DNA from: Clostridia bacterium
Lineage (GTDB): Bacteria; Bacillota; Clostridia; Oscillospirales; Acutalibacteraceae
Reading direction: 5' to 3'
NCBI GenBank assembly: GCA_017543285.1
Contig: JAFYGK010000012.1
Span: 1 to 64,000 of the forward strand
Length of the DNA: 64,000 nucleotides
Made by a program: the position numbers and the translations under genes. Shown one piece after another: positions 1 to 64,000 of this stretch; position 1 is the first letter of the stretch, and each line of letters starts with the position of its first letter. The notes beneath the pieces were generated by a model. It made no database searches. It was not told the DNA's origin and saw nothing but the letters and a program-made list of their open reading frames with translations.

Positions 1-325
1 CCGGAAAATCGTCAGATTTTTTGGGAAGAGGAGCAGCGGCAAAATGAATGAGCCTTTGCGCCGTGCGCGAAAGCGAACGATATGGAGCTTGCTGTGACGA
101 AGCGCAGCGGTCGAAATTTTTAGCACCGACAGGTGCGTTAATAAAATTTCGGGCATTTTTTGCGAGCGCGTCCTGCGGACGATGAAGCGAGAAAAAAACG
201 GCGCAGCGGTCGACGATTGGCAAGGCCCGGTTATACCGCTGAGAGACAAGAGCAATGCCGCAGTTTGCGGTGAGAGCGGACAACAACCATAATAAATAAG
301 CGCAAACGCGCAAGGAGGTAAAACC

Positions 326-781
326 ATGCTGAGCACAGGAACAAAAGCCCCCGATTTTACATTGCCAGACCAGAACGGCAAAGAACATTCTCTTTCCGAC
401 TATCGCGGACAAAAGGTGATTTTGTATTTTTACCCCAAGGACAATACAGCCGGCTGCACAAAGCAGGCCCTCGCCTTCGGAGAACTTTATCCCCGGTTCC
501 GCGAAAAAGGCGCCGTTGTTCTGGGCGTAAGCAAGGATCCGGTCGCTTCACACAAGCGGTTTGAGGAAAAATACGACCTGCCCTTTACACTTCTTTCCGA
601 CGTTGAAAAGACGGTCATTATGGCCTACGACGTGTGGAAGGAAAAAAAGAACTACGGCAAGGTATCAATGGGCGTTGTGCGCACCACCTACCTGATAGAC
701 GAGGACGGAATGATAATAAAGGCGTTCGACAAGGTCAGGGCGGCGGACAATCCGGCGCAGATGCTGGGAGAACTGGGATGA
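326..781 (+). CDS. bcp: Thioredoxin-dependent peroxiredoxin, Bcp type
   Basis: 151 aa ORF with the peroxiredoxin CxxxxC/T motif region (KDNTAGCTKQA) and full-length Bcp-like architecture; RBS aaggagg 7 nt upstream of the ATG. Confidence 0.88.
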   Translation: MLSTGTKAPDFTLPDQNGKEHSLSDYRGQKVILYFYPKDNTAGCTKQALAFGELYPRFREKGAVVLGVSKDPVASHKRFEEKYDLPFTLLSDVEKTVIMAYDVWKEKKNYGKVSMGVVRTTYLIDEDGMIIKAFDKVRAADNPAQMLGELG

Positions 782-826
782 TTATTTTCGGGCATCTCAT
801 AACCGTAAGAAAAAGGCGGTGAATTT

Positions 827-2080
827 TTGAAAAAAACAAGATTATTATCGTTGCTGCTGGTTATTGCGCTTTGCTTTGGCGGGTGCTCATCGGCAGTCAG
901 GGACAACCGGTCGGGATCGGCCGGGCATTCGTCTGAGGCCGTTTCATACGCTCCTGCCGCTGACACTCAGCAAAACTCATTGCCCGAGCCGCCGAGCCAG
1001 CCGCAGCTGTCGCCCGAGGAACAGGAAAAACAAAGAATCGATAAAGCGGTCAGAGAGCTTATGTCTTCAATGACGCTTAGGGAAAAGGTCTGTCAGATGT
1101 TTATAGTTGAGCCGGAGCAGCTTGCAGATTCCGGACTCGTGACCGAGGCAGGAGAAAAAATGAAAGAGGCGCTGAGAGAAAATCCGGTAGGCGGAGTGAT
1201 ACTGTTCGCCTCGAACATCAAAAACCCGGAGCAGGTCACAAAGCTGGCGGAGGATCTCCAAGCCTTCTCAAAAACAAAACTGTTCATATCGACCGACGAG
1301 GAAGGCGGAATCGTCGCGCGGGTGGGAAACAACCGCAAAATGGGCACGACAAAGTTTAAGCCCATGGGTAAAACCAAAAGCGCGGACGAGGCCTACAACG
1401 TAGGCTTTACCATAGGCAGCGAGCTTTCGGAGTTCGGCTTCAATCTGGATTTCGCGCCTGTTGCCGACGTAAACTCCAACCCCAAAAACCCCGTAATCGG
1501 CACAAGAGCGTTCAGCCGGGACGCCGAAACCGCCGCTGAATATGTCGCCGCATGCGTAAACGGCTTTTGCGACAGCGGAATGCTATGTACACTGAAGCAT
1601 TTTCCCGGCCACGGCGACACATCAACCGACAGCCATTACGGCGCGGCGAAGACCAAAAAAACCCTCGAGCAGTTAGAGCAGTGCGAGCTATTGCCGTTTG
1701 AAGCGGGAATAGAGGCAGGCGCGGATTTTGTCATGGCGGGGCATATCACGGCCCCGGAGCTGACCGATGAAAAGGTACCCGCGACCCTTTCGCACGATAT
1801 AATAACAGGCATACTGCGCGATAAGATGGGCTTTGACGGTATAGTAATTACCGATTCCATGCAGATGCAGGCCATAACCGATTATTTTTCACCAGGCGAA
1901 GCAGCGGAAGCCGCCGTCAATGCCGGAGCGGATATAATCCTCATGCCGGAGGATCTTGACAAGGCGGTCAACGGTCTGGTTGAAGCGGTGGAAAAGGGCG
2001 ACATCGACGAACAGCGCATAAATGAAAGCGTCGGAAGGATCCTGCGGGTCAAGCTGAAGCAGGGGATCATAGAGCCGTAA
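827..2080 (+). CDS. Glycoside hydrolase family 3 beta-N-acetylhexosaminidase (NagZ-like), lipoprotein with S/P-rich linker
   Basis: Lipobox signal peptide (LLSLLLVIALCFGGCSS), a low-complexity S/P/Q linker, then a GH3 catalytic domain including the KHFPGHGDTSTDSH motif. TTG start with RBS aaggcgg upstream. Confidence 0.8.
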   Translation: MKKTRLLSLLLVIALCFGGCSSAVRDNRSGSAGHSSEAVSYAPAADTQQNSLPEPPSQPQLSPEEQEKQRIDKAVRELMSSMTLREKVCQMFIVEPEQLADSGLVTEAGEKMKEALRENPVGGVILFASNIKNPEQVTKLAEDLQAFSKTKLFISTDEEGGIVARVGNNRKMGTTKFKPMGKTKSADEAYNVGFTIGSELSEFGFNLDFAPVADVNSNPKNPVIGTRAFSRDAETAAEYVAACVNGFCDSGMLCTLKHFPGHGDTSTDSHYGAAKTKKTLEQLEQCELLPFEAGIEAGADFVMAGHITAPELTDEKVPATLSHDIITGILRDKMGFDGIVITDSMQMQAITDYFSPGEAAEAAVNAGADIILMPEDLDKAVNGLVEAVEKGDIDEQRINESVGRILRVKLKQGIIEP

Positions 2081-2092
2081 GAAGGGAGCAGC

Positions 2093-2374
2093 ATGAAATA
2101 TACCTTTGACGCCGTCATACAAAAGGCGCCCGATCAGGACGCGGCATATGTGGTTTTTCCGCACGATATACGCCGCGAATTCGGCAGAGGCAGAATCAAG
2201 GTGCGCGCCGCCTTTGACGGCGAGCCATATTCCGGCAGCATAGTCAACATGGGACTTAAAAACGACGACGGCTCGATCTGCTATATTATCGGCGTGCGCC
2301 GGGACATCCGAAAGAAAATCGCAAAGCAGCCGGGCGACACGGTGCATGTGACAGTAGAAACCGCCGACGCTTAG
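2093..2374 (+). CDS. DUF1905 domain protein
   Basis: 93 aa ORF with the DUF1905-like pattern (VVFPHDIRREFG...GRIKVRAAFDGEPYSGSIV...GDTVHVTVE). Confidence 0.55.
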   Translation: MKYTFDAVIQKAPDQDAAYVVFPHDIRREFGRGRIKVRAAFDGEPYSGSIVNMGLKNDDGSICYIIGVRRDIRKKIAKQPGDTVHVTVETADA

Positions 2375-2442
2375 CGGAGACAATCGCAAGACGCGCGGGA
2401 ATTGCCGCGCGCTTCATATTTCACGCATGAAAGGAGCCTCAT

Positions 2443-2760
2443 ATGCCCTCGACAAAAGCATATCTCGAATATGTCCTCGATCAGCTGTCCGGTTCGGACG
2501 GTGTGACATACAGACCTATGATGGGCGAATACATCATCTATTACCGCGGCAAGGTGATCGGCGGCGTTTATGACGACCGTTTTCTTGTAAAGCCGACAAA
2601 ATCCGCGGAGGAAATGATGCCGTCGGCTCATTATGAATTGCCATACGACGGTGCAAAGCCGATGCTGCTCGTTGAAGAGGTGGACGACAGACAGCTTCTA
2701 AAAGAGCTTATCGAAAAAGTATATGACGGGCTGCCCGAGCCGAGAAAGAAAAAGAAATAA
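2443..2760 (+). CDS. TfoX N-terminal domain family protein
   Basis: 105 aa. Resembles the TfoX/Sxy N-domain (AYLEYVLDQL...GEYIIYYRGKVIGGVYDDRFLVKPT). Confidence 0.55.
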   Translation: MPSTKAYLEYVLDQLSGSDGVTYRPMMGEYIIYYRGKVIGGVYDDRFLVKPTKSAEEMMPSAHYELPYDGAKPMLLVEEVDDRQLLKELIEKVYDGLPEPRKKKK

Positions 2761-2801
2761 CGATAAATGATTAATAAATACTGAATATCAATAAATAATA
2801 G

Positions 2802-2830
2802 TTGACAAACAGCAGATAGGGGTTTATAAT
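2802..2830 (+). promoter_or_regulatory. Sigma-A type promoter (TTGACA-N17-TATAAT) for the lipoprotein gene
   Basis: Perfect TTGACA at 2802-2807, a 17 nt spacer, and TATAAT at 2825-2830. Confidence 0.55.
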
Positions 2831-2901
2831 AATCACAACAGTAAAGGGCTTTGCACCTTCTATTGCGGTATATCTCATGTAATATTCAAGGAGAGATGAA
2901 A

Positions 2902-3348
2902 ATGAAAAAGCTCATATCCGTTCTGCTGCCGGTTTTTTTGATTATGTGCCTTATATCAGGCTGCGGCTATAATTACCGCGAGAGCTTCAAGCGCTTTGAC
3001 GTTGCGGTGACCCTTGATACGCCCGATGACATCTACGCCGTGACCTGCGATTATTCCCTTGACGGCAAATCGTTGGGCTTACAGGGCGCGTCAAATGCCG
3101 ACGAAACGAAGATTACCGACGGGGTTTATTTCGAATTTGACGAAAAAAATTTTGAAGATAACCCAGAGCTTGGCGAGCTTTCGCTGTCATTCGGCCTGTA
3201 CGACCGCCTGCGCCAGAGTCTGGACGAGGAGGAGCGCGTAATACCGGTCGACGGAGAAATAAAGATCGAAGCGCAGTACGGCAGGGAATATCGCGTCACG
3301 ATAAGCGGCGACAAGCAAAGCGGCTTTCGGGCGGTTCTCGCCGGATAG
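2902..3348 (+). CDS. Hypothetical lipoprotein
   Basis: Start chosen at the ATG 7 nt downstream of RBS aaggagag. Signal peptide with lipobox (LIMCLISGCGY). No recognisable domain. Confidence 0.5.
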   Translation: MKKLISVLLPVFLIMCLISGCGYNYRESFKRFDVAVTLDTPDDIYAVTCDYSLDGKSLGLQGASNADETKITDGVYFEFDEKNFEDNPELGELSLSFGLYDRLRQSLDEEERVIPVDGEIKIEAQYGREYRVTISGDKQSGFRAVLAG

Positions 3349-3727
3349 CGGCCCGAAAATCCCGGTCACCGTTTAAGGATTCTTTGCGCAAACGATCCTT
3401 GAGCGCGCTTTTCACCCGGCGGGATCTTTCCCGGAGCCGTCACATCGGGGCTTGCCGTATTTGTCTGCAGTGGTATCACGGCGGCACACAGCGCTGAAAA
3501 ACCCTTCATGTCTGCCGCGACGCTTATTCATATCAGCGCGCCGCACCACGACTATATCTCATCCGCTTTATATACGGCCGGCCTGAACCCTCATTGAAGC
3601 CGGCGCCTGTCTTCGCCGCGATCTTTCCGGGGATATTTCATCGTCCGGATATGTGTATATCCCGCATCAGACCGGGCGTAAAGAAGCTCAACGGCAAAAT
3701 GCAGGCGAGCTGACTCAAAAAGGTATT

Positions 3728-3764
3728 ATCCCCGCGCTACGCAAAACCGGCGCGGGGATTTTTG
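3728..3764 (+). terminator. Rho-independent terminator-like hairpin (atccccgcgc...gcgcggggat + TTTT)
   Basis: A 10 bp GC-rich stem followed by a T-run. It has no upstream ORF on the + strand and lies in a 560 bp ORF-free region. Confidence 0.4.
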
Positions 3765-3808
3765 CCGATATACCGGCTGATCAAGCGGAAGAATAAAGGC
3801 GCCTATCA

Positions 3809-3839
3809 AAAAAACAGCAGACGAAAGTCTGCTGTTTTT
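3809..3839. terminator. Bidirectional Rho-independent terminator (A-run / stem gtctgctgtt / T-run)
   Basis: aaaaacagcagac-gaaa-gtctgctgttttt. It sits immediately downstream of the minus-strand PASTA gene stop at 3909. Confidence 0.55.
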
Positions 3840-3908
3840 AAATACAAGCATAAACCGCTCAGGCGGTTTTAATATGTGCATGCCGCAAAAGGAGCTTTCC
3901 CCGGCCTT

Positions 3909-5693
3909 CTATTCTTCGGCAGTCGGGCTTGTTTCCGGCGGAGTTTCAGAGGAAGGTTCGGGCTGCTGCGATGACGGAGGCTGCTGCGACGATGACGACG
4001 GCTGCTGAGAGGAGGAAACCGGCTTTTCATATGTGCTGACTGTCAGCGTAACATGTGTGCCGTATTCATATTCTCTGCCAGCGGTCAGATCCGAACCAAT
4101 GACCTCGCCGTAATTGCCCTGCGCGGCGTCTTCCTCGATAACAACGACAAAGCCGAGCTGCGACAGGGTCGCTGCCGCCTGATAGGCCTTTTTGCCGACC
4201 ACCTTGGGCATCTCTCTCATCCTGGGTCCGAGCGAGACCTTGATATGCACCGTTTCGCCCTCCTCGATGAGAGTGCCCGGCGAGGGAGTCGTCTCAACGA
4301 CCCTGCCCTCGTCAAAGGTATCGCTGAAAACATATCCGTCAAATACAAACCGCATGTATGCCCATTGCATATTGTCGGTCAGGTCGCTGTAATTGACGCC
4401 CATAATATCATACGGAACGGCAAAATTGAATTCGGGGGCGCTTTCGGATGAGGACTCCGGCTCGCTTGACAATTCCGACGACATTTCAATGGAGACCGGC
4501 TCGACCGACGACGGATTTTCTCTTGAGCGCCCGCCGAGGACGACTGCAAGCACAGCTATTGCGATGAGCAGCAGCAGACCGAGAACCCCGCAGGCTATAT
4601 ACAGACCGATATTGCTTTTTCTTCCGACCGGCGATTCATCGTAGTAGTCCTGTTCCTCCTCGACCATTCTTCTGCGCGCCGATTCTCTGTCCAATTGGGC
4701 CTGTTCCTTTTCATATTCCTTGACGACGCCGTTCACCGCCGTAGAGGAAGTAAGCTCCTGCTTGAACACATCCACCGAGTTTGTTCTCATTTCGGGGTGT
4801 ACCTTTAAAGCTTTGTTGAGCGCCGAGAGAACGTTCGGAGGAAGCTGGGAGCTGACCTCAAGCGGGAAATTTAAGGTCTCGTTGTTCATGCGCTGCAAAA
4901 CGTCCGGCAGGACGGTTCCCGTCAGCGCGGTATATATAGTCGAAGCAAGGCCGTATACGTCGGTATGATGTCCGAGCCTTCCGTCCGAGCGGTATTGTTC
5001 AAGCGCGGAATAACCGTCGAATATCTGCGGATTGAGGTATGTTCCCGAGCTGTTGGCGGCCTCAATGGAAAAGTTGGTCAGGCGGAGCTTGCCAGAAGCG
5101 TCGAGTATGAGATTGTCGGGATTTACCGCATAGTGGTTTATCCCGGCGGCGTGAAGCGCGGCGAGTCCGTTGATCACCGGTACGAACAGAGTGCGCACCT
5201 GCTTCCATTCGAGCGGTCTGGAATGGCGCTCGAGAGCCTCGGAGAGGGTGCAGCCGTCGACAAGCTCGCCGACACAGTAGACGGTGCCGTTTGTCTCAAA
5301 TATATCGTAAATGGGAACAAGCATGGGAATATCGCGCAGCTTTGCGAGCATTCTTGCCATGCCGATAAAATCCTTGTAGTATTCGTAAAAGGCTGTTTCG
5401 CATCCGTTGATTATTCTCAGGCTGTTGTCGCCGGTATTTCTTGCGGAAATATTTACGGGGAAAAACTCTCTGATCTGCACGGGAGCGTTCATCTTGTTGT
5501 CCCAGCCGGAATAAGAGGCGCCGTCGCCGTTCGCGAGCAGCAGGCAGCCGACGGTATATCTTTCCTGGATACCGGTGCCTACAGGCAAAAAAGGCTCGGG
5601 ATTCTGCTGCGGGGTATATCCGCAGTGGGGGCACTGGGAAAAGCCTTCGTCAGGCTTCATGCATCTCGCGCATAAATTGTTAGGTATAGACAT
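3909..5693 (-). CDS. Ser/Thr kinase-like pseudokinase with N-terminal zinc ribbon, one TM helix and two extracellular PASTA domains
   Basis: N-terminal CxxC...CxxC. The kinase fold is recognisable but the catalytic residues are replaced (VAIK becomes VQIR, HRDLKPxN becomes HYAVNPDN, DFG becomes NFS). A TM helix (LYIACGVLGLLLLIAIAVLAVVL) follows, then two PASTA-like repeats and a Q/P/S-rich tail. Confidence 0.65.
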   Translation of the reverse strand: MSIPNNLCARCMKPDEGFSQCPHCGYTPQQNPEPFLPVGTGIQERYTVGCLLLANGDGASYSGWDNKMNAPVQIREFFPVNISARNTGDNSLRIINGCETAFYEYYKDFIGMARMLAKLRDIPMLVPIYDIFETNGTVYCVGELVDGCTLSEALERHSRPLEWKQVRTLFVPVINGLAALHAAGINHYAVNPDNLILDASGKLRLTNFSIEAANSSGTYLNPQIFDGYSALEQYRSDGRLGHHTDVYGLASTIYTALTGTVLPDVLQRMNNETLNFPLEVSSQLPPNVLSALNKALKVHPEMRTNSVDVFKQELTSSTAVNGVVKEYEKEQAQLDRESARRRMVEEEQDYYDESPVGRKSNIGLYIACGVLGLLLLIAIAVLAVVLGGRSRENPSSVEPVSIEMSSELSSEPESSSESAPEFNFAVPYDIMGVNYSDLTDNMQWAYMRFVFDGYVFSDTFDEGRVVETTPSPGTLIEEGETVHIKVSLGPRMREMPKVVGKKAYQAAATLSQLGFVVVIEEDAAQGNYGEVIGSDLTAGREYEYGTHVTLTVSTYEKPVSSSQQPSSSSQQPPSSQQPEPSSETPPETSPTAEE

Positions 5694-5964
5694 TTATATC
5701 TGCCTCCGTTTAGCTTTCGGATCGGATTTATACTTATCTGCCGCAGAGAAAAAAGCGGGCGGCAAATCTGCATTTTTACATAAATACCCACGATATAATA
5801 ATCCTTTATATATTTTAACAGACTTTCAGTCAAAAAGCAATACATATTTACCGACGGGTAAATCAATGCGGTATACGTCCGATTGACAACCGGCATTTTG
5901 CGTGATAAAATCAAATCGGGTCGTTTTTCGACCCGGACATTTTTACCGAAAGGAAGCTCGCCGC

Positions 5965-6609
5965 GTGAAAAAACTGCTTTGTGTTCTGCTTGCCGCCGCC
6001 GTTGCGCTGTCGCTTCTTTGCTGCGGCAGATACGATAATTCATCCGACCAGAATATTTATGTGCCCGACCAGGGAACTTCAAACGAATTAAAGCTCATCG
6101 AGGATTCATCCGCGCCCGACCGGTCGGAAAAACCGTCCTCCCCGAGCGGCAGGGCGGAAAAAGGCAGCAGCCAAAGCCCGCAGAAAAGTGAAGGCGGCAG
6201 CCCGGATTCCGAACCGCAGAGCAGCAATGCCTCGTCCGAACCGCAGGGCGGCAGGAAGACGCTCGATAAAAACGGAACATATACAAGCCGCGACGATGTA
6301 GCGCTGTATATCCGCCTTTACAACACTCTTCCCGAAAACTTTATCACCAAAAGGGAGGCCGAAGCGCTCGGCTGGACCGGCGGCAGTCTCGAGCCTTATG
6401 CCCCGGGAAAATGTATAGGAGGCGGACGCTTCGGCAACTATGAGGGAGCGCTGCCCGATAAAAAAGGGCGCAAATACTGGGAGTGCGACATTGACACGCT
6501 GGGCAGGAAAAGCCGCGGAGCAAAGCGCATAGTTTATTCCAATGACGGGCTTATCTATTATACCGGAGACCATTACAAAACCTTTACGCTGCTGTACGGG
6601 GAGGAATAG
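5965..6609 (+). CDS. Secreted barnase-family guanyl-specific ribonuclease, lipoprotein with S/P-rich linker
   Basis: The C-terminal ~110 aa align with barnase (LPENFITKREAEALGW; APGKCIGGGRFGNYEGALP; RIVYSNDGLIYYTGDHYKTF). The catalytic Glu, Arg and His are conserved. GTG start 8 nt after RBS aaaggaag, followed by a lipobox (ALSLLCCG). Confidence 0.75.
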   Translation: MKKLLCVLLAAAVALSLLCCGRYDNSSDQNIYVPDQGTSNELKLIEDSSAPDRSEKPSSPSGRAEKGSSQSPQKSEGGSPDSEPQSSNASSEPQGGRKTLDKNGTYTSRDDVALYIRLYNTLPENFITKREAEALGWTGGSLEPYAPGKCIGGGRFGNYEGALPDKKGRKYWECDIDTLGRKSRGAKRIVYSNDGLIYYTGDHYKTFTLLYGEE

Positions 6610-6612
6610 AAA

Positions 6613-6891
6613 ATGAAAAAGGTTGTGCTCGACGGAGCCGTTCTGACAAATATGGAGGATGTTCATGAGTTTCTCGCACGCGAATTGTTTTTTCCCGAGT
6701 GGTACGGCAAAAATCTCGACGCCCTTCATGACTGCCTGACCGACATACATGAGGACGTCAGGATTGTTTTCATAAAGAAAAAGCAAATGAAGCAGAGGCT
6801 GGGCGGATATTATCCCAGGCTGGTCAGGGTTTTCAGGGACAGCAGCGAGGAAAACCCGCATATAAAATTCAGCCGCAGAAACGAAATGTGA
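6613..6891 (+). CDS. Barstar-family ribonuclease inhibitor
   Basis: 92 aa ORF 3 nt downstream of the RNase gene. It matches barstar over the binding helix (FPEWYGKNLDALHDCLTD), including the equivalents of Asp35 and Asp39. Confidence 0.8.
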   Translation: MKKVVLDGAVLTNMEDVHEFLARELFFPEWYGKNLDALHDCLTDIHEDVRIVFIKKKQMKQRLGGYYPRLVRVFRDSSEENPHIKFSRRNEM

Positions 6892-7505
6892 GAAGCGCCA
6901 TGGATACAGAAGTAAAAAGCAGCGAAAAAAAGCCGCTTAAAATTGCGGCTGTCGTTATAATGCTTGCCCTTGCCCTTGCCCTCGCGCTTTTTATCAGCAC
7001 GCCCGAGATGAGGCTCAAGCTCTACCGCGGGACGAGGATAACCGGCGTATCGGATATAAGGATAAACGGAGTGAAGTATTCTCCGGTTGAAAAGTATTCG
7101 GCTTTCGGCAACGGGCAGACCGAGGAAGAGAAACAGCCGCTCGTCCTAAAAAAGAACGTGTTCAGGCTGGAAGGCGGCAGACAGGGCGAATATGCCATTG
7201 AGTATTTCTTTGACAATGCGGAGATAGCCCGGCTGACGGGCGACGACAGCTTTAATGATTTTCCGCAGTATACTCCGGTGCGGTTTGTTTATTACAGCGA
7301 CAACTGGTGGAATGTCGTCAAGCTGTCTCTGGACGCCGATCTGAACGGCGAAGACGGAAACTGGTGGATCACGCTGAAAGCCAAATGCCGGAGCCAGGAG
7401 AGCGACGGAGCCAGGAGCTTTTCAAAGCAGGCAAACTATATTTCCGCGGCGGAAAACGGCGAGGGGATAACCCTTTTGTGCGGCGGGCAGCAAACGGAAC
7501 AATAA
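6888..7505 (+). CDS. Hypothetical membrane-anchored protein, translationally coupled to barstar
   Basis: The start overlaps the barstar stop. There is an N-terminal TM helix (IAAVVIMLALALALALFI). No known domain. An alternative start is the ATG at 6900. Confidence 0.45.
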   Translation: MRSAMDTEVKSSEKKPLKIAAVVIMLALALALALFISTPEMRLKLYRGTRITGVSDIRINGVKYSPVEKYSAFGNGQTEEEKQPLVLKKNVFRLEGGRQGEYAIEYFFDNAEIARLTGDDSFNDFPQYTPVRFVYYSDNWWNVVKLSLDADLNGEDGNWWITLKAKCRSQESDGARSFSKQANYISAAENGEGITLLCGGQQTEQ

Positions 7506-7540
7506 CCGATTTATCCAAGCAAAGGCAAAAAACCATACAA

Positions 7541-7574
7541 AAAGGCGACTGAAGCATTTTCAGCCGCCTTTAAA
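7541..7574 (+). terminator. Rho-independent terminator after the barnase-barstar operon
   Basis: A ggcgactgaa/ttcagccgcc stem with one mismatch, followed by TTTAAATT. Confidence 0.4.
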
Positions 7575-7742
7575 TTATATTGCAGGACTTCCTGCGCAAA
7601 ACCGCTGTCAGAGAAGCCGACCGGAGGAATAATAATCCTGCTGCTGCAATTCGAAGCCCGTGAGCTTTATAGGGCTTTCGATCCTCTTTGCGTTTTCGGC
7701 CGGGCGTTCCCGTTTGCAGGGGTTTTGAACGCCGGCATGGTT

Positions 7743-8261
7743 TTATGCCCAGGGATCGAGTTCTGCGGGCAGGCGAATATCGGGCAGCAGGAAGTTTTCC
7801 CACAAGAACCATTGGTTTCCCTTTCGGCGCAGCTTGACCTGGCGCTCGGTATCGGCTCCCGACGAGCGGATATACAGTGTCGCATAGCCCTCGTTCTGAT
7901 AGGAGTAGGGATTGTCGAATACCGTCACGGTATAAGGCAGCGAAGGCTCATAATTATTCTGCGGACCGGTTCCGGCGAAATAGGAGCGGGCCACATACAT
8001 TTTTCCTCTCAGCCTGTCCCTGATGAACTGCTGCTCAAACGGGGACAACGGCTGCGGACCCTTGAGGAAGTTGAGCATATTGAATGTTTCCTGCGGATCG
8101 TTTTCGTAATTGCAAAGCACCGCGACGGTCAGAGCCGCCGTCATAAAGGGGGTTGAAAGCGAGGCCTCGGGTACGGATCTCAGCTCGTCAACGGTTTTGG
8201 GCAGTGAGGAAAAAGAAAAAGTATATGTGTTTGGCATTTTTTCTCCTTTGCAGGCAGACAT
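7743..8261 (-). CDS. Hypothetical cytoplasmic protein, last gene of the zinc-ribbon operon
   Basis: 172 aa ORF whose start overlaps the stop of the upstream gene by 1 nt. No recognisable domain. Confidence 0.4.
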   Translation of the reverse strand: MSACKGEKMPNTYTFSFSSLPKTVDELRSVPEASLSTPFMTAALTVAVLCNYENDPQETFNMLNFLKGPQPLSPFEQQFIRDRLRGKMYVARSYFAGTGPQNNYEPSLPYTVTVFDNPYSYQNEGYATLYIRSSGADTERQVKLRRKGNQWFLWENFLLPDIRLPAELDPWA

Positions 8262-8827
8262 TACCGTCCGGGGCCGTTTGGTCTCGGCGGCTGCATGTTT
8301 TGGGGAAGCATCATCCTGTCGACGCTTTTGTTCATGAATGCGTCTGCCTTTTCAATAAGGTTCAGACTTCCGTGTACGGAATATTTTTCCGCGGTGGTCT
8401 GCGCGTGTACGGTTTTCATTTTGGACGACATGACCGACGTCGCAATCAGAGCGACAAGAAGCCCTATGCCGAGAGAAATCACGATGGCGAGAGCAAAATT
8501 GAAGGGGCGTTTTTCCGTTTTTGCATTCAGATCGTAAATCTGACCGTAATCAAAGATTTCGGCATTGATGTCGTCGGTTTCGCCGGCATCGTTTTCGTCA
8601 AAATAAAGCTCATAAATCTGGTTGTAGTCATATCCGTCCGCGTTGTAGTCCTCGCCGATGATCTGATCAAGCTGATCTTCGCTTATCGAGCCGTCCTCTC
8701 CGATTTGGGAGAGCATTTCCATAAGCTGCTCATAGCTGATCTCTTTGTTTCCCTCCTGAGCCGACACGGCAAAAGCGAGCGACAGGCACAGGCAGAGCGC
8801 CAGAAGGACGCAAATCAGTTTTTTCAT
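8261..8827 (-). CDS. Secreted acidic (D/E/Y-rich) protein with C-terminal TM anchor
   Basis: Signal peptide (LLALCLCLSLAFAVSA), an acidic low-complexity ectodomain, a TM helix (FALAIVISLGIGLLVALIA), and a short cytoplasmic tail. Confidence 0.45.
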   Translation of the reverse strand: MKKLICVLLALCLCLSLAFAVSAQEGNKEISYEQLMEMLSQIGEDGSISEDQLDQIIGEDYNADGYDYNQIYELYFDENDAGETDDINAEIFDYGQIYDLNAKTEKRPFNFALAIVISLGIGLLVALIATSVMSSKMKTVHAQTTAEKYSVHGSLNLIEKADAFMNKSVDRMMLPQNMQPPRPNGPGR

Positions 8828-8842
8828 ATTGCCCGCACCTCC

Positions 8843-9922
8843 TTAAAGCAGCCAGAACAGATAGGACAGAGCAAAAACGGCAGCGCCGACGATTGAGGCT
8901 AGACCGAGGAACCATTTCCAGTAGGCTCCCTTGTCGGTCGGCAGATCGCCTACGAATTTTCCTGTCTGGCCGTTCATGGCGAAGGTATATTTCTGTCCGT
9001 TCCATGTTGTGTTCAGCAGCCACACCGGATAGAGGGCATAGCTTGCTCTGGCGTTGTTTAGAGAGATCATGCTCTGCTGTGGCATAACGGCGTTATAGCC
9101 CTGCACAGTCTGGGCAAAGACCTGCTCGGTGGTGCGCTTTATTCTTTCATTGGCGCGCTCGATGCTTTGTTCGGCCGTCACGTCATATTTGTCGGCGAGA
9201 TAGCCTGCCAGATATGCCGTTTGAAAATCGACCGCCTCACTGAAATTATACGGCTCGAGCGATTCCATAAGGGTATCGTCCATTTTTGAAGAGCCGTCCA
9301 CCGGCACGCGCTCAAATCCGAGGGTTCCCCCTCTGATTATATCGTAGAAGTTTGTTTCGGTATAGCTGAATTTACCGTCTGTCCATGTGCGGATCTTAGT
9401 TCCTTTGTAGAACATTCGGGCGTTGGCCTCGGCGGTAAACAGCCAGAACGGGACATATATGCCCTTTATTTCGTCGATGTGGTTTTGATCCCTGAATATT
9501 TTGGGCAGAAGACGTTTGCCTTGCATGTGCTGCATGAGGCCCTTTTTTGCGGCTTCCTTGTCCAGCTTGAAGGGGATTATATAATCGGGCTTCAGCGTGC
9601 CGGAAAACTGCCCCATCATAACGATTGGATTGCCGCAGTAAGGGCATGACGTTGCCGCGAGGCTCTGGTCGCCTATTATTTCGCCGCCGCACGATTTGCA
9701 GACATAGACCCTCATGCCCTCGGTTTCACCCTCCTGCCATTCGGCGCCGGAGGTGTCCCACTGCATATTGTCGCCCTGGGGGGCATCGAGAGCCTCGTCG
9801 AGCTTTTCCAGCTCGCTCATTTCATACTGCGACTCGCAGAAGGGGCATTTCATCTTCTGCAGCCCGCTGTCGAATTCCAGAGCGCCGCCGCAGCTCGGGC
9901 ATTTGTATTCCTGCAATGCCAT
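8843..9922 (-). CDS. Double zinc-ribbon protein with C-terminal TM helix
   Basis: Two CPxCG...CPxC(E/G) ribbon pairs near the N-terminus, a ~200 aa unknown domain, and a C-terminal TM helix (WFLGLASIVGAAVFALSYLFWLL). Confidence 0.6.
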   Translation of the reverse strand: MALQEYKCPSCGGALEFDSGLQKMKCPFCESQYEMSELEKLDEALDAPQGDNMQWDTSGAEWQEGETEGMRVYVCKSCGGEIIGDQSLAATSCPYCGNPIVMMGQFSGTLKPDYIIPFKLDKEAAKKGLMQHMQGKRLLPKIFRDQNHIDEIKGIYVPFWLFTAEANARMFYKGTKIRTWTDGKFSYTETNFYDIIRGGTLGFERVPVDGSSKMDDTLMESLEPYNFSEAVDFQTAYLAGYLADKYDVTAEQSIERANERIKRTTEQVFAQTVQGYNAVMPQQSMISLNNARASYALYPVWLLNTTWNGQKYTFAMNGQTGKFVGDLPTDKGAYWKWFLGLASIVGAAVFALSYLFWLL

Positions 9923-10013
9923 TGTTTTTTATCAGCTCCTTTTCTTGGAGGGGATGGTGGGCTTAAGGAAAAAGGTCGGGCTTGAAGCCGTCGAGCCGCC
10001 GAAGGCGGCTTTT

Positions 10014-11150
10014 TCAGCTTCTCGGTGTTCCGCAGCTCTGGCAGAACTTTGTGTTGTTCACGGCGCCGCAGCTCGGACAGGTCCACGGACCGTCCTGCTG
10101 GACGGGAGAGGTAAACTGCTGCTGACCGGGAGTCTGCTGATACTGCTGCTGAAACCCCTGAGGCTGATTGAATCCGCCGCCCTGATTGAAGCCCTGTTGG
10201 GGATAGCCCTGGTTAAAGCCCTGCTGCTGACCGGGGGCTTGCTGATACTGCTGCTGAAACCCCTGAGGCTGATTGAATCCGCCGCCCTGATTGAAGCCCT
10301 GTTGGGGATAGCCCTGGTTAAAGCCCTGCTGCTGACCGGGGGCTTGCTGATACTGCTGCTGGAAGCCCTGCTGAGGGTAGCCCTGATTCATGTTCACAGG
10401 CTGGCCGTAATTTTGCTGGAAGCCCTGTTGGGGATAGCCCTGATTCATGTTTACAGGCTGAGAGAAGCCCATTGCGCCCTGCTGAAAGCCGGGCTGATTA
10501 AAACCGGGCTGCTGAAAGCCGGGCTGATAGCCGAAGCTCTGTTGTACGCCGCAGGCGCCGGGCATAAGAGCGGCCCTGATGGTCTCGCCCTGTCTTTGCA
10601 GTTCTGAATAGAGAAAGTCGTACTGGCTCTTCGGACGGTTGGAAAAGCTGCTCAGCTCAAACTTTATTTCATTGAACCACGGCGAATTTACATAGATCAC
10701 CGTTTCAAACTCGTAGCTGTATTCATAACGTCTGGGATTGAAGCTGGTATTTTTGCCGTCGGGAGATTTGTAGAATATCTCGGTTTTATGTTCCTCTATC
10801 CTGGTCTCGCATCCTGTGACCTGAGAAATATCAATGATATCGGGGTTCTTTTTGCGCCAGTCGGATGAGGAAGACACGATGAATTTCCCCTGCTGCTGGT
10901 CGATATAAACCTTCGTAGAATTGCCGAGGGTCATGGTCGGATGAAAAGAATTAAGGTTTTGCTCGTTTTGTTCTCTGTAGGCCAGCTGCTGTTTAATCTC
11001 CTCAAGCGTAGACCTTTTTCTGTCGCTGAAAAAAGGCGACAGCTTGCCTGCACAGTTTTTGCAGATATTGCCGTCCTCCAGCTTGCGGTTGCCGAGAAGT
11101 CCGATTTTTTCTCCGCATATATCGCAGAATTTTTTCTCAAATAAAGCCAT
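10014..11150 (-). CDS. DUF4428-like zinc-ribbon protein with Q/G/F/N-rich prion-like repeat domain and C-terminal zinc ribbon
   Basis: N-terminal CDICGEK...CKNC, a ~150 aa Q/N/G/F/Y low-complexity region made of tandem repeats, and a C-terminal WTCPSCGAVNNTKFCQSCG. Confidence 0.6.
   Translation of the reverse strand: MALFEKKFCDICGEKIGLLGNRKLEDGNICKNCAGKLSPFFSDRKRSTLEEIKQQLAYREQNEQNLNSFHPTMTLGNSTKVYIDQQQGKFIVSSSSDWRKKNPDIIDISQVTGCETRIEEHKTEIFYKSPDGKNTSFNPRRYEYSYEFETVIYVNSPWFNEIKFELSSFSNRPKSQYDFLYSELQRQGETIRAALMPGACGVQQSFGYQPGFQQPGFNQPGFQQGAMGFSQPVNMNQGYPQQGFQQNYGQPVNMNQGYPQQGFQQQYQQAPGQQQGFNQGYPQQGFNQGGGFNQPQGFQQQYQQAPGQQQGFNQGYPQQGFNQGGGFNQPQGFQQQYQQTPGQQQFTSPVQQDGPWTCPSCGAVNNTKFCQSCGTPRS
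10145..10470. repeat. In-frame tandem repeats (102 nt x2 plus partial, and a further ~42 nt x2) encoding the Q/G/F/N-rich domain
   Basis: The 34 aa unit QQYQQAPGQQQGFNQGYPQQGFNQGGGFNQPQGF occurs twice exactly at the nucleotide level. QPVNMNQGYPQQGFQQ also occurs twice. Confidence 0.6.
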
Positions 11151-11241
11151 GGTTTTTCTCCTTTGATCGGGGTCTGCATTTTAAAAAGCCTTATGCCGCA
11201 ATCGGCCGGCATTAAAATGCCGGCCGAAAGCTGATTGCCTG

Positions 11242-12591
11242 TTATTTCCGAATATCGTTGTCGTCGAATATATCGCCGCACTCGGGGCAGAATTTGGGAG
11301 GATTCTTGGGGTCTGCGGGCTCCCATCCGCATTTGTCGCACTTATAGAGAGGCGCTCCTGCGGGTTTCGGAGATCCGCACTCGGGGCAGAATTTGCCCTT
11401 GTTGACGGCGCCGCACTTTGTGCATGTCCAGCCTGCCGGGTCTGCCGGCTTGGGCGATCCGCAGTCGGGGCAGAATTTGCCTGTTGCCGTCGCGCCGCAC
11501 TTTGCGCATGTCCAGCCGTTTGCTGCCGGAGCCGCCGGAGCCGCCGGAGCCGTCTGCTGCTGCGCCGCCTGCTGAGCCTGCTGCTGCTGACCGATCGCGA
11601 ACAGATTCTGAGTGTTCATTCCGCCTGCGTTCATAGCCATACCCATACCCATGAAGCCGGCCATCGCGCCGCCTGTGTTGGAAGCCGCGGCGCCCATTGC
11701 GTCGGCCTGAGCTCCGGCGATTGTTGCAGCCGCCATTGTCGGATCTTTGAGCATTGCCGCGCGCTGTGCCTTCTTGATAAGCTCGGCGTCCTCCTCGGGC
11801 AGCGTGACCGAGCCGAGAGCGACCGATACGACCTTCAGGCCTCTTGTCTCTCCCCATTTCTGGGAAAGAGCTTCATTCATGGCGTTTTCAAGGTCGGTAT
11901 TGTGGGAAACTATCTGATTGGGACGCAGCTCAAGATCGGACAGCTTGCCGAATGCCGGCTGCAGAGCGCTGATAAATTCCGTCTTGAGCTGGCCGTCGAG
12001 GGTTTCTCTGCGGTATTCCTCGGTGACGTTGCCGCATACGTTTGTGTAGAAAAGAAGCGGATCGGCTATCCTGTAGGAATAGACGCCGGAGCAGCGAATG
12101 GATACGTCTATGTCAAGACCTATCTTGGAGTCGACGACTCTGAAGGGAACGGGATTTGCCGTGCCGAATTTGTTGTCAAGCAGCTCCTTGGTGTTGAAAT
12201 AGTAAACGCGCTGGTCCTTTCCGGTGTCGCCGCCGTATGTAAAGCGCTTGCCGATGAGCTTGAAGGTCTCCTTGATGCTTTGACCGAGATTGCCTGTGAA
12301 GATACTGGGCTCGGTCGAGCTGTTCCAGGTAAACTGTCCGGGCTCGGCACAGACCTCGACGATCTTGCCCTGCTCGACGATGATCATGCACTGACCGTCG
12401 GCAACGGCGATGCCGGAACCGTTGGAGATGATGTTGTCGTTGCCCTTTGTGTTGGAGGAACGACCGGTGATCTGCTTTTTGCCCCTGACCATCATTACGT
12501 CGTTGGGGATTGCTTCGCAATAGAAAAATTCCTTCCACTGGTCGGCGAGAACACCGCCGACGGCGCCTAAGCCGGCTTTAATAAGTCCCAT
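11242..12591 (-). CDS. SPFH/band-7 domain protein with three C-terminal zinc ribbons (COG4260-like)
   Basis: SPFH-like N-terminal domain, an A/Q/M-rich linker, then WTCAKCG...CPDCG, WTCTKCG...CPECG and CDKCG...CPECG. Start at the ATG 8 nt downstream of RBS aaaggag. Confidence 0.65.
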   Translation of the reverse strand: MGLIKAGLGAVGGVLADQWKEFFYCEAIPNDVMMVRGKKQITGRSSNTKGNDNIISNGSGIAVADGQCMIIVEQGKIVEVCAEPGQFTWNSSTEPSIFTGNLGQSIKETFKLIGKRFTYGGDTGKDQRVYYFNTKELLDNKFGTANPVPFRVVDSKIGLDIDVSIRCSGVYSYRIADPLLFYTNVCGNVTEEYRRETLDGQLKTEFISALQPAFGKLSDLELRPNQIVSHNTDLENAMNEALSQKWGETRGLKVVSVALGSVTLPEEDAELIKKAQRAAMLKDPTMAAATIAGAQADAMGAAASNTGGAMAGFMGMGMAMNAGGMNTQNLFAIGQQQQAQQAAQQQTAPAAPAAPAANGWTCAKCGATATGKFCPDCGSPKPADPAGWTCTKCGAVNKGKFCPECGSPKPAGAPLYKCDKCGWEPADPKNPPKFCPECGDIFDDNDIRK

Positions 12592-12659
12592 AAAATTTTC
12601 TCCTTTCAAGGGAATGATTTTGTTTTGGAAATATATTTTACAGAGCTGTTCCTCTGTTT

Positions 12660-12941
12660 TTAACTGTCTTTATCATCCTTCGGAGCCTTGTAGGAATAAG
12701 GGTTTTTGTTTGGCCTTTCCGGATCGACGGAGTAATAGCTCATGCCGTAATTCAGGATAAGAGTCACGATTATTATCATTACCGCCCAAAGCGAGATCGC
12801 CCCGACAAACCACCATATGCTGATTTTGAGCCAGAAATGCAGAATCAGCAAAAGAGCGGGAACCGTAAGCCACTGCCAGTTGATGAACATATTGAGCAGC
12901 ACTCCGGTTAAAAAGCCGACGGTTCTTTTTGGGGTTTTCAT
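12660..12941 (-). CDS. Small hypothetical membrane protein (2 TM)
   Basis: 93 aa with two hydrophobic helices. It lies 50 nt upstream of the SPFH gene on the same strand. Confidence 0.4.
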   Translation of the reverse strand: MKTPKRTVGFLTGVLLNMFINWQWLTVPALLLILHFWLKISIWWFVGAISLWAVMIIIVTLILNYGMSYYSVDPERPNKNPYSYKAPKDDKDS

Positions 12942-13157
12942 ATCAGTCTCCGGTTAGATTTTATCTATTTATCATTATATATTAATTAAATAAAAAAATC
13001 ACTACCCCTGAATAAAAATTTTACAATTTTTTCGGATTTTTTCAATTATTATCTCAAAAAAACAGGAGCAATCTGCAATCGCGTCAAAACACATCGCATA
13101 TCTTTCACCGTGATCGGAACAATCTCCCTCTCCGGGCAAATAAACCCGGCCGAAATA

Positions 13158-13186
13158 TTGTTTTGCCATCCGATAAATGGTATAAT
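13158..13186 (+). promoter_or_regulatory. Sigma-A promoter (TTGTTT-N17-TGnTATAAT) for the flavodiiron gene
   Basis: An extended -10 (tggTATAAT) at 13178-13186 and a -35 TTGTTT at 13158-13163. A strong RBS aagaggagg sits before the ATG at 13221. Confidence 0.5.
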
Positions 13187-13220
13187 AATCCTATACTTCA
13201 CGAAAAAGAGGAGGAAGCAT

Positions 13221-15011
13221 ATGTTTATATCCAACGACGTCAAATACATCGGCGTGAACGATCACGACATAGACCTTTTTGAGGGGCAGTATGTCGTTGA
13301 AAACGGAATGGCCTATAATTCCTACGCCGTTATTGATGAAAAGACCGCCGTAATGGATACGGTGGACGCACGCTTTACCCACGAATGGCTGGATAACATC
13401 TCCGATGCTCTCGGGGGCAGAAAGCCCGACTATCTTGTGGTTCAGCACATGGAGCCGGATCATTCGGCAAACATCGCCAACTTTATGCAGACCTATCCCG
13501 AGGCAAGGATAGTCTCCAGCGCAAAAGCGTTTGCCATGATGAAGCAGTTTTTCGGCACCGATTTTGCCGACCGTCAGATAGTCGTCGGAGAGGGCGACAC
13601 GCTGAATCTGGGAAAACACACGCTGACCTTTGTCACCGCCCCCATGGTGCACTGGCCGGAGGTCATCGTAACATATGACGACGTCGACGGGATCCTGTTC
13701 TCGGCAGACGGCTTCGGCAAGTTCGGCGCGCTGGATGTTGAGGAGGACTGGGCATGCGAAGCCAGACGCTATTACATAGGCATTGTCGGCAAATACGGCG
13801 CTCAGGTGCAGGCGCTTTTGAAAAAAGCGGCGAACCTTGATATCCGGATCATCTGCCCGCTTCACGGTCCCGTTCTCTCGGAGGATCTCGGCTACTATCT
13901 CGGCCTTTACAATACATGGTCGAGCTATTCGGTAGAGACCGAGGGCATCGTCATCTGCTACACCTCGGTTTACGGCAACACAAAGAAGGCCGTCGAGCTG
14001 CTGGCGCAAAAACTGCGCGACAAGGGCTGCCCCAAGGTCGCCGTCAATGATCTGGCGCGCGAGGATATGGCTGAGTGTGTCGAGGACGCCTTCCGTTACG
14101 GCAAAATCGTGCTGGCGACCACAACGTACAACGCCGAAATATTCCCCTTCATGCGCGAATTCATAAATCATCTTGTTGAACGCGGCTACAAAAACCGCAC
14201 TGTCGGCCTGATAGAAAACGGCTCGTGGGCTCCGCTGGCTGCAAAGACCATGAAGAAGCTGCTGGAGCCCTGCAAAAACATCACCTACACCGACACGACC
14301 GTCAGGATAATGTCCGCCATGAACGACGACAACAAGGCGCAGATCGAAGCTCTCGCCGATGAGCTTTGCAGGGATTACATCGCCCAGAGCAGCGACAAGG
14401 CCGACAAGCACGATCTGACGGCTTTGTTCAACATCGGATACGGCCTTTATGTCGTCACCTCCAACGACGGCAAAAAGGACAACGGACTGATCGTGAATAC
14501 GGTAACGCAGGTAACTAATACTCCGAACAGGGTTGCCGTCACGATAAACAAGCAGAACTATTCTCATCACATCATCAGGCAGACCGGAATAATGAACGTA
14601 AACTGCCTGTCCACCGACGCGCCGTTTTCCGTATTTGAGAATTTCGGCTTCCAGAGCGGCAGAGTTGCCGATAAATTTGTCGGAATCGAAAAGCTGCGCT
14701 CGGACAACGGACTTGTATTTTTGCCCAGATACATCAATTCCTTCATGTCGCTCAAGGTGGAGCAGTATATCGACCTGGATACCCACGGCATGTTCATCTG
14801 TGAAATAACCGAAGCGCGGGTCATTTCCGACAGGGAGACAATGACCTACACATACTATCAGAACAATGTCAAGCCCAAGCCGCAGACCGAGGGCAAAAAG
14901 GGTTGGGTCTGCAAGGTTTGCGGATATGTCTATGAGGGCGACGAGCTGCCCGAGGACTTCATCTGCCCGCTGTGCAAGCATGGCGTCGCGGATTTTGAAC
15001 CGATAGAATAA
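13221..15011 (+). CDS. Multidomain flavodiiron protein (FprA-like): metallo-beta-lactamase/flavodoxin core + flavin reductase domain + C-terminal rubredoxin
   Basis: Diiron-site motifs (HMEPDHS), a flavodoxin-like segment, a flavin-reductase-like domain, and a C-terminal rubredoxin (CKVCGYVYEG...CPLCKHG). Start set by the promoter and RBS rather than the longer ORF. Confidence 0.85.
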   Translation: MFISNDVKYIGVNDHDIDLFEGQYVVENGMAYNSYAVIDEKTAVMDTVDARFTHEWLDNISDALGGRKPDYLVVQHMEPDHSANIANFMQTYPEARIVSSAKAFAMMKQFFGTDFADRQIVVGEGDTLNLGKHTLTFVTAPMVHWPEVIVTYDDVDGILFSADGFGKFGALDVEEDWACEARRYYIGIVGKYGAQVQALLKKAANLDIRIICPLHGPVLSEDLGYYLGLYNTWSSYSVETEGIVICYTSVYGNTKKAVELLAQKLRDKGCPKVAVNDLAREDMAECVEDAFRYGKIVLATTTYNAEIFPFMREFINHLVERGYKNRTVGLIENGSWAPLAAKTMKKLLEPCKNITYTDTTVRIMSAMNDDNKAQIEALADELCRDYIAQSSDKADKHDLTALFNIGYGLYVVTSNDGKKDNGLIVNTVTQVTNTPNRVAVTINKQNYSHHIIRQTGIMNVNCLSTDAPFSVFENFGFQSGRVADKFVGIEKLRSDNGLVFLPRYINSFMSLKVEQYIDLDTHGMFICEITEARVISDRETMTYTYYQNNVKPKPQTEGKKGWVCKVCGYVYEGDELPEDFICPLCKHGVADFEPIE

Positions 15012-15084
15012 AAAGCATGGAAACCCGCGCTGAGAGCGCGAAAAGAATCTGCCTGCGGCAGCTGGTTTCGGAATATTGAGATAT

Positions 15085-15114
15085 TAAAACGCCCGGTCTG
15101 TGACCGGGCGTTTT
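15085..15114. terminator. Bidirectional Rho-independent terminator between the FDP gene and nrdR
   Basis: aaaacgcccggtc-tgtg-accgggcgtttt. Confidence 0.65.
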
Positions 15115-15129
15115 AATGAATCGGGAGAT

Positions 15130-15585
15130 TTATTTTTCCTGAAGGAGCTTATTAAGCTCGTCCATGAAGGTATTTATATCTTTAAACTGTCTGTAGACCG
15201 AAGCAAAGCGCACATACGCCACCTCGTCAAGCGTGCGAAGCTGTTCCATAACAAGCTCGCCTATCTGCATGGAGGTTATCTCGCCTTCAAGAGAATTCTG
15301 AAGCTGGGCCTCTATGGCGTCGACCGCAGATTCTAATTTTTCCAGCGGGACCGGACGTTTTTCGCAGGCTCTCAGCATTCCGTTGAGCAGTTTCTGCCTG
15401 TCAAAAAGCTCTCTGGACTTGTCTTTCTTGACGATGATGATGGGTACGCTTTCCACCATTTCATATGTGGTGAAGCGCTTCTGGCAGTTGAGACACTCGC
15501 GTCTGCGTCTGATCTTGGTATCCTCATCGGTCGGTCTGGAATCTATTACCTTGCTCTCCCTGAAGGAGCAAAAGGGACATTTCAT
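15130..15585 (-). CDS. nrdR: Transcriptional repressor NrdR
   Basis: MKCPFCS zinc ribbon plus an ATP-cone. Full-length match to the NrdR family. Confidence 0.9.
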
Positions 15586-15758
15586 CGGCGTACTCCTTTT
15601 TCTGCCGCAAAAGCAGAAGCACAAGAAAATAAATACATTCGGGTTACAGACAATATAATATCACAAGCCGTTGGGTTATGCAAGCGATTATCATAAAAAA
15701 ATCTCAATTTTACGCAATATATAGTAATTGCAGAGCTTTGCGCCACATGACGTTGTGT

Positions 15759-16532
15759 TTAACCGATAAACTGCTCCAGGTAGTCGGCGCTCTGCCTGAG
15801 CTGACGCTCTTCGGTGAAGTTTTTGCTGTAGACCTCAAGGATCCAGCTTCCGGCAAAGCCGAAGGCGTCCAGCCTTTTCCTTATTTCGGAGTAATCGGTC
15901 CTGCCGAGCCCGGGGAGCAGGCAGGAATTACGCCCGTCGTTGTCGTTTACGTGAAAATGCACTATGTTTTCACCCATCGCGTCCAGCATATCAAACGGAT
16001 CGACTCCCGCTCTTACGCACTGCTTTATATCGAGGGTGAATTTTACGTCGCCGAGATATTCCCGCATCCTTCCGATAAATCCCGGATCATGCGAGCGGAA
16101 CGCGTTGACATTCTCCTGCGTGAGTATCGCGCCGTTTTCGCGGCAGAGCAGATCAAGCTCGTGAAATCGTTCATAGTATGCTTCATCGGGAAGAACGCAG
16201 CTTTTGTCGCCGTGCATGACGATATATTTCGCTCCCAAAAAGGCGGCGGCGTGCGAATAGCGCCTGTAAAGCTCCCTGCCCTCGTCCAGCCTTCGCGGGT
16301 AATCGGTAAAAACGATCATGCTTTCAAACGCGGCGGTGTAGGGATGCACCGACACGACCTTTGCGCCGTATTCGTCGAGCATGGCTTTTATCCCGCGCAG
16401 AAAGGGCGGCTGCATTTCGTAGCTGCAGTTGAAAAAGATTTCAAATTTACGAAAGCCGAGCCCGAGCAGGGTCCTGAGGGAGTTTTCTGTTATTGCGGGG
16501 TAGAGGCAGGCGGTTGATATGCCGATGTTCAT
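15759..16532 (-). CDS. Sugar phosphate isomerase/epimerase (xylose isomerase-like TIM barrel)
   Basis: 257 aa with AP-endonuclease-2/xylose-isomerase-like TIM-barrel signatures (VVSVHPY, MHGD, HFHVNDNDG). Confidence 0.7.
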   Translation of the reverse strand: MNIGISTACLYPAITENSLRTLLGLGFRKFEIFFNCSYEMQPPFLRGIKAMLDEYGAKVVSVHPYTAAFESMIVFTDYPRRLDEGRELYRRYSHAAAFLGAKYIVMHGDKSCVLPDEAYYERFHELDLLCRENGAILTQENVNAFRSHDPGFIGRMREYLGDVKFTLDIKQCVRAGVDPFDMLDAMGENIVHFHVNDNDGRNSCLLPGLGRTDYSEIRKRLDAFGFAGSWILEVYSKNFTEERQLRQSADYLEQFIG

Positions 16533-16660
16533 GATTTTTTCCTTTCGTAGCCGCCGCGGGAATTTACGGCAAAAGAGGAAAACATTTGCCGTTGATATGC
16601 ATTGGCGTCGCGTGTTAAGATAATGACGGATGTATCAGTATTGACAGGGGGTGAATCCGT

Positions 16661-16925
16661 TATGAAAAAGAGGATAAGAGCGGTTTGGACGGGAATGTCC
16701 GGGATATCCGATATATCGCTGCGTATTCTGGCGATTTCGGCTGCGTTCATTTCAGCTTTAATCGCGATGTCGTACATATTCAGACTGTATTATTCTGTCC
16801 ACGGAGGGCTTGCCGAACGTATGACCGATATTGCGGGACTGCTTGATATTACCCCTGCGCTTGCGTTTGTGGCGGTGCTTTCGGCCGCGGTGTTCGATCT
16901 GGCGGAAAGGAAAGCGGGAGGATGA
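16661..16925 (+). CDS. Small hypothetical membrane protein
   Basis: Short ORF with two hydrophobic segments. Weak coding evidence. Confidence 0.25.
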
Positions 16926-17153
16926 AGAATCCGAGCCGCTGGGTTATCTCTTGCGGAGCGTTGTCGGCTCCTCCGGATATAATGCCGGTTTCGACGCCTT
17001 CCTCAGACAGGGAGGCGTTTTTGCGCGAGATCACGGCTTCCCGCCAAGAGGAATCTGCCGGAGCGCCAGACCGAAGGCAATAACGGCTGAGACAGAGCCG
17101 GTAAGTTTTTTCCGCAATATCCGGACCATGCTCGGGCGGCTCTTCGGTACGCA

Positions 17154-19097
17154 CTATTCTGATAATTCCTTCTCATTCTGTTCGGCCTTTTCCAGCTCGC
17201 CGGAGATGCTTTCCCATTCCTCATACATTCCGTTCAACCGTGCCGTCTCATTTTCAAGCTGCCCGGTAGATTCCATGATGAGCTGATAGTCGGCGGCGTT
17301 TTCAGGGTCGGACAGCTTGTTCTGCAGTTCACCGATGAGCCGTTCGCTGTCGGATATACGGCTTTCCAGCCGCTTGAGCGCGCCGGACAGACGTACCGTC
17401 TCGCTGTGGGCCTCGCGGCGCAAAAGATAAAGATTTTGTTTCTGCGCCTTTCCGGCAGGTTTTTTCTCCTGCTTTTCTTCGGGCGCAATGCGTTCAAAAT
17501 GCTCGTTGAAATAATCATAATCGCCGTCGAAGTCAAGAAGCGCATGCGGCGTCATATAAAGAATCCTGTCGGCCAGTTTATTTATAAAATAGCGGTCGTG
17601 CGACACTATAAGCAGCGTGCCGGTGTAGTCCAGCAGCGCCTGCTCCAGCGCCTCGCGCGAGCGCAGATCGAGATGGTTGGTCGGCTCGTCGAGCATAAGG
17701 AAGTTGCAGCCGGACAGCATCAATTTTAAGAGCGCGACGCGCGCCTTTTCCCCGCCGCTTAAATCGCCGACGCGCTTGAAAACGTCGTCGCCTTTAAAAA
17801 GAAAAACGGCTAAAGCGCTGCGCACCTCGGTCTGGGTCATTTTGGGATAGCTGTCCCAGATCTCGCTTATAACGTCCTTGTTCTGATCAAGTCCGCTCAG
17901 ATCCTGATCGTAGTAGCCGATCGTCAGATTGGCTCCGCGCCCGATGTATCCCGAATCGGGGACGTAATCGCCCTTTATCAGCTTCATGAAGGTGGTCTTG
18001 CCGCAGCCGTTTTCACCCAGCAGAAAGACACGTTCGTTTTTCTGTATGACAGCCTCGGCGTTGTCGAAGATCATTTTGCCGCCGAAGCTCTTGGAAAGCT
18101 CGCGCACGGTAATCACATCAAAGCCGCTTTCGATTTTGACGGGGAAGGAAAACGAGATGCCGTCGGTAGGTCTGTCAGGCCTTACAAGGGTCTTTTTCAG
18201 GCGGTCTATCATCTTCTGCTTGCTTTCCGCCGTGCGTATGTTCCGCTCGCGGTTCCAGCGTTTTTGCTGTTCTATTATACCCTCGATGCGCTTTATTTCA
18301 CGCATGGTGTTTTCATAATGACGCGCCTGAATCTCTCTGTCCTTATCGCGGTTTTTGACATAGCCCGAATAGCTCTGATCGAACATGCGCAGGCGGCAGC
18401 CGTCCAGCTCGAAGGTACGGTTTGTGACGCGGTCCAGAAAATAGCGGTCATGCGAGATTACGATAAACGCGCCCTGATAATTTATCAGGTATTCCTCCAG
18501 CCAGCTGAGAGCCTTGATATCGAGATGGTTGGTCGGCTCGTCCAGGAGAAGCAGCGACGGTCTGCCCAGCAGCATTTTAAGCAGTGCGACCCTTGAGCGC
18601 TGTCCGCCCGAAAATGTGGAAAGCGGACGCTGCATGTCCTCCTCGGAAAAGCCCAGGCCCAAAATAGCGGCTTTTGTGCGGCTTCTGTATGTGAGACCGT
18701 CGTTTGAGGTGAATTTCTCCATCAGCGCATGCTGACGGGCTATCAGCTCATCGCGCCCGGAATAGCTGCCGGACAGTCTTTTGTTTATCTCTTCCAATTC
18801 CTTTTCGGTTTCAATAAGATCGCTGAACTGACCCAACGCTTCGTCGAGCAGGGTCTTTTTTTCGTCTAAGCTGATGTGCTGCTCTACATAGCTGTAGCTT
18901 ATGTTTTTGGAAAAATGCGCGCTGCCGTTGTCGGCCTGCAAAAGACCTGTGAGGATTTTGAAAAGGGTGGTCTTGCCGCTTCCGTTGACGCCGATCAGCC
19001 CTATTTTGTCGCGCTCTTCGACATGAAAGCTGACGTCGGTGAGGACCGGCTTTTCGTCGAAGCTCTTGCAGATTTGTGAGCAGCTTAAAATGACCAT
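17154..19097 (-). CDS. ABC-F family ATPase (tandem ABC domains, C-terminal coiled coil; Uup/EttA-like)
   Basis: Two Walker A/B plus LSGGE signatures, no TM domain, and an acidic coiled-coil tail. Confidence 0.85.
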   Translation of the reverse strand: MVILSCSQICKSFDEKPVLTDVSFHVEERDKIGLIGVNGSGKTTLFKILTGLLQADNGSAHFSKNISYSYVEQHISLDEKKTLLDEALGQFSDLIETEKELEEINKRLSGSYSGRDELIARQHALMEKFTSNDGLTYRSRTKAAILGLGFSEEDMQRPLSTFSGGQRSRVALLKMLLGRPSLLLLDEPTNHLDIKALSWLEEYLINYQGAFIVISHDRYFLDRVTNRTFELDGCRLRMFDQSYSGYVKNRDKDREIQARHYENTMREIKRIEGIIEQQKRWNRERNIRTAESKQKMIDRLKKTLVRPDRPTDGISFSFPVKIESGFDVITVRELSKSFGGKMIFDNAEAVIQKNERVFLLGENGCGKTTFMKLIKGDYVPDSGYIGRGANLTIGYYDQDLSGLDQNKDVISEIWDSYPKMTQTEVRSALAVFLFKGDDVFKRVGDLSGGEKARVALLKLMLSGCNFLMLDEPTNHLDLRSREALEQALLDYTGTLLIVSHDRYFINKLADRILYMTPHALLDFDGDYDYFNEHFERIAPEEKQEKKPAGKAQKQNLYLLRREAHSETVRLSGALKRLESRISDSERLIGELQNKLSDPENAADYQLIMESTGQLENETARLNGMYEEWESISGELEKAEQNEKELSE

Positions 19098-19154
19098 GGC
19101 GGAGTTGATTCCTTTCGGAGGTTTGGTAAGAGAATAATACTATCGCAAAAATAT

Positions 19155-19183
19155 ATTATACCTGTTATTTCGGGATATGTCAA
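19155..19183 (-). promoter_or_regulatory. Consensus sigma-A promoter (TTGACA-N17-TATAAT) for the ABC-F gene
   Basis: The minus strand reads TTGACAtatcccgaaataacaggTATAAT. The TSS is about 50 nt upstream of the start codon. Confidence 0.5.
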
Positions 19184-19216
19184 AAAAGCAGAACGGACAT
19201 TTAATCCGTTCTGCTG
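19184..19216 (-). terminator. Rho-independent terminator downstream of the XRE gene
   Basis: Minus-strand hairpin gcagaacgga/tccgttctgc followed by TTTTTT. Confidence 0.45.
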
Positions 19217-19226
19217 AAGATGTTTT

Positions 19227-19514
19227 TCATTCGCTTATCTTAACGCACAGGTCGATAATCTGCTCGATGCTCTGCAATTTATCAGGCGCGGCCGATCTGA
19301 GCTTTTCTGCGATAGCCGAAATGTCGCGGTCGCTGCGCTCGCCCGTGAGGATATAGTCGCTGCTGACATTCAGGCAGCGGCACAGGCTTAAAAGATTTTC
19401 GGGACGGATAGCGTTTTTGCCTGTTCCGATCATAGTTGCTGAATAATTCACCCCGGCATATTCCCATAATCCTCCGGCAATAATAACCATATCCATCTTT
19501 CGGAGGTGCCGCAT
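19227..19514 (-). CDS. XRE-family HTH transcriptional regulator
   Basis: HTH_XRE-like segment (YSATMIGTGKNAIRPENLLSLCRCLNVSSDYIL). The true start is probably internal. Confidence 0.55.
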   Translation of the reverse strand: MRHLRKMDMVIIAGGLWEYAGVNYSATMIGTGKNAIRPENLLSLCRCLNVSSDYILTGERSDRDISAIAEKLRSAAPDKLQSIEQIIDLCVKISE

Positions 19515-20593
19515 TGCGCAGGGATAAAATATCTTCGTTCTCGCTGCTTGCTCTGCTGTTTATCAGCAGGCTCATGTCCCGGCTGATTTATATCCCGCCG
19601 CGCGCAGGACCCGGAGGCGGTTGGGATGAAATATTGCTGACGATCGTTTCCTTTGCCGCTAACGCTCTTTTGTTTTTGCCTGCTCTTTTTCTTGAAAAAT
19701 CGGGCGGCGGAGTGATACGCAGCGCGAAAAGCCCTGCCGCCAGGCGGCTTTCCGCCTCGTTTTACGCGGTCTTATTTGTTTTTGCCGCCGTGCAGACGAT
19801 CGCGCGTTTCGACTTTTTCGCCACGCTGAGCATGTCTTCGCGGCCGCTGGCCATACCCTTTTCCCTGCTGCTCAGCGCCGCGGCCTGCTATGCCGCCCTG
19901 CTGGGGCTGACAGCGCTTTCGCGGGCAGGCTGCGTCATCGGCTTTCTCATGGCGTTATCATTGACTGCTCTGTCGGCTGCTCTGTGGCAGAAATACGATG
20001 TGCTTTCCATGGAGCCGCCTTTTTCTTATTCTGCCGGAGAAATGTCGGACAATCTGATCCATTCATCGTTTTTAATGCCGGAAACGGCGGTTGCCGCCGT
20101 GCTTTCCGACAGCACGAGGGGCGGTGTCGGCAAAAAATACTTTGCATTTCTGGCGTTTTCCGCAGCCGCAGTATGTGCGGTCGCCTTCATCCCCGCGGCG
20201 GTTTTCGGGCAGGCGGCGGATACCCGCCTTTTTGCCCTTTTCCAGTGCGCCACGGTTGCCGATTTCGGCTCGCTCGGACGGCTGGATCCGATCATTGTCA
20301 GCCTGTGGATAGGCGGCGCCTTCGTAAAAGCGTCGCTCTTTCTTGCGTCGGCGGTCATAAGCGTACGGCAGGCGAACGGCAATGTGAAAAAAAGGCCGGC
20401 AGCAGTTTTTTTCGCCGCGGTCACGGCGTTTGCCGCGTGGCGTCTTTCGCGGGACATCGGACTTGTATCCTCGCCTGCGCTAAACGTAATCGAGCAGGTA
20501 TTGACCGGCATATGCGCGGCAGCTGTACCGCTTGCGGCGCTGATTCGTGTACAAAAAAGGAAAAAACAGAGGGAGGCCGGACCGGAGACATGA
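19514..20593 (+). CDS. Spore germination protein, GerAB-like integral membrane subunit (tentative)
   Basis: Polytopic, Ala/Leu-rich membrane protein. Its stop overlaps the start of a Ger(x)C gene (ATGA). Start uncertain. Confidence 0.45.
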   Translation: MRRDKISSFSLLALLFISRLMSRLIYIPPRAGPGGGWDEILLTIVSFAANALLFLPALFLEKSGGGVIRSAKSPAARRLSASFYAVLFVFAAVQTIARFDFFATLSMSSRPLAIPFSLLLSAAACYAALLGLTALSRAGCVIGFLMALSLTALSAALWQKYDVLSMEPPFSYSAGEMSDNLIHSSFLMPETAVAAVLSDSTRGGVGKKYFAFLAFSAAAVCAVAFIPAAVFGQAADTRLFALFQCATVADFGSLGRLDPIIVSLWIGGAFVKASLFLASAVISVRQANGNVKKRPAAVFFAAVTAFAAWRLSRDIGLVSSPALNVIEQVLTGICAAAVPLAALIRVQKRKKQREAGPET

Positions 20594-21720
20594 AAGATAA
20601 AAAAACCGTGAAGGGATTTTTCATTGCGCTTCTCTGCTGCCTTTTTTTCGCCGGCTGCTCCGGCTCCGGCAAAATTACCGGCAGCGAGCTTTACGCCGAG
20701 AGCGTCGGCATAGATTATGAGGACGGCGGTTTTGTCTGCACCGTTCAGGTTTTTGATCCGGATACCGGCGCCGTTACCTATCAGGAACAGCAGGAGTCAA
20801 TGACAACTGTCATAGGAGCCGCGGGCGATTCTGTCGCCGGCGCGCTCTCTCAAATACCGCAGAAGCTGAGCCGGCGCGTTTTCTATTCGCAGAACAAGGT
20901 CATCGTTTTGGGACAGAGCGCGCTGAGTGTGCCGGAGCAGTCGCTTGACTTCTTTTTGCGGGACTGGGAAAGCGGTCTCAACACAAGGCTGATGATTGCC
21001 GACGGCGACGCCGCGACCATAATAAACGCGGACTTCGGCGGCGTCGTCAACCCCTCCGAGCGGCTGCGTCTTGCGGCGGAGGGCGAACGGACAGGCGGCT
21101 CAAGCGGCATATGCACGCTGCTGGATATTGTCAAGGCGTCGGCTGACGATACGCTGGGACTGGCGATACCGGTAATGAGACTGCAAAACAGGGGCGAGGA
21201 CAACGAGCATCTCGAGTGCGTGTCGTCGCTGCTGTTCGCCGGCTTAAGGCCGGTCGGGGAGCTTACGGCCGAGCAGTCCCAGACCCTTCTCATGCTTAGG
21301 AACAGGGCGAGCTCGGTTGAGATTTCGCTTGGCGGCACAGAACAGACCGCTGTCGAGCTGACAAAAATAAAGACCGTCACAGATGTGTCGGTCGAATACG
21401 CAGACGAAGGCCCGGCCGTGATCTGCCGGCTTGACATATCGGCAAAAGGCGCGGTTACCCAATCGGCCTCTCACGCCGAAATCGACAGGATCGGGAGTCT
21501 GATCACGGCTCAGCTTGAAAAAAGGGCGAGACAAACGGCTGAAAGCGCGGCGAAATACGGATGCGACCTTTTCAAAATAGCACAGAGACTTCGATACGCC
21601 GATAAGAATTATTACCGCGCCGTCAGAAAAAACTGGAAAGGCGAACTGAGCAGGGTACGGTTTGTCATCAGAGCGGATTGCGTAATAACAAAAACAGGGG
21701 ACAAGACGCTGCGCATGTAA
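20590..21720 (+). CDS. Spore germination lipoprotein, Ger(x)C family
   Basis: Lipobox (LLCCLFFAGCSG), with N- and C-terminal regions typical of GerAC-like proteins. Start taken at the ATG overlapping the upstream stop. Confidence 0.65.
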   Translation: MKDKKTVKGFFIALLCCLFFAGCSGSGKITGSELYAESVGIDYEDGGFVCTVQVFDPDTGAVTYQEQQESMTTVIGAAGDSVAGALSQIPQKLSRRVFYSQNKVIVLGQSALSVPEQSLDFFLRDWESGLNTRLMIADGDAATIINADFGGVVNPSERLRLAAEGERTGGSSGICTLLDIVKASADDTLGLAIPVMRLQNRGEDNEHLECVSSLLFAGLRPVGELTAEQSQTLLMLRNRASSVEISLGGTEQTAVELTKIKTVTDVSVEYADEGPAVICRLDISAKGAVTQSASHAEIDRIGSLITAQLEKRARQTAESAAKYGCDLFKIAQRLRYADKNYYRAVRKNWKGELSRVRFVIRADCVITKTGDKTLRM

Positions 21721-21744
21721 ACGCGGCGTCCTGTCCTTTTCAGG

Positions 21745-22494
21745 CTATTGTGCTTCGCTGCCGCTGCGATCTTCATCGGCATCGGCGCATATCTCCACGC
21801 AGAAGCCTCTGTGTCCGCATTTTGTGCAGGTCAGTTTTCTTGTTTTCGGCGTATGCGGCGCGAAAAACATCTGCCTGAAGGTCGGCCTGAATACCTCATG
21901 GCACTGCGGGCATATATAGGATACCTTTTTATAGTAATAAACCGATAGCCATACGCAGCAGGGGATCGCTATCGCCGCCCAGACGATGAGCGGCCACCAT
22001 ATGCCCTTGACGATGAGCAGGATTATCGCCGTCCACTGGATAAGGCCCACAGGAATACCGATGAGCAGCATTGCGGCGTGCAGCCTTTTGAGACCGTTTT
22101 TGTTTTTCATGACCAACGCTATGTCGCCTATGGATTCAACGGAAAAATCGCCGACAGCCTTCAGCTCCCGTCTGAGCCGCTCCAGAGAGTCCAGCTTTTT
22201 CCGACGGTCGTCCATTTCGCTTCTGAGAGTCTGAACCTGCTGATCGAGCAAAAGGGATATGACTCTTTCGGGGCTTTCCTCATTCAAAAGCTGACCGATG
22301 CTCTTTATTGGCAGGCCCAGATCGCGGAGAAAACAGATTATCTTCATCCGGCTCAGATCGTCCTCGGAATAAAGCCGTCTGCCTCCTTCGCTCAGTCCGC
22401 TCGGGACCAATATGCCTCTCGAATCGTAATACTGCACCGTCCTGACCGATACTCCGCACAGCTTTGCGATCTCTCCAGTTGTATATTTCGGCAT
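21745..22494 (-). CDS. MerR-family transcriptional regulator fused to a 2-TM membrane domain and C-terminal zinc ribbon
   Basis: N-terminal MerR HTH (YTTGEIAKLCGVSVRTVQYYDSRGIL), a coiled coil, two TM helices, then CPQC...CTKCG. Confidence 0.7.
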   Translation of the reverse strand: MPKYTTGEIAKLCGVSVRTVQYYDSRGILVPSGLSEGGRRLYSEDDLSRMKIICFLRDLGLPIKSIGQLLNEESPERVISLLLDQQVQTLRSEMDDRRKKLDSLERLRRELKAVGDFSVESIGDIALVMKNKNGLKRLHAAMLLIGIPVGLIQWTAIILLIVKGIWWPLIVWAAIAIPCCVWLSVYYYKKVSYICPQCHEVFRPTFRQMFFAPHTPKTRKLTCTKCGHRGFCVEICADADEDRSGSEAQ

Positions 22495-22780
22495 AGCCTT
22501 CGCCTCCTTTGGCCGCAGTATACATCATAACGCAGCGTAATGAGCAATACCCTGCGCGGTAGAATACTACTATTATACATGAAAACGCCGCGTTATTTCA
22601 ACGCGGCGTCCTGCGGTCGTCGACCTTCATACCAAAGGAGAGAATTGATAAAGAAAAAAGTGATATGCAAATAATTCGGATGTCAGGTAAAAGGTGAACG
22701 TGTCGGGGAGAAAAGATCTCAGACCGCCTTGCTTAATTGAGCTGCTTTATTCTTTCGGGAAAATCGTTGTGTGCTGATAA

Positions 22781-24787
22781 TCAGACGCTTTTGAGGTTGC
22801 CGCCGTCGGTGCTGTCGGCGGCGCTTTCTTCGGAGGGCGCTTCATTCGGCTTTTGCGGACGCTGACCGCCCTTGCCTCCTTTAAAGGGTCTCTGCATGCC
22901 TCCCATGTCGGGAGTCTGGCCGTCCGGAGGAGTCTGGCCGTCCGGAGGAGTCTGGCCGTCCGGAGGAGTCTGGCCGTCCGGAGGAGTCTGGCCGATCATA
23001 CGGGGGTCTCCCTGCTGGCCTCCCATGCCGGAACCCCCGCGCATGCCGCCCATTCCCATGCCGCCGCCGTTTCCGTAGATAAGGCTGTCCATGGTGATGT
23101 CCGCGCTGTAGCTGCCCGCAGTCAGCTTATAGGTTTCGCCCTGCTTTATTTCGGGGCTGCTGATGACGACCGAGTCAAAGTTCTTTGCGGATGTGACCGA
23201 GATTATCTCGCTGCCGTTCGAATCGGTGAGCGTGATCCTGCTTCCTGCCTGCTGAGAGCCTGTCGATACAAGCATGGAGCCCTGCGTGGAGGATGAGCCG
23301 AAATTCTGCGCCATGCCGGAGGGGCCTATGGCTATAACTGTACCGCCTGTTACGGTCGCCTCGCCGTTGTAATCGAGAGCGCCGTTGCCGTTGTTGGTCG
23401 GACCGTTGACTACGGTGACGCCGCCCGATATCTTCAGGCTGCCGTTGGAATCCAGACCGTCGCCGTTTGCGTCTATATAGATTTCGCCGCCTGAAATGCT
23501 GACGTAAGCGTTGCTGTCGTTTGCGAACATATCGCCGCCGAAGCCGCCGCCGAAGCCGCTCTGGTCTTTGCCTCCTGCCGCGTTAAATCCGTCGTCTGAG
23601 GCCTTCAGACTGATGCTGCCGCCGGAAACATCTATGGTCTGACCCTCCATGCCTTCATAGCTGGTGGAAATGTTTATGCTTCCGGAGGAAACGGACAGAT
23701 TGGAATTGGCGTGTATGCCGTCGTCTCCGCTGGCTATTTCAAGGGCTGCGCCGCTTACTGTTATATTGGAATCGGAGTGAATCGCGTCGTCGGAGGAATT
23801 AATATTGAAGCTGCCGCTCACAAGAGTTATGTCGCCGTCCGCCTTGACGCCCTTTGCGCTTTCGTCGGAGCCTGTTCCGGCGCTGCTGCCGTTACCGGAC
23901 AGGATGCTGAACTGACCGCCTTCGGTCAGGACATATCCGCTCGCGGACATTCCGTCGCCGGCGCTGGTTATATCAAAGCTGCCGCCCGAGGTAAAAATGA
24001 AGCCGAGAGAGGAATCGTCGGCGTTTTCGGCGTGTACGCCGTCCTTGCCGGCGCTGAGGTTAAAGCTTCCGCCTGCAACCCTTATGCTGTCGTTTGCCGA
24101 TAACGCGTGATTTGCCGCGGTTATATCATAGGTTCCGCCGGTTACCGTCAGGTCGTCCTTGCAGACAATACCGTGTCCTCCCGGGGAATTGATCGAAAGG
24201 CTGCCGCTTCCGTTGATGGTGAGATCGTCCTTGGAGAAGATGACCGAATCTATGTTGTTTTCGTCTATTGCCGTATAGGAGCCGGAATTTGTCAGGGTGT
24301 TTGTTGTTCCCTCGGCAAGAGTGATGAATACCTTGTCGGCCTGCTTTACATATATCGCCGCTGAGCTGCCCGAGTTGATAGTGACTCCGTTGAGCACGAT
24401 CTGCGGTTTTTCCGCCTTGTCGACGTCAACTATTATCATGCCGTCATCCAGCGTGCCGGAGATGATGTACACGCCGGTCTGAGTTATCGTTACCGTGCCT
24501 CCGGATACCACGACAGTTTCGTCATCGCATTGCGCCGTTGAGCCGGCAAGGGTTATCGCGGTGGCCGACGACGCGTCATATCCTATTTCAAAATCCCTGT
24601 CGGTGAACATATCCTTTGCGCTGGAAGCGACGTTTATGTCTGACGTCTGCGCGGTTGAGCCGGATACGGCAGCCGGGTCGCCTGCAGAGTTTACGGTGCC
24701 GCCGCCTTTTGCCGCCGCGCAGGATGAAAAGAGCATGGCTGATATTACTATCAGGATTACGGATATTGTCAGAATGGATTTTTTCAT
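22781..24787 (-). CDS. Secreted beta-helix protein, Cthe_2159-like carbohydrate-binding family (tentative), with G/M-rich and (DGQTPP)n C-terminal tail
   Basis: Signal peptide/lipobox (LFSSCAAA), then ~550 aa of repetitive GS/GG/T-rich beta-helix-like repeats, then a low-complexity tail. Confidence 0.5.
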   Translation of the reverse strand: MKKSILTISVILIVISAMLFSSCAAAKGGGTVNSAGDPAAVSGSTAQTSDINVASSAKDMFTDRDFEIGYDASSATAITLAGSTAQCDDETVVVSGGTVTITQTGVYIISGTLDDGMIIVDVDKAEKPQIVLNGVTINSGSSAAIYVKQADKVFITLAEGTTNTLTNSGSYTAIDENNIDSVIFSKDDLTINGSGSLSINSPGGHGIVCKDDLTVTGGTYDITAANHALSANDSIRVAGGSFNLSAGKDGVHAENADDSSLGFIFTSGGSFDITSAGDGMSASGYVLTEGGQFSILSGNGSSAGTGSDESAKGVKADGDITLVSGSFNINSSDDAIHSDSNITVSGAALEIASGDDGIHANSNLSVSSGSINISTSYEGMEGQTIDVSGGSISLKASDDGFNAAGGKDQSGFGGGFGGDMFANDSNAYVSISGGEIYIDANGDGLDSNGSLKISGGVTVVNGPTNNGNGALDYNGEATVTGGTVIAIGPSGMAQNFGSSSTQGSMLVSTGSQQAGSRITLTDSNGSEIISVTSAKNFDSVVISSPEIKQGETYKLTAGSYSADITMDSLIYGNGGGMGMGGMRGGSGMGGQQGDPRMIGQTPPDGQTPPDGQTPPDGQTPPDGQTPDMGGMQRPFKGGKGGQRPQKPNEAPSEESAADSTDGGNLKSV
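22911..23000. repeat. Tandem 18 nt repeat (ggagtctggccgtccgga x4 exact + 1 degenerate) encoding (DGQTPP)n
   Basis: Exact head-to-tail copies seen directly in the sequence. Confidence 0.8.
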
Positions 24788-24988
24788 TTGTATTTGCCTC
24801 CTTTTACGGCATTATCTATGTTAATAATTGATTGGTTATGTTGTGAGAAGGGAGAAGAGAGAAGAGATTGCTTTGGCGTTGTGAGAAAGGGGAATGTGAG
24901 AAAGGGGGATAAAAAGAGAATCAGGGGGGATGAGAAAAGGGAAAAAGAGAATATATGAATTTTTTCTTTTGCTGTCGGGAGGCGGATT

Positions 24989-25684
24989 TTACAGCTCGGC
25001 GACTGCCGTCTGCTGGTTGGATATGCTTATCTCAAGATTGCCGTTGCGGCATCTGAGCTGGTCGATGAACTGTTTTTCCTTTGCGGCTTCGCGCAGGGTT
25101 ATATCATATGTCAGTCTGAAAAGACTTCCCATGTTGGTTGTTCTTACCTGCGTCAGTTCATATGAGGACGTGTAATCGCCCAGCAGATCGTCAAACACTT
25201 CGGTGTAGTCAAGGTCTTCGGGTATTGTAATGTGCAGCGTTTTGTAAATGCCCCTGTTTCTTCGCGCGCCCAGATCGAGCCTGCTGCATATCATGATTAT
25301 CGCACAGAGTATCAGGGTGAAGAGCAAAGCGTATGCAAGATATCCCATGCCGGCGATAAGGCCGGCTCCCATCGCGAGGAACAGCACGCTTATTTCCTTC
25401 GCCGTTCCCGCTGCCGAACGGAACCGGACGAGGCTGAATGCTCCCGCGACCGCGACGCCCGCGCCGATGTTTCCGTTGACCATCATTATCACTACGCACA
25501 CGACCGCCGGAAGCAGCACAAGGGTTGCGACAAAGCTTTTCGTGTAACGGTTGCGGTACATATAGGCCAGTGCGATTATCAGTCCTATTGCCAGCGCCGA
25601 GCCGACGCATATGAGAAAGTTTGTGACCGGGATCACGGACGTCGTCGAAGTGTCGAACAATCCTTTAAATATATTTTCAAGCAT
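24989..25684 (-). CDS. DUF4956 domain membrane protein
   Basis: An N-terminal multi-TM region and a C-terminal soluble domain typical of DUF4956. It overlaps the upstream VTC gene by 8 nt. Confidence 0.65.
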   Translation of the reverse strand: MLENIFKGLFDTSTTSVIPVTNFLICVGSALAIGLIIALAYMYRNRYTKSFVATLVLLPAVVCVVIMMVNGNIGAGVAVAGAFSLVRFRSAAGTAKEISVLFLAMGAGLIAGMGYLAYALLFTLILCAIIMICSRLDLGARRNRGIYKTLHITIPEDLDYTEVFDDLLGDYTSSYELTQVRTTNMGSLFRLTYDITLREAAKEKQFIDQLRCRNGNLEISISNQQTAVAEL

Positions 25685-26417
25685 AGAGCAGTACCTCCTC
25701 GTTATTATTCAGCATCATGTCCTGATATGCGGCTCCGTATTTGGAGAACGATGTTTTGTAAAGATTGTTTTGTGTGAGGAACCTTGTCAGCCACAGGGGC
25801 ATCGAACCGGATGATTTTATTTCAAGCAACGAGAAGCCGGGCTTCAGGATCCGATTTCCCCAGGGCTCCTTTGCCAGCGACATCTCCGCGCTGCGGTGGA
25901 GAATGTTTTCGTCGAAGGTCAGCCTCAGATCGCTCCGGTCGTCCGCGAAGAAGGCCTCCCGCTCATAAGTGATGAAGGCGGTCGGACGCAGAGTCTGATA
26001 AAAGCTCATAAAATAATTTATTTCGTTTGCAATCTGTCTGTCTTCGTAGCCGCCGAGCGTTTGAGTGTCTACCTGCCCCGCTCTGCACAGGCTGTACATT
26101 GCCTGCGAATGGGGCAGTGCCAGACGGCGTTTGTAGACCACCGACTGGTACTTTTTCTTCAGCTCGACAAAAACGGTGTCGTCGTCCGATGAGGTTTTGT
26201 AGCTGCGTACCCTCAGCTTTTCCTTATAGGCGGGTCTTTCAAGCGAATTACGGATCAACCGGTAATTTTCCGTATCGAAGTAGATATTCCTTACCGTTGA
26301 GCGTCCGAACTCATCGGGCCTGACATATTGTCCGGAGAGCTTTATAAGCTGCTCCTTCTGTTTTAACGTGAGAATATATTTCAATTCATATCTTTTGAAT
26401 ATCGTTGTGAAGATCAT
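25677..26417 (-). CDS. VTC domain (polyphosphate polymerase-like) protein
   Basis: 246 aa with VTC-family conserved blocks (RYELKYIL..., RNIYFDT, LRVRSY, FVELKKK). Confidence 0.65.
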   Translation of the reverse strand: MIFTTIFKRYELKYILTLKQKEQLIKLSGQYVRPDEFGRSTVRNIYFDTENYRLIRNSLERPAYKEKLRVRSYKTSSDDDTVFVELKKKYQSVVYKRRLALPHSQAMYSLCRAGQVDTQTLGGYEDRQIANEINYFMSFYQTLRPTAFITYEREAFFADDRSDLRLTFDENILHRSAEMSLAKEPWGNRILKPGFSLLEIKSSGSMPLWLTRFLTQNNLYKTSFSKYGAAYQDMMLNNNEEVLLYA

Positions 26418-26646
26418 GTATTATCGCCTCCTGTGACTACAATGATAAACGGTCAAACATAAATGAACCTTAAAGGAACCGAAGTTTTTTGAAAAATATT
26501 TGCGGACGTTTTTCGTGCCGCGCCTGGTTTTATGATATAATTAAGGTATGATATTGATTATTTAAGCTCCAGTTAAAGTATAAGCGTTAATATTGATATA
26601 AACAAATACGACGCGCCGTTATCAGCGCGGAAAAGGAGGGGCCGCA

Positions 26647-27318
26647 ATGCGCCTGCTGCTTGCCGAGGACGAAAAGTCCCTGTCCAGAGCGGTTATTACC
26701 ATACTGGAAAAGAACAACTATTCCGCCGACGCCGTTTATGACGGAGAGGAGGCTCTCGAATACCTCGAATCGGGAAATTACGACGGGGTCATACTGGATA
26801 TAATGATGCCCAAGCTGGACGGCATCTCGGTACTGAAAAGGCTTCGCGCCAAGGGCGATACGGTTCCGGTGCTGCTGCTGACGGCAAAATCCGAGATAGA
26901 CGACAAGGTGCTGGGGCTGGACAGCGGAGCCAACGACTATCTGACAAAGCCATTTTCCACAAAGGAGCTTTTGGCGAGGATAAGGGCGATGACCCGGAGC
27001 CGCACGGTTCAGACCGACTCGGTCATGCGTATGGGCAATATTTCGCTGGACCGCGCCACCTTTGAGCTGTCCTCTCCCTCGGGAAGCTACAAGCTGGCGA
27101 ACAAGGAGTATCAGCTCATGGAAATGCTGATGAGCAACCCGAAAAACCTTATCTCTACCGAGCGGCTCATGGAGCGCATATGGGGTTACGACAGCGAAGC
27201 GGAGATAAATGTCGTGTGGGTATATATCTCATATCTGCGAAAGAAGCTGACCGCTCTTGACGCGGACATAAAAATAAAGGCGACGAGAAACGCGGGCTAT
27301 TCACTTGAGGAAGCGTAG
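26647..27318 (+). CDS. OmpR-family response regulator
   Basis: Receiver domain (DVILDIMMP...D) plus a winged-helix Trans_reg_C domain. Confidence 0.9.
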   Translation: MRLLLAEDEKSLSRAVITILEKNNYSADAVYDGEEALEYLESGNYDGVILDIMMPKLDGISVLKRLRAKGDTVPVLLLTAKSEIDDKVLGLDSGANDYLTKPFSTKELLARIRAMTRSRTVQTDSVMRMGNISLDRATFELSSPSGSYKLANKEYQLMEMLMSNPKNLISTERLMERIWGYDSEAEINVVWVYISYLRKKLTALDADIKIKATRNAGYSLEEA

Positions 27319-27333
27319 CGGCGCTTCAGCCGA

Positions 27334-28665
27334 TTGGGGTTGGGACAAATGATTAAAAAACTTCGGATAAAATTCATTGCGCTGGCGGCTGTCACGCTGC
27401 TGCTGGTGCTGATCATAATAATCGGCGGAATAAATATAATAAACTACAGAAATATTGTCAGCGACGCCGACAGGACCCTTTCCATCCTGCAGGAAAACGG
27501 CGGACGTTTTCCCATGGATCAGCACCGTCAGAAGCCGGAAGATATGCAAGGCGATTTCAATGATATGGACGCCGGCATAATGATGAAAGACAGACGATTT
27601 GACCGGCAGTTTTCGCCGGAGCTTCCGTTTGAATCGCGTTATTTTACCGTTTCGCTAAATTCAGACGGCAGCGTCGGTTCGGTGGATACCGGCAAAATTG
27701 CAGCCGTCGGATCGTCTGAAGCCATAGACTACGCTCAGCAGGTGTGGAAAAGCGGCGAAATGTCCGGATTCGTCGGCGATTACCGCTATATCCGCATGAA
27801 CGGCGACAGCGAAAGCGAACAAAAGGTAATCTTTCTCGACTGCGGCAGAAGTCTCAGCACGTTCAGGATGTTCCTTCTTGCAAGCTGCGCCATTTCTCTT
27901 GCCGGATGGGTTGCCGTCGTGCTGATAATCGTGCTGCTGTCGGGCAGGATAGTAAAACCTGTCGCTGAAAGCTACGAAAAGCAGAAGCAGTTCATTACAG
28001 ACGCCGGACACGAGCTCAAAACTCCGCTGACCATAATAAACGCGGACGCGGAGATTCTGGAAATGGATCTGGGCGATAACGAATGGCTCAAGGATATCCA
28101 GAAGCAGGCCAGGCGGCTTTCCGAGCTGACGGGAGACCTTGTCTTTCTGTCAAAGATGGACGAAGAACGCATAACCATCCGGTCGATAGAGTTTCCGCTG
28201 TCCGACGTTGTTCAGGAAACGGCGCAGCCGTTTTTGTCGGTCGCCAGGACAAAGGGAAGGGAGCTTGAAACGGTCATAGAGCCCATGCTTTCCATGGAAG
28301 GCGACGAAAAGGCGATACGTCAGCTTGTTTCCATACTGATGGACAACGCCATGAAGTATTCGCGCGGCGGCGAGCCGGTAAGACTGTCGCTCAGAAGACA
28401 GGGCAGGACGGCGAATCTTACCGTGTCCAACGCGGCCGATTCCGTTACGCGGGAGGACACCGCGCGGCTTTTCGACAGATTCTACCGTACCGACAGATCG
28501 AGAAACTCAGAAACGGGCGGACACGGTATCGGGCTGTCGCTGGCCAAGGCGATCGTGACCGCGCACAAAGGAAAAATCGGAGCCGCGCTGTCCGAAGACG
28601 GAATACTGTCGATAACGGCAGTCCTGCCGGTAAGCCAGACCCCGCAGGCTCATACAAAGCAATAA
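27334..28665 (+). CDS. Sensor histidine kinase (2 TM, HisKA + HATPase_c)
   Basis: H-box ITDAGHELKTPLT, with N, G1 and G2 boxes. A periplasmic loop lies between the two TM helices. Confidence 0.85.
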   Translation: MGLGQMIKKLRIKFIALAAVTLLLVLIIIIGGINIINYRNIVSDADRTLSILQENGGRFPMDQHRQKPEDMQGDFNDMDAGIMMKDRRFDRQFSPELPFESRYFTVSLNSDGSVGSVDTGKIAAVGSSEAIDYAQQVWKSGEMSGFVGDYRYIRMNGDSESEQKVIFLDCGRSLSTFRMFLLASCAISLAGWVAVVLIIVLLSGRIVKPVAESYEKQKQFITDAGHELKTPLTIINADAEILEMDLGDNEWLKDIQKQARRLSELTGDLVFLSKMDEERITIRSIEFPLSDVVQETAQPFLSVARTKGRELETVIEPMLSMEGDEKAIRQLVSILMDNAMKYSRGGEPVRLSLRRQGRTANLTVSNAADSVTREDTARLFDRFYRTDRSRNSETGGHGIGLSLAKAIVTAHKGKIGAALSEDGILSITAVLPVSQTPQAHTKQ

Positions 28666-28680
28666 CCAAGTTTTATAATA

Positions 28681-28713
28681 AAAAACGGCTGACGGAAAAC
28701 GTCAGCCGTTTTT
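28681..28713. terminator. Bidirectional Rho-independent terminator between the HK gene and the GT2 gene
   Basis: aaaaacggctgacg-gaaaa-cgtcagccgttttt. Confidence 0.65.
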
Positions 28714-28716
28714 ATG

Positions 28717-29664
28717 TCAGCCAAATCTCCGCAGCAGCATATAGGCTGCCGGACTTATGCAGAATATTTTGTATTTTAAGCGTGTCTTTCGGCTGAGAGC
28801 CGATTTATCAGCGCTTCTGTATGCCGAAAGAAAGGTTTTCCTGATCCTTTCGCGGTTCTCTCCGTCGTCAAAGCCGGTATCGCACATCTGCCCCCAAAGC
28901 ACAAGGCAGAAGTTGAGGAACCTTTCGCGCACGACCCCGGCCGTATTCGGCAGCCGGCTTTCGGCAAGCTCAAGCATTTCGCCGTATGCGTCAAGTCCGG
29001 TAAGCTGCCTGGGGTTGAATTGATCGGTGCGGCAGATGCTGTCCCGGGACTGGACATAGTGGTAAAACGGGTTTTTAAGCGAGCAAAAGCTGTCGCAGGA
29101 TAAAACGCACCGCAGCCAGAAGAGGGTGTCCTCCGCGCGGTAATAGCCTTCGTTGAAGCGGATCTTACCGACCGTCTGCCGCGAAACCAGCTTGTTGCCG
29201 AGGAAGGGATTGAGCATAAGCAGCCGGACGGCCTTCTCACGGTCTGTTTCGCCATACCATTCGTCGGGCAGCGAATGAGGTTCCGCGCCCTTTTCGTCGT
29301 CTATGCTGTGCTCAAAAAATATCATTTTGAAGCTGTTTTTACCGATTGTATGAAACAGCTTTTCAAATGTATCGCCTTCTATCCAGTCGTCGCTGTCCAC
29401 GAATATAAGGTATTGGCCCGACGAAAGCTCAATTCCGCGGTTTCGCGCGGCGGACGGTCCGGCGTTTTGCTGCTCACAGTATTTTATCCTTTTGTCCCTT
29501 TGGGCGTATTGCCTGCAAATATCGCCGCTGTTGTCGGTAGAGCCGTCGTTTATGAGGATTATTTCAAAATCGCCGAAGGACTGGCCGGACAGGCTGTCCA
29601 GACATTTTTTCAAATGCTCTGATGAGTTATATACTGGGACTATTGCCGAAATGAGCGGCGGCAT
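28717..29664 (-). CDS. Family 2 glycosyltransferase
   Basis: N-terminal GT-A fold (ISAIVPVYNSSEHLKKCLDSL...INDGSTD...DSDD). Start set at the internal ATG just downstream of the GNAT gene. Confidence 0.75.
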   Translation of the reverse strand: MPPLISAIVPVYNSSEHLKKCLDSLSGQSFGDFEIILINDGSTDNSGDICRQYAQRDKRIKYCEQQNAGPSAARNRGIELSSGQYLIFVDSDDWIEGDTFEKLFHTIGKNSFKMIFFEHSIDDEKGAEPHSLPDEWYGETDREKAVRLLMLNPFLGNKLVSRQTVGKIRFNEGYYRAEDTLFWLRCVLSCDSFCSLKNPFYHYVQSRDSICRTDQFNPRQLTGLDAYGEMLELAESRLPNTAGVVRERFLNFCLVLWGQMCDTGFDDGENRERIRKTFLSAYRSADKSALSRKTRLKYKIFCISPAAYMLLRRFG

Positions 29665-29669
29665 TTTGT

Positions 29670-30233
29670 TCACCTCTTTTTCGCCGGCTGCGCGGTTCCG
29701 GCGGTATCCCGAAGATATTTTTCCCGGCTCAGGGAATAATAGCAGACGTCTTCGACCCTGCCTCCGAAATCGGCCTCCTTCATGCTGCACTCAAAGTCGA
29801 AGCCCAGCCGCTCGACGAGCTTTCTGGAGCGCGTGTTATCCTGCATAATACACGCGCGCAGACGGCTCAGGCGCATATCAACAAAGGCCATGCGCAGAAC
29901 GGGCGCTGCGGCCTCGAGCATATAGCCTCTGCCCCAGCATTCGGACAGAAGGATATATCCTATGTTGGCTATCCTGTTCTGAATGATGTTGTATATGTCT
30001 ATTTCCCCGATAACACGGTTCGTCGCCCTTTCGATTATCACGAAGGAGCTTTTGGATTTGTCGCCTGACACCGCGCGGCGGATCTCCGGCATGCTGTCAT
30101 AGGGAAAGCCGCCGAGCCACGGACGAACCTTGGGGTCGGTGTAATAGTTGAGTATTCCGGCGGCGTCCTTGCGGAATTTTCCGCGCAGCAGCAGCCGCTG
30201 CGTTGTGATTTGAGGAGTGTCCTTTGAACTCAT
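29670..30233 (-). CDS. GNAT family N-acetyltransferase (RimJ/RimL-like)
   Basis: Acetyl-CoA binding motif (RGYMLEAAAPVLRMAF). Start at MSSKDTP. Confidence 0.7.
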   Translation of the reverse strand: MSSKDTPQITTQRLLLRGKFRKDAAGILNYYTDPKVRPWLGGFPYDSMPEIRRAVSGDKSKSSFVIIERATNRVIGEIDIYNIIQNRIANIGYILLSECWGRGYMLEAAAPVLRMAFVDMRLSRLRACIMQDNTRSRKLVERLGFDFECSMKEADFGGRVEDVCYYSLSREKYLRDTAGTAQPAKKR

Positions 30234-30504
30234 ACCGGCCAAGCCTCCGATATATACTTTGACAGCATATTTAAAGATATTATATAATAAAGACGGCTTA
30301 TTATCAAGCAAAAACGCGGACCGATGCCAGGCTGACAAAAATATATAAAAAAATACCGCCGGATATAGAAATATGCTTGTTTTTAGTATATAATATAAAA
30401 TAAGCGAAAAAAATGTCTGACCGGCATTTTTCAGTAAGATACATACAGCCGGCCGAATCTGCGGTACGGCAGGACAAATCTGTTAAAAACTGCGGGGTGC
30501 AATT

Positions 30505-31581
30505 ATGAAAAGAAGGATAGGCATATTAACCAGCGGCGGAGACTGCCCGGGACTCAACGCGGCGATACGCGGAGTCGCAAGAGCCTCATATGAGCTTTTT
30601 GACGCTGAGTTTGTCGGAATAGCCGACGGCTACAGAGGACTTATCGAGGGCGACTGGAATGAGTTGAGCTATGATGATTTTTCCGGCATACTGACCCTCG
30701 GCGGAACCATTCTGGGCACATCCCGTCAGCCCTACCGCTATATGAGGGTCATCGGCGAGGATAATGTTGATAAGGTTGCCGCCATGAAGGAAAACTACAA
30801 AAAGATGAAGCTGGACTGCCTCATCACTCTGGGCGGCAACGGTACCCACAAGACGGCAAACCTGCTTTCGCAGGAGGGCCTGAATGTTATCGGTCTGCCC
30901 AAGACCATAGACAACGACATCTGGGATACCGAGGTGACCTTTGGTTTTCACACGGCGATGGATCTGGCGACAGAGGTAATCGACCGCATACACACTACGG
31001 CGAACAGCCACGGCAGAGTAATGGTAATAGAGATAATGGGCAACAAGGCCGGATGGCTCACGCTTTATTCGGGCGTTGCGGGCGGCGCGGACGTTGTTCT
31101 GCTGCCGGAGATCCCCTATGATCTGGACAAGGTCGTTTCGGCGGTCGAAAAGCGTGCCAGAAGGAAAAAGCGTTCATTTTCGATCATAGCCGTCGCTGAG
31201 GGCGCGATGACCAAGGAAGAATCCAAGATGAAGGGCAAGGAGAGGCTTGCCAGACGCCAGGAAGAGGGATATCAGTCCATTTCCTATCGCCTTGCTTCTC
31301 AGATAGAGGAAAAGACCGGCTTTGAGACAAGGGTCGTCGTACCCGGTCATTTCCAGAGAGGCGGCAGCCCGTCGGCTTATGACAGGGTGCTTGCCACACG
31401 CTTCGGAGTTTATGCCGCGCGCCTCATCAAAGAGGGCAAATACGGCGTGACCGTCGCCATGAAGGGCGACAGGGTCGTGCACAATATGCTGATGGACGTC
31501 GCCGGCAAGACAAAATTTGTTCCCAAGGATAATCAGATGGTCAAAAACGCCAAGGATATCGGTATAGCCTTCGGTGACTGA
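30505..31581 (+). CDS. pfkA: 6-phosphofructokinase
   Basis: GILTSGGDCPGLNAAIRGV, with PFK family blocks throughout. The GGDGS motif reads GGNGT, so the phosphoryl donor is unassigned. Confidence 0.8.
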   Translation: MKRRIGILTSGGDCPGLNAAIRGVARASYELFDAEFVGIADGYRGLIEGDWNELSYDDFSGILTLGGTILGTSRQPYRYMRVIGEDNVDKVAAMKENYKKMKLDCLITLGGNGTHKTANLLSQEGLNVIGLPKTIDNDIWDTEVTFGFHTAMDLATEVIDRIHTTANSHGRVMVIEIMGNKAGWLTLYSGVAGGADVVLLPEIPYDLDKVVSAVEKRARRKKRSFSIIAVAEGAMTKEESKMKGKERLARRQEEGYQSISYRLASQIEEKTGFETRVVVPGHFQRGGSPSAYDRVLATRFGVYAARLIKEGKYGVTVAMKGDRVVHNMLMDVAGKTKFVPKDNQMVKNAKDIGIAFGD

Positions 31582-31665
31582 TAATAAAAAACACAGGCAA
31601 TAACCAAGCGTGTTCGTAACCGCCGATAATATCGGCGGTTACGCGATTGATTTAAGGGCAAAGCA

Positions 31666-32118
31666 ATGGAAAGAATCGTTTGCGGCGGCAATGTCCTTGC
31701 GGCGGATCCGGAAAAAACCGCGCGGTATTATAAAAAACAGTCGCCTTGCGGCTGCAGCGGATGCCGCAATTTTTATTTTCAGATAAAAGAAAAATATCCG
31801 CAGCTTGCAGCGCTTTTGGAGCAATTCGGAGCCGACGTCTTAAAACCCGATGAGACTCCGTGGTTTGAAGCCGAAGATCATATAGAATATTTTCCTTATT
31901 ACACTGCAGCGGGAAGGATCGAAACCAAAGGCGGCGAACAGTTTGAGATCGGGGATCTTTGCGTTGACTTTATCAGGCCGGGAGATCCTTCCGGCAATAT
32001 TCCGAACAATCAATCCGGGCCGTATTTTATAATCGGGATCTACGGTATAAAGTTGCCGTGGGCTCCAAACGAATCCTTTCCGGCAAAAGAAGGACCGGTT
32101 CCGACCGAAAAATTATAA
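31666..32118 (+). CDS. Hypothetical Cys-containing protein
   Basis: 150 aa ORF with no recognisable domain. Confidence 0.35.
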   Translation: MERIVCGGNVLAADPEKTARYYKKQSPCGCSGCRNFYFQIKEKYPQLAALLEQFGADVLKPDETPWFEAEDHIEYFPYYTAAGRIETKGGEQFEIGDLCVDFIRPGDPSGNIPNNQSGPYFIIGIYGIKLPWAPNESFPAKEGPVPTEKL

Positions 32119-32221
32119 AGCGATATTAAAACCCCGGCCTGCCGCTGAATAGAAAAAATACTTCCTGTCGCGGCGACTTTTTCACTTTTCACTCTCCAAA
32201 AAAAGGAGCTGATACAGCCAT

Positions 32222-33376
32222 ATGCCATGGTACGATAATTTTAAATTTCTCTGGGACAACGTCCTGCAGATAACGCCGCAGCAGGCGGTAATGTATCTGA
32301 TAGGCGGTCTGCTTATTTTCCTTGCCATCAAAAAGGGGCTGGAGCCCGCGCTTCTTCTGCCGATGGGCTTCGGCGCCATTCTCGTCAATCTGCCCAACAC
32401 AGGCGTTCTCAACTGGGAAATGCCCGGAGTGGGCAACGTAAACGGCATAATCGAATGGCTTTACAAAATAGGCATAGAAGCCAGCGAGGCCATGCCGGTG
32501 CTGCTTTTTGTCGGCATAGGCGCAATGATAGATTTCGGACCGCTGCTGACAAATCCCAAAATGCTGCTATTCGGCGCGGCCGCGCAGTTCGGCATATTCT
32601 TCACGCTGTCGGTTGCGGTGCTCTGCGGCTTCAGCCTTCAGGACGCCGCCTCGATAGGCATAATCGGCGCGGCCGACGGTCCGACCTCGATACTTGTTTC
32701 GCAGGTGCTCAAAAGCCAATACATCGGAGCGATAGCCGTCGCGGCCTATTCATACATGGCGCTGGTGCCGATAATACAGCCCTTTGCGATAAAGCTGGTC
32801 ACAACCAAGGAAGAACGCAAGATCAGAATGCCCTACAACCCCAAAAAGGTTTCCCGCCTCGCGAGGATACTTTTCCCGATAATCGTAACGATAATCGCCG
32901 GACTGATAGCGCCCAGCTCGGTGGCGCTGGTAGGCATGCTGATGTTCGGAAACCTGCTGCGCGAGTGCCTGTGTCTCGATTCACTTGCTCAGACCGCGCA
33001 GACTGCGCTCGCAAACCTTATCACGATTTTCCTTGGCATAACCATATCCTTCTCCATGAAGGCCGAGAACTTCGTCAGATGGGAGACCCTCATGATAATG
33101 GGCCTGGGTCTTGTGGCATTCGTGTTTGACACCATCGGCGGCGTGCTGTTCGCAAAGCTCATAAACCTGTTCTGCAAGAAGGAAAACCGAATCAATCCCA
33201 TGGTCGGCGGCGCGGGAATATCCGCATTTCCCATGTCGGCGCGCGTCGTTCAGAAGCTGGGACTTGAGGCGGACAATCAGAACCATCTGCTCATGCATGC
33301 CATCGGAGCGAACGTGGCCGGACAGATCGGTTCTGTTGTCGCAGGCGGAATCATACTCACCATGATGATGAGATAG
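32222..33376 (+). CDS. oadB: Na+-translocating decarboxylase beta subunit (OadB/GcdB/MmdB family)
   Basis: Full-length match to the polytopic beta-subunit family (FLWDNV...MYLIGGLLIFLAIKKG...). Confidence 0.85.
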   Translation: MPWYDNFKFLWDNVLQITPQQAVMYLIGGLLIFLAIKKGLEPALLLPMGFGAILVNLPNTGVLNWEMPGVGNVNGIIEWLYKIGIEASEAMPVLLFVGIGAMIDFGPLLTNPKMLLFGAAAQFGIFFTLSVAVLCGFSLQDAASIGIIGAADGPTSILVSQVLKSQYIGAIAVAAYSYMALVPIIQPFAIKLVTTKEERKIRMPYNPKKVSRLARILFPIIVTIIAGLIAPSSVALVGMLMFGNLLRECLCLDSLAQTAQTALANLITIFLGITISFSMKAENFVRWETLMIMGLGLVAFVFDTIGGVLFAKLINLFCKKENRINPMVGGAGISAFPMSARVVQKLGLEADNQNHLLMHAIGANVAGQIGSVVAGGIILTMMMR

Positions 33377-33386
33377 GAGGCTGAAC

Positions 33387-33572
33387 ATGCAATTTTTAAT
33401 GACGCTGCTGTCGTCGGTCTTTTCCGACAGCTTTATTGAGTCGCTCAAAATCATGGGTCTCGGCATGCTGGGCATATTTATTGTCATGGGGCTGATATTC
33501 GTCGTCATACTGCTGCTGGGAAAGATACCTGACAAGGGCGAAAAGAAGGACAAGGAAGATAAGAAAGAGTAG
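33387..33572 (+). CDS. Na+-pump decarboxylase gamma-like small subunit (OadG-like)
   Basis: 61 aa with a single TM helix and a K/E/D-rich tail, 10 nt downstream of the beta subunit. Confidence 0.5.
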   Translation: MQFLMTLLSSVFSDSFIESLKIMGLGMLGIFIVMGLIFVVILLLGKIPDKGEKKDKEDKKE

Positions 33573-33599
33573 CATGCAAGCGCGTCCGTCGGACGATAA

Positions 33600-33887
33600 A
33601 GCGGGTATCCGAATGGCGCCGCGGTCATAATAATCAGCACCGCCAGGCGCGTTAAGAGAATTTCGGGCGCCGCAGGGACAAAGAACTGCTCTCGGCTGAA
33701 AAACCTTCCGCGGCGGCTTAGTAATCGGCCTTCCCCTGACAGGAAAACCCGGCAGCCCGGCGCTGCCGGCAGGGCTCTTTCCCGAAGGGAACCGCCAGCG
33801 CTGCCGACTTAGGGAGACGCCTCTCCGTATTATTAAAACCAAACCCACGCTGGGAAACCCCGCGTTGAAAGGAATGTAAAACAATAA
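33600..33887 (+). promoter_or_regulatory. Structured ~290 nt 5' leader of proS (possible T-box-like attenuator; unconfirmed)
   Basis: A GC-rich, ORF-free, hairpin-rich region ahead of an aminoacyl-tRNA synthetase gene. The T-box consensus is not cleanly matched. Confidence 0.2.
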
Positions 33888-35330
33888 ATGGCAAACGACA
33901 AGAAAAAAATGGTTGAGGAAATCACCTCCATGGAGGTCGATTTCGCGAAATGGTACACCGACGTTGTAAAAAAGGCCGAGCTGGTCGATTATTCGGGCGT
34001 GCGCGGCTGCATGATCATGCGCCCTTACGGCTACGCCATCTGGGAGAATATACAGAAGGATCTGGACGCGCGCTTTAAGGCGACCGGCCATGAAAACGTG
34101 GCAATGCCGCTGTTCATCCCCGAAAGCCTGCTGCAAAGAGAAAAGGATCACGTCGAAGGCTTTGCTCCCGAGGTGGCATGGGTAACAATGGGCGGCAGCG
34201 AGGAGCTGACCGAGCGCCTTTGCGTGCGCCCGACCTCCGAGACCCTCTTCTGTGACCACTACAAGAACATAATCCATTCCTACCGCGATCTGCCTAAGCT
34301 CTACAATCAGTGGTGCAGCGTCGTGCGATGGGAAAAAACGACCAGACCGTTTTTGCGCACGATGGAATTCTGGTGGCAGGAAGGACACACCATGCACGAA
34401 ACGGCCGAGGACGCGATAGAGGAGACCGAGCGCATGCTCAACGTCTACGCCGATTTCTGTGAGCAGTCGCTTGCCATTCCGGTTATAAAGGGTCAGAAGA
34501 CCGACAAGGAAAAATTTGCCGGCGCGCAGGCCACATACACGATTGAGGCCCTCATGCACGACGGCAAGGCGCTGCAAAGCGGAACCAGCCACTATTTCGG
34601 CGACGGCTTTGCAAGAGCCTTTGACATAACCTTCACCGACCGTCAGAATAAGCTGCAGTATCCGCACCAGACCTCATGGGGCATGTCCACAAGGATAATC
34701 GGCGCGATAATAATGACCCACGGCGACGACAACGGCCTCGTCCTGCCGCCCGCGATAGCTCCCATCCAGCTCGTCATTCTGCCGATAGCCCAGCACAAGC
34801 CGGGCGTTCTGGAAAAGGCCTCTGAGCTGCGCGACAGGCTGCAAAGCGTTTGCCGCGTCAAGATGGACGACAGCGACAATTCGCCGGGATGGAAATTTGC
34901 CGAGTATGAGATGAAGGGCGTTCCGCTCCGTCTGGAGATAGGCCCGCGCGATATCGAGAACAACCAGTGCGTTCTTGTCCGCCGCGACAACCGTGAAAAG
35001 ACTGTCGTTTCGCTCGACGAGCTTGAGGCAAAGATTCCCGAGCTTCTCAAAGCGGTGCACGACGGAATTTATAATATCGCCCTTGAGCGCCGCAAGCGCA
35101 TGACTCACGTCTGCGACGGTGATTTTGAGGATATGAAGAAGATGGCCGCCGAGAAGCCCGGTTTCATCAAGGCGGCATGGTGCGGCGATCTCGCCTGCGA
35201 GGAAAAGCTCAAGGAGGAGGCTGGCGTAACGTCGCGCTGCATACCGTTTGACGGTGAGAGCGTCAGCGACAGATGCGTCTGTTGCGGCAAAAAGGCAAAG
35301 GCGACTGTCATCTGGGGCAAGGCTTATTAA
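33888..35330 (+). CDS. proS: Proline--tRNA ligase, archaeal/eukaryotic type (class II with C-terminal Zn-binding domain)
   Basis: 480 aa with class II motifs 1-3, the anticodon-binding domain, and C-terminal CxxC...CxxC. Confidence 0.9.
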
Positions 35331-35425
35331 ACCGCGGGAAATCTTTTGCGCTTTTTAATGCCGTATATTACAGACGCGCCCTTTTACAACGGTCACATAT
35401 TACTGCAAATCGCAGCTGTACGGAT

Positions 35426-35461
35426 AAAAAAGCCTGCCGAAGAATTCGGCAGGCTTTTTTT
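35426..35461 (+). terminator. Rho-independent terminator after proS
   Basis: aaaaaagcctgccgaa-gaa-ttcggcaggcttttttt. Confidence 0.65.
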
Positions 35462-35589
35462 CTCAGCGCCGTCCTGAGCGGCGAAGATTTATATTATCGT
35501 CAGATCGCGTGATGCTTTCACAAATGGGCCTTTGAAAAAAAGCCGGCTGCTGCGGCCTCCTGCCTTTGCTTCGGAGCAAAAGCAAGGGC

Positions 35590-36303
35590 TCAATCCGCAT
35601 TGAGACTGCTGAGTATGACCAGCAGTATCCCTTCCCTTACCTCGACGGTTGCTTCGTCGGCGATTATCTCGTTGCTCACTCCGAGCGGGAAAGTGTTGCA
35701 CAGGGTCGCGTCGGTGAGATTATACTTGAGTCCCGAATAACTGACGCCTTTGCACTCATCGGAAAAAGAGAGAACCGAGGCCGCCCAGCTTGTGCGTTTT
35801 TCTATTGTTACCTTGCTGTTTTTGAGCGCGTAGATCTCGTTATGATAGTCGGCGATCAGACATCTTCCTCCGTGCTCTGCGATATATGCCGCGGTTGCGA
35901 CATTGGCGAGCTGGTGGTCTATTCTTCCGCCTGTCGCGCCCAGCAGCAAAATGTCGGTCATGCCCTTCTTGAACGCGAGCTTGACCGCCAGCATTGTGTC
36001 GGTGTCATCCTTTTCTCTCGGAGCGGCATATACCTCGATGCCCTTTGGTATCTGCCCGTAATAGGAATCAAAATCGCCGACCACCAGATCGGGGACTATG
36101 TTCGCCTTCTGTGCGTGACGGTAGCCGGAATCGCAGGCTATTATATAGTCGGTATTCTTTATTTCTCCGACCCAGAATCTCGGAGAGCCGCTTATGATGA
36201 CGCACCTGTTTTTTTCGCTCAGAAATTGATCGTTCAACTTTTCTTTCCTCCATACCGTCAGATTGTACCGGCACATCCGCTTAAAGCAACGATTTGCCGG
36301 CAT
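35590..36303 (-). CDS. Thiamine diphosphokinase
   Basis: TPK catalytic motifs (ACDSG...GDFDS...GATGGRIDH) and a C-terminal thiamine-binding beta-sandwich. The N-terminal start is uncertain. Confidence 0.7.
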   Translation of the reverse strand: MPANRCFKRMCRYNLTVWRKEKLNDQFLSEKNRCVIISGSPRFWVGEIKNTDYIIACDSGYRHAQKANIVPDLVVGDFDSYYGQIPKGIEVYAAPREKDDTDTMLAVKLAFKKGMTDILLLGATGGRIDHQLANVATAAYIAEHGGRCLIADYHNEIYALKNSKVTIEKRTSWAASVLSFSDECKGVSYSGLKYNLTDATLCNTFPLGVSNEIIADEATVEVREGILLVILSSLNAD

Positions 36304-36509
36304 TATTTGATCTGTTATGCAAAAATCCGTTTTGATTGTTTCGGCCCAAAGATTACGACGCCCTCCGGTTTCGCTTTCTGCCTAATATTAAAAACGGCTG
36401 ATTTTCATTATACCATATAATGGCCCGGCCTTCCATACTTTTTGCTGTTTTATTATTTTTGCGCAATGTGATATAATACTATAAAATCTTTAATCCATGG
36501 AGAGATGAA

Positions 36510-36980
36510 ATGACAAAGACAAATGCGATGCGCCTTCTTGACAAGGCAAATATCATATATGAGGCAAAACAGTACGAATTTGACGAAAACGACCTGGACG
36601 GACGGCATGCAGCCGATTTTCTCGGGCTGGATTACATGCAGGTATTCAAGACCCTTGTGACCAGAGGAGCCTCCGGAGCGCTGTATGTTTTCTGCGTTCC
36701 GGTCGGGGGAGAGCTGGATCTAAAAAAGGCGGCGAAGGTCAGTCGGGAAAAGAGCATAGAGATGATTCACGTCAAGGAGCTGCTTTCGCTCACCGGGTAC
36801 ATCAGAGGCGGCTGTTCGCCCATCGGAATGAAGAAAAAATACCCCACCTTTATTGATGAAACGGCCGTCCTCTTTGACATGATAGCCGTGTCCGCGGGCA
36901 TGAGAGGACTTCAGCTCATGCTGTCTCCGGACGATCTGAGGGATTACACGCAGGCCATGTACTGCGACATAACCGCATAA
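36510..36980 (+). CDS. ybaK: Cys-tRNA(Pro)/Cys-tRNA(Cys) deacylase YbaK
   Basis: Full-length YbaK/EbsC match. Confidence 0.85.
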   Translation: MTKTNAMRLLDKANIIYEAKQYEFDENDLDGRHAADFLGLDYMQVFKTLVTRGASGALYVFCVPVGGELDLKKAAKVSREKSIEMIHVKELLSLTGYIRGGCSPIGMKKKYPTFIDETAVLFDMIAVSAGMRGLQLMLSPDDLRDYTQAMYCDITA

Positions 36981-36994
36981 GGATATATAATGAC

Positions 36995-37040
36995 AAACCG
37001 GGTCTGAAACGGATTTTAGTTTCAGACCCGGTTTATTATT
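36995..37040. terminator. Bidirectional Rho-independent terminator between ybaK and leuC
   Basis: aaaccgggtctgaaac-ggatttta-gtttcagacccggttt, flanked by A and T runs. Confidence 0.65.
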
Positions 37041-37061
37041 CGCTGAAGACTGTTTGAGGCG

Positions 37062-38318
37062 TCAGTCTGTTCCTCTGCCGCAATATCCGGTCAGCGCGCA
37101 TTCGGCTGCCGTTGCAGCAGACGCCAGATAGACTTCGCTTCCGACCTCGCCCATTCTTCCGACAAAATTCCTGTTTGTTGTGGATACACAGCGTTCTCCC
37201 TTTGCCAGAACGCCCATGTGTCCGCCGAGACAGGGCCCGCAGGTCGGAGTGGATACGGCGGCTCCCGCGTTTATGAATATATCTATCAGACCCTCATGCA
37301 GCGCGTCGAGGTATATTTTGCGCGTCGCGGGGAATATCAGACAGCGCACCGAATCGGCAATGCGTTTGCCGTTTAAAATTCCGGCGGCGGCTCTCAGATC
37401 GCTGAGGTACCCGTTTGTACATGAGCCGATGACGACCTGATCTATTTTGACCGGAGACATACTGTCAAGCTCGACGGTGTTTTCGGGGAGATGAGGCAGC
37501 GCGACCGTCTGCTTTAATTCTGACAGGTCGATAACGATCTCCTGACAGTAGCGGGCGTCTTCGTCTGCGGCGTATACGACCGGCTTTCTATGCCCGTGCG
37601 ATGAGCAGAATTCCAGAGTTTTTTCATCAACCGGGAAAATGCCGTTTTTTGCTCCCGCCTCTATGGCCATATTGCATATGCAGAAGCGGTCGTCCATAGA
37701 AAGGCTGCCGACACCCTCGCCGCAAAACTCCAGCGACTTATACAGGGCGCCGTCGACGCCGAGCAGGCCGATGAGATGAAGTATTACGTCCTTGCCGCTG
37801 ACGGGCGGCTTGCAGGAGCCCTTCAAAACGACCTTTATCGCATCGGGGACCTTGAACCAGCTTTGACCGGTGACCATTGCGGCGGCGAGATCGGTCGAGC
37901 CTACTCCGGTGGAAAAAGCTCCGAGCGCGCCGTAGGTGCAGGTGTGTGAATCGGCGCCTATGACGAGATCGCCGGCGCAGACAAGTCCCTGCTCGGGCAA
38001 AAGGGCATGCTCTATGCCTGCCCTTCCCACGTCGAAAAAGTTGGTTATTTCGTATTTATTGGCAAAATCGCGTACCCTTCTGCAAAGCTGCGCCGATTTT
38101 ATATCCTTGCAGGGCGCGAAATGATCCAGCACAAGCGCAATTTTATCCCTGTTGAAAACCCGGTCTGCGCCGGTTTTCTCAAACTGCTCGATGGAGACCG
38201 GCGCCGTTATGTCGTTGGCGAGGGTCATATCCAGCTTTGCCATGACGAGCTGTCCGGGCTTCACGAAATCAAGCCCTGCGTGAAAAGCGAGAATCTTTTG
38301 CGACATTGTCATTGACAT
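37062..38318 (-). CDS. leuC: 3-isopropylmalate/(R)-2-methylmalate dehydratase large subunit (aconitase family)
   Basis: 418 aa with the aconitase-family Fe-S cysteines (CTNG...GPCLGGH). Confidence 0.8.
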
Positions 38319-38426
38319 ATCGTTTCACTCCTTATTGCGCTTTCCGTTTGCCGACGGTATGCCGACGCCCGGATCAATTATAAGCTGCTCCTATTTTGCG
38401 CGCCGCGTCTCCGGCGGAATAATTCT

Positions 38427-40001
38427 TCAGCGCCTCTGCTGTTCCTTGATCAGCTTGTATTCCAGAGAATCGACCAGCGCCTTCCAGCTGGCTTCGATAA
38501 CGTCCTGACCGGCTCCGACGGTAGACCAGCTGCGCTTTTCATCGGCGGACGTGATGAGTACCCTGACCCTTGCGGCGGTTGCCGCGCCGGAATCTATGAC
38601 TCGAACCTTATAGTCGACCAGACGCACGCATGACAGCGACGGATAAAAAATTTCAAGGGCTTCGCGCAGAGCAAGGTCAAGCGCGTTTACGGGACCGTCG
38701 CCCTCTGCGGCCGATATCTGGAGCCTTCCCCCAACCTTTATTTTTATGGTGGCCGTTGCGCAGTGCTCGGTTTCGCTCGGCTGCTCGTCAAGTATCTTGT
38801 AGCTGACCAGCTCGAAAAAGGGTGCCGCGATGCCCAGCATGCGCATGACCATAAGCTCAAACGAGGCCTCGGCGCTCTCAAATTTATAGCCTTCCTGCTC
38901 AAGCTGCTTGAGCCGGTCCAGGATGGCGGAAAGCTGAGGAGAATCCTTATCAAGCTCAGGCGAGATCATTCTCAGCTTGTACAGAACGGCGGCCCTGCCG
39001 GTATGCTCGCTGAGCAGTATGCGACGCTCGTTTCCGACCCTTTCCGGGTCGATATGTTCAAACGAAGCGTGACTGCGCAGCACGCCGTGCGCGTGGGTGC
39101 CGGCCTTGTGAGCGAATGCGCTCTTTCCGACGAAGGGCATTTCCGGGCGTAGCCTTATGTTGCATATTTCCGAAAGGGCGTTCGCGGTTTCGGTCAGGTG
39201 CTGCATTTTGTCGTCGGGAATGCATTTGTAACCGAGCTTGAGCTGCAAAACCGGGATAACGGCGCAAAGGGGAGTGTTGCCGCAGCGTTCCCCGATCCCT
39301 AAAAAGGTGCCCTGGACATGGCGCGCCCCGGCCTTAACGGCTGCTACGGTGTTCGCGACCGCCATGCCGCAGTCGTCGTGGCAGTGTATTCCTGTCACGG
39401 CGCTGCCGAAAATATCACATACGGTTTTTGTTGCGTCAAAAATCTCGTCCGGCATGCCGCCCCCGTTTGTATCGCACAGGGTGAGACATTCGCAGCCGGA
39501 ATCGAACGCCGCGCGCAGGGTTTCGAGGGCATATTCAGGATCCTCCCGGTATCCGTCAAAGAAATGCTCCGCGTCGAATATCACCCTCATGCCGTGCTCT
39601 TTAAGACAGGCGACGCTGTCGGAAATCATGCGCAGGTTTTCTTCCCTGGTAGTTTCAAGGATTTCCCTGACGTGAAAGACGGACGACTTGCCGAAGATGA
39701 CGGCGACATGGGCCTTTGAGGAAACGAGAGCCTTCAGCCCCTCATCGTCACAGGCGGCAGTATTTTTGCGGCAGGTTGCGCCGAATACCGCCGAAGCGGA
39801 GTTTTTGAATCCGGACTTTGCTGTTCGCCTGAAGTATTCCTCATTTTTGGGATTAAAGCCGGGACTTCCGTTTTCAATGAAGGCGACGCCGAGATCATCC
39901 AGCCTGCGCGCAATGGATATGCTGTCCTCCACGGAAAGGGAAATGCCCTCACGCTGCGCGCCGTCGCGCAGAGTTGTGTCCAGCACATATATCCTTCTCA
40001 A
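38427..40001 (-). CDS. cimA: (R)-citramalate synthase (CimA-type) / 2-isopropylmalate synthase family
   Basis: The N-terminus (DTTLRDGAQREGISLSVEDSISIARRLDDLGVAFIENGSPGFNPKNEEYF) matches CimA more closely than LeuA. A C-terminal LeuA-dimer regulatory domain is present. Confidence 0.75.
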   Translation of the reverse strand: MRRIYVLDTTLRDGAQREGISLSVEDSISIARRLDDLGVAFIENGSPGFNPKNEEYFRRTAKSGFKNSASAVFGATCRKNTAACDDEGLKALVSSKAHVAVIFGKSSVFHVREILETTREENLRMISDSVACLKEHGMRVIFDAEHFFDGYREDPEYALETLRAAFDSGCECLTLCDTNGGGMPDEIFDATKTVCDIFGSAVTGIHCHDDCGMAVANTVAAVKAGARHVQGTFLGIGERCGNTPLCAVIPVLQLKLGYKCIPDDKMQHLTETANALSEICNIRLRPEMPFVGKSAFAHKAGTHAHGVLRSHASFEHIDPERVGNERRILLSEHTGRAAVLYKLRMISPELDKDSPQLSAILDRLKQLEQEGYKFESAEASFELMVMRMLGIAAPFFELVSYKILDEQPSETEHCATATIKIKVGGRLQISAAEGDGPVNALDLALREALEIFYPSLSCVRLVDYKVRVIDSGAATAARVRVLITSADEKRSWSTVGAGQDVIEASWKALVDSLEYKLIKEQQRR

Positions 40002-40359
40002 GCTATCGCCTCCTTTTGATATTCATAATACATCATTCTAAATATAGTACATTGAAGGCAAAAAGTCAAGATGCCGACCGCCGCGCGCCGGAAAGCGTAT
40101 TATTGCAAAATGGCAGGATCATGCCTTCCGGTACGGCAAACCGTCCGGCATAAATGCAAAGATGACCGTATGAACGCTTTACATCCGGATCGTCAAAGAA
40201 CCGTGTTCTGCCTTATGCCGCAAAGCCGCAGTCTTCCAAAATCTGATTGACAAATCAGCATAATAATTGTATAGTTATCTTAGTATAATAACCCGTATAA
40301 AGCAAAGCTGAGTTCGACAAACGAATTTGCGCTGCAATAAAGAAAGGAAGCTGTTGACC

Positions 40360-42069
40360 ATGACTGACAGAGAATTATATGAAATCTGGTGCAAAAAAGC
40401 CACCGACGATCCCGACCTTGTCGCAGACCTGAAGGAGATCGAAAACAACGATACCGAAATAAAGAACCGGTTTTTTGCCGATATTCAGTTCGGCACCGCC
40501 GGACTTCGCGGAATACTGGGCGCAGGCTCGTATTATATGAACATATACACCGTCCGCTGGGCAACGCAGGGTCTTTCCGAATACCTCAACGAAAATTACG
40601 AAAATCCCGCTGTCGCCATCGGCTACGATTCGCGCCACAAATCCCGTGAGTTTTCCGTCGAGGCGGCAAGAGTCCTGGCGGCGAACGGCATAAAGACCTA
40701 TATCTATCCCGAGCTTGTGCCGACGCCCATGGTTTCCTTCGCGATCAGACATCTCGGCTGCAAAGCCGGCATCATGGTCACTGCTTCGCACAATCCGGCA
40801 AAATACAACGGCTACAAGTGCTACGGCTGGGACGGATGCCAGATGACCAGCGAGGGAGCGGACGCGGTTTACAACAAGATGAAGGGGATCGACTGCTTTG
40901 ACGGCGTCAAGCTGTGCGATTTTGACGAAGCTCTTGTGAGCGGCAGAATAGAGTGGATAAACAACGATGTTTTCGTAAGCTACTATGAGAATGTTATGGC
41001 GCAGGCGATAAACCCCGGCGCAATAGCGGAATCCGATCTTTCCATCATCTACACCCCCCTCAACGGTGCGGGCAACCGTCCTGTCCGCGAGGTGCTGAGG
41101 CTTTGCGGACTCAAAAACATCGCTGTTGTTGCCGAGCAGGAAAAGCCGGACGGCGATTTCCCGACGACCCCGTTCCCCAATCCCGAAAAGCCTCAGTGCT
41201 TTGAGATAGCCAGAGAGATGGCAAAGACAATAAAGCCCGATCTGCTCATGGGCACAGACCCCGACAGCGACAGAATAGGCATCGAGGTCAACCAGAACGG
41301 CGAATTTGTCCACATGACCGGAAACGAGGTCGGCGCGCTGCTGCTCAATTATATCATCAACGCGAGACTTGCCAACGGCACTATGCCCAAGGATCCTGTA
41401 GCCGTCAAGACCATTGTCACCACCAACATAGCCGACGCCATCTGCAAAAAGTACGGCGTTCAGCTGCGTCAGGTGCTGACCGGCTTCAAATATATAGGCG
41501 AGCAGATCCTGCATCTTGAGCAGCAGGGTCAGACCGAGAGATACCTCTTAGGTTTTGAGGAGAGCTACGGCTATCTGGCAGGCAGCTATGTGCGAGACAA
41601 GGATGCAGTTGTCGCCGCAATGCTAATTTCCGAAATGGCAGGCTACTACAAGATAAAGGGTAGGACTCTTGTTGACGTCATGAACGAGCTTTATAACGAG
41701 TTCGGCTACTACTACAATGCCGTAACCGAAATAGTCAAAGAGGGCGCGGACGGCATGGCGCAGCTGGCCGGAATCATGGCTTCGCTGAGAGATAACGCCC
41801 CAAGCGAGATAGCCGGTTACAAGGTACTGTCGGTTTCCGATTACAAGCTCAGTGAAAAGACCGATGTCGCGACGGGCGAAAAGACGGTCATAGATCTGCC
41901 TAAGTCGGACGTTCTGGCATACGACCTTGAAGGCGGAAACCAGGTTATAGCGAGACCGTCCGGCACGGAACCCAAGCTCAAGGCCTACTACACCTCCAAG
42001 GGTACCGACCGCGAAAACGCCGTAGACATCCAGAAGTCTCTGGCGGAGGATTTTTCAAAGCTGCTGTAA
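40360..42069 (+). CDS. Phospho-sugar mutase (phosphoglucomutase/phosphomannomutase family)
   Basis: Active-site TASHNPAKYNGYK plus sugar-binding blocks. Start at the ATG 8 nt after RBS aaaggaag. Confidence 0.85.
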   Translation: MTDRELYEIWCKKATDDPDLVADLKEIENNDTEIKNRFFADIQFGTAGLRGILGAGSYYMNIYTVRWATQGLSEYLNENYENPAVAIGYDSRHKSREFSVEAARVLAANGIKTYIYPELVPTPMVSFAIRHLGCKAGIMVTASHNPAKYNGYKCYGWDGCQMTSEGADAVYNKMKGIDCFDGVKLCDFDEALVSGRIEWINNDVFVSYYENVMAQAINPGAIAESDLSIIYTPLNGAGNRPVREVLRLCGLKNIAVVAEQEKPDGDFPTTPFPNPEKPQCFEIAREMAKTIKPDLLMGTDPDSDRIGIEVNQNGEFVHMTGNEVGALLLNYIINARLANGTMPKDPVAVKTIVTTNIADAICKKYGVQLRQVLTGFKYIGEQILHLEQQGQTERYLLGFEESYGYLAGSYVRDKDAVVAAMLISEMAGYYKIKGRTLVDVMNELYNEFGYYYNAVTEIVKEGADGMAQLAGIMASLRDNAPSEIAGYKVLSVSDYKLSEKTDVATGEKTVIDLPKSDVLAYDLEGGNQVIARPSGTEPKLKAYYTSKGTDRENAVDIQKSLAEDFSKLL

Positions 42070-42114
42070 GGACAAAATCTGACCGGGCCCGGTCTCATAT
42101 CAATCAATAATTTT

Positions 42115-42146
42115 AAATAACGCCGGCAGCGCCGGCGTTATTTTAT
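42115..42146 (+). terminator. Rho-independent terminator after the phospho-sugar mutase gene
   Basis: aaataacgccggc-agc-gccggcgttatttt. Confidence 0.6.
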
Positions 42147-42174
42147 TGACAGCGCTGCAAAAAACCATTATAAT
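42146..42174 (+). promoter_or_regulatory. Consensus sigma-A promoter (TTGACA-N17-TATAAT)
   Basis: Perfect hexamers seen directly, ahead of the lipoprotein gene at 42234. Confidence 0.5.
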
Positions 42175-42233
42175 ATTATCCGTATTCTTTAATTACTGGA
42201 AATTACGGTTTATTTATCGCGGAGGTATATAGC

Positions 42234-42791
42234 ATGAAAAGATTTACTGCTTTACTGCTCACTGTTTTAGCTGTTATCGCACTTCTAACCGGCTGTTCTT
42301 CCAAAAGGCCGGCTTTTGTGGGAATGGCACTGTCCGATTACAGTGATAAAAACACGGCCGCAGTATATGACGAGTTCAAAAAGCTGGTTGAAAACGAGGA
42401 CAACGCCAAGGCGCTCAACAGCATAGCGATTTTCCCCAAGTTTAACGACGGCAAGGGCGACAATGCCATCCAGAGCGATCAGCTCGACGTTATTATAGAG
42501 CAAAAGCCCGACGTCCTTTGCATAGATTTTATCGATCCTTCCTCGGCTGAAAAGTATTTGTCCGCAGCGGCCGAAAAGGAGATCCCCGTCATTCTCTTCG
42601 GCAGCGCGCCATCCTCCGATATTGTCAATAAATACGACGGAGTCATCCTCATCGCGAACGATAAGAGCGATTCCGCAAAAATTGCAAAGGCCATTTATGA
42701 TATTTGCGCCAACCTCGGAGATAAAAAAGAAGCCCTCGATTCGACGGGTTACTCCTTCGAGAGCGACGGACATACGCTGAAAATAGCGTAG
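42234..42791 (+). CDS. Hypothetical lipoprotein
   Basis: Lipobox (LLTGCSS). No known domain. Confidence 0.5.
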   Translation: MKRFTALLLTVLAVIALLTGCSSKRPAFVGMALSDYSDKNTAAVYDEFKKLVENEDNAKALNSIAIFPKFNDGKGDNAIQSDQLDVIIEQKPDVLCIDFIDPSSAEKYLSAAAEKEIPVILFGSAPSSDIVNKYDGVILIANDKSDSAKIAKAIYDICANLGDKKEALDSTGYSFESDGHTLKIA

Positions 42792-42891
42792 TTTAAAGTA
42801 CAGTTTTTTAAGGAGCCGCTTGCGCGGCTCCTTTTTTGCGGCCTTTCGGAAGGACGGAAAAAGCGGCTCATTGACATGAGCCGCTTTTGCA

Positions 42892-43752
42892 TTAACTGCC
42901 ATAAAGCGTATTGGATATGAATTGCAGCGTACCGTTGTTGTCGGTGAATTTTACTATGCTTATCGTGTCGTCGCCTTGCTCCACCTTGAGATTCTGCCCG
43001 GGGTATCCGTCGTCGCACTGATAGATAAGGGTTATTACGCCGTCCTCGTCGATGCTGCCCGACAAGACCGAGATTTCTCTCATATTCGTGTCGCCGTGCC
43101 AAATGTAATAGGAATCGAACTCCTTGCAGTAGAACATCTTGTCGACGCCTTTTTTCTTGGTCTTGCTGAGTTTCATGCCGATCTTCTTTTTGAGGAATTT
43201 GTCAATGTCCTTTGCTTTCAGCTTGGTCGTGTGGGTGTATTCAAAATTACCCTCATCAACTCCGTAGACGTCGATCAGTTTCTGACGCTCGCTGTCGCTG
43301 ACGTCGGATTCGATTCCCGCGCCGACATAGAGCACCATATAAAGGTCGATGTCGGTAGGCTTGTTGTAAATGCAGGTCAGGAACGAATTGTTATAATCCT
43401 TGTTGCTCGGACTGAGCATTTCCTCATATTTTGTTACATCCTCCCATGCGAGGGGCCCCGCCTTGTATTTTGGCTTGCTCGAGGATTCCTCCGGCTTGCT
43501 CGAAGGCTCCTCCGACGAAGGCTCCGACGAAGGCTCGGACGAAGGCTCGGACGAAGGTTCGCTCGAAGACGCGGGCGACGGCTCCTCCGACGAAGGCTCG
43601 GAAGAGGGCTCTTCGGACGGCCCTGCTTCGCTGGACGGCTCAGGCCTGCTTCTGAGCAGATCGCTCAGATTGATACGGCAGCCCGAAAGGCTGGCAACGA
43701 CAAGAGCGACGCACAAAAACGCCGCTATTGCGGAAAAAAATCTTTTTTTCAT
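42892..43752 (-). CDS. Hypothetical lipoprotein with (EPSS)n Ser/Glu/Pro-rich linker
   Basis: Start set at MKKRFFSAIAAFLCVALVVASLSGC (lipobox). A ~60 aa EPSSEPSS repeat linker precedes a ~200 aa unknown domain. Confidence 0.5.
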   Translation of the reverse strand: MKKRFFSAIAAFLCVALVVASLSGCRINLSDLLRSRPEPSSEAGPSEEPSSEPSSEEPSPASSSEPSSEPSSEPSSEPSSEEPSSKPEESSSKPKYKAGPLAWEDVTKYEEMLSPSNKDYNNSFLTCIYNKPTDIDLYMVLYVGAGIESDVSDSERQKLIDVYGVDEGNFEYTHTTKLKAKDIDKFLKKKIGMKLSKTKKKGVDKMFYCKEFDSYYIWHGDTNMREISVLSGSIDEDGVITLIYQCDDGYPGQNLKVEQGDDTISIVKFTDNNGTLQFISNTLYGS

Positions 43753-43904
43753 ATCCGGTTTCCCCTTTGCTAAAATCTGACCGTTTTCCGATCCTATTTG
43801 ATTGTAGCATAGTTTACAGTTTTTTTCAAGATAAAACGGTACAAATATAACATATTTACCGCGGATTTTTTGGGGGTGGATTTTTGTTCGGCAACGAGCG
43901 TAGT

Positions 43905-44348
43905 TCAGCAGCATCCGAAGCTGTGCTTCATGTCAAACGACATGGGCTGACGGTCGAGATGCCCGTCAAAATATCTTTCGCCGCTTTTGGAAAAGCCGAG
44001 CCCCTCGTAAAAACCGACGGCGTCAATTTCGGACATTACCGAAATGGACGAAACGCCCATTTTGCGGCATTTGTCTACGGCATAGAGCACCATTGCTCTG
44101 CCGAGTCCTTCGCCGCGTCTGTCTCTTTTGACGCATATCCTGCCTATGACGCTGTCGGCACCCTCGGTGACAATGCGCGCGGCGGCGACCGTTTCGCCCG
44201 ATATAATCATGTAAAGATGTACGGCATTTTCGTCCTTTTGATCAAATTCCAGATCCTCCGGATAGCCCTGCTCATCGCAGAATACTTCCTTTCTCAGCGC
44301 GAAAACCTCCTTTAAGGCCTCGCCCCCGGCTATTTTCATTTCAATCAT
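43905..44348 (-). CDS. GNAT family N-acetyltransferase
   Basis: 147 aa containing the RRGEGLGRAMV acetyl-CoA motif. Confidence 0.75.
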   Translation of the reverse strand: MIEMKIAGGEALKEVFALRKEVFCDEQGYPEDLEFDQKDENAVHLYMIISGETVAAARIVTEGADSVIGRICVKRDRRGEGLGRAMVLYAVDKCRKMGVSSISVMSEIDAVGFYEGLGFSKSGERYFDGHLDRQPMSFDMKHSFGCC

Positions 44349-44418
44349 TATGTCGTTCCTCCGCGTTACTTTTTAAATCCCGGCGCCGTTTTTGCTGCGG
44401 CGCCGGGATATTTCCGGT

Positions 44419-46035
44419 TTATATTTCCTCCATGTTCAGGGCGATGTTGCACGCGTGGTCCGCAACTCTTTCGAGATTGATAAGCAGGTCTACAAAAACC
44501 ACACCCTGCTCGGGAGAGCATTTTCCCTTTGCAAGACGCTCGACGTGATTGTCTCTGAATTCTCTTGTCAGGTCGTCGATGTTCTGCTCGGTGATCCTTA
44601 TTCTGAAATCAAGCTCCTTGTCGAAGGTCTGACTGCGCAGCACGATAAGCGATTCATCAAACAAAAACTCGATCTTTTCCACCAGACGGCTAAGCTCTTC
44701 GTTTGCCGACGGAGAAAATGTCAGGTTGCCGGCCTGCATCTTCTGCATTGCCTCAACCACGTTTTCGGCGTGATCCCCAACGCGCTCGAGGTCGTTGACG
44801 ACGTGCAGATATTTGCTGATCAGCCGTGAGTCCCTTGCCGACAGCTCGCACGCCGACAGCCTTATCATATATTTCGTAAGTTCGTTTTCGATGTAGTCTA
44901 TCGTATTTTCGTTGTTGAGGACCACGTCTATACTGTCTTTGGTGTTTTTCAGCATAACGTCGAAGGCGTCATGAATCGTATTTCTTGCCAGCACGCCCAG
45001 GCGCTCGACCTCTTTTTTGACATAGCCGACGGCGATAGGAGGAGTTCTGAGAAGACGCTCGTCGATATATTTCATCTTCATATCCTCCGACTTCTTGTCT
45101 TCGCCGGGGATTATGAGATAAGTCAGCTTCGCAAGAGGAGTGCCGAGCGGCAGCAGCACAAGGGTCGTGGCGACATTGAAAATGGTATGCGCGTTTGCTA
45201 TCTGGCGCTCGATCGAGCCGCTGAATGAGGCTATCCAGTCGGTATATGGCAGGAACATGACTATCGGGATGAAGATTGCCGTACCGATCAGGTTGAAAAG
45301 CAGATGGACCACAGCCGTTCTTCTCGCCGCCTTCGAAGCGCCGATGGAAGCGACTATGGTTGTAAGACATGTGCCTATATTCATACCCAGAAGGATATAT
45401 ATCGCGTTGTCTAGGGTCGTCAGCGAGCCTGCGCTCGCCAGAGCTATAAGGATACCGGTCACGGCCGCCGAGCTTTGGAGCACGACGGTAAAGACGATAC
45501 CGAAAACGATGCCCAGCAGCGGATTGGAGAAGGACATCAGCAGGTTTTTGAATTCCGGGATATCTCCGAGCGGACTCATGGCGGTGCTCATTGTGGACAG
45601 ACCGACAAAAAGCATACCGAGGCCGGTGATTATCTGGCCCCATTGCTTGATTATGGTCTTCTTGACGAACAGTGTCAGGAATACGCCGATGCCTATGAAA
45701 ATCGGAGCGATGGCGCTCATTTTGAATGTAATGAGCTGACCGGTTATCGTTGTACCGATATTGGCGCCCATAATGATGCCGATGGCCTGTGAAAGGTTTA
45801 TAAGACCGGCGTTGACGAAGCCGACCGTCATAACGCAGGTCGTGGCGGAGGATTGGATGAGCGCCGTAACGACGATACCGGCCAAAGCGGCAAGTACCCT
45901 GTTTTTGGTAAGCACGCCCAGGACCCTTTTCATTTTGGAACCGGCGACAAGTTCAAGACCGTCGCTCAGCAGCTTCATGCCGAACAGGAATAATCCCATT
46001 CCTCCCAAAAGACCGAAAATATTTGTAATATCCAT
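44419..46035 (-). CDS. Na/Pi cotransporter family protein (NptA-like) with C-terminal PhoU-like domain
   Basis: An N-terminal polytopic Na_Pi_cotrans repeat followed by C-terminal PhoU-like helices. Start at MDITNIF. Confidence 0.85.
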   Translation of the reverse strand: MDITNIFGLLGGMGLFLFGMKLLSDGLELVAGSKMKRVLGVLTKNRVLAALAGIVVTALIQSSATTCVMTVGFVNAGLINLSQAIGIIMGANIGTTITGQLITFKMSAIAPIFIGIGVFLTLFVKKTIIKQWGQIITGLGMLFVGLSTMSTAMSPLGDIPEFKNLLMSFSNPLLGIVFGIVFTVVLQSSAAVTGILIALASAGSLTTLDNAIYILLGMNIGTCLTTIVASIGASKAARRTAVVHLLFNLIGTAIFIPIVMFLPYTDWIASFSGSIERQIANAHTIFNVATTLVLLPLGTPLAKLTYLIIPGEDKKSEDMKMKYIDERLLRTPPIAVGYVKKEVERLGVLARNTIHDAFDVMLKNTKDSIDVVLNNENTIDYIENELTKYMIRLSACELSARDSRLISKYLHVVNDLERVGDHAENVVEAMQKMQAGNLTFSPSANEELSRLVEKIEFLFDESLIVLRSQTFDKELDFRIRITEQNIDDLTREFRDNHVERLAKGKCSPEQGVVFVDLLINLERVADHACNIALNMEEI

Positions 46036-46470
46036 GCTCTTTCTCCGTGTTTGCGGTGATTGGCAACCGTCCGGGAAAACCGGCAAACGGTTATCAGCAT
46101 TAAACGCTCTCCGCGGAACATGTCCGCAAAAACTTTCATGCGACGGTACTGCTTTACATACCGACATAATCAAATTAATTCTACACAATATCTGTCAAAA
46201 TTTCAACAGATATCGGTCAAATTAAGGTGAATTTTGCGCACGAAGAGCATAATGCCGTTTCCCGCCGGCAATCGGAAGGCAAAGCGCCTGAGCCGCCGCC
46301 GTTCCTTCAAAAAATCGCAAAAATATTTGCCAAAACTATTTTACAAAACCACTCCCGTATTGTATAATACATTATGTATAGGTATAGCTATATTACATTC
46401 GGATAATAAAACCCGATTGATTCATAATCCGTAAATTTGGCTTTTGCGCCTGAAAAAATGATTCGGAGGG

Positions 46471-47175
46471 ATGAAAATGGCAAGGAAAAACAGAGTAAAG
46501 GTAAATATAGAGGGCGCGGTTTTCTGGGTCGTGACCGAGCTTTCCGAGGCGGAGATAGCTTCGCTGAGCAACGAGGTAAGGGAACATATCGAAAGGATGA
46601 AGCGCCTGACTCCCGGCACAAGCGACTATATGGCGGCGGTCATGACCGCGCTGAGCTACTGCCAGAATATGCGGTATACAATGAAGGATTCCTCCGACGC
46701 GAATGAGCAGATAAGCGTTTATACCGAGCGCATACGTATTGCCAGAGAGGAAGTGGACAAGGCGCGCGCCGAGCTGATTATTTCTCAGGAAAAGCTCAAT
46801 TCCGCCAACCGCAGAAATACCCAGCTTCAGAACGACGTGGATACCGCGCGCAGCGAAGCGGCCCACCTCAGGGATCAGCTCGAGGACGTTACGCTGGAGC
46901 TTGAGATATTCAAAGAAGAACAGATTGAAAAACAGGTCAAAATGATGGGCGCCGCGAGCAGTGAGGTGCAGAATGCCTCAAAGAAAATAGATGAACTGTC
47001 GTCTTTGCTTGTCGCCAAGACCGAGCAGCTTGAATCGGTATCGGCGCAAAACGATCAGGCGCAGACCGAGCTGACCCGCAGCCACGAAACGATTGACGAG
47101 CTGACCCGCAGGGTAGAGGAGCTGCAGACCGAGCTGGATTCGATAAAGAAAAAGAAATATTTGTTTAAGAGATGA
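46471..47175 (+). CDS. zapA: Cell division protein ZapA-like (ZapA domain + long coiled coil)
   Basis: N-terminal ZapA-like domain (VKVNIEGAVFWVVTELSEAE...) followed by ~150 aa of coiled coil. Confidence 0.55.
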   Translation: MKMARKNRVKVNIEGAVFWVVTELSEAEIASLSNEVREHIERMKRLTPGTSDYMAAVMTALSYCQNMRYTMKDSSDANEQISVYTERIRIAREEVDKARAELIISQEKLNSANRRNTQLQNDVDTARSEAAHLRDQLEDVTLELEIFKEEQIEKQVKMMGAASSEVQNASKKIDELSSLLVAKTEQLESVSAQNDQAQTELTRSHETIDELTRRVEELQTELDSIKKKKYLFKR

Positions 47176-47262
47176 CGCCGGCGCATTGGCCGCCTGCGGT
47201 CGGCACCGGTGCATATGACGGTCCCGAACCCCTCACTATGAACTAAAACCGGAGGTTTTTCT

Positions 47263-49317
47263 ATGAGCATGGAAATATTGGCTCCGGCTGGAAGCTTTGA
47301 ACAGCTTCGGGCTGCCGTGTGCTGCGGAGCGGACGCCGTGTATCTGGGCACGGACTGCTTCAATGCCCGGCAGGGGGCGCAGAATTTTACCCTTGAAGAG
47401 CTGAAGGAGGCCGTTGAATACTGTCATCTTCACAAGGTAAAGGTACATCTTGCGCTAAACACGCTGCTGTATGACAGCGAGCTGCCCGAGGCGCTGAAAA
47501 TAGCGGAGTATGCGTGCGCCGTCGGCGTTGACGCGCTGATCGTGCAGGATGTCGGTCTGGCTTCGCTCTTAAGGCAGTGCTGTCCGGATATGCCGCTGCA
47601 CGCCTCGACCCAGCTTTCGGCGCATACCCTCTCGGCGGTGCGTTTTCTTGCCGACGCCGGTTTTTCCAGAGTCATTCTGGCGCGCGAGCTCAGCCGCGCG
47701 GAAATATCCAAGATCGCCGTAAACAGCGATGTGGAACTGGAGATTTTTATTCACGGAGCCTACTGCATGTCGGTTTCCGGTCAGTGCTATATGTCGTCCC
47801 TTTTCGGAGGGCGAAGCGGCAACAGGGGACTGTGCGCCCAGCCGTGCCGTCTGCCGACAAATGCTCCTGACGGCTGCGAGTTTGCGCTCAGCCTCAAGGA
47901 TATGTCTCTCATCGAGCATCTGGGCGAGATATCCTCTCTGGGCATTGCTTCGGTCAAGATCGAAGGCAGACTAAAGCGGCCGGAATATGTGGCGGCCGCC
48001 GTCGCCGCCTGCCGTCAGCGGCTTTACGGGGACTATGACGGCGAAGAAGCTCTGCTGAAGCTCAAAAAGGTGTTTTCGCGCAGCGGTTTTACCGACGGCT
48101 ACTATAAGGGCGAGATATCCCGCGGCATGTTCGGAACCCGCACAAGGGATGACGTTGTAGGCGCGACAGGCGACCTTTTGCGTGAGCTTTCCAGGCTGTA
48201 TGAAAAGGACATGCCCATATACCGGGTGGATTTTGACCTTTCGATAAAAAGAGGACAAAAAGCGGAGCTTCAGGCGCGATGCAAGAAACATTCGGTTTTT
48301 GCTCAGGCCGGCGAGCCGATCGAGGCTGTCAACAAGCCGCTGGATGAAGCCCGGTGCATATCGCAGCTGAAAAAGACCGGAGGCACGGTTTTCTATACGG
48401 GAAAGATCAGCGTTGATATCGACGACGGACTGCTGCTGCCCGTTTCCCAGATCAATTCCATGCGCCGCAGCGCGCTTGAGCAGCTTGAGAAAAAGCTAAG
48501 TTATGCCGGGCCGATTGATTTTGCCGTGCCCGAGCTGAGGGTTCCGGCGCTGAACGAGCCGAAAAGACCGCAGCTGTGGGCCTGCTTCAGCGATGAAAAA
48601 AATATGCCGGACGACCTGTCGGGGCTTGATTTTGTTTTTGTTCCGGTTCAGACCGGACACGCCTCGCTGCTGAAGCTCAGCGACCGCCTTAAAGGAACGG
48701 GCACAAAGCTCGGCGTTGCCATGCCGAGAGGCATTTTCGGCATGGACGAATACTATTCGCGCCTTTTGCGGCGGGTCAGGCAGGCGGAGGTCTTCGACTG
48801 CATGGTCGGAAATGTCGGCGCTATGCAGATATGTCTTGACGAAAAAATGACGGTTCACGGCGGAATAGGCATGAATATAACCAACAATCATGCCTTCGAG
48901 GATTATTCCTACGGGGGACTTTCTTCCGCGCTGCTTTCCTTTGAGCTGACCGCAAAGCGCATGAACATGATAAGCGGGGATATGCCTTCGGGCGCCGTCA
49001 TTTACGGACACCTTCCGCTCATGCTGACCAGAACCTGTCCCGCGTACGGAAAATGCGTCAATTGCGGCGGCGCGGCGCTGACCGACCGCAAGGGCATGAA
49101 AATGCCGGTCATATGCAAAGGAGGCTGCAGTGAGATACTCAATCCCGTTCCTCTTTATATGGGCGACAGAAGAAGCGAACTGCGGCAGGATTATCATTTG
49201 CTCCTTTTTACCGTGGAGGACAAAAACAGAGCAGCGGAAATAATAGAAATGGTATCGCAGGGAAAGCCCTTCGACGCCGATATGACAAGAGGGCTTTACT
49301 ATAAGGGAGCCGAATAG
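47263..49317 (+). CDS. Peptidase U32 family protein (collagenase-like)
   Basis: The N-terminal U32 TIM-barrel region (ELLAPAGSFEQLRAAVCCGADAVYLG) is conserved. 684 aa. Confidence 0.85.
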   Translation: MSMEILAPAGSFEQLRAAVCCGADAVYLGTDCFNARQGAQNFTLEELKEAVEYCHLHKVKVHLALNTLLYDSELPEALKIAEYACAVGVDALIVQDVGLASLLRQCCPDMPLHASTQLSAHTLSAVRFLADAGFSRVILARELSRAEISKIAVNSDVELEIFIHGAYCMSVSGQCYMSSLFGGRSGNRGLCAQPCRLPTNAPDGCEFALSLKDMSLIEHLGEISSLGIASVKIEGRLKRPEYVAAAVAACRQRLYGDYDGEEALLKLKKVFSRSGFTDGYYKGEISRGMFGTRTRDDVVGATGDLLRELSRLYEKDMPIYRVDFDLSIKRGQKAELQARCKKHSVFAQAGEPIEAVNKPLDEARCISQLKKTGGTVFYTGKISVDIDDGLLLPVSQINSMRRSALEQLEKKLSYAGPIDFAVPELRVPALNEPKRPQLWACFSDEKNMPDDLSGLDFVFVPVQTGHASLLKLSDRLKGTGTKLGVAMPRGIFGMDEYYSRLLRRVRQAEVFDCMVGNVGAMQICLDEKMTVHGGIGMNITNNHAFEDYSYGGLSSALLSFELTAKRMNMISGDMPSGAVIYGHLPLMLTRTCPAYGKCVNCGGAALTDRKGMKMPVICKGGCSEILNPVPLYMGDRRSELRQDYHLLLFTVEDKNRAAEIIEMVSQGKPFDADMTRGLYYKGAE

Positions 49318-49409
49318 ACAATAGATCAACGCCGGAGATCATAAGCGGCGAAGGCATTTTTTACCCTGCTGGCAAGCCGACTTTATTCTGAAAAAACGGA
49401 GCGCGGAAA

Positions 49410-49853
49410 ATGCAGAAGCTGAAAATAAAAAAACTCAGGGAGAACGCGATACTTCCGAGAAGAATGTCACACGGAGCGGCCGGATTCGATCTGACCGCCT
49501 GCATTGATTCTCCCGTTGAGATCCTGCCCGGCAGTCTGCACCGCATACCGACCGGCATAGCCATTCAGCTCCCCGGCGAAGATCTCGCTGCTCTTATCTA
49601 CGCAAGAAGCGGGCTGGCCGCAAAGCACGGCATTACTCTTTCCAACTGTGTGGGGGTTGTCGACAGCGATTACAGGGGCGAGATCATAGTCGCGCTGTGC
49701 AACGTATCGGACAGAAGCTATACCGTTCAACCGGGCGAGCGTATAGCGCAAATGGTGATAACTCCGGTGGTCCGCATGGAAACCGAACAGTCCGATGAGC
49801 TCGACGAAACCGAAAGAGGCTCAGGCGGATTCGGCTCGACGGGGAAAAGGTGA
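49410..49853 (+). CDS. dut: dUTP diphosphatase
   Basis: Dut motifs I-V, including RSGLAAKHGI, VDSDYRGE and the C-terminal GGFGSTG. Confidence 0.9.
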   Translation: MQKLKIKKLRENAILPRRMSHGAAGFDLTACIDSPVEILPGSLHRIPTGIAIQLPGEDLAALIYARSGLAAKHGITLSNCVGVVDSDYRGEIIVALCNVSDRSYTVQPGERIAQMVITPVVRMETEQSDELDETERGSGGFGSTGKR

Positions 49854-49857
49854 CGTC

Positions 49858-50466
49858 ATGCCGTACAAATCAGACAAAGGCTTCATTCTCGCTTCAGGCT
49901 CTCCGCGCAGAAGGGTGCTGCTCAAAAGGATAATCGACAATTTTGAAGTGATCCCGGCCGATGTGGACGAGACCATCGAAAACGGCAGCGACCCCATGAA
50001 CGCGGTCATGCAGCTTGCGGCGCGAAAGGGACGCTGCGTTGCGCAGAGCAACAAAGACGACGTTGTTATTGCTGCCGATACGATAGTAGTATGCGACGGC
50101 GTCATATTGGGAAAGCCATCCGACGAGGATGACGCGGCGCGTATGCTCTCCATGCTGTCGGGCAGAGAGCATACAGTCATCACAGGGGTTTACATCGGCT
50201 GCGATTCGGTTGAGCACATATTTGCCCAATGCACGTCCGTTGTTTTCAAGCGCCTTGGCAGATTCAGGATCAAAAGATATATAAAAACCGGCGAACCGAT
50301 GGACAAGGCCGGTTCTTACGGCTATCAGGGCAAAGGAGGAAGACTGGTCAAAACCATTTCCGGCGATGCCGACAATGTGATCGGACTGCCGGTTGCGGGT
50401 CTTGAAAAGAGACTCCTTCAGCTCGGTCTCATTCATTCCGACCGGGACGGCAAGGAGAACAATTAA
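49858..50466 (+). CDS. maf: Maf-like nucleoside triphosphate pyrophosphatase (septum formation protein Maf)
   Basis: ILASGSPRRR...DT...KP...GSY family blocks. The ATG lies 4 nt after the dut stop. Confidence 0.85.
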   Translation: MPYKSDKGFILASGSPRRRVLLKRIIDNFEVIPADVDETIENGSDPMNAVMQLAARKGRCVAQSNKDDVVIAADTIVVCDGVILGKPSDEDDAARMLSMLSGREHTVITGVYIGCDSVEHIFAQCTSVVFKRLGRFRIKRYIKTGEPMDKAGSYGYQGKGGRLVKTISGDADNVIGLPVAGLEKRLLQLGLIHSDRDGKENN

Positions 50467-50571
50467 TCGTTTTTTATAAATAGCACATATATAAAACGAC
50501 AGCAATCCGGTCTTTTGGCTAAAACAACAGTATTTTGAACCTGTTTTTGGAGAGTAAAATTCAAAAAACCT

Positions 50572-50601
50572 TTGACATTGTCAACACACTTGTGGTATTA
50601 T
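50572..50601 (+). promoter_or_regulatory. Sigma-A promoter with extended -10 (TTGACA-N18-TGgTATTAT) for the MinD-like gene
   Basis: Hexamers seen directly. The promoter is about 20 nt upstream of the ATG. Confidence 0.4.
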
Positions 50602-50622
50602 TATTCGTGGGAGTGTAGCATC

Positions 50623-51357
50623 ATGAGCAGAATTATCGTTGTAACCTCCGGAAAGGGCGGAACAGGAAAATCCTCCGTTGCCGCGGCTCTCGGAACGGCT
50701 CTCGCAAAAAGAGGCAAAAAGGTGCTGCTGATCGACTGCGACTGGGGACTGCGCTGCCTTGATCTTATTCTCGGAGTGTCCGGAGAAATGGTGTTCGACC
50801 TGGGCGACATTCTGAACAGCGACTGTGAAATATCCAAAGCTATTTACAGCGTTGACAGCGTGGAGGGCCTTTTTCTGATACCCGCCCCCACATTCACCGA
50901 CGCCGATTCGGCAGGCGACAACCTGAAAAGGCTGTGCCGCGCCCTTTATAACAATTTCGACTATATTTTTATAGATTCGCCGGCAGGTATAGAAAACGGC
51001 TTTCGCGTTGCGGTTTCTCCGGCTCAGCTTGCTCTTGTTGTGGTCACGCCTGACCCGGTCTGCATAAGAGACGCCGAAAGGGTCGGAGAGATGCTGAAGG
51101 AATACGGTGTGCGCGAGCACAGGCTGGTTATCAACAAGCTGAAAAAATCCGTCTTTCGCTTCGACGGTACCGCCGATCTGGATAAGGTAATAGACGGCGT
51201 GTCCATGCAGCTTATCGGGATAATTCCGGAGGACAAAAACGTACAGCATTCCGCGGTTCGGGGAATCCCGCTGCAAAAAGGAAGGGCCTGCGCCGCGATA
51301 AACCGCATTGCCGCCAGGATCGAGGGCGAAGACGTGCTGATACCCAGATCGCTCTGA
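50623..51357 (+). CDS. MinD/ParA-family ATPase (MinD-like, apparently lacking the C-terminal membrane-targeting helix)
   Basis: Deviant Walker A (SGKGGTGKSS) and the MinD-like DCDWGLRCLDL block. It ends about 25 aa earlier than canonical MinD. Confidence 0.7.
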   Translation: MSRIIVVTSGKGGTGKSSVAAALGTALAKRGKKVLLIDCDWGLRCLDLILGVSGEMVFDLGDILNSDCEISKAIYSVDSVEGLFLIPAPTFTDADSAGDNLKRLCRALYNNFDYIFIDSPAGIENGFRVAVSPAQLALVVVTPDPVCIRDAERVGEMLKEYGVREHRLVINKLKKSVFRFDGTADLDKVIDGVSMQLIGIIPEDKNVQHSAVRGIPLQKGRACAAINRIAARIEGEDVLIPRSL

Positions 51358-51471
51358 TCTTTTTCCACAGATTAATACAGATGACATTACCGGTATTTTA
51401 TTGACGGCACTATCATGAGATACCGTATTTATCGCAATACATGATTACTAAAGTCAGGGGGGTATTTGTTA

Positions 51472-51879
51472 ATGAATATTGCTTTAATTGCTCACGACGC
51501 AAAAAAAGAGCTGATGGTACAGTTTTGCATTGCATACTGCGGCATATTGAGCCGTCACAATATTTGTGCAACTGGGACAACCGGCAAAATGGTCGCTGAA
51601 GCTACCGGCCTGAAGATAACGCGTTTTCTCAGCGGAGAACAGGGCGGAGACCAGCAGATCATGGCGAGGATAGGCTATAACGAGATAGATCTTCTCATGT
51701 TCTTCCGCGATCCTCTCAACCCCAAGCCGCACGAGGCCAAGGAGATGGATCTTCTGCGTCTGTGCGATATGCACAACATCCCGGTTGCCACAAACATCGC
51801 AACCGGCGAGGTGCTCATCCACGGTCTTGAGCGCGGAGACCTCGACTGGAGAAATATCGTAAATCCCGGCTCCCTGTAA
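51472..51879 (+). CDS. mgsA: Methylglyoxal synthase
   Basis: [11 protein letters not shown]...ATGTTG...GGDQQ match to the full-length MgsA family. Confidence 0.9.
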
Positions 51880-51941
51880 TGCGATAACGGTCAGCGACTA
51901 CCCTTCGCACTTTTTTACTAACATTACGTGAGGTGCTATTA

Positions 51942-52379
51942 ATGACTGAAGCCAGAACCTACAGCGAAGGCTCAAATGCCGGCGGTGTATTGAAGGAAAG
52001 AAAGCGCTGGGGCCTTTTCGGGCTGCCGTTTACCTTTACGGTATACAGGCTCGACCCAAAAACCCTTGTTATAAAAACCGGTCTTTTTACGACCACCGAG
52101 AACGAGATAAGACTCTACCGAGTTCTGGATGTTTCCATGACCCGTTCGTTTGGCCAGAAAATGTTCGGCATGGGTTCGCTCAAGGTCATATCGTCCGATA
52201 AAACGACGCCCGACCTGACCATAAAAAATATTAAAAACGTCAGACGCTTCAAGGAATACCTTTCCGAGTATGTTGAGCTGGAGCGCAAGCGCAACCGCAT
52301 GCGCGCAAACGAGATTATCGATCATTATCACGACGACAATGAGGACGACGACCTGTTTGACGACGATCGTCTTTACTGA
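51942..52379 (+). CDS. Bacterial PH (bPH_2/YdbS-like) domain protein with acidic tail
   Basis: Two short TM-like segments and a PH-like core (LYRVLDVSMTRSFGQKMFGMGSLKVIS). Start after RBS gaggtg. Confidence 0.55.
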   Translation: MTEARTYSEGSNAGGVLKERKRWGLFGLPFTFTVYRLDPKTLVIKTGLFTTTENEIRLYRVLDVSMTRSFGQKMFGMGSLKVISSDKTTPDLTIKNIKNVRRFKEYLSEYVELERKRNRMRANEIIDHYHDDNEDDDLFDDDRLY

Positions 52380-52390
52380 TAAACCGACGT

Positions 52391-52430
52391 CAGCCTTCCT
52401 GCTTTTTTAAGCGGCAGGAAGGCTTTCTTT
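52391..52430 (+). terminator. Rho-independent terminator
   Basis: cagccttcctgc-ttttttaa-gcaggaaggct followed by TTCTTT. Confidence 0.5.
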
Positions 52431-52463
52431 CAATAAAGCTCCGTATAAAACACCCGAAAGGAG

Positions 52464-53288
52464 GTGAAGAAACCGCGGATTATGATATTTGAAAAATTTT
52501 TCAAAAGAAACGACGTACATAACGAAAACGGCATCGCGCCGTCGTCAAAGCCGAGAGCCGTTGCCTTTGTCGACTTCGAGCATTGGTATATTTCGCTCGA
52601 CAAAATGTATCACGTAAAGCCTAAGATAAGGGAGTGGCGCGACAGTCTTGCGGAAAAATACGACGTTACCGAAATAATGTTTTTCGGTGATTTTTCGAAC
52701 CAGAGCCTCAGAAACGAGATATCGCACATCAGAGAGGTTACAAATTTTATAGTAGATACGCAGAATACTTCTCCGCACCACAAAAAAGATTTTACCGACT
52801 TCATCATGCTTGATCATATTTACCGCAAGGCTATATCGGGCGATAATGTCGACGCTTTCATCATCTTTACCGGCGACGGACATTTCAATTCGGTCGTGCA
52901 GTTCATAGTTGACCGCTGCAATAAGGAAGTCGGCATCTACGCCGTCAAAAACGCGCTGAGCAATCAGCTCAGGACAAGCGCAAGCTGGTATGAGGAACTG
53001 CCGAAAGAGGACTACATGGCTGAGTATTATGAGATGATACTGGACAATCTCAAAAGGATAGAAAATTCTCACCGCCATGCGCGCGCAACCTTCTCTAAAA
53101 CCGTAACAATGGTAGCGCAGAGAAACAATGCCGACGAGGAACTGGTCCGGACGGCACTGGAAAAACTCATACAGAAGGGATATATCCTTCAAAAGCGCGA
53201 GCGTACCAGAAACAACAAGATGATAAATGTCATCCGCACCGACTGGGAAAAACTGGAGAATGACGGAATGTTTCCCGCAAGACACTGA
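52464..53288 (+). CDS. NYN (LabA-like) domain protein
   Basis: NYN/PIN-like acidic residues (AFVDFEHW...FFGDFSN...IIFTGDGHF) plus a C-terminal helical region. The start could be the ATG at 52482. Confidence 0.65.
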   Translation: MKKPRIMIFEKFFKRNDVHNENGIAPSSKPRAVAFVDFEHWYISLDKMYHVKPKIREWRDSLAEKYDVTEIMFFGDFSNQSLRNEISHIREVTNFIVDTQNTSPHHKKDFTDFIMLDHIYRKAISGDNVDAFIIFTGDGHFNSVVQFIVDRCNKEVGIYAVKNALSNQLRTSASWYEELPKEDYMAEYYEMILDNLKRIENSHRHARATFSKTVTMVAQRNNADEELVRTALEKLIQKGYILQKRERTRNNKMINVIRTDWEKLENDGMFPARH

Positions 53289-53314
53289 TCACCGCTGATT
53301 TTTGGAGAACCATC

Positions 53315-54493
53315 ATGAAAACGCTGTTAAAAGTATTGAGCGTATTGCTCGCGGCGGCAGCGGCAGCGCTGTGCGTCACGGCTGCGCTGAAAGCAAACAG
53401 AGCGGAAGAGGTCGCCGTAACGGCCGATTATCTCGCCCAGACCGAATCCGCGCAGACAGCCGCGGCAAGAACCGCCGTTTCGCTGCCGGGAGACGCCGAC
53501 GGCGACGGCAGGGTGACCACCGCCGATTCCCTGACGATCCTAAAGCACTGCGTGGGTATACTCAAGATCGAAAACCCGCTTTATGCCGATGTTGACGGCG
53601 ACGGAATAATTACTACCAACGACGCCCTTGCCGTTCTTAAATTCGCCGCCGGAATCATAAAGGAATTCCCTGCCGTTTCGGATACCGGACAAAAAACCGG
53701 AAACATGCTCAACGGAGGACTTGCCTTTTACTGTTCGGACAGCATCTATTACACCGATCTGGCCGAGGGCATCTACCGGTGCGACGCCGACCTTTCCGGG
53801 CAAACCATGATTTATTCCGGCAAGGCCGACAGTCTCTGCCGCGCCGGCGGATATATTTATTTCATCGACTATCTTGACGGCGCTTCTGTTTGCCGTATAG
53901 ATATGAACGGAAAGGGACACAGAAGGATTGCCGACGGTCCGGCGGCAAACCTTACGGCAGACGGAAAAAGGCTGTATTACGTCAATGTCGGAGACAAAAG
54001 CGCCATCTATTCCTGCGATCTGTCGGGCAATGATTCCGAAAAACTGACAGACGACAGATGCAGTATGCTGAATGTCGCAGACGGCTGTATTTACTATGTA
54101 TCGCACACCGAATCGGACGATTACGGCAGCATAGTGAAACTGGAGACGGAAACCGCAAAGAGGACCGACCTCGGATGCGCCGCCGGATTTATTGACGTTT
54201 ACGACGGAATAATATATTATCTCAATCACGACAACGCCGACAGAGTCTACACAATGACAACCGATGGAAAAGACGTCAAGAGATTCTGCAACTACAAAAC
54301 TCTTCGCCTGAACGTTGCCGAAGGAACCATGTACTTCATCCGCCGCGACGACAATTTCAGCATACACCGCCTCAACACGGACAAAACCGGTCTATCGAGA
54401 GTAAACAGAGCCGTGTCCGATTATCTCTGCGTCGCCGGAGACTACATTTTCTATACCGACGAGGATATGAAGGTTTGTACCGTAAAGCGTTGA
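53315..54493 (+). CDS. Secreted dockerin (type I, two Ca-binding repeats) + DUF5050 beta-propeller protein
   Basis: Signal peptide, then GDADGDGRVTTADSLTILKHCVG and ADVDGDGIITTNDALAVLKFAAG dockerin repeats, then repeated YY/YF-containing blades typical of DUF5050. Confidence 0.7.
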   Translation: MKTLLKVLSVLLAAAAAALCVTAALKANRAEEVAVTADYLAQTESAQTAAARTAVSLPGDADGDGRVTTADSLTILKHCVGILKIENPLYADVDGDGIITTNDALAVLKFAAGIIKEFPAVSDTGQKTGNMLNGGLAFYCSDSIYYTDLAEGIYRCDADLSGQTMIYSGKADSLCRAGGYIYFIDYLDGASVCRIDMNGKGHRRIADGPAANLTADGKRLYYVNVGDKSAIYSCDLSGNDSEKLTDDRCSMLNVADGCIYYVSHTESDDYGSIVKLETETAKRTDLGCAAGFIDVYDGIIYYLNHDNADRVYTMTTDGKDVKRFCNYKTLRLNVAEGTMYFIRRDDNFSIHRLNTDKTGLSRVNRAVSDYLCVAGDYIFYTDEDMKVCTVKR

Positions 54494-54597
54494 CGAAGAG
54501 TCCTGACATTCGCACGGAGTTTATTGAACCCGCGGTTTTTCCCGGCGCGGAAGATTCCGCCAACCCCTGCCAGGCGCCCGGAATGAGCAATTTTTTA

Positions 54598-54626
54598 TTG
54601 ACTTATAGGGCTGAATAAGGTAAAAT
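54598..54626 (+). promoter_or_regulatory. Candidate sigma-A promoter (TTGACT-N17-TAAAAT) in an ORF-free region
   Basis: Hexamers seen directly. A terminator lies about 200 nt downstream. Confidence 0.4.
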
Positions 54627-54801
54627 ATAGGTAAAGATTTATACTGCCTTTCTGCCGGGAAAACGAAGCGTGTTACGATGCTCCGGGTTTGATTTTACGC
54701 GCCGGCATAACCGAAACAGGAACGAGTTGTTCCGGCGGACGCGGCCGGATTTCAGCTTACGCGAACCGACTTTTCATCAAACAGCAATGTTAAATGGTTG
54801 T

Positions 54802-54834
54802 GGCCAACTTGGGTGTAATCAAGTTGGCCTTTTT
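54802..54834 (+). terminator. Rho-independent terminator (ggccaacttg-ggtgtaat-caagttggcc-TTTTT)
   Basis: A perfect 10 bp stem plus a T-run. It has no upstream CDS and sits just before small/membrane ORFs. Confidence 0.55.
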
Positions 54835-54913
54835 GAAAGCGGCATAAAGAATCATGTCTGAAGGAGAGAGATGCTTGAACAGAAGAAGCAAAAACAGGAG
54901 AAGACGTCTGAAA

Positions 54914-55090
54914 ATGACAAAAAAAGCTTTAAAAATGCTGCTCCCGTTTGTTGTCAGCGCGCTCGTGATCGCGATAGCCTCGCTGCTTGTTTTCAATTAC
55001 GCGCTCAGAAAGGCGTCTTATTTTGAGCGGATAAATCCGGCAAACAACCCGAACGCGCCGCTGAGCAGCAGTCTAGCGCGGAATGAATAA
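54914..55090 (+). CDS. Possible small membrane protein (58 aa)
   Basis: One clear TM helix (LLPFVVSALVIAIASLLVF). Weak RBS, and the start is uncertain. Confidence 0.25.
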   Translation: MTKKALKMLLPFVVSALVIAIASLLVFNYALRKASYFERINPANNPNAPLSSSLARNE

Positions 55091-55162
55091 TTGCGGACAA
55101 CCGCCATGGACAATTTCCCGCCGGGCGTCAAATCTCCGTTTTAAAGGAAGGAACATTCACGA

Positions 55163-56134
55163 ATGAAAAGCTCAGGACACAGATCAAGCCGCGCAAAAAG
55201 CAGACAGGGCAGACGGCAGTCTGTGATTGATACAATTGAATCATTGATGAGGCTGTTTTTGTGTCTGATTATAGTGATCTCGGTCATTCTTACATTTTTA
55301 AGCGCAGCCGTATGCTTCAGGCTGCAAAGGAAGGAGGATCTGTCAAGCGCCGTGCTGACCCCGGAATATTACAGCGCGGTTGATTCGCAGGTCAGAAATG
55401 ACGTCGGGCGGCAGTGCGCTGTCCTCGGCGCCGATGAAAAGACCGTTGCCGCTTCCCTTGACAGCGTCAGAATCAAATCAATGGCCGAGCAGCTGGTTGT
55501 CGACGGCGGGCACATGCTGTTTTCGGGAAGCGCCGACGAATTTGCTCTCTATCCGGAAGAAGATTTTAAAGACGCGCTTTCCGTGACGTTCGGAAACGAC
55601 GCAGAAAAGATTTCCCGGTCTGCAAAAGCTCTTGCCGACTGCGTGAACAGATCGGTATATATGACCGACACAGCCGAGCTTAATCAGGAATTATTCAATA
55701 TTTACAGCAGGATCCACCCCTTTATGAACATGTTCGGAAAGTTCGGCGCTTTCGCTTTGGCGACGCTGGCGCTCATGCTTGTCTATTATATCTCTTCCAA
55801 AAGAAGCAGCCTCAGAAAGATATACCGCATGACCGGCTCCGTGTGGATCGGAACATCTTTTGTCTTCATACCGTCGCTTGTGGCTGCGGCGGGAAAGTTT
55901 ACGTCAAGGCTGCCGATCTCCGATACGGGCATCCGGCACATAATCAAAAACATCGCCGACTATATACTTGATTTCATCTTCCCAATCTCCCTCGCCGTAT
56001 GGGCAATCGCAACCGTCGCTCTTATCGTATGCATAGTAAAGCTGGTCAAAAGACCGTATAAGCACCGCCACAGAAGAAATTTTGAAGAATTCAGAACAGA
56101 TGAGGATTTTGAAATGCCCGACGGTGAGCTGTAA
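55163..56134 (+). CDS. Hypothetical membrane protein
   Basis: An N-terminal TM helix, a ~150 aa extracytoplasmic region, and 3-4 C-terminal TM helices. No known domain. Confidence 0.45.
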   Translation: MKSSGHRSSRAKSRQGRRQSVIDTIESLMRLFLCLIIVISVILTFLSAAVCFRLQRKEDLSSAVLTPEYYSAVDSQVRNDVGRQCAVLGADEKTVAASLDSVRIKSMAEQLVVDGGHMLFSGSADEFALYPEEDFKDALSVTFGNDAEKISRSAKALADCVNRSVYMTDTAELNQELFNIYSRIHPFMNMFGKFGAFALATLALMLVYYISSKRSSLRKIYRMTGSVWIGTSFVFIPSLVAAAGKFTSRLPISDTGIRHIIKNIADYILDFIFPISLAVWAIATVALIVCIVKLVKRPYKHRHRRNFEEFRTDEDFEMPDGEL

Positions 56135-56198
56135 GGCTCCGGACAACTGCCGGCAAACGAAGACCATCCGACAAACTGATTAGAAAGAAGAGCATCAA

Positions 56199-58736
56199 AT
56201 GGATTACGAAAACCAAAAAATAATACCGGTCGACATAGAAAAGGAGCTGAAGGACGCGTACCTTGCCTATTCAATGTCGGTAATTGTCGGACGAGCCCTG
56301 CCGGACGTCAGAGACGGACTCAAACCGGTACACAGAAGAATACTGTACACGCTCCATGAAAGCGGACTGACTCCGGACAAGGAAACCCGCAAATGCGCCG
56401 ACATCGTGGGCAAGGTTCTGGGCTCCTATCATCCGCACGGCGACGCCTCGGTCTACGACGCGCTTGTGCGAATGGCTCAGGATTTTTCGCTGCGCTATCC
56501 GCTGGTCGAGGGTCAGGGAAACTTCGGCTCGGTCGACGGACATCCCGCCGCGGCTTACAGATATACAGAGGCCAAAATGAGCCGCATGTCCGTACACATG
56601 CTGTCTGATATCGACAGGGAAACGGTCGATTTCGCCCCTAACTATGACGACCGTCTTCAGGAGCCGACCGTCCTTCCGTCGCGCTTCCCCAATCTTCTTG
56701 TAAACGGCTCGTCGGGCATTGCGGTCGGCATGGCGACAAATGTCCCTCCGCACAATCTCAGAGAGACTGTCGACGCTCTGGTCTGCCTCATCGACAATCC
56801 GGACGCAACCCTTGAGGAGCTGATGGATCACATCAAGGGCCCGGACTTTCCGACAGGCGGGGTCATAATGGGCCGCTCCGGAATAAGAGCGGCATACGGC
56901 ACGGGACGCGGCAGAATTATTCTGCGCGCCAGAGCCGAGATCGTCGAGGAAAAGAATCACTCCAATATAGTCATCACCGAGATTCCCTATCAGGTCAACA
57001 AGACGAATCTCGTCGTGCAGATAGCCAATCTCATTAAGGATAAAAGAGTAGAGGGTCTCAGCTCGGTGGACGACTACTCCGACAGGGAGGGCATACGCAT
57101 AGTCGTCGAGCTCAAGCGCGACGCAAACGCCCAGGTAGCGCTCAACCACCTCTACAAAAACACCCAGATGCAGATAACCTTCGGCGCGATAATGCTCGCT
57201 CTGTCCCACGGCATTCCCAAGGTTATGACCCTGAAGGAAATGCTGGAGGAATACCTTGCCTTCCAGCTTGAGGTAGTTCGCCGCAGGGCTGAGTTTGACC
57301 TGAAAAAGGCAAAGGAGAGAGCCCACATCATCGAAGCCCTCAAGGTAGTCATCGACTACACCGACGAGGTCATCGCGATAATCAGATCGAGCGAAAACGT
57401 CGCCGTCGCAAAAGAAAGGCTGTCCGAACGCTTCGGCTTTGACGATGTTCAGGCTCAGGCGATAGTTTCCATGAGGCTTGGACAGCTGACCTCGCTCGAG
57501 GGAATAAAGATAGAGACCGAATACGATTCGCTTATAGAAAAGATAGAGGATCTCAGCGATTACGTCGTGAACGAAGGACGCCAGCGCAAAACAGTCAAGA
57601 CCGAGGCCAAAGAGATCGCGGACAAATACGGCGACGACAGAAGAACCTCCATCGAAGCCATTTCGGGAGAAATGGATATTGAGGATCTAATAGAGCAGGA
57701 GGACTGCGTTCTGACGCTTACGCGCTTCGGATATATGAAGCGGCTGCCGGTCGATACCTTCCAGAGCCAGCGCAGGGGAGGCAGAGGAGTTTCCGGCATG
57801 ACACGCCGCGACGAGGACGTCGCGGAGGAAATGTTCATGTGCTCCAGCCATGACCACGTCATGTTCTTCAGCAATCTGGGCAAGGTATACAGGATAAAGT
57901 GCTATCAGATCCCCGAGGGCTCGCGCACCTCAAAGGGGCTTAACGCCGCAAATATACTGCCCATTATGCCGGGCGAAAAAATAACCGCCATGATAAAGGT
58001 CCCCGATATAAACGAGGAGGCTTATCTGTGCATGGTGACCAGAAAGGGCTTTATCAAACGGTGCGATCTGTCGCTGTTCAATTCCAACAGGTCGCGCAGC
58101 GGACTTATTGCCCTTGACCTGATGGAGGGCGACGAGCTTGCATGGGTCAAGATGACGTCGGGAGATGAAAATCTTCTTGTCGCGACCAGACGAGGCAAAG
58201 CCATTTGCTTTAATGAAAACGACGTGCGTCCCATGGGCAGAACGGCGAGAGGCGTGCGCGCCATTAAGATGGATGACGGCGACGAGGTCGTCGGCATGGC
58301 GAGAATGGTGGAGGGCGGAACCGTCCTGACGGTCACAGAAACCGGCTTCGGAAGACGCTCCAACCTGTCTGACTACAGAGTACAGACAAGAGGAGGCAAG
58401 GGCCTTCTCAACTACAGAACGTCGGTCTACGGCGACGTTGCGGCAATCCGCGTCGTAGACGACAGCGACGATATAATTATGATATCTTCAAACGGCATAG
58501 TCATAAGGATTCCCGTCAGCGAGATCGCCACGCACATGCGTCCGGCAAAGGGCGTGCGCGTGATGCGCCTCGTGGACGACCCCGACGGCGAGCCGGTCAG
58601 GCTTGTCTCCCTGACCAAGGTGGCTCACGATGAAAACGAAATCGACGAGCACGAGATAGAAGAGGACGAGGACTCCGGCGACGTCGGCGCAGCCGAGACA
58701 GAGGAAGCCGAAGACAACGACGCCGGGGAAGACTGA
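56199..58736 (+). CDS. gyrA: DNA gyrase subunit A
   Basis: Active-site Tyr region (AAYRYTEAK), the GyrA box (QRRGGRG) in the CTD, and an acidic C-terminal tail. 845 aa. Confidence 0.9.
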   Translation: MDYENQKIIPVDIEKELKDAYLAYSMSVIVGRALPDVRDGLKPVHRRILYTLHESGLTPDKETRKCADIVGKVLGSYHPHGDASVYDALVRMAQDFSLRYPLVEGQGNFGSVDGHPAAAYRYTEAKMSRMSVHMLSDIDRETVDFAPNYDDRLQEPTVLPSRFPNLLVNGSSGIAVGMATNVPPHNLRETVDALVCLIDNPDATLEELMDHIKGPDFPTGGVIMGRSGIRAAYGTGRGRIILRARAEIVEEKNHSNIVITEIPYQVNKTNLVVQIANLIKDKRVEGLSSVDDYSDREGIRIVVELKRDANAQVALNHLYKNTQMQITFGAIMLALSHGIPKVMTLKEMLEEYLAFQLEVVRRRAEFDLKKAKERAHIIEALKVVIDYTDEVIAIIRSSENVAVAKERLSERFGFDDVQAQAIVSMRLGQLTSLEGIKIETEYDSLIEKIEDLSDYVVNEGRQRKTVKTEAKEIADKYGDDRRTSIEAISGEMDIEDLIEQEDCVLTLTRFGYMKRLPVDTFQSQRRGGRGVSGMTRRDEDVAEEMFMCSSHDHVMFFSNLGKVYRIKCYQIPEGSRTSKGLNAANILPIMPGEKITAMIKVPDINEEAYLCMVTRKGFIKRCDLSLFNSNRSRSGLIALDLMEGDELAWVKMTSGDENLLVATRRGKAICFNENDVRPMGRTARGVRAIKMDDGDEVVGMARMVEGGTVLTVTETGFGRRSNLSDYRVQTRGGKGLLNYRTSVYGDVAAIRVVDDSDDIIMISSNGIVIRIPVSEIATHMRPAKGVRVMRLVDDPDGEPVRLVSLTKVAHDENEIDEHEIEEDEDSGDVGAAETEEAEDNDAGED

Positions 58737-58762
58737 TCCGGTTACAATGCATCATCAAAAAA

Positions 58763-58790
58763 AGCCCGCTGAAAAATCAGCGGGCTGAAT
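58763..58790 (+). terminator. Rho-independent terminator after gyrA
   Basis: aaaaaagcccgctga-aaaa-tcagcgggct. Confidence 0.55.
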
Positions 58791-58842
58791 TATTTAAGGA
58801 GAGACAAACCATTTCGCCTGTGGTGTCGGGCGACAGGCAAAG

Positions 58843-59286
58843 CTATCTCGACCTTTTGCTTAAATAGTTGCTGGCGTTTGCGCGCAGACGGTCTGCGGTG
58901 GCTATAAATCCCTCTATCTCCTTTTCAGGCACAGATTCGGTTATTATGCTATAGTATTGCCTGACCGTTTCGATGAGAGCGTCTGCGACCTTACGTCCGG
59001 CGTCGGTTATTCTAAGATGAATGCATCTCCTGTCATTCTCGTCGCGCTCACCGACAAGATATTCCCTGGCGATAAGCGAGCCGACAGCCTTGCAGACGAG
59101 CGATTTGGAGATCATGCGGTATTTGACGATGTCGCTTGCGGTGTCAATGCGATTACTGCTGAGGAAGAGCAGAACATCTCTTTCATAGAGGGATATGTCG
59201 TATTCTTTCATCACATCCCGGCTCAATCTGTCAAGAAGCACCGACGAGTGGTAACTCAGCTGTAATATTGAACTGAGAAATGGCAT
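58843..59286 (-). CDS. MarR-family transcriptional regulator
   Basis: A MarR winged helix (LYERDVLLFLSSNRIDTASDIVKYRMISKSLVCKAVGSLIAREYLVGERDENDRRCIHLRITDAG). Confidence 0.8.
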   Translation of the reverse strand: MPFLSSILQLSYHSSVLLDRLSRDVMKEYDISLYERDVLLFLSSNRIDTASDIVKYRMISKSLVCKAVGSLIAREYLVGERDENDRRCIHLRITDAGRKVADALIETVRQYYSIITESVPEKEIEGFIATADRLRANASNYLSKRSR

Positions 59287-59405
59287 TTCAACACTTCCTT
59301 CAAATTTAAATAGTTAATTATTTAAACTATTATATCAAAGCAGTGTCGATGAGTCAAGCTAAATGATGAAAACCAATTCAAAATAATGAAAAATCATACA
59401 TTCTG

Positions 59406-60008
59406 CTATTGTTTGTGTGAAAGCTTTTCATTGAGCGCGGCGATTATTATTCTGGCGGCGGCCTCTATGCCGATTTCACTGTTAAGACACAGATCATAGC
59501 TGTGCGGATCGCCCCAGTCATTGTCCGAATAAAGGCTGTGATAAACATTACGCGCCTTGTCTTTTTTCAAAACCTGAGATTTTATATTGCCGCCGGTAAG
59601 GCCGTAAAGCTCCTTGGCGCGCTTTATCCGGGAAAGAAGAGGAGCATAGATGAACACGCTGAGCAGATTTTCATAATCATGCAGGATATAATCGGCGCAT
59701 CTTCCGACAAAAACGCACGGACCCTTTTCGGCAAGATTGCGGATCGTGCGGGCCTGCGTAAGAAAGACGCTGTCCTGAAGCGGAGCCACAGAGGCCAGAC
59801 TCATACCGAAAAGAAGGCTGCTGCGCGCGTTTGTTTCCGCGTTGTCGATAAACTGCTCGCTCAGTCCGCTTTGCTGTGAAACAAGCTCGGTCACCGTTTT
59901 GTCGTAATATTCTATTCCGAGCTTTTCTGCTACCTCCTTGCCTATCAGCCTGCCTCCGGAAGCATATTCGCGGCTTATTGTGATAACATAATTATTCATG
60001 GAATTCAC
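59406..60008 (-). CDS. Cytidylate kinase-like family protein
   Basis: VITISREYASGGRLIGKEVAEKLGIEYYDK, a CMP-kinase-like P-loop family (PF13189-like). Confidence 0.65.
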   Translation of the reverse strand: MNSMNNYVITISREYASGGRLIGKEVAEKLGIEYYDKTVTELVSQQSGLSEQFIDNAETNARSSLLFGMSLASVAPLQDSVFLTQARTIRNLAEKGPCVFVGRCADYILHDYENLLSVFIYAPLLSRIKRAKELYGLTGGNIKSQVLKKDKARNVYHSLYSDNDWGDPHSYDLCLNSEIGIEAAARIIIAALNEKLSHKQ

Positions 60009-60245
60009 CTTGCCTTTCTGTTTGCTTCAAAAACCGGTTTTTGCATAGCTCCCGTATTCCTATAATTATTATATATTCTTTTATCGAAAAAGTAAATAAT
60101 TATTTCTGAGGCAATGCAGAGTTTTTGGTAATAACACATAACATACAACGGGATTTACTGTAAAAACGGCCCGAATCCGAACAGACCGGGGACAGTATTA
60201 ACGCTTCACGGATAATAGAATCCGCAATGAGGAAAATAATTTTAG

Positions 60246-60274
60246 TTGCCAATCCTCGTCTTTTATGGTATACT
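60246..60274 (+). promoter_or_regulatory. Sigma-A promoter (TTGCCA-N17-TGgTATACT)
   Basis: Hexamers seen directly, about 145 nt upstream of the flippase-like gene. Confidence 0.4.
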
Positions 60275-60417
60275 GTAAAATCATAATGAAAAAGTGTGTG
60301 CTTTTTCCGCATCTGTTCGGAAAAGATTGAAATGCAAACCGCGCCTTATCAATTCTATCAGCAAAAGAGGTATGATTACAGGCTGTTGCGCGGCAGCTAT
60401 GACAGGAGAGAAGCATT

Positions 60418-61533
60418 TTGGCAGGCAAGTTTGAAGAAGAGAGAGTGGAGCTGGGTCTGGAAACCCCGAGACGCTCGAAGAAGTCGAAGAAAAGAAAGCT
60501 GCTCGGTACCCTGCTTTTTGCTGTTGTCAATGTAGGAATAATAGCAGCTACGGCCATCCTTGAGTTTTCCAAGGACGCTTCCAAGGCGGAGCGAATCCCG
60601 TTTCTGGGGTTAAATTTCCGCTTTATCTTCGCAGCAATAGGCTGCCTTGTGGTTATTCTCGGGGCGGAGACCACAAAATATATGCTGATGATGAAAAAGA
60701 CGATCGGGAAGGCCGACCTTAAAACCGCCTTCCAGGTGGTTGTAATCGGAAAGTATTATGACAATATTACCCCGCTCGGTGCAGGCGGACAGCCGTTCCA
60801 GATCTATTATCTCAACAAGCAGGGCCTGCCGAAGGGCGCTTCCGCCTCGATGCCCATAGCGGGATTTATGAGCATGCAGGTTGGCTTTGCGCTGCTCGCG
60901 CTGTTTATTATGATATTCTTCAAGCCTGAGGCCGTTCCCGTGGAAATGCGCATTCTCGCCTATATCGGCGTGGGTTTTTATCTTTTCCTGCCCGCGGCAA
61001 TATTGCTTTTTACCATCGCGCCAAAGACCTCCGGAAGGATCATGTCCTTTTTGATCAGGCTGCTTGGACGCATAAAGATAATAAAGGATCCCGCAAAGAC
61101 CATCGAAAGCACCCTCGATTCCATTGAAGAATACAGAAGCACCATAATTTCCATGTCGTCAAAGCGCGGGCTGCTGATATCGCTGCTGCTTTTATCGCTG
61201 GTATATCAGGTGTCCATGTGTTCGCTGCCCTTTTTTGTACTAAGAGCATTCGGAGGCGCGGCAACATGGATCGAGTCTCTGTCCATCTGTGTCTTCATAT
61301 ACGCGGCCATCACGCTGATCCCGACTCCGGGAAATGCCGGCGCGGCTGAGGGCTCGTTCTACGCGCTCTTTTCCACACTGACCAGCAGCTATCTGTTCTG
61401 GGCAATGCTTGTGTGGAGGTTCTTCTGCTATTATATCTTCCTTATCCTCGGTCTCGGCGTTTTCGCCTTCAACGGAATAAAGGCCAGACGGCACAAGGAA
61501 ATAAACAGCGCCGCTGAAAAACCGGCGTCCTGA
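60418..61533 (+). CDS. Lysylphosphatidylglycerol synthase TM region / flippase-like (UPF0104, YbhN-like) membrane protein
   Basis: 8 predicted TM helices with the UPF0104 conserved blocks (GKYYDNITPLGAGGQPFQIYYL). TTG start 7 nt after RBS aggaga. Confidence 0.7.
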   Translation: MAGKFEEERVELGLETPRRSKKSKKRKLLGTLLFAVVNVGIIAATAILEFSKDASKAERIPFLGLNFRFIFAAIGCLVVILGAETTKYMLMMKKTIGKADLKTAFQVVVIGKYYDNITPLGAGGQPFQIYYLNKQGLPKGASASMPIAGFMSMQVGFALLALFIMIFFKPEAVPVEMRILAYIGVGFYLFLPAAILLFTIAPKTSGRIMSFLIRLLGRIKIIKDPAKTIESTLDSIEEYRSTIISMSSKRGLLISLLLLSLVYQVSMCSLPFFVLRAFGGAATWIESLSICVFIYAAITLIPTPGNAGAAEGSFYALFSTLTSSYLFWAMLVWRFFCYYIFLILGLGVFAFNGIKARRHKEINSAAEKPAS

Positions 61534-61669
61534 TTTCCCCGACAATAAACATTATTCACAGCGCTTTTGATCTCGCACGTCAAAGGCGCTTTTGTTATCC
61601 GCCCTCAGATCATATCCCTGCCGACGCCGGCATATCCTTTATTGAAGCCTGATTCGGGAGGGTGAAAAA

Positions 61670-61963
61670 TTGGAGAGGTGCGAGATACTTGGGCTTTACA
61701 TTGCCGAAAACAACGCAACCGTGAGAAGCTGCGCCAAAAGATACGGAGTGAGCAAATCCACCGTTCACAAGGACGTCACCCGGAGGCTGACAGCGTGCAA
61801 TCCGTCGCTTGCCGCGTGCGTCAAAAGCGTTCTGGAAAAGAACAAAGCCGAGCGTCACATAAGAGGCGGGATGGCAACGAGAGAAAAATACCTTCTTGAC
61901 AGACAGCTGAAAAGTGTGAATAACAATAATAATTGTTGTTCCGGGCAAACCGAAAACAGGTAA
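61670..61963 (+). CDS. spoIIID: Stage III sporulation transcriptional regulator SpoIIID
   Basis: Matches the SpoIIID HTH (RYGVSKSTVHKDVTRRL) and the C-terminal basic helix (IRGGMATREKYL). Confidence 0.85.
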   Translation: MERCEILGLYIAENNATVRSCAKRYGVSKSTVHKDVTRRLTACNPSLAACVKSVLEKNKAERHIRGGMATREKYLLDRQLKSVNNNNNCCSGQTENR

Positions 61964-62213
61964 AACGGACGATGACAAACCGATCATCTCGCCTTGGCAA
62001 GTTTAACGGAGAACGATCCGGACGCAAAAACAGATGCGTTAAATCCGCGGGAAAACATGCCTCATAGTATGATAAGATTTTTTTCGCGCCTTCTGACAGG
62101 CCGGCATACAAACCGTGCGCCATCGCGGGCTTTATGGAGGCGTTACGCTCCTCCCGCACGGGATCATCAAAAAAGGAAATAATAACCGTGCAAAGCAATA
62201 TTGTTTTACGGCA

Positions 62214-62244
62214 GCGGACCCGGAGAAATCAGGGTCCGCTTTTT
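62214..62244 (+). terminator. Rho-independent terminator ~250 nt downstream of spoIIID
   Basis: gcggaccc-ggagaaatca-gggtccgc-TTTTT. Confidence 0.5.
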
Positions 62245-62462
62245 AATACGGCAAAACACCCTGAAGCCTCAGGCTGCTTTTTCGCGCCTGAGTCAAAGGG
62301 CGTGCAAAGAACGCAGGAATCCGGCGTGAAATATTTCCGACTTCCGGAAAAACAAAACCGCACTTGTTTTTTTATCAAAGTATGTTATAATATTATATTA
62401 AACACTCAGATATTATTTAACGGCTGCGAGAACGCAGCGATCATGATGCAAGGAGGATTAAT

Positions 62463-63965
62463 ATGGCTTATTACTACAAGGAACCCTCGCATACCTTCAG
62501 CGAGTATCTGCTCATTCCGGGTTATTCCGACGCCCGATGCATGCCTGCCAACGTCACGCTGAAAACTCCGCTGACGAAGTATAAAAGGGGCGAGGAACCG
62601 GAAATCACCATGAATATACCGCTGGTTTCGGCTATAATGCAGTCGGTCTCCAATGATACCATGGCGATTGCTCTTGCCAAGGAAGGCGGCGTTTCCTTTA
62701 TATACGGCTCGCAGCCCATTGAGGATCAGGCGAAAATGATAAAGCGCGTCAAGGAGTATAAAGCCGGATTTGTTACCTCCGATTCAAATATCAGGCCTGA
62801 CCAGACCCTTGCCGACGTACTCGCGCTCAAGGAGGAATACGGACATTCCACCATAGCTGTCACCGAAGACGGAACGGCAAACGGCAGGCTGCTCGGCATT
62901 GTCACCGGCAGGGATTACCGCATAAGCCGTATGTCGCTGAGCGAAAAGGTCTCCGGATTCATGACCCCGTTTGACAAGCTGATAACTGCCATTGAGGGCA
63001 CGTCGCTAAGAGAGGCAAACAATATTATATGGGATCACAAGCTCAATTCGCTTCCCATTATAGATAAAAATCAGCACCTTGTCGCCTTTGTTTTCCGTAA
63101 GGACTATGAGCAGCACAAGGAAAACCCGCTCGAGCTGCTTGACAGCCACAAGAGATTTGTTGTCGGCGCAGGTATCAACACGAGAGATTACGAGCTGAGA
63201 GTTCCTGCTCTTGTCGAAGCGGGAGCCGACGTTCTCTGCATAGATTCCAGTGAAGGCTTTACCGAATGGCAAAGCCGCACGATCAAGTTCATCCGCGCCA
63301 AATACGGCGATTCGGTAAAGGTGGGCGCGGGCAACGTCGTCGACAGAGACGGCTTCCGGTTCCTCGCCGACGCGGGGGCGGATTTCGTAAAGGTCGGTAT
63401 CGGCGGCGGATCCATCTGCATAACCCGCGAAACAAAGGGCATCGGACGCGGCCAGGCAACGGCCGTTATCGAGGTTGCCAAAGCGCGCGACGAGTATTTC
63501 GATGAAACCGGCGTTTATGTACCCATCTGCTCCGACGGCGGCATCGTTCACGATTATCACCTTACGCTTGCGCTGGCAATGGGCTGCGATTTCTGCATGC
63601 TCGGCCGCTATTTCGCGCGCTTCGACGAAAGTCCGACCAACAAGATAATGGTCAACGGCAACTACATGAAGGAATACTGGGGCGAGGGCAGCGCGAGAGC
63701 GAGAAACTGGCAGCGTTACGACATGGGAGGCGCGGAAAAGCTCTCCTTCGTGGAAGGCGTTGACTGTTATGTTCCCTACGCCGGCTCGCTGCACGACAAT
63801 CTTGCAACCACATTGAGCAAGATAAAATCCACCATGTGCAACTGCGGCGCGCTCAGCATTAACGAGCTTCAGGAAAAGGCCAAGCTGACGCTGGTCAGCA
63901 GCGTTTCCATCATTGAGGGCGGCGCGCATGACGTCGTCGTAAAGGACACCGTGAATCATCAGTAG
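62463..63965 (+). CDS. guaB: IMP dehydrogenase family protein (TIM barrel with CBS pair)
   Basis: 500 aa with an inserted CBS pair and the catalytic Cys loop [15 protein letters not shown] aaggagg 7 nt upstream. Confidence 0.75.
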
Positions 63966-63973
63966 GCAAACAT

Positions 63974-64000
63974 AAGCCACCGCTTCGGCGGTGGCTTTTT
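63974..64000 (+). terminator. Rho-independent terminator after guaB
   Basis: aagccaccgc-ttcg-gcggtggctt-TTT at the window end. Confidence 0.7.

Follow-up and report, generated by a model that had tools for sequence, protein, structure and literature searches.

The question raised by this locus is why a bacterial zinc-ribbon protein should carry a stretch of 150 residues composed almost solely of glutamine, glycine, phenylalanine, asparagine, proline and tyrosine, how such a stretch is generated, and what it might do. The window, by which we mean the whole 64,000-nucleotide stretch of DNA that was analysed, contains a gene with this feature, and the reading that we prefer, giving it about an even chance, is that this low-complexity domain (LCD) is a disordered, flexible and weakly cohesive tether of sticker-and-spacer type, within a protein of an SPFH operon, which evolves by repeat slippage.

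The DUF4428 protein and its low-complexity domain

The 378-aa product is a cytoplasmic protein of gut Clostridia, identical to MBR6407240.1 ('MAG: Clostridia bacterium'; cluster member P0121). It consists, in order, of a zinc ribbon (DUF4428), a PH-like domain, the LCD and a second zinc ribbon:

10014-11150, (-) strand: gene for the DUF4428-family protein, 378 aa (open reading frame list, Pfam DUF4428)
10989-11126, (-) strand: N-terminal zinc ribbon, DUF4428 (PF14471), aa 9-54 (Pfam, cysteine columns, AF2)
10563-10949, (-) strand: PH/PTB-like beta-sandwich with C-terminal helix, about aa 68-196 (structural matches)
10095-10544, (-) strand: LCD, aa 203-352, 150 aa (composition, AF2, aromatic spacing)
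10017-10088, (-) strand: C-terminal zinc ribbon, aa 355-378, WTCPSCG...FCQSCG (AF2, BLASTP)

The sequence-only reading that preceded this analysis placed the LCD between two zinc ribbons, but a helix and a PH-like domain of about 125 aa separate it from the N-terminal one. The Pfam DUF4428 match (aa 9-54) has an E-value of 5.8e-18 and 64.9 bits against a cut-off of 27.8, and its two CxxC pairs (C9, C12, C30 and C33) are invariant across 50 sequences. In the AF2 model this ribbon forms beta hairpins (block-mean pLDDT 73-91 over aa 1-50), confidence exceeds 90 through most of aa 31-200, and the C-terminal ribbon, for which the Pfam DZR match is sub-threshold, is modelled at 82-94 over aa 351-378. 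The central domain fits the PH/PTB-like superfold: a helix at the C-terminal end caps its beta-sandwich, PH domains are among its structural matches, and its best matches include PTB and FERM-F3 domains, which bind peptides and recognise NPxY/F. No Pfam model covers it; a search of Pfam and NCBIfam yielded no name for this domain or for the neighbouring genes, and every match in a homology search with the window protein was annotated 'hypothetical'.

The LCD itself is as first described: Q (37%), G (19%), F (11%), P (10%), N (8%) and Y (6%) together account for 91% of aa 203-352, and there is no D, E, K or R. It is predicted to be disordered, with AF2 pLDDT below 50 for most of aa 203-350, no secondary structure and a negative FoldIndex. 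The reading frame is uninterrupted between the folded head and the CxxC...CxxC ribbon at the C-terminus, and likewise in the LCD-bearing homologues examined; the feature is far beyond chance. An antisense reading frame across the same region (9714-10607, 297 aa, leucine-rich) lacks conserved partner domains and was set aside as an incidental product of the CTG-rich strand opposite the LCD. The 25 aromatic residues (about 17%) occur at one F or Y per 2-10 residues; their gaps have a coefficient of variation of 0.39 against 0.86 in shuffled sequences (0 of 2000 shuffles were as regular), none are adjacent where 4.1 adjacent cases are expected, and the widest gap is 10 rather than the expected 20.6 residues, although shuffle statistics, here and for the family below, overstate significance because the spacing follows in part from the way the repeats are built and because related sequences are not independent data points.

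An uncharged polar segment bearing regularly spaced F, Y and M could bind lipid-packing defects in the manner of ALPS motifs, and the SPFH/YdjG-like context described below does suggest membrane stress (PMC8581546). The aromatic gaps of 4-10 residues, however, give no amphipathic periodicity of 3.6 residues, a proline at least every 12 residues and 19% glycine disfavour a helix, and AF2 predicts none in the LCD, so that a membrane-defect sensor is highly improbable.

In composition, and in composition only, the LCD is prion-like or phase-separating. The criterion of Michelitsch and Weissman reportedly asks for at least 30 Q+N in a window of 80 residues, and the LCD reaches 41 (window from aa 260). 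The PAPA scoring suggested with the sequence-only reading gave 0.087, against a threshold of 0.05 and a Sup35N control at 0.100, in a re-implementation with provisional parameters and a provisional Sup35 sequence; LCD composition correlates with that of the same Sup35N sequence at r = 0.87. These values, the disorder and the even aromatics bear out the prion-like description, but neither true amyloid nor the label of FG-type follows. The dipeptide GF occurs 14 times (GFNQ seven times, GFQQ six) and FG, counted by eye, once, and the LCD lacks the repeated GLFG or FxFG of FG-nucleoporins; an uncharged spacer and evenly placed Phe/Tyr are present.

A true amyloid prion or heritable switch is unlikely. 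The specific proposal, that the LCD becomes a self-propagating amyloid and so heritably switches the activity of an SPFH-associated complex, draws on the Q+N density and PAPA-like score, on oligopeptide repeats resembling the PQGGYQQYN of Sup35, and on the existence of bacterial prion-forming domains such as that of Clostridium botulinum Rho (PMC4703818, PMC6400439); bacterial candidate prion domains are conserved only sporadically within families (PMC6400439). Nevertheless, the longest proline-free stretch is 12 residues in the LCD (family median 13) against 40 in Sup35N, the longest stretch free of both P and G is 8, and a long uninterrupted amyloid-prone core (about 21 or more residues without a breaker) is absent, the frequency of proline arguing against one. 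In addition, the LCD is rich in Q rather than N and contains much glycine, while relatives substitute Met for aromatics or have no LCD, and we regard the proposal as very improbable.

Tandem repeats and copy number

In-frame tandem repeats make up the LCD, and the youngest of them, of 35 aa, is still identical in DNA:

10116-10370, (-) strand: tandem repeat of 105 nt / 35 aa, 2.4 copies (Tandem Repeats Finder; repeat families D3 and D4)
10357-10460, (-) strand: older duplication of 57 nt / 19 aa (repeat family D2)
10479-10528, (-) strand: short array of 15 nt / 5 aa, (Q/N)QPGF type, 3.3 copies (Tandem Repeats Finder; repeat family D1)

The main unit had been described as an exact duplication of 102 nt (34 aa); the measured period is 105 nt (35 aa), with 96% matches, and exactness holds for a run of 122 nt at offset 105 (10135-10256 = 10240-10361), which encodes 44 identical residues at offset 35. 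A second duplicated unit, the 16-aa QPVNMNQGYPQQGFQQ, does occur twice, 19 aa apart, but is exact in protein and not in DNA, its two copies differing by five synonymous and no non-synonymous changes. This pattern may reflect purifying selection, an argument that is post hoc since the block was picked by its amino-acid identity. Glutamine codons across the LCD are strongly skewed (CAG:CAA = 49:7).

Recent expansion and variable copy number had also been suggested, and a comparison of relatives agrees with this in part. Three assemblies (L001-L003) match the window at 99.8-99.96% identity for as much as 13 kb but have an array shorter by 105 nt, lacking exactly one 35-aa unit, so that the short allele encodes 343 aa. 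Sister lineages (90%-identity clusters) provide one allele series with steps of 9 aa (283 to 337 aa) and another with steps of 7 aa (298 to 354 aa). Copy number differs from assembly to assembly within one species and also from one close relative to the next. All of these data appear to be short-read assemblies, with one contig breaking at the repeat, and the extra copy in the window could be a difference between assemblers. Every copy-number change keeps the reading frame, and the LCD is therefore without on/off phase variation.

This brings us to mis-assembly of short reads as the origin of the LCD, or of its extra 35-aa unit. Every source is apparently a metagenome assembly, contig P0122 stops exactly at the start of the 35-aa repeats, and a single study may have produced both the window's own assembly and the three shorter versions, two of the latter bearing sample names of the form XIEF21-1_SAMN158300xx. 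Against this, the LCD is in frame in four assemblies and in the many relatives examined; the alleles of other lineages differ by point changes as well; and the long allele contains purely periodic stretches of more than 122 nt, which short-allele reads could not have yielded at a k above 122. We consider such an artefact highly improbable.

Linker composition across the family

The LCD was thought to be unusual in bacteria, but here an uncharged linker of low complexity is the norm: 130 of 183 close relatives have one with no more than 5% charged residues. Median values among close relatives are 86 aa in length, 31% Q+N, 14% G, 13% P and 13.5% aromatic, while length ranges from 6 to 197 aa and the sequences cannot be aligned. 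Different lineages use repeat units that bear no relation to one another (QAQYGAP, QQPMQGGYA, QQPGFNQGYA, NPYAQQ and GMNQM-type), even where the PH-like domains of close lineages remain 55-65% identical. Aromatic and Met contents are anticorrelated (r = -0.73 and -0.65), and in one locus (L027) Y, F and M exchange at a single position of a G(Y/F/M)PQQ repeat. Of 120 linkers, 87% space their aromatics more evenly than shuffled versions do. Among the close relatives examined, then, the linker is hypervariable, usually uncharged and built from differing in-frame repeats that vary in copy number, and across the family it is free in sequence and length but constrained in composition, with almost no charge and about 14-21% evenly placed Y/F/M in a spacer of Q, N, G, P and A.

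The family is large, comprising 1109 clusters at 50% identity by phmmer and at least 554 matching stretches in GTDB species-representative genomes, from gut and rumen Clostridia; 80 related loci were kept from this genome scan, with a best-segment identity to the window of at most 64%. In a broader sample of 150 representatives (50% clusters) a strictly uncharged LCD was found in 22 of 75 parsed tails, a rough proportion given that the linker regex missed about half of the sample. Some relatives in this sample have folded inserts or charged linkers, so the family can do without the LCD.

Such freedom would be expected of a passive entropic spacer, which sets only distance and flexibility, and whose composition results from slippage-prone DNA rich in CAG and GGC, together with tolerance of change, rather than from selection for cohesion. 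The range of lengths without possible alignment, the short or charged linkers of some relatives, the predicted disorder, and a codon skew that fits repeat-driven growth all favour this. Yet typical passive linkers in bacteria are rich in P, T, S, E and K and poor in aromatics, whereas unrelated units in this family converge on an absence of charge and one Y, F or M per 5-9 residues; the trade-off between aromatics and Met (the stronger of the two correlations), the lack of any adjacent aromatics and the synonymous-only divergence of older repeat copies likewise count against it. We judge a passive spacer to be somewhat doubtful.

Alternatively, the repeats might be an array of motifs (GYPQQ, NPY, QYGAP) bound by the PH/PTB-like domain of the same or a partner protein, leading to head-to-tail polymerisation. 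The PTB and FERM-F3 domains among the structural matches are consistent with this, as are the NPY-containing repeats of several lineages and the form of most units, in which one aromatic is flanked by P, G or Q. Specific recognition is nevertheless hard to reconcile with units that change completely while the PH-like domain is retained at the identity given above, and Met-only variants have no such motif; a motif array is quite improbable.

The SPFH operon and comparison with known systems

The DUF4428 gene lies within a putative operon, whose other members are:

12660-12941, (-) strand: 93-aa membrane protein, putative first gene (open reading frame list)
11242-12609, (-) strand: SPFH/Band_7_1 protein with a G/M/A/Q-rich tail and three zinc ribbons, upstream neighbour (Pfam)
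8843-9922, (-) strand: 359-aa protein, N-terminal pair of zinc ribbons followed by an alpha+beta domain and, at the C-terminus, a TM helix, downstream (Pfam zinc-ribbon matches)
8261-8827, (-) strand: 188-aa membrane protein, distal gene
7743-8261, (-) strand: DUF6935 protein, distal gene (Pfam, E 2.2e-55)

The SPFH protein matches Pfam Band_7_1 at E 2.6e-18 and has DZR ribbons in its tail. In many of the 80 related loci a full-length SPFH match immediately precedes the DUF4428 gene, the 359-aa protein is found downstream in 40, and the two distal genes co-occur in 38; the 93-aa membrane protein gene is also present in L001 and L002. A promoter-like site precedes the putative operon (13045-13018, a consensus match only), and terminator-like sites around it are no more numerous than in shuffled sequence. 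The putative operon is conserved in gut and rumen Clostridia and is centred on an SPFH scaffold resembling YdjI/SamI and a YdjG-like zinc-ribbon membrane protein. Neither a PspA gene nor a TPM-domain YdjH was matched in the operon by Pfam or NCBIfam. PADLOC returned nothing significant for six operon proteins (best PDC-S64, E 0.0039, to zinc ribbons only), and membership in known anti-phage defence systems was rejected on that ground. SNIPE homologues without a TM segment have an N-terminal PH or DUF4428 domain (bioRxiv 10.1101/2025.11.03.685801).

BLASTP aligns the C-terminal ribbon of the DUF4428 protein with a ribbon of the SPFH tail at 64% identity over 22 aa (E 3e-9), and the double ribbon of a homologue (P0012) is 50% identical to the SPFH tail over 64 aa (E 3e-17); judged by sequence similarity, these ribbons are homologous and would constitute a shared tail module. 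Matching of low-complexity sequences between the two proteins was considered and rejected, the SPFH tails being conserved rather than hypervariable, and only Q+N content co-varying between linker and tail (Spearman r = 0.55), which could be a genome-wide bias.

The cohesive tether that we prefer would work as follows. The array would grow and shrink by replication slippage or unequal recombination, and the resulting linker, flexible and weakly self-cohesive, would tie the head of zinc ribbon and PH-like domain to a C-terminal ribbon of the SPFH-tail type. DUF4428 and SPFH proteins could thereby be brought to one and the same site close to the membrane and form multivalent clusters there, as foci or condensate-like assemblies, with repeat number setting both reach and valency. 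Condensate formation by the LCD would be plausible. A bolder version, which we think unlikely, would make DUF4428 proteins an unrecognised class of bacterial scaffold, in which the LCD drives condensate-like clustering of an SPFH membrane-stress complex, gain and loss of in-frame repeats adjust valency strain by strain, and assembly may be sensitive to redox state in lineages where Met replaces the aromatic stickers.

Were the cohesive tether correct, the family would offer a natural bacterial system with constant folded domains and wide variation in the type (Y/F/M) and spacing of stickers and in the number of repeats. Evolution would in effect have already run an experiment on the rules that govern low-complexity sequences, and the family would provide a handle on the organisation of SPFH/flotillin-like scaffolds in genetically difficult anaerobes. 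If it is wrong, the LCD still stands as an example of a coding repeat that evolves fast, one at which short-read assemblies break or collapse and which inflates the clustering of proteins in catalogues of metagenomic data.

The organisation of the operon has its closest analogue in Bacillus subtilis, where YdjI requires YdjG and YdjH for membrane foci and recruits PspA (PMC8581546); a preprint also covers this PspA-YdjGHI (SamGHI) membrane-stress module (bioRxiv 10.64898/2026.02.06.704340). Like YdjI/SamI, the SPFH/Band-7 protein of the window combines a low-complexity region with C-terminal zinc fingers (PMC8581546). YdjG has two zinc ribbons, a further domain and a TM segment (PMC11237479), and we took two zinc ribbons, an NTF2/YpeB-like domain and a TM segment as its defining features; the 359-aa protein, with its two N-terminal ribbons and TM helix beside the SPFH gene, resembles it in architecture and is a tentative YdjG-like candidate, its AF2 model being of low confidence and its fold search equivocal. 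Unlike the B. subtilis system, the operon lacks pspA and a TPM-domain YdjH, and the DUF4428/PH-like/LCD protein is an extra component not described there.

In its in-frame tandem repeats, whose copy number apparently varies between near-identical strains (here, assemblies), the locus resembles the coding VNTR or contingency loci of bacteria, but the repeats occupy a cytoplasmic linker and not a surface antigen. The N domain of Sup35 and the bacterial candidate prion domains of C. botulinum Rho and of SSB linkers share with the LCD a Q/N-rich, uncharged and disordered sequence with oligopeptide repeats of G, Q, Y/F and P. In the LCD, however, Q far exceeds N, F is commoner than Y and there is no long proline-free core, and its host is a zinc-ribbon/PH-like protein of an SPFH operon rather than an RNA- or DNA-binding protein. 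The prion-like domains of FUS and hnRNPA1 and the cohesive FG-nucleoporin domains are sticker-and-spacer domains that phase-separate. The LCD differs from them in using GF/GY rather than FG, in being bacterial, cytoplasmic and 150 aa long, and in the use of Met by some relatives. It resembles them in its even and never adjacent aromatics within an uncharged spacer of G, Q, N and P and, as in sticker-and-spacer domains generally, the sequence of the DUF4428 linker is unconstrained while its composition is conserved family-wide.

A disordered, repeat-built segment of the DUF4428 protein

The low-complexity domain (LCD) occupies aa 203-352 (window 10095-10544, minus strand) of a 378-aa DUF4428-family protein; it is real, disordered, built from repeats and recently expanded. 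The gene and its annotated arrays are as follows.

10014-11150, minus strand: DUF4428-family gene, 378 aa (ORF list)
10116-10370, minus strand: main tandem repeat, 105 nt / 35 aa, 2.4 copies, 96% matches (Tandem Repeats Finder)
10479-10528, minus strand: third array, 15 nt (Tandem Repeats Finder)

Pfam places the DUF4428 domain at aa 9-54 (64.9 bits, cut-off 27.8; E 5.8e-18) and gives a double-zinc-ribbon match below threshold at aa 357-374. In an AlphaFold2 model, for which the input alignment comprised 50 sequences, the head consists of a zinc ribbon, a helix (49-66), a beta-rich domain (73-165) and a further helix (179-195), with block-mean pLDDT of 73-91 across aa 1-50 and mostly >90 across aa 51-200; aa 203-350 are without structure (pLDDT mostly <50), and the C-terminal ribbon (aa 351-378) is confident (block means 82-94). 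The sequence-only reading had set the LCD between two zinc ribbons, which holds for its C-terminal side, but in the modelled layout the neighbour on the other side is a PH-like domain. A plus-strand ORF at 9714-10607 was rejected as a gene, being a leucine-rich antisense shadow of the LCD region.

A second repeat-finding method agrees with Tandem Repeats Finder on the 105-nt repeat, and an exact-run scan at offset 105 returned an identical stretch of 122 nt (10135-10256 = 10240-10361), encoding 44 identical residues at offset 35. The period of 102 nt or 34 aa first assigned to this duplication was therefore one codon too short. These are small numerical and architectural corrections to an observation that was essentially correct. 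A second duplicated unit of 16 aa had also been reported, and the 16-mer QPVNMNQGYPQQGFQQ is indeed present twice, with a period of 19 aa. The DNA of its two copies shows five synonymous differences and no replacement; this duplication is older, with its protein sequence kept, although the reasoning is post hoc, amino-acid identity having served to define the block.

Variation in repeat number and linker sequence

One homologue, P0001, is 100% identical to the query over the N-terminal 202 aa and, at 343 aa, has one 35-aa unit fewer. Three ENA metagenome contigs, L001-L003, carry its gene; along as much as 13 kb they match the window at 99.8-99.96% identity, except that they differ from it by 105 nt within the array. 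The 378-aa form corresponds to MBR6407240.1, a protein of a 'Clostridia bacterium' MAG. Could the feature be an artefact of assembly? A fourth contig (P0122) breaks exactly at the start of the 35-aa repeats, which indicates that assemblers struggle with the region, and the distance between unique anchors is 228 nt in the long allele against 123 nt in the short, so that 150-nt reads can directly confirm the short allele only. Because the periodic stretches exceed 122 nt, the long allele is not derivable from short-allele reads if k >122. It is plausible that both alleles are real, and an artefact is the less likely source.

Within 90%-identity clusters of sister lineages we read one allele ladder of 283, 292, 301, 310, 319, 328 and 337 aa, in 9-aa steps of the unit QQPMQGGYA, and a second from 298 to 354 aa, in 7-aa steps of QAQYGAP; ladder alleles also carry point substitutions. 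Together with the difference from L001-L003, these ladders indicate that repeat gain and loss is a general property of the DUF4428-family linker, and this copy-number check makes the suspected variation between strains probable. The array would grow and shrink by slippage or unequal recombination.

The family is large: in a word-indexed search it comprised 5015 clusters (90% identity), and in a phmmer search of 1.84 billion representatives, 1109 clusters (50% identity) at E <=1e-3 and 419 at <=1e-30. Among GTDB species-representative genomes at least 554 matching stretches were confirmed; the 80 loci retained belong to Oscillospiraceae, Acutalibacteraceae, Ruminococcus, Lachnospiraceae and related-type groups, chiefly gut and rumen MAGs. 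For 183 close relatives we compared the linker, delimited by the PH-like domain on one side and by the first CxxC of the C-terminus on the other. Their linkers are unalignable and range from 6 to 197 aa, that of the window ranking third in length, and first among those of aromatic type. Charged residues make up <=5% of 130 of them, with medians of 86 aa, 31% Q+N, 14% G, 13% P and 13.5% aromatic residues. Repeat units are wholly different across lineages (QAQYGAP, QQPMQGGYA, QQPGFNQGYA, NPYAQQ-type, G(Y/F/M)PQQ and the Met-only GMNQM-type). Family-wide, the linker is hypervariable and length-polymorphic but constrained in composition. In a broader, divergent sample strictly uncharged LCDs occur in only 22 of 75 parsed tails and some carry folded inserts; many members of the family have the LCD, but not all. 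The tails of L059/P0274, P0284 and P0276 have, in the LCD's place before the C-terminal ribbon, a folded-looking insert of ~150 aa (e.g., ...DGIDLTLKINVALKFDVQIIDENIYRYM...).

Composition and prion-like character

The segment aa 203-352 is 37% Q, 19% G, 11% F, 10% P, 8% N and 6% Y, with three aliphatic residues only and, by composition count, no D, E, K or R. The prion-like composition proposed for it finds support in a maximum of 41 Q+N per 80 residues (threshold 30), a negative FoldIndex, a score of 0.087 (threshold 0.05) in a re-implementation of PAPA, where Sup35N scores 0.100, and a composition correlation of r = 0.87 with Sup35N. Against a true prion, however, stand a proline at least every 12 residues and a longest P/G-free stretch of 8, where Sup35N has a 40-residue P-free core (across the family, the longest P-free stretch has a median of 13), the great excess of Q over N, and relatives in which the aromatics are swapped for Met or the LCD is lost. 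A real prion is the less likely reading, and its prion character had been overstated. The term 'FG-type' was loose: GF was counted 14 times and FG, by our own reading, once. Such features are uncommon in bacteria at large, where roughly 0.15% of proteins have N/Q-rich disordered regions and 0.38% have PLAAC/PAPA predictions (PMC6400439), yet they are the norm for the DUF4428 family, so that rarity too was overstated.

The 25 aromatics of the window LCD are 2-10 residues apart and none are adjacent (4.1 expected); the coefficient of variation of their gaps is 0.39 against 0.86 +/- 0.15 in shuffled sequences, and 0/2000 shuffles were equally regular. Spacing is more regular than in shuffles in 87% of 120 family linkers, a figure inflated by repeats and relatedness. 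Aromatic and Met fractions trade off (r = -0.73 in close relatives, -0.65 in a broader set) and sum to 14-21% (interquartile range). The L027 linker, a 5-aa repeat G(Y/F/M)PQQ with Y, F and M alternating at one position, illustrates directly that the three are interchangeable. Long linkers rich in Met, Asn, Gly and Gln (e.g., GMQNQMGMNQMNNM repeats; up to 197 aa) and nearly without aromatics are seen in L052, L076, L073, P0273 and P0281; Met-rich linkers resemble redox-sensitive Met-rich low-complexity domains.

We infer that the LCD is a flexible, weakly cohesive tether of stickers (Y/F/M) and spacers, whose reach and valency would be set by repeat number. The main rival, a passive spacer, accounts for the free linker length but not for the convergent rule (no charge, with one Y/F/M placed evenly every 5-9 residues), nor for the trade-off of Met against aromatics, nor for why the older repeats have diverged at synonymous sites only. 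That the segment acts as an ALPS-like membrane sensor, or as an array of PH-domain ligands, is less likely than such a tether.

The operon, a shared tail module and known systems

The DUF4428 gene belongs to a conserved operon, listed here in transcription order.

12660-12941, minus strand: 93-aa membrane protein
11242-12609, minus strand: SPFH/Band_7_1 protein with a G/M/A/Q-rich tail and three zinc ribbons
10014-11150, minus strand: DUF4428 gene
8843-9922, minus strand: 359-aa protein with two N-terminal zinc ribbons and a C-terminal TM helix (ZnR-TM)
8261-8827, minus strand: 188-aa membrane protein
7743-8261, minus strand: DUF6935 protein

Across the 80 related loci, many of those with enough flank have a full-length SPFH match immediately upstream of the DUF4428 gene; the ZnR-TM protein lies downstream in 40 loci and DUF6935 is found in 38. 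The upstream bound is a gene on the opposite strand at 13110-15011 (+), where the ORF listing has overlapping long ORFs on both strands and syntenic-contig annotation identifies a 596-aa flavo-diiron/rubredoxin-type protein (Lactamase_B, ODP, Flavin_Reduct, rubredoxin-like). Elsewhere in the window (5902-7505, +, and 3909-5693, -) are a barnase-type ribonuclease gene, which in syntenic contig L001 has a barstar gene after it, and, beside these, a gene for a PASTA-domain Ser/Thr kinase. PADLOC matched no defence system at the operon. The spacer on either side of the DUF4428 gene is 91 nt long (11151-11241, 9923-10013). Upstream of the gene it contains a terminator-like hairpin (11212-11193, -) and downstream, by eye, a GC-rich hairpin GCCGCCTTCGGCGGC and then a T-run; internal attenuation or differential expression may occur, the count from a terminator-like scan being not above shuffles. 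The best matches of the ZnR-TM protein, P0149 (531 aa) and P0150 (485 aa; E 1e-216 to 1e-246), far exceed the 361 aa at which that family is otherwise constant; fusion with, or read-through into, the 188-aa membrane protein encoded downstream may account for them. In L003 (~897-906, against window ~12086-12118) a ~23-nt deletion breaks up the SPFH gene, leaving two ORFs of 212 aa each, the result of either pseudogenisation or misassembly.

The C-terminal ribbon is common to the DUF4428 protein and the adjacent SPFH protein (64% identity to an SPFH-tail ribbon, E 3e-9; for double-ribbon homologues, 50% over 64 aa, E 3e-17), a similarity indicating that the two share a tail module of low-complexity segment plus ribbon. 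SPFH tails are conserved (GAMTGFMGMGMAMNAGG...QQQ), not hypervariable. An 84-nt tandem duplication in the SPFH gene tail (11358-11517, -; 1.9 copies, 85% matches) encodes the consecutive zinc ribbons GWTCAKCGATATGKFCPDCGSPKP and GWTCTKCGAVNKGKFCPECGSPKP, which makes this a duplication of the ribbon module itself. The tether would help the ribbon-PH protein and the SPFH complex to cluster together at a site near the membrane.

Precedents come from the YdjGHI membrane-stress module of Bacillus subtilis, in which membrane foci of the SPFH protein YdjI require the membrane proteins YdjG and YdjH, and YdjI recruits PspA (PMC8581546; bioRxiv 10.64898/2026.02.06.704340); YdjG has two zinc ribbons, an NTF2/YpeB-like domain and a TM segment (PMC11237479). 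The operon here has SPFH and YdjG-like architectures in common with that module but, in Pfam/NCBIfam searches of its genes, lacks pspA and a TPM-domain YdjH homologue. DUF4428 is an N-terminal module alternative to the PH domain in TM-less homologues of a membrane nuclease, SNIPE (bioRxiv 10.1101/2025.11.03.685801), and elsewhere in the literature searched receives just passing mentions. Among known bacterial prion-like or sticker-spacer low-complexity linkers, the LCD is a new, uncharacterised case, and one whose natural variation across the family is unusually informative.
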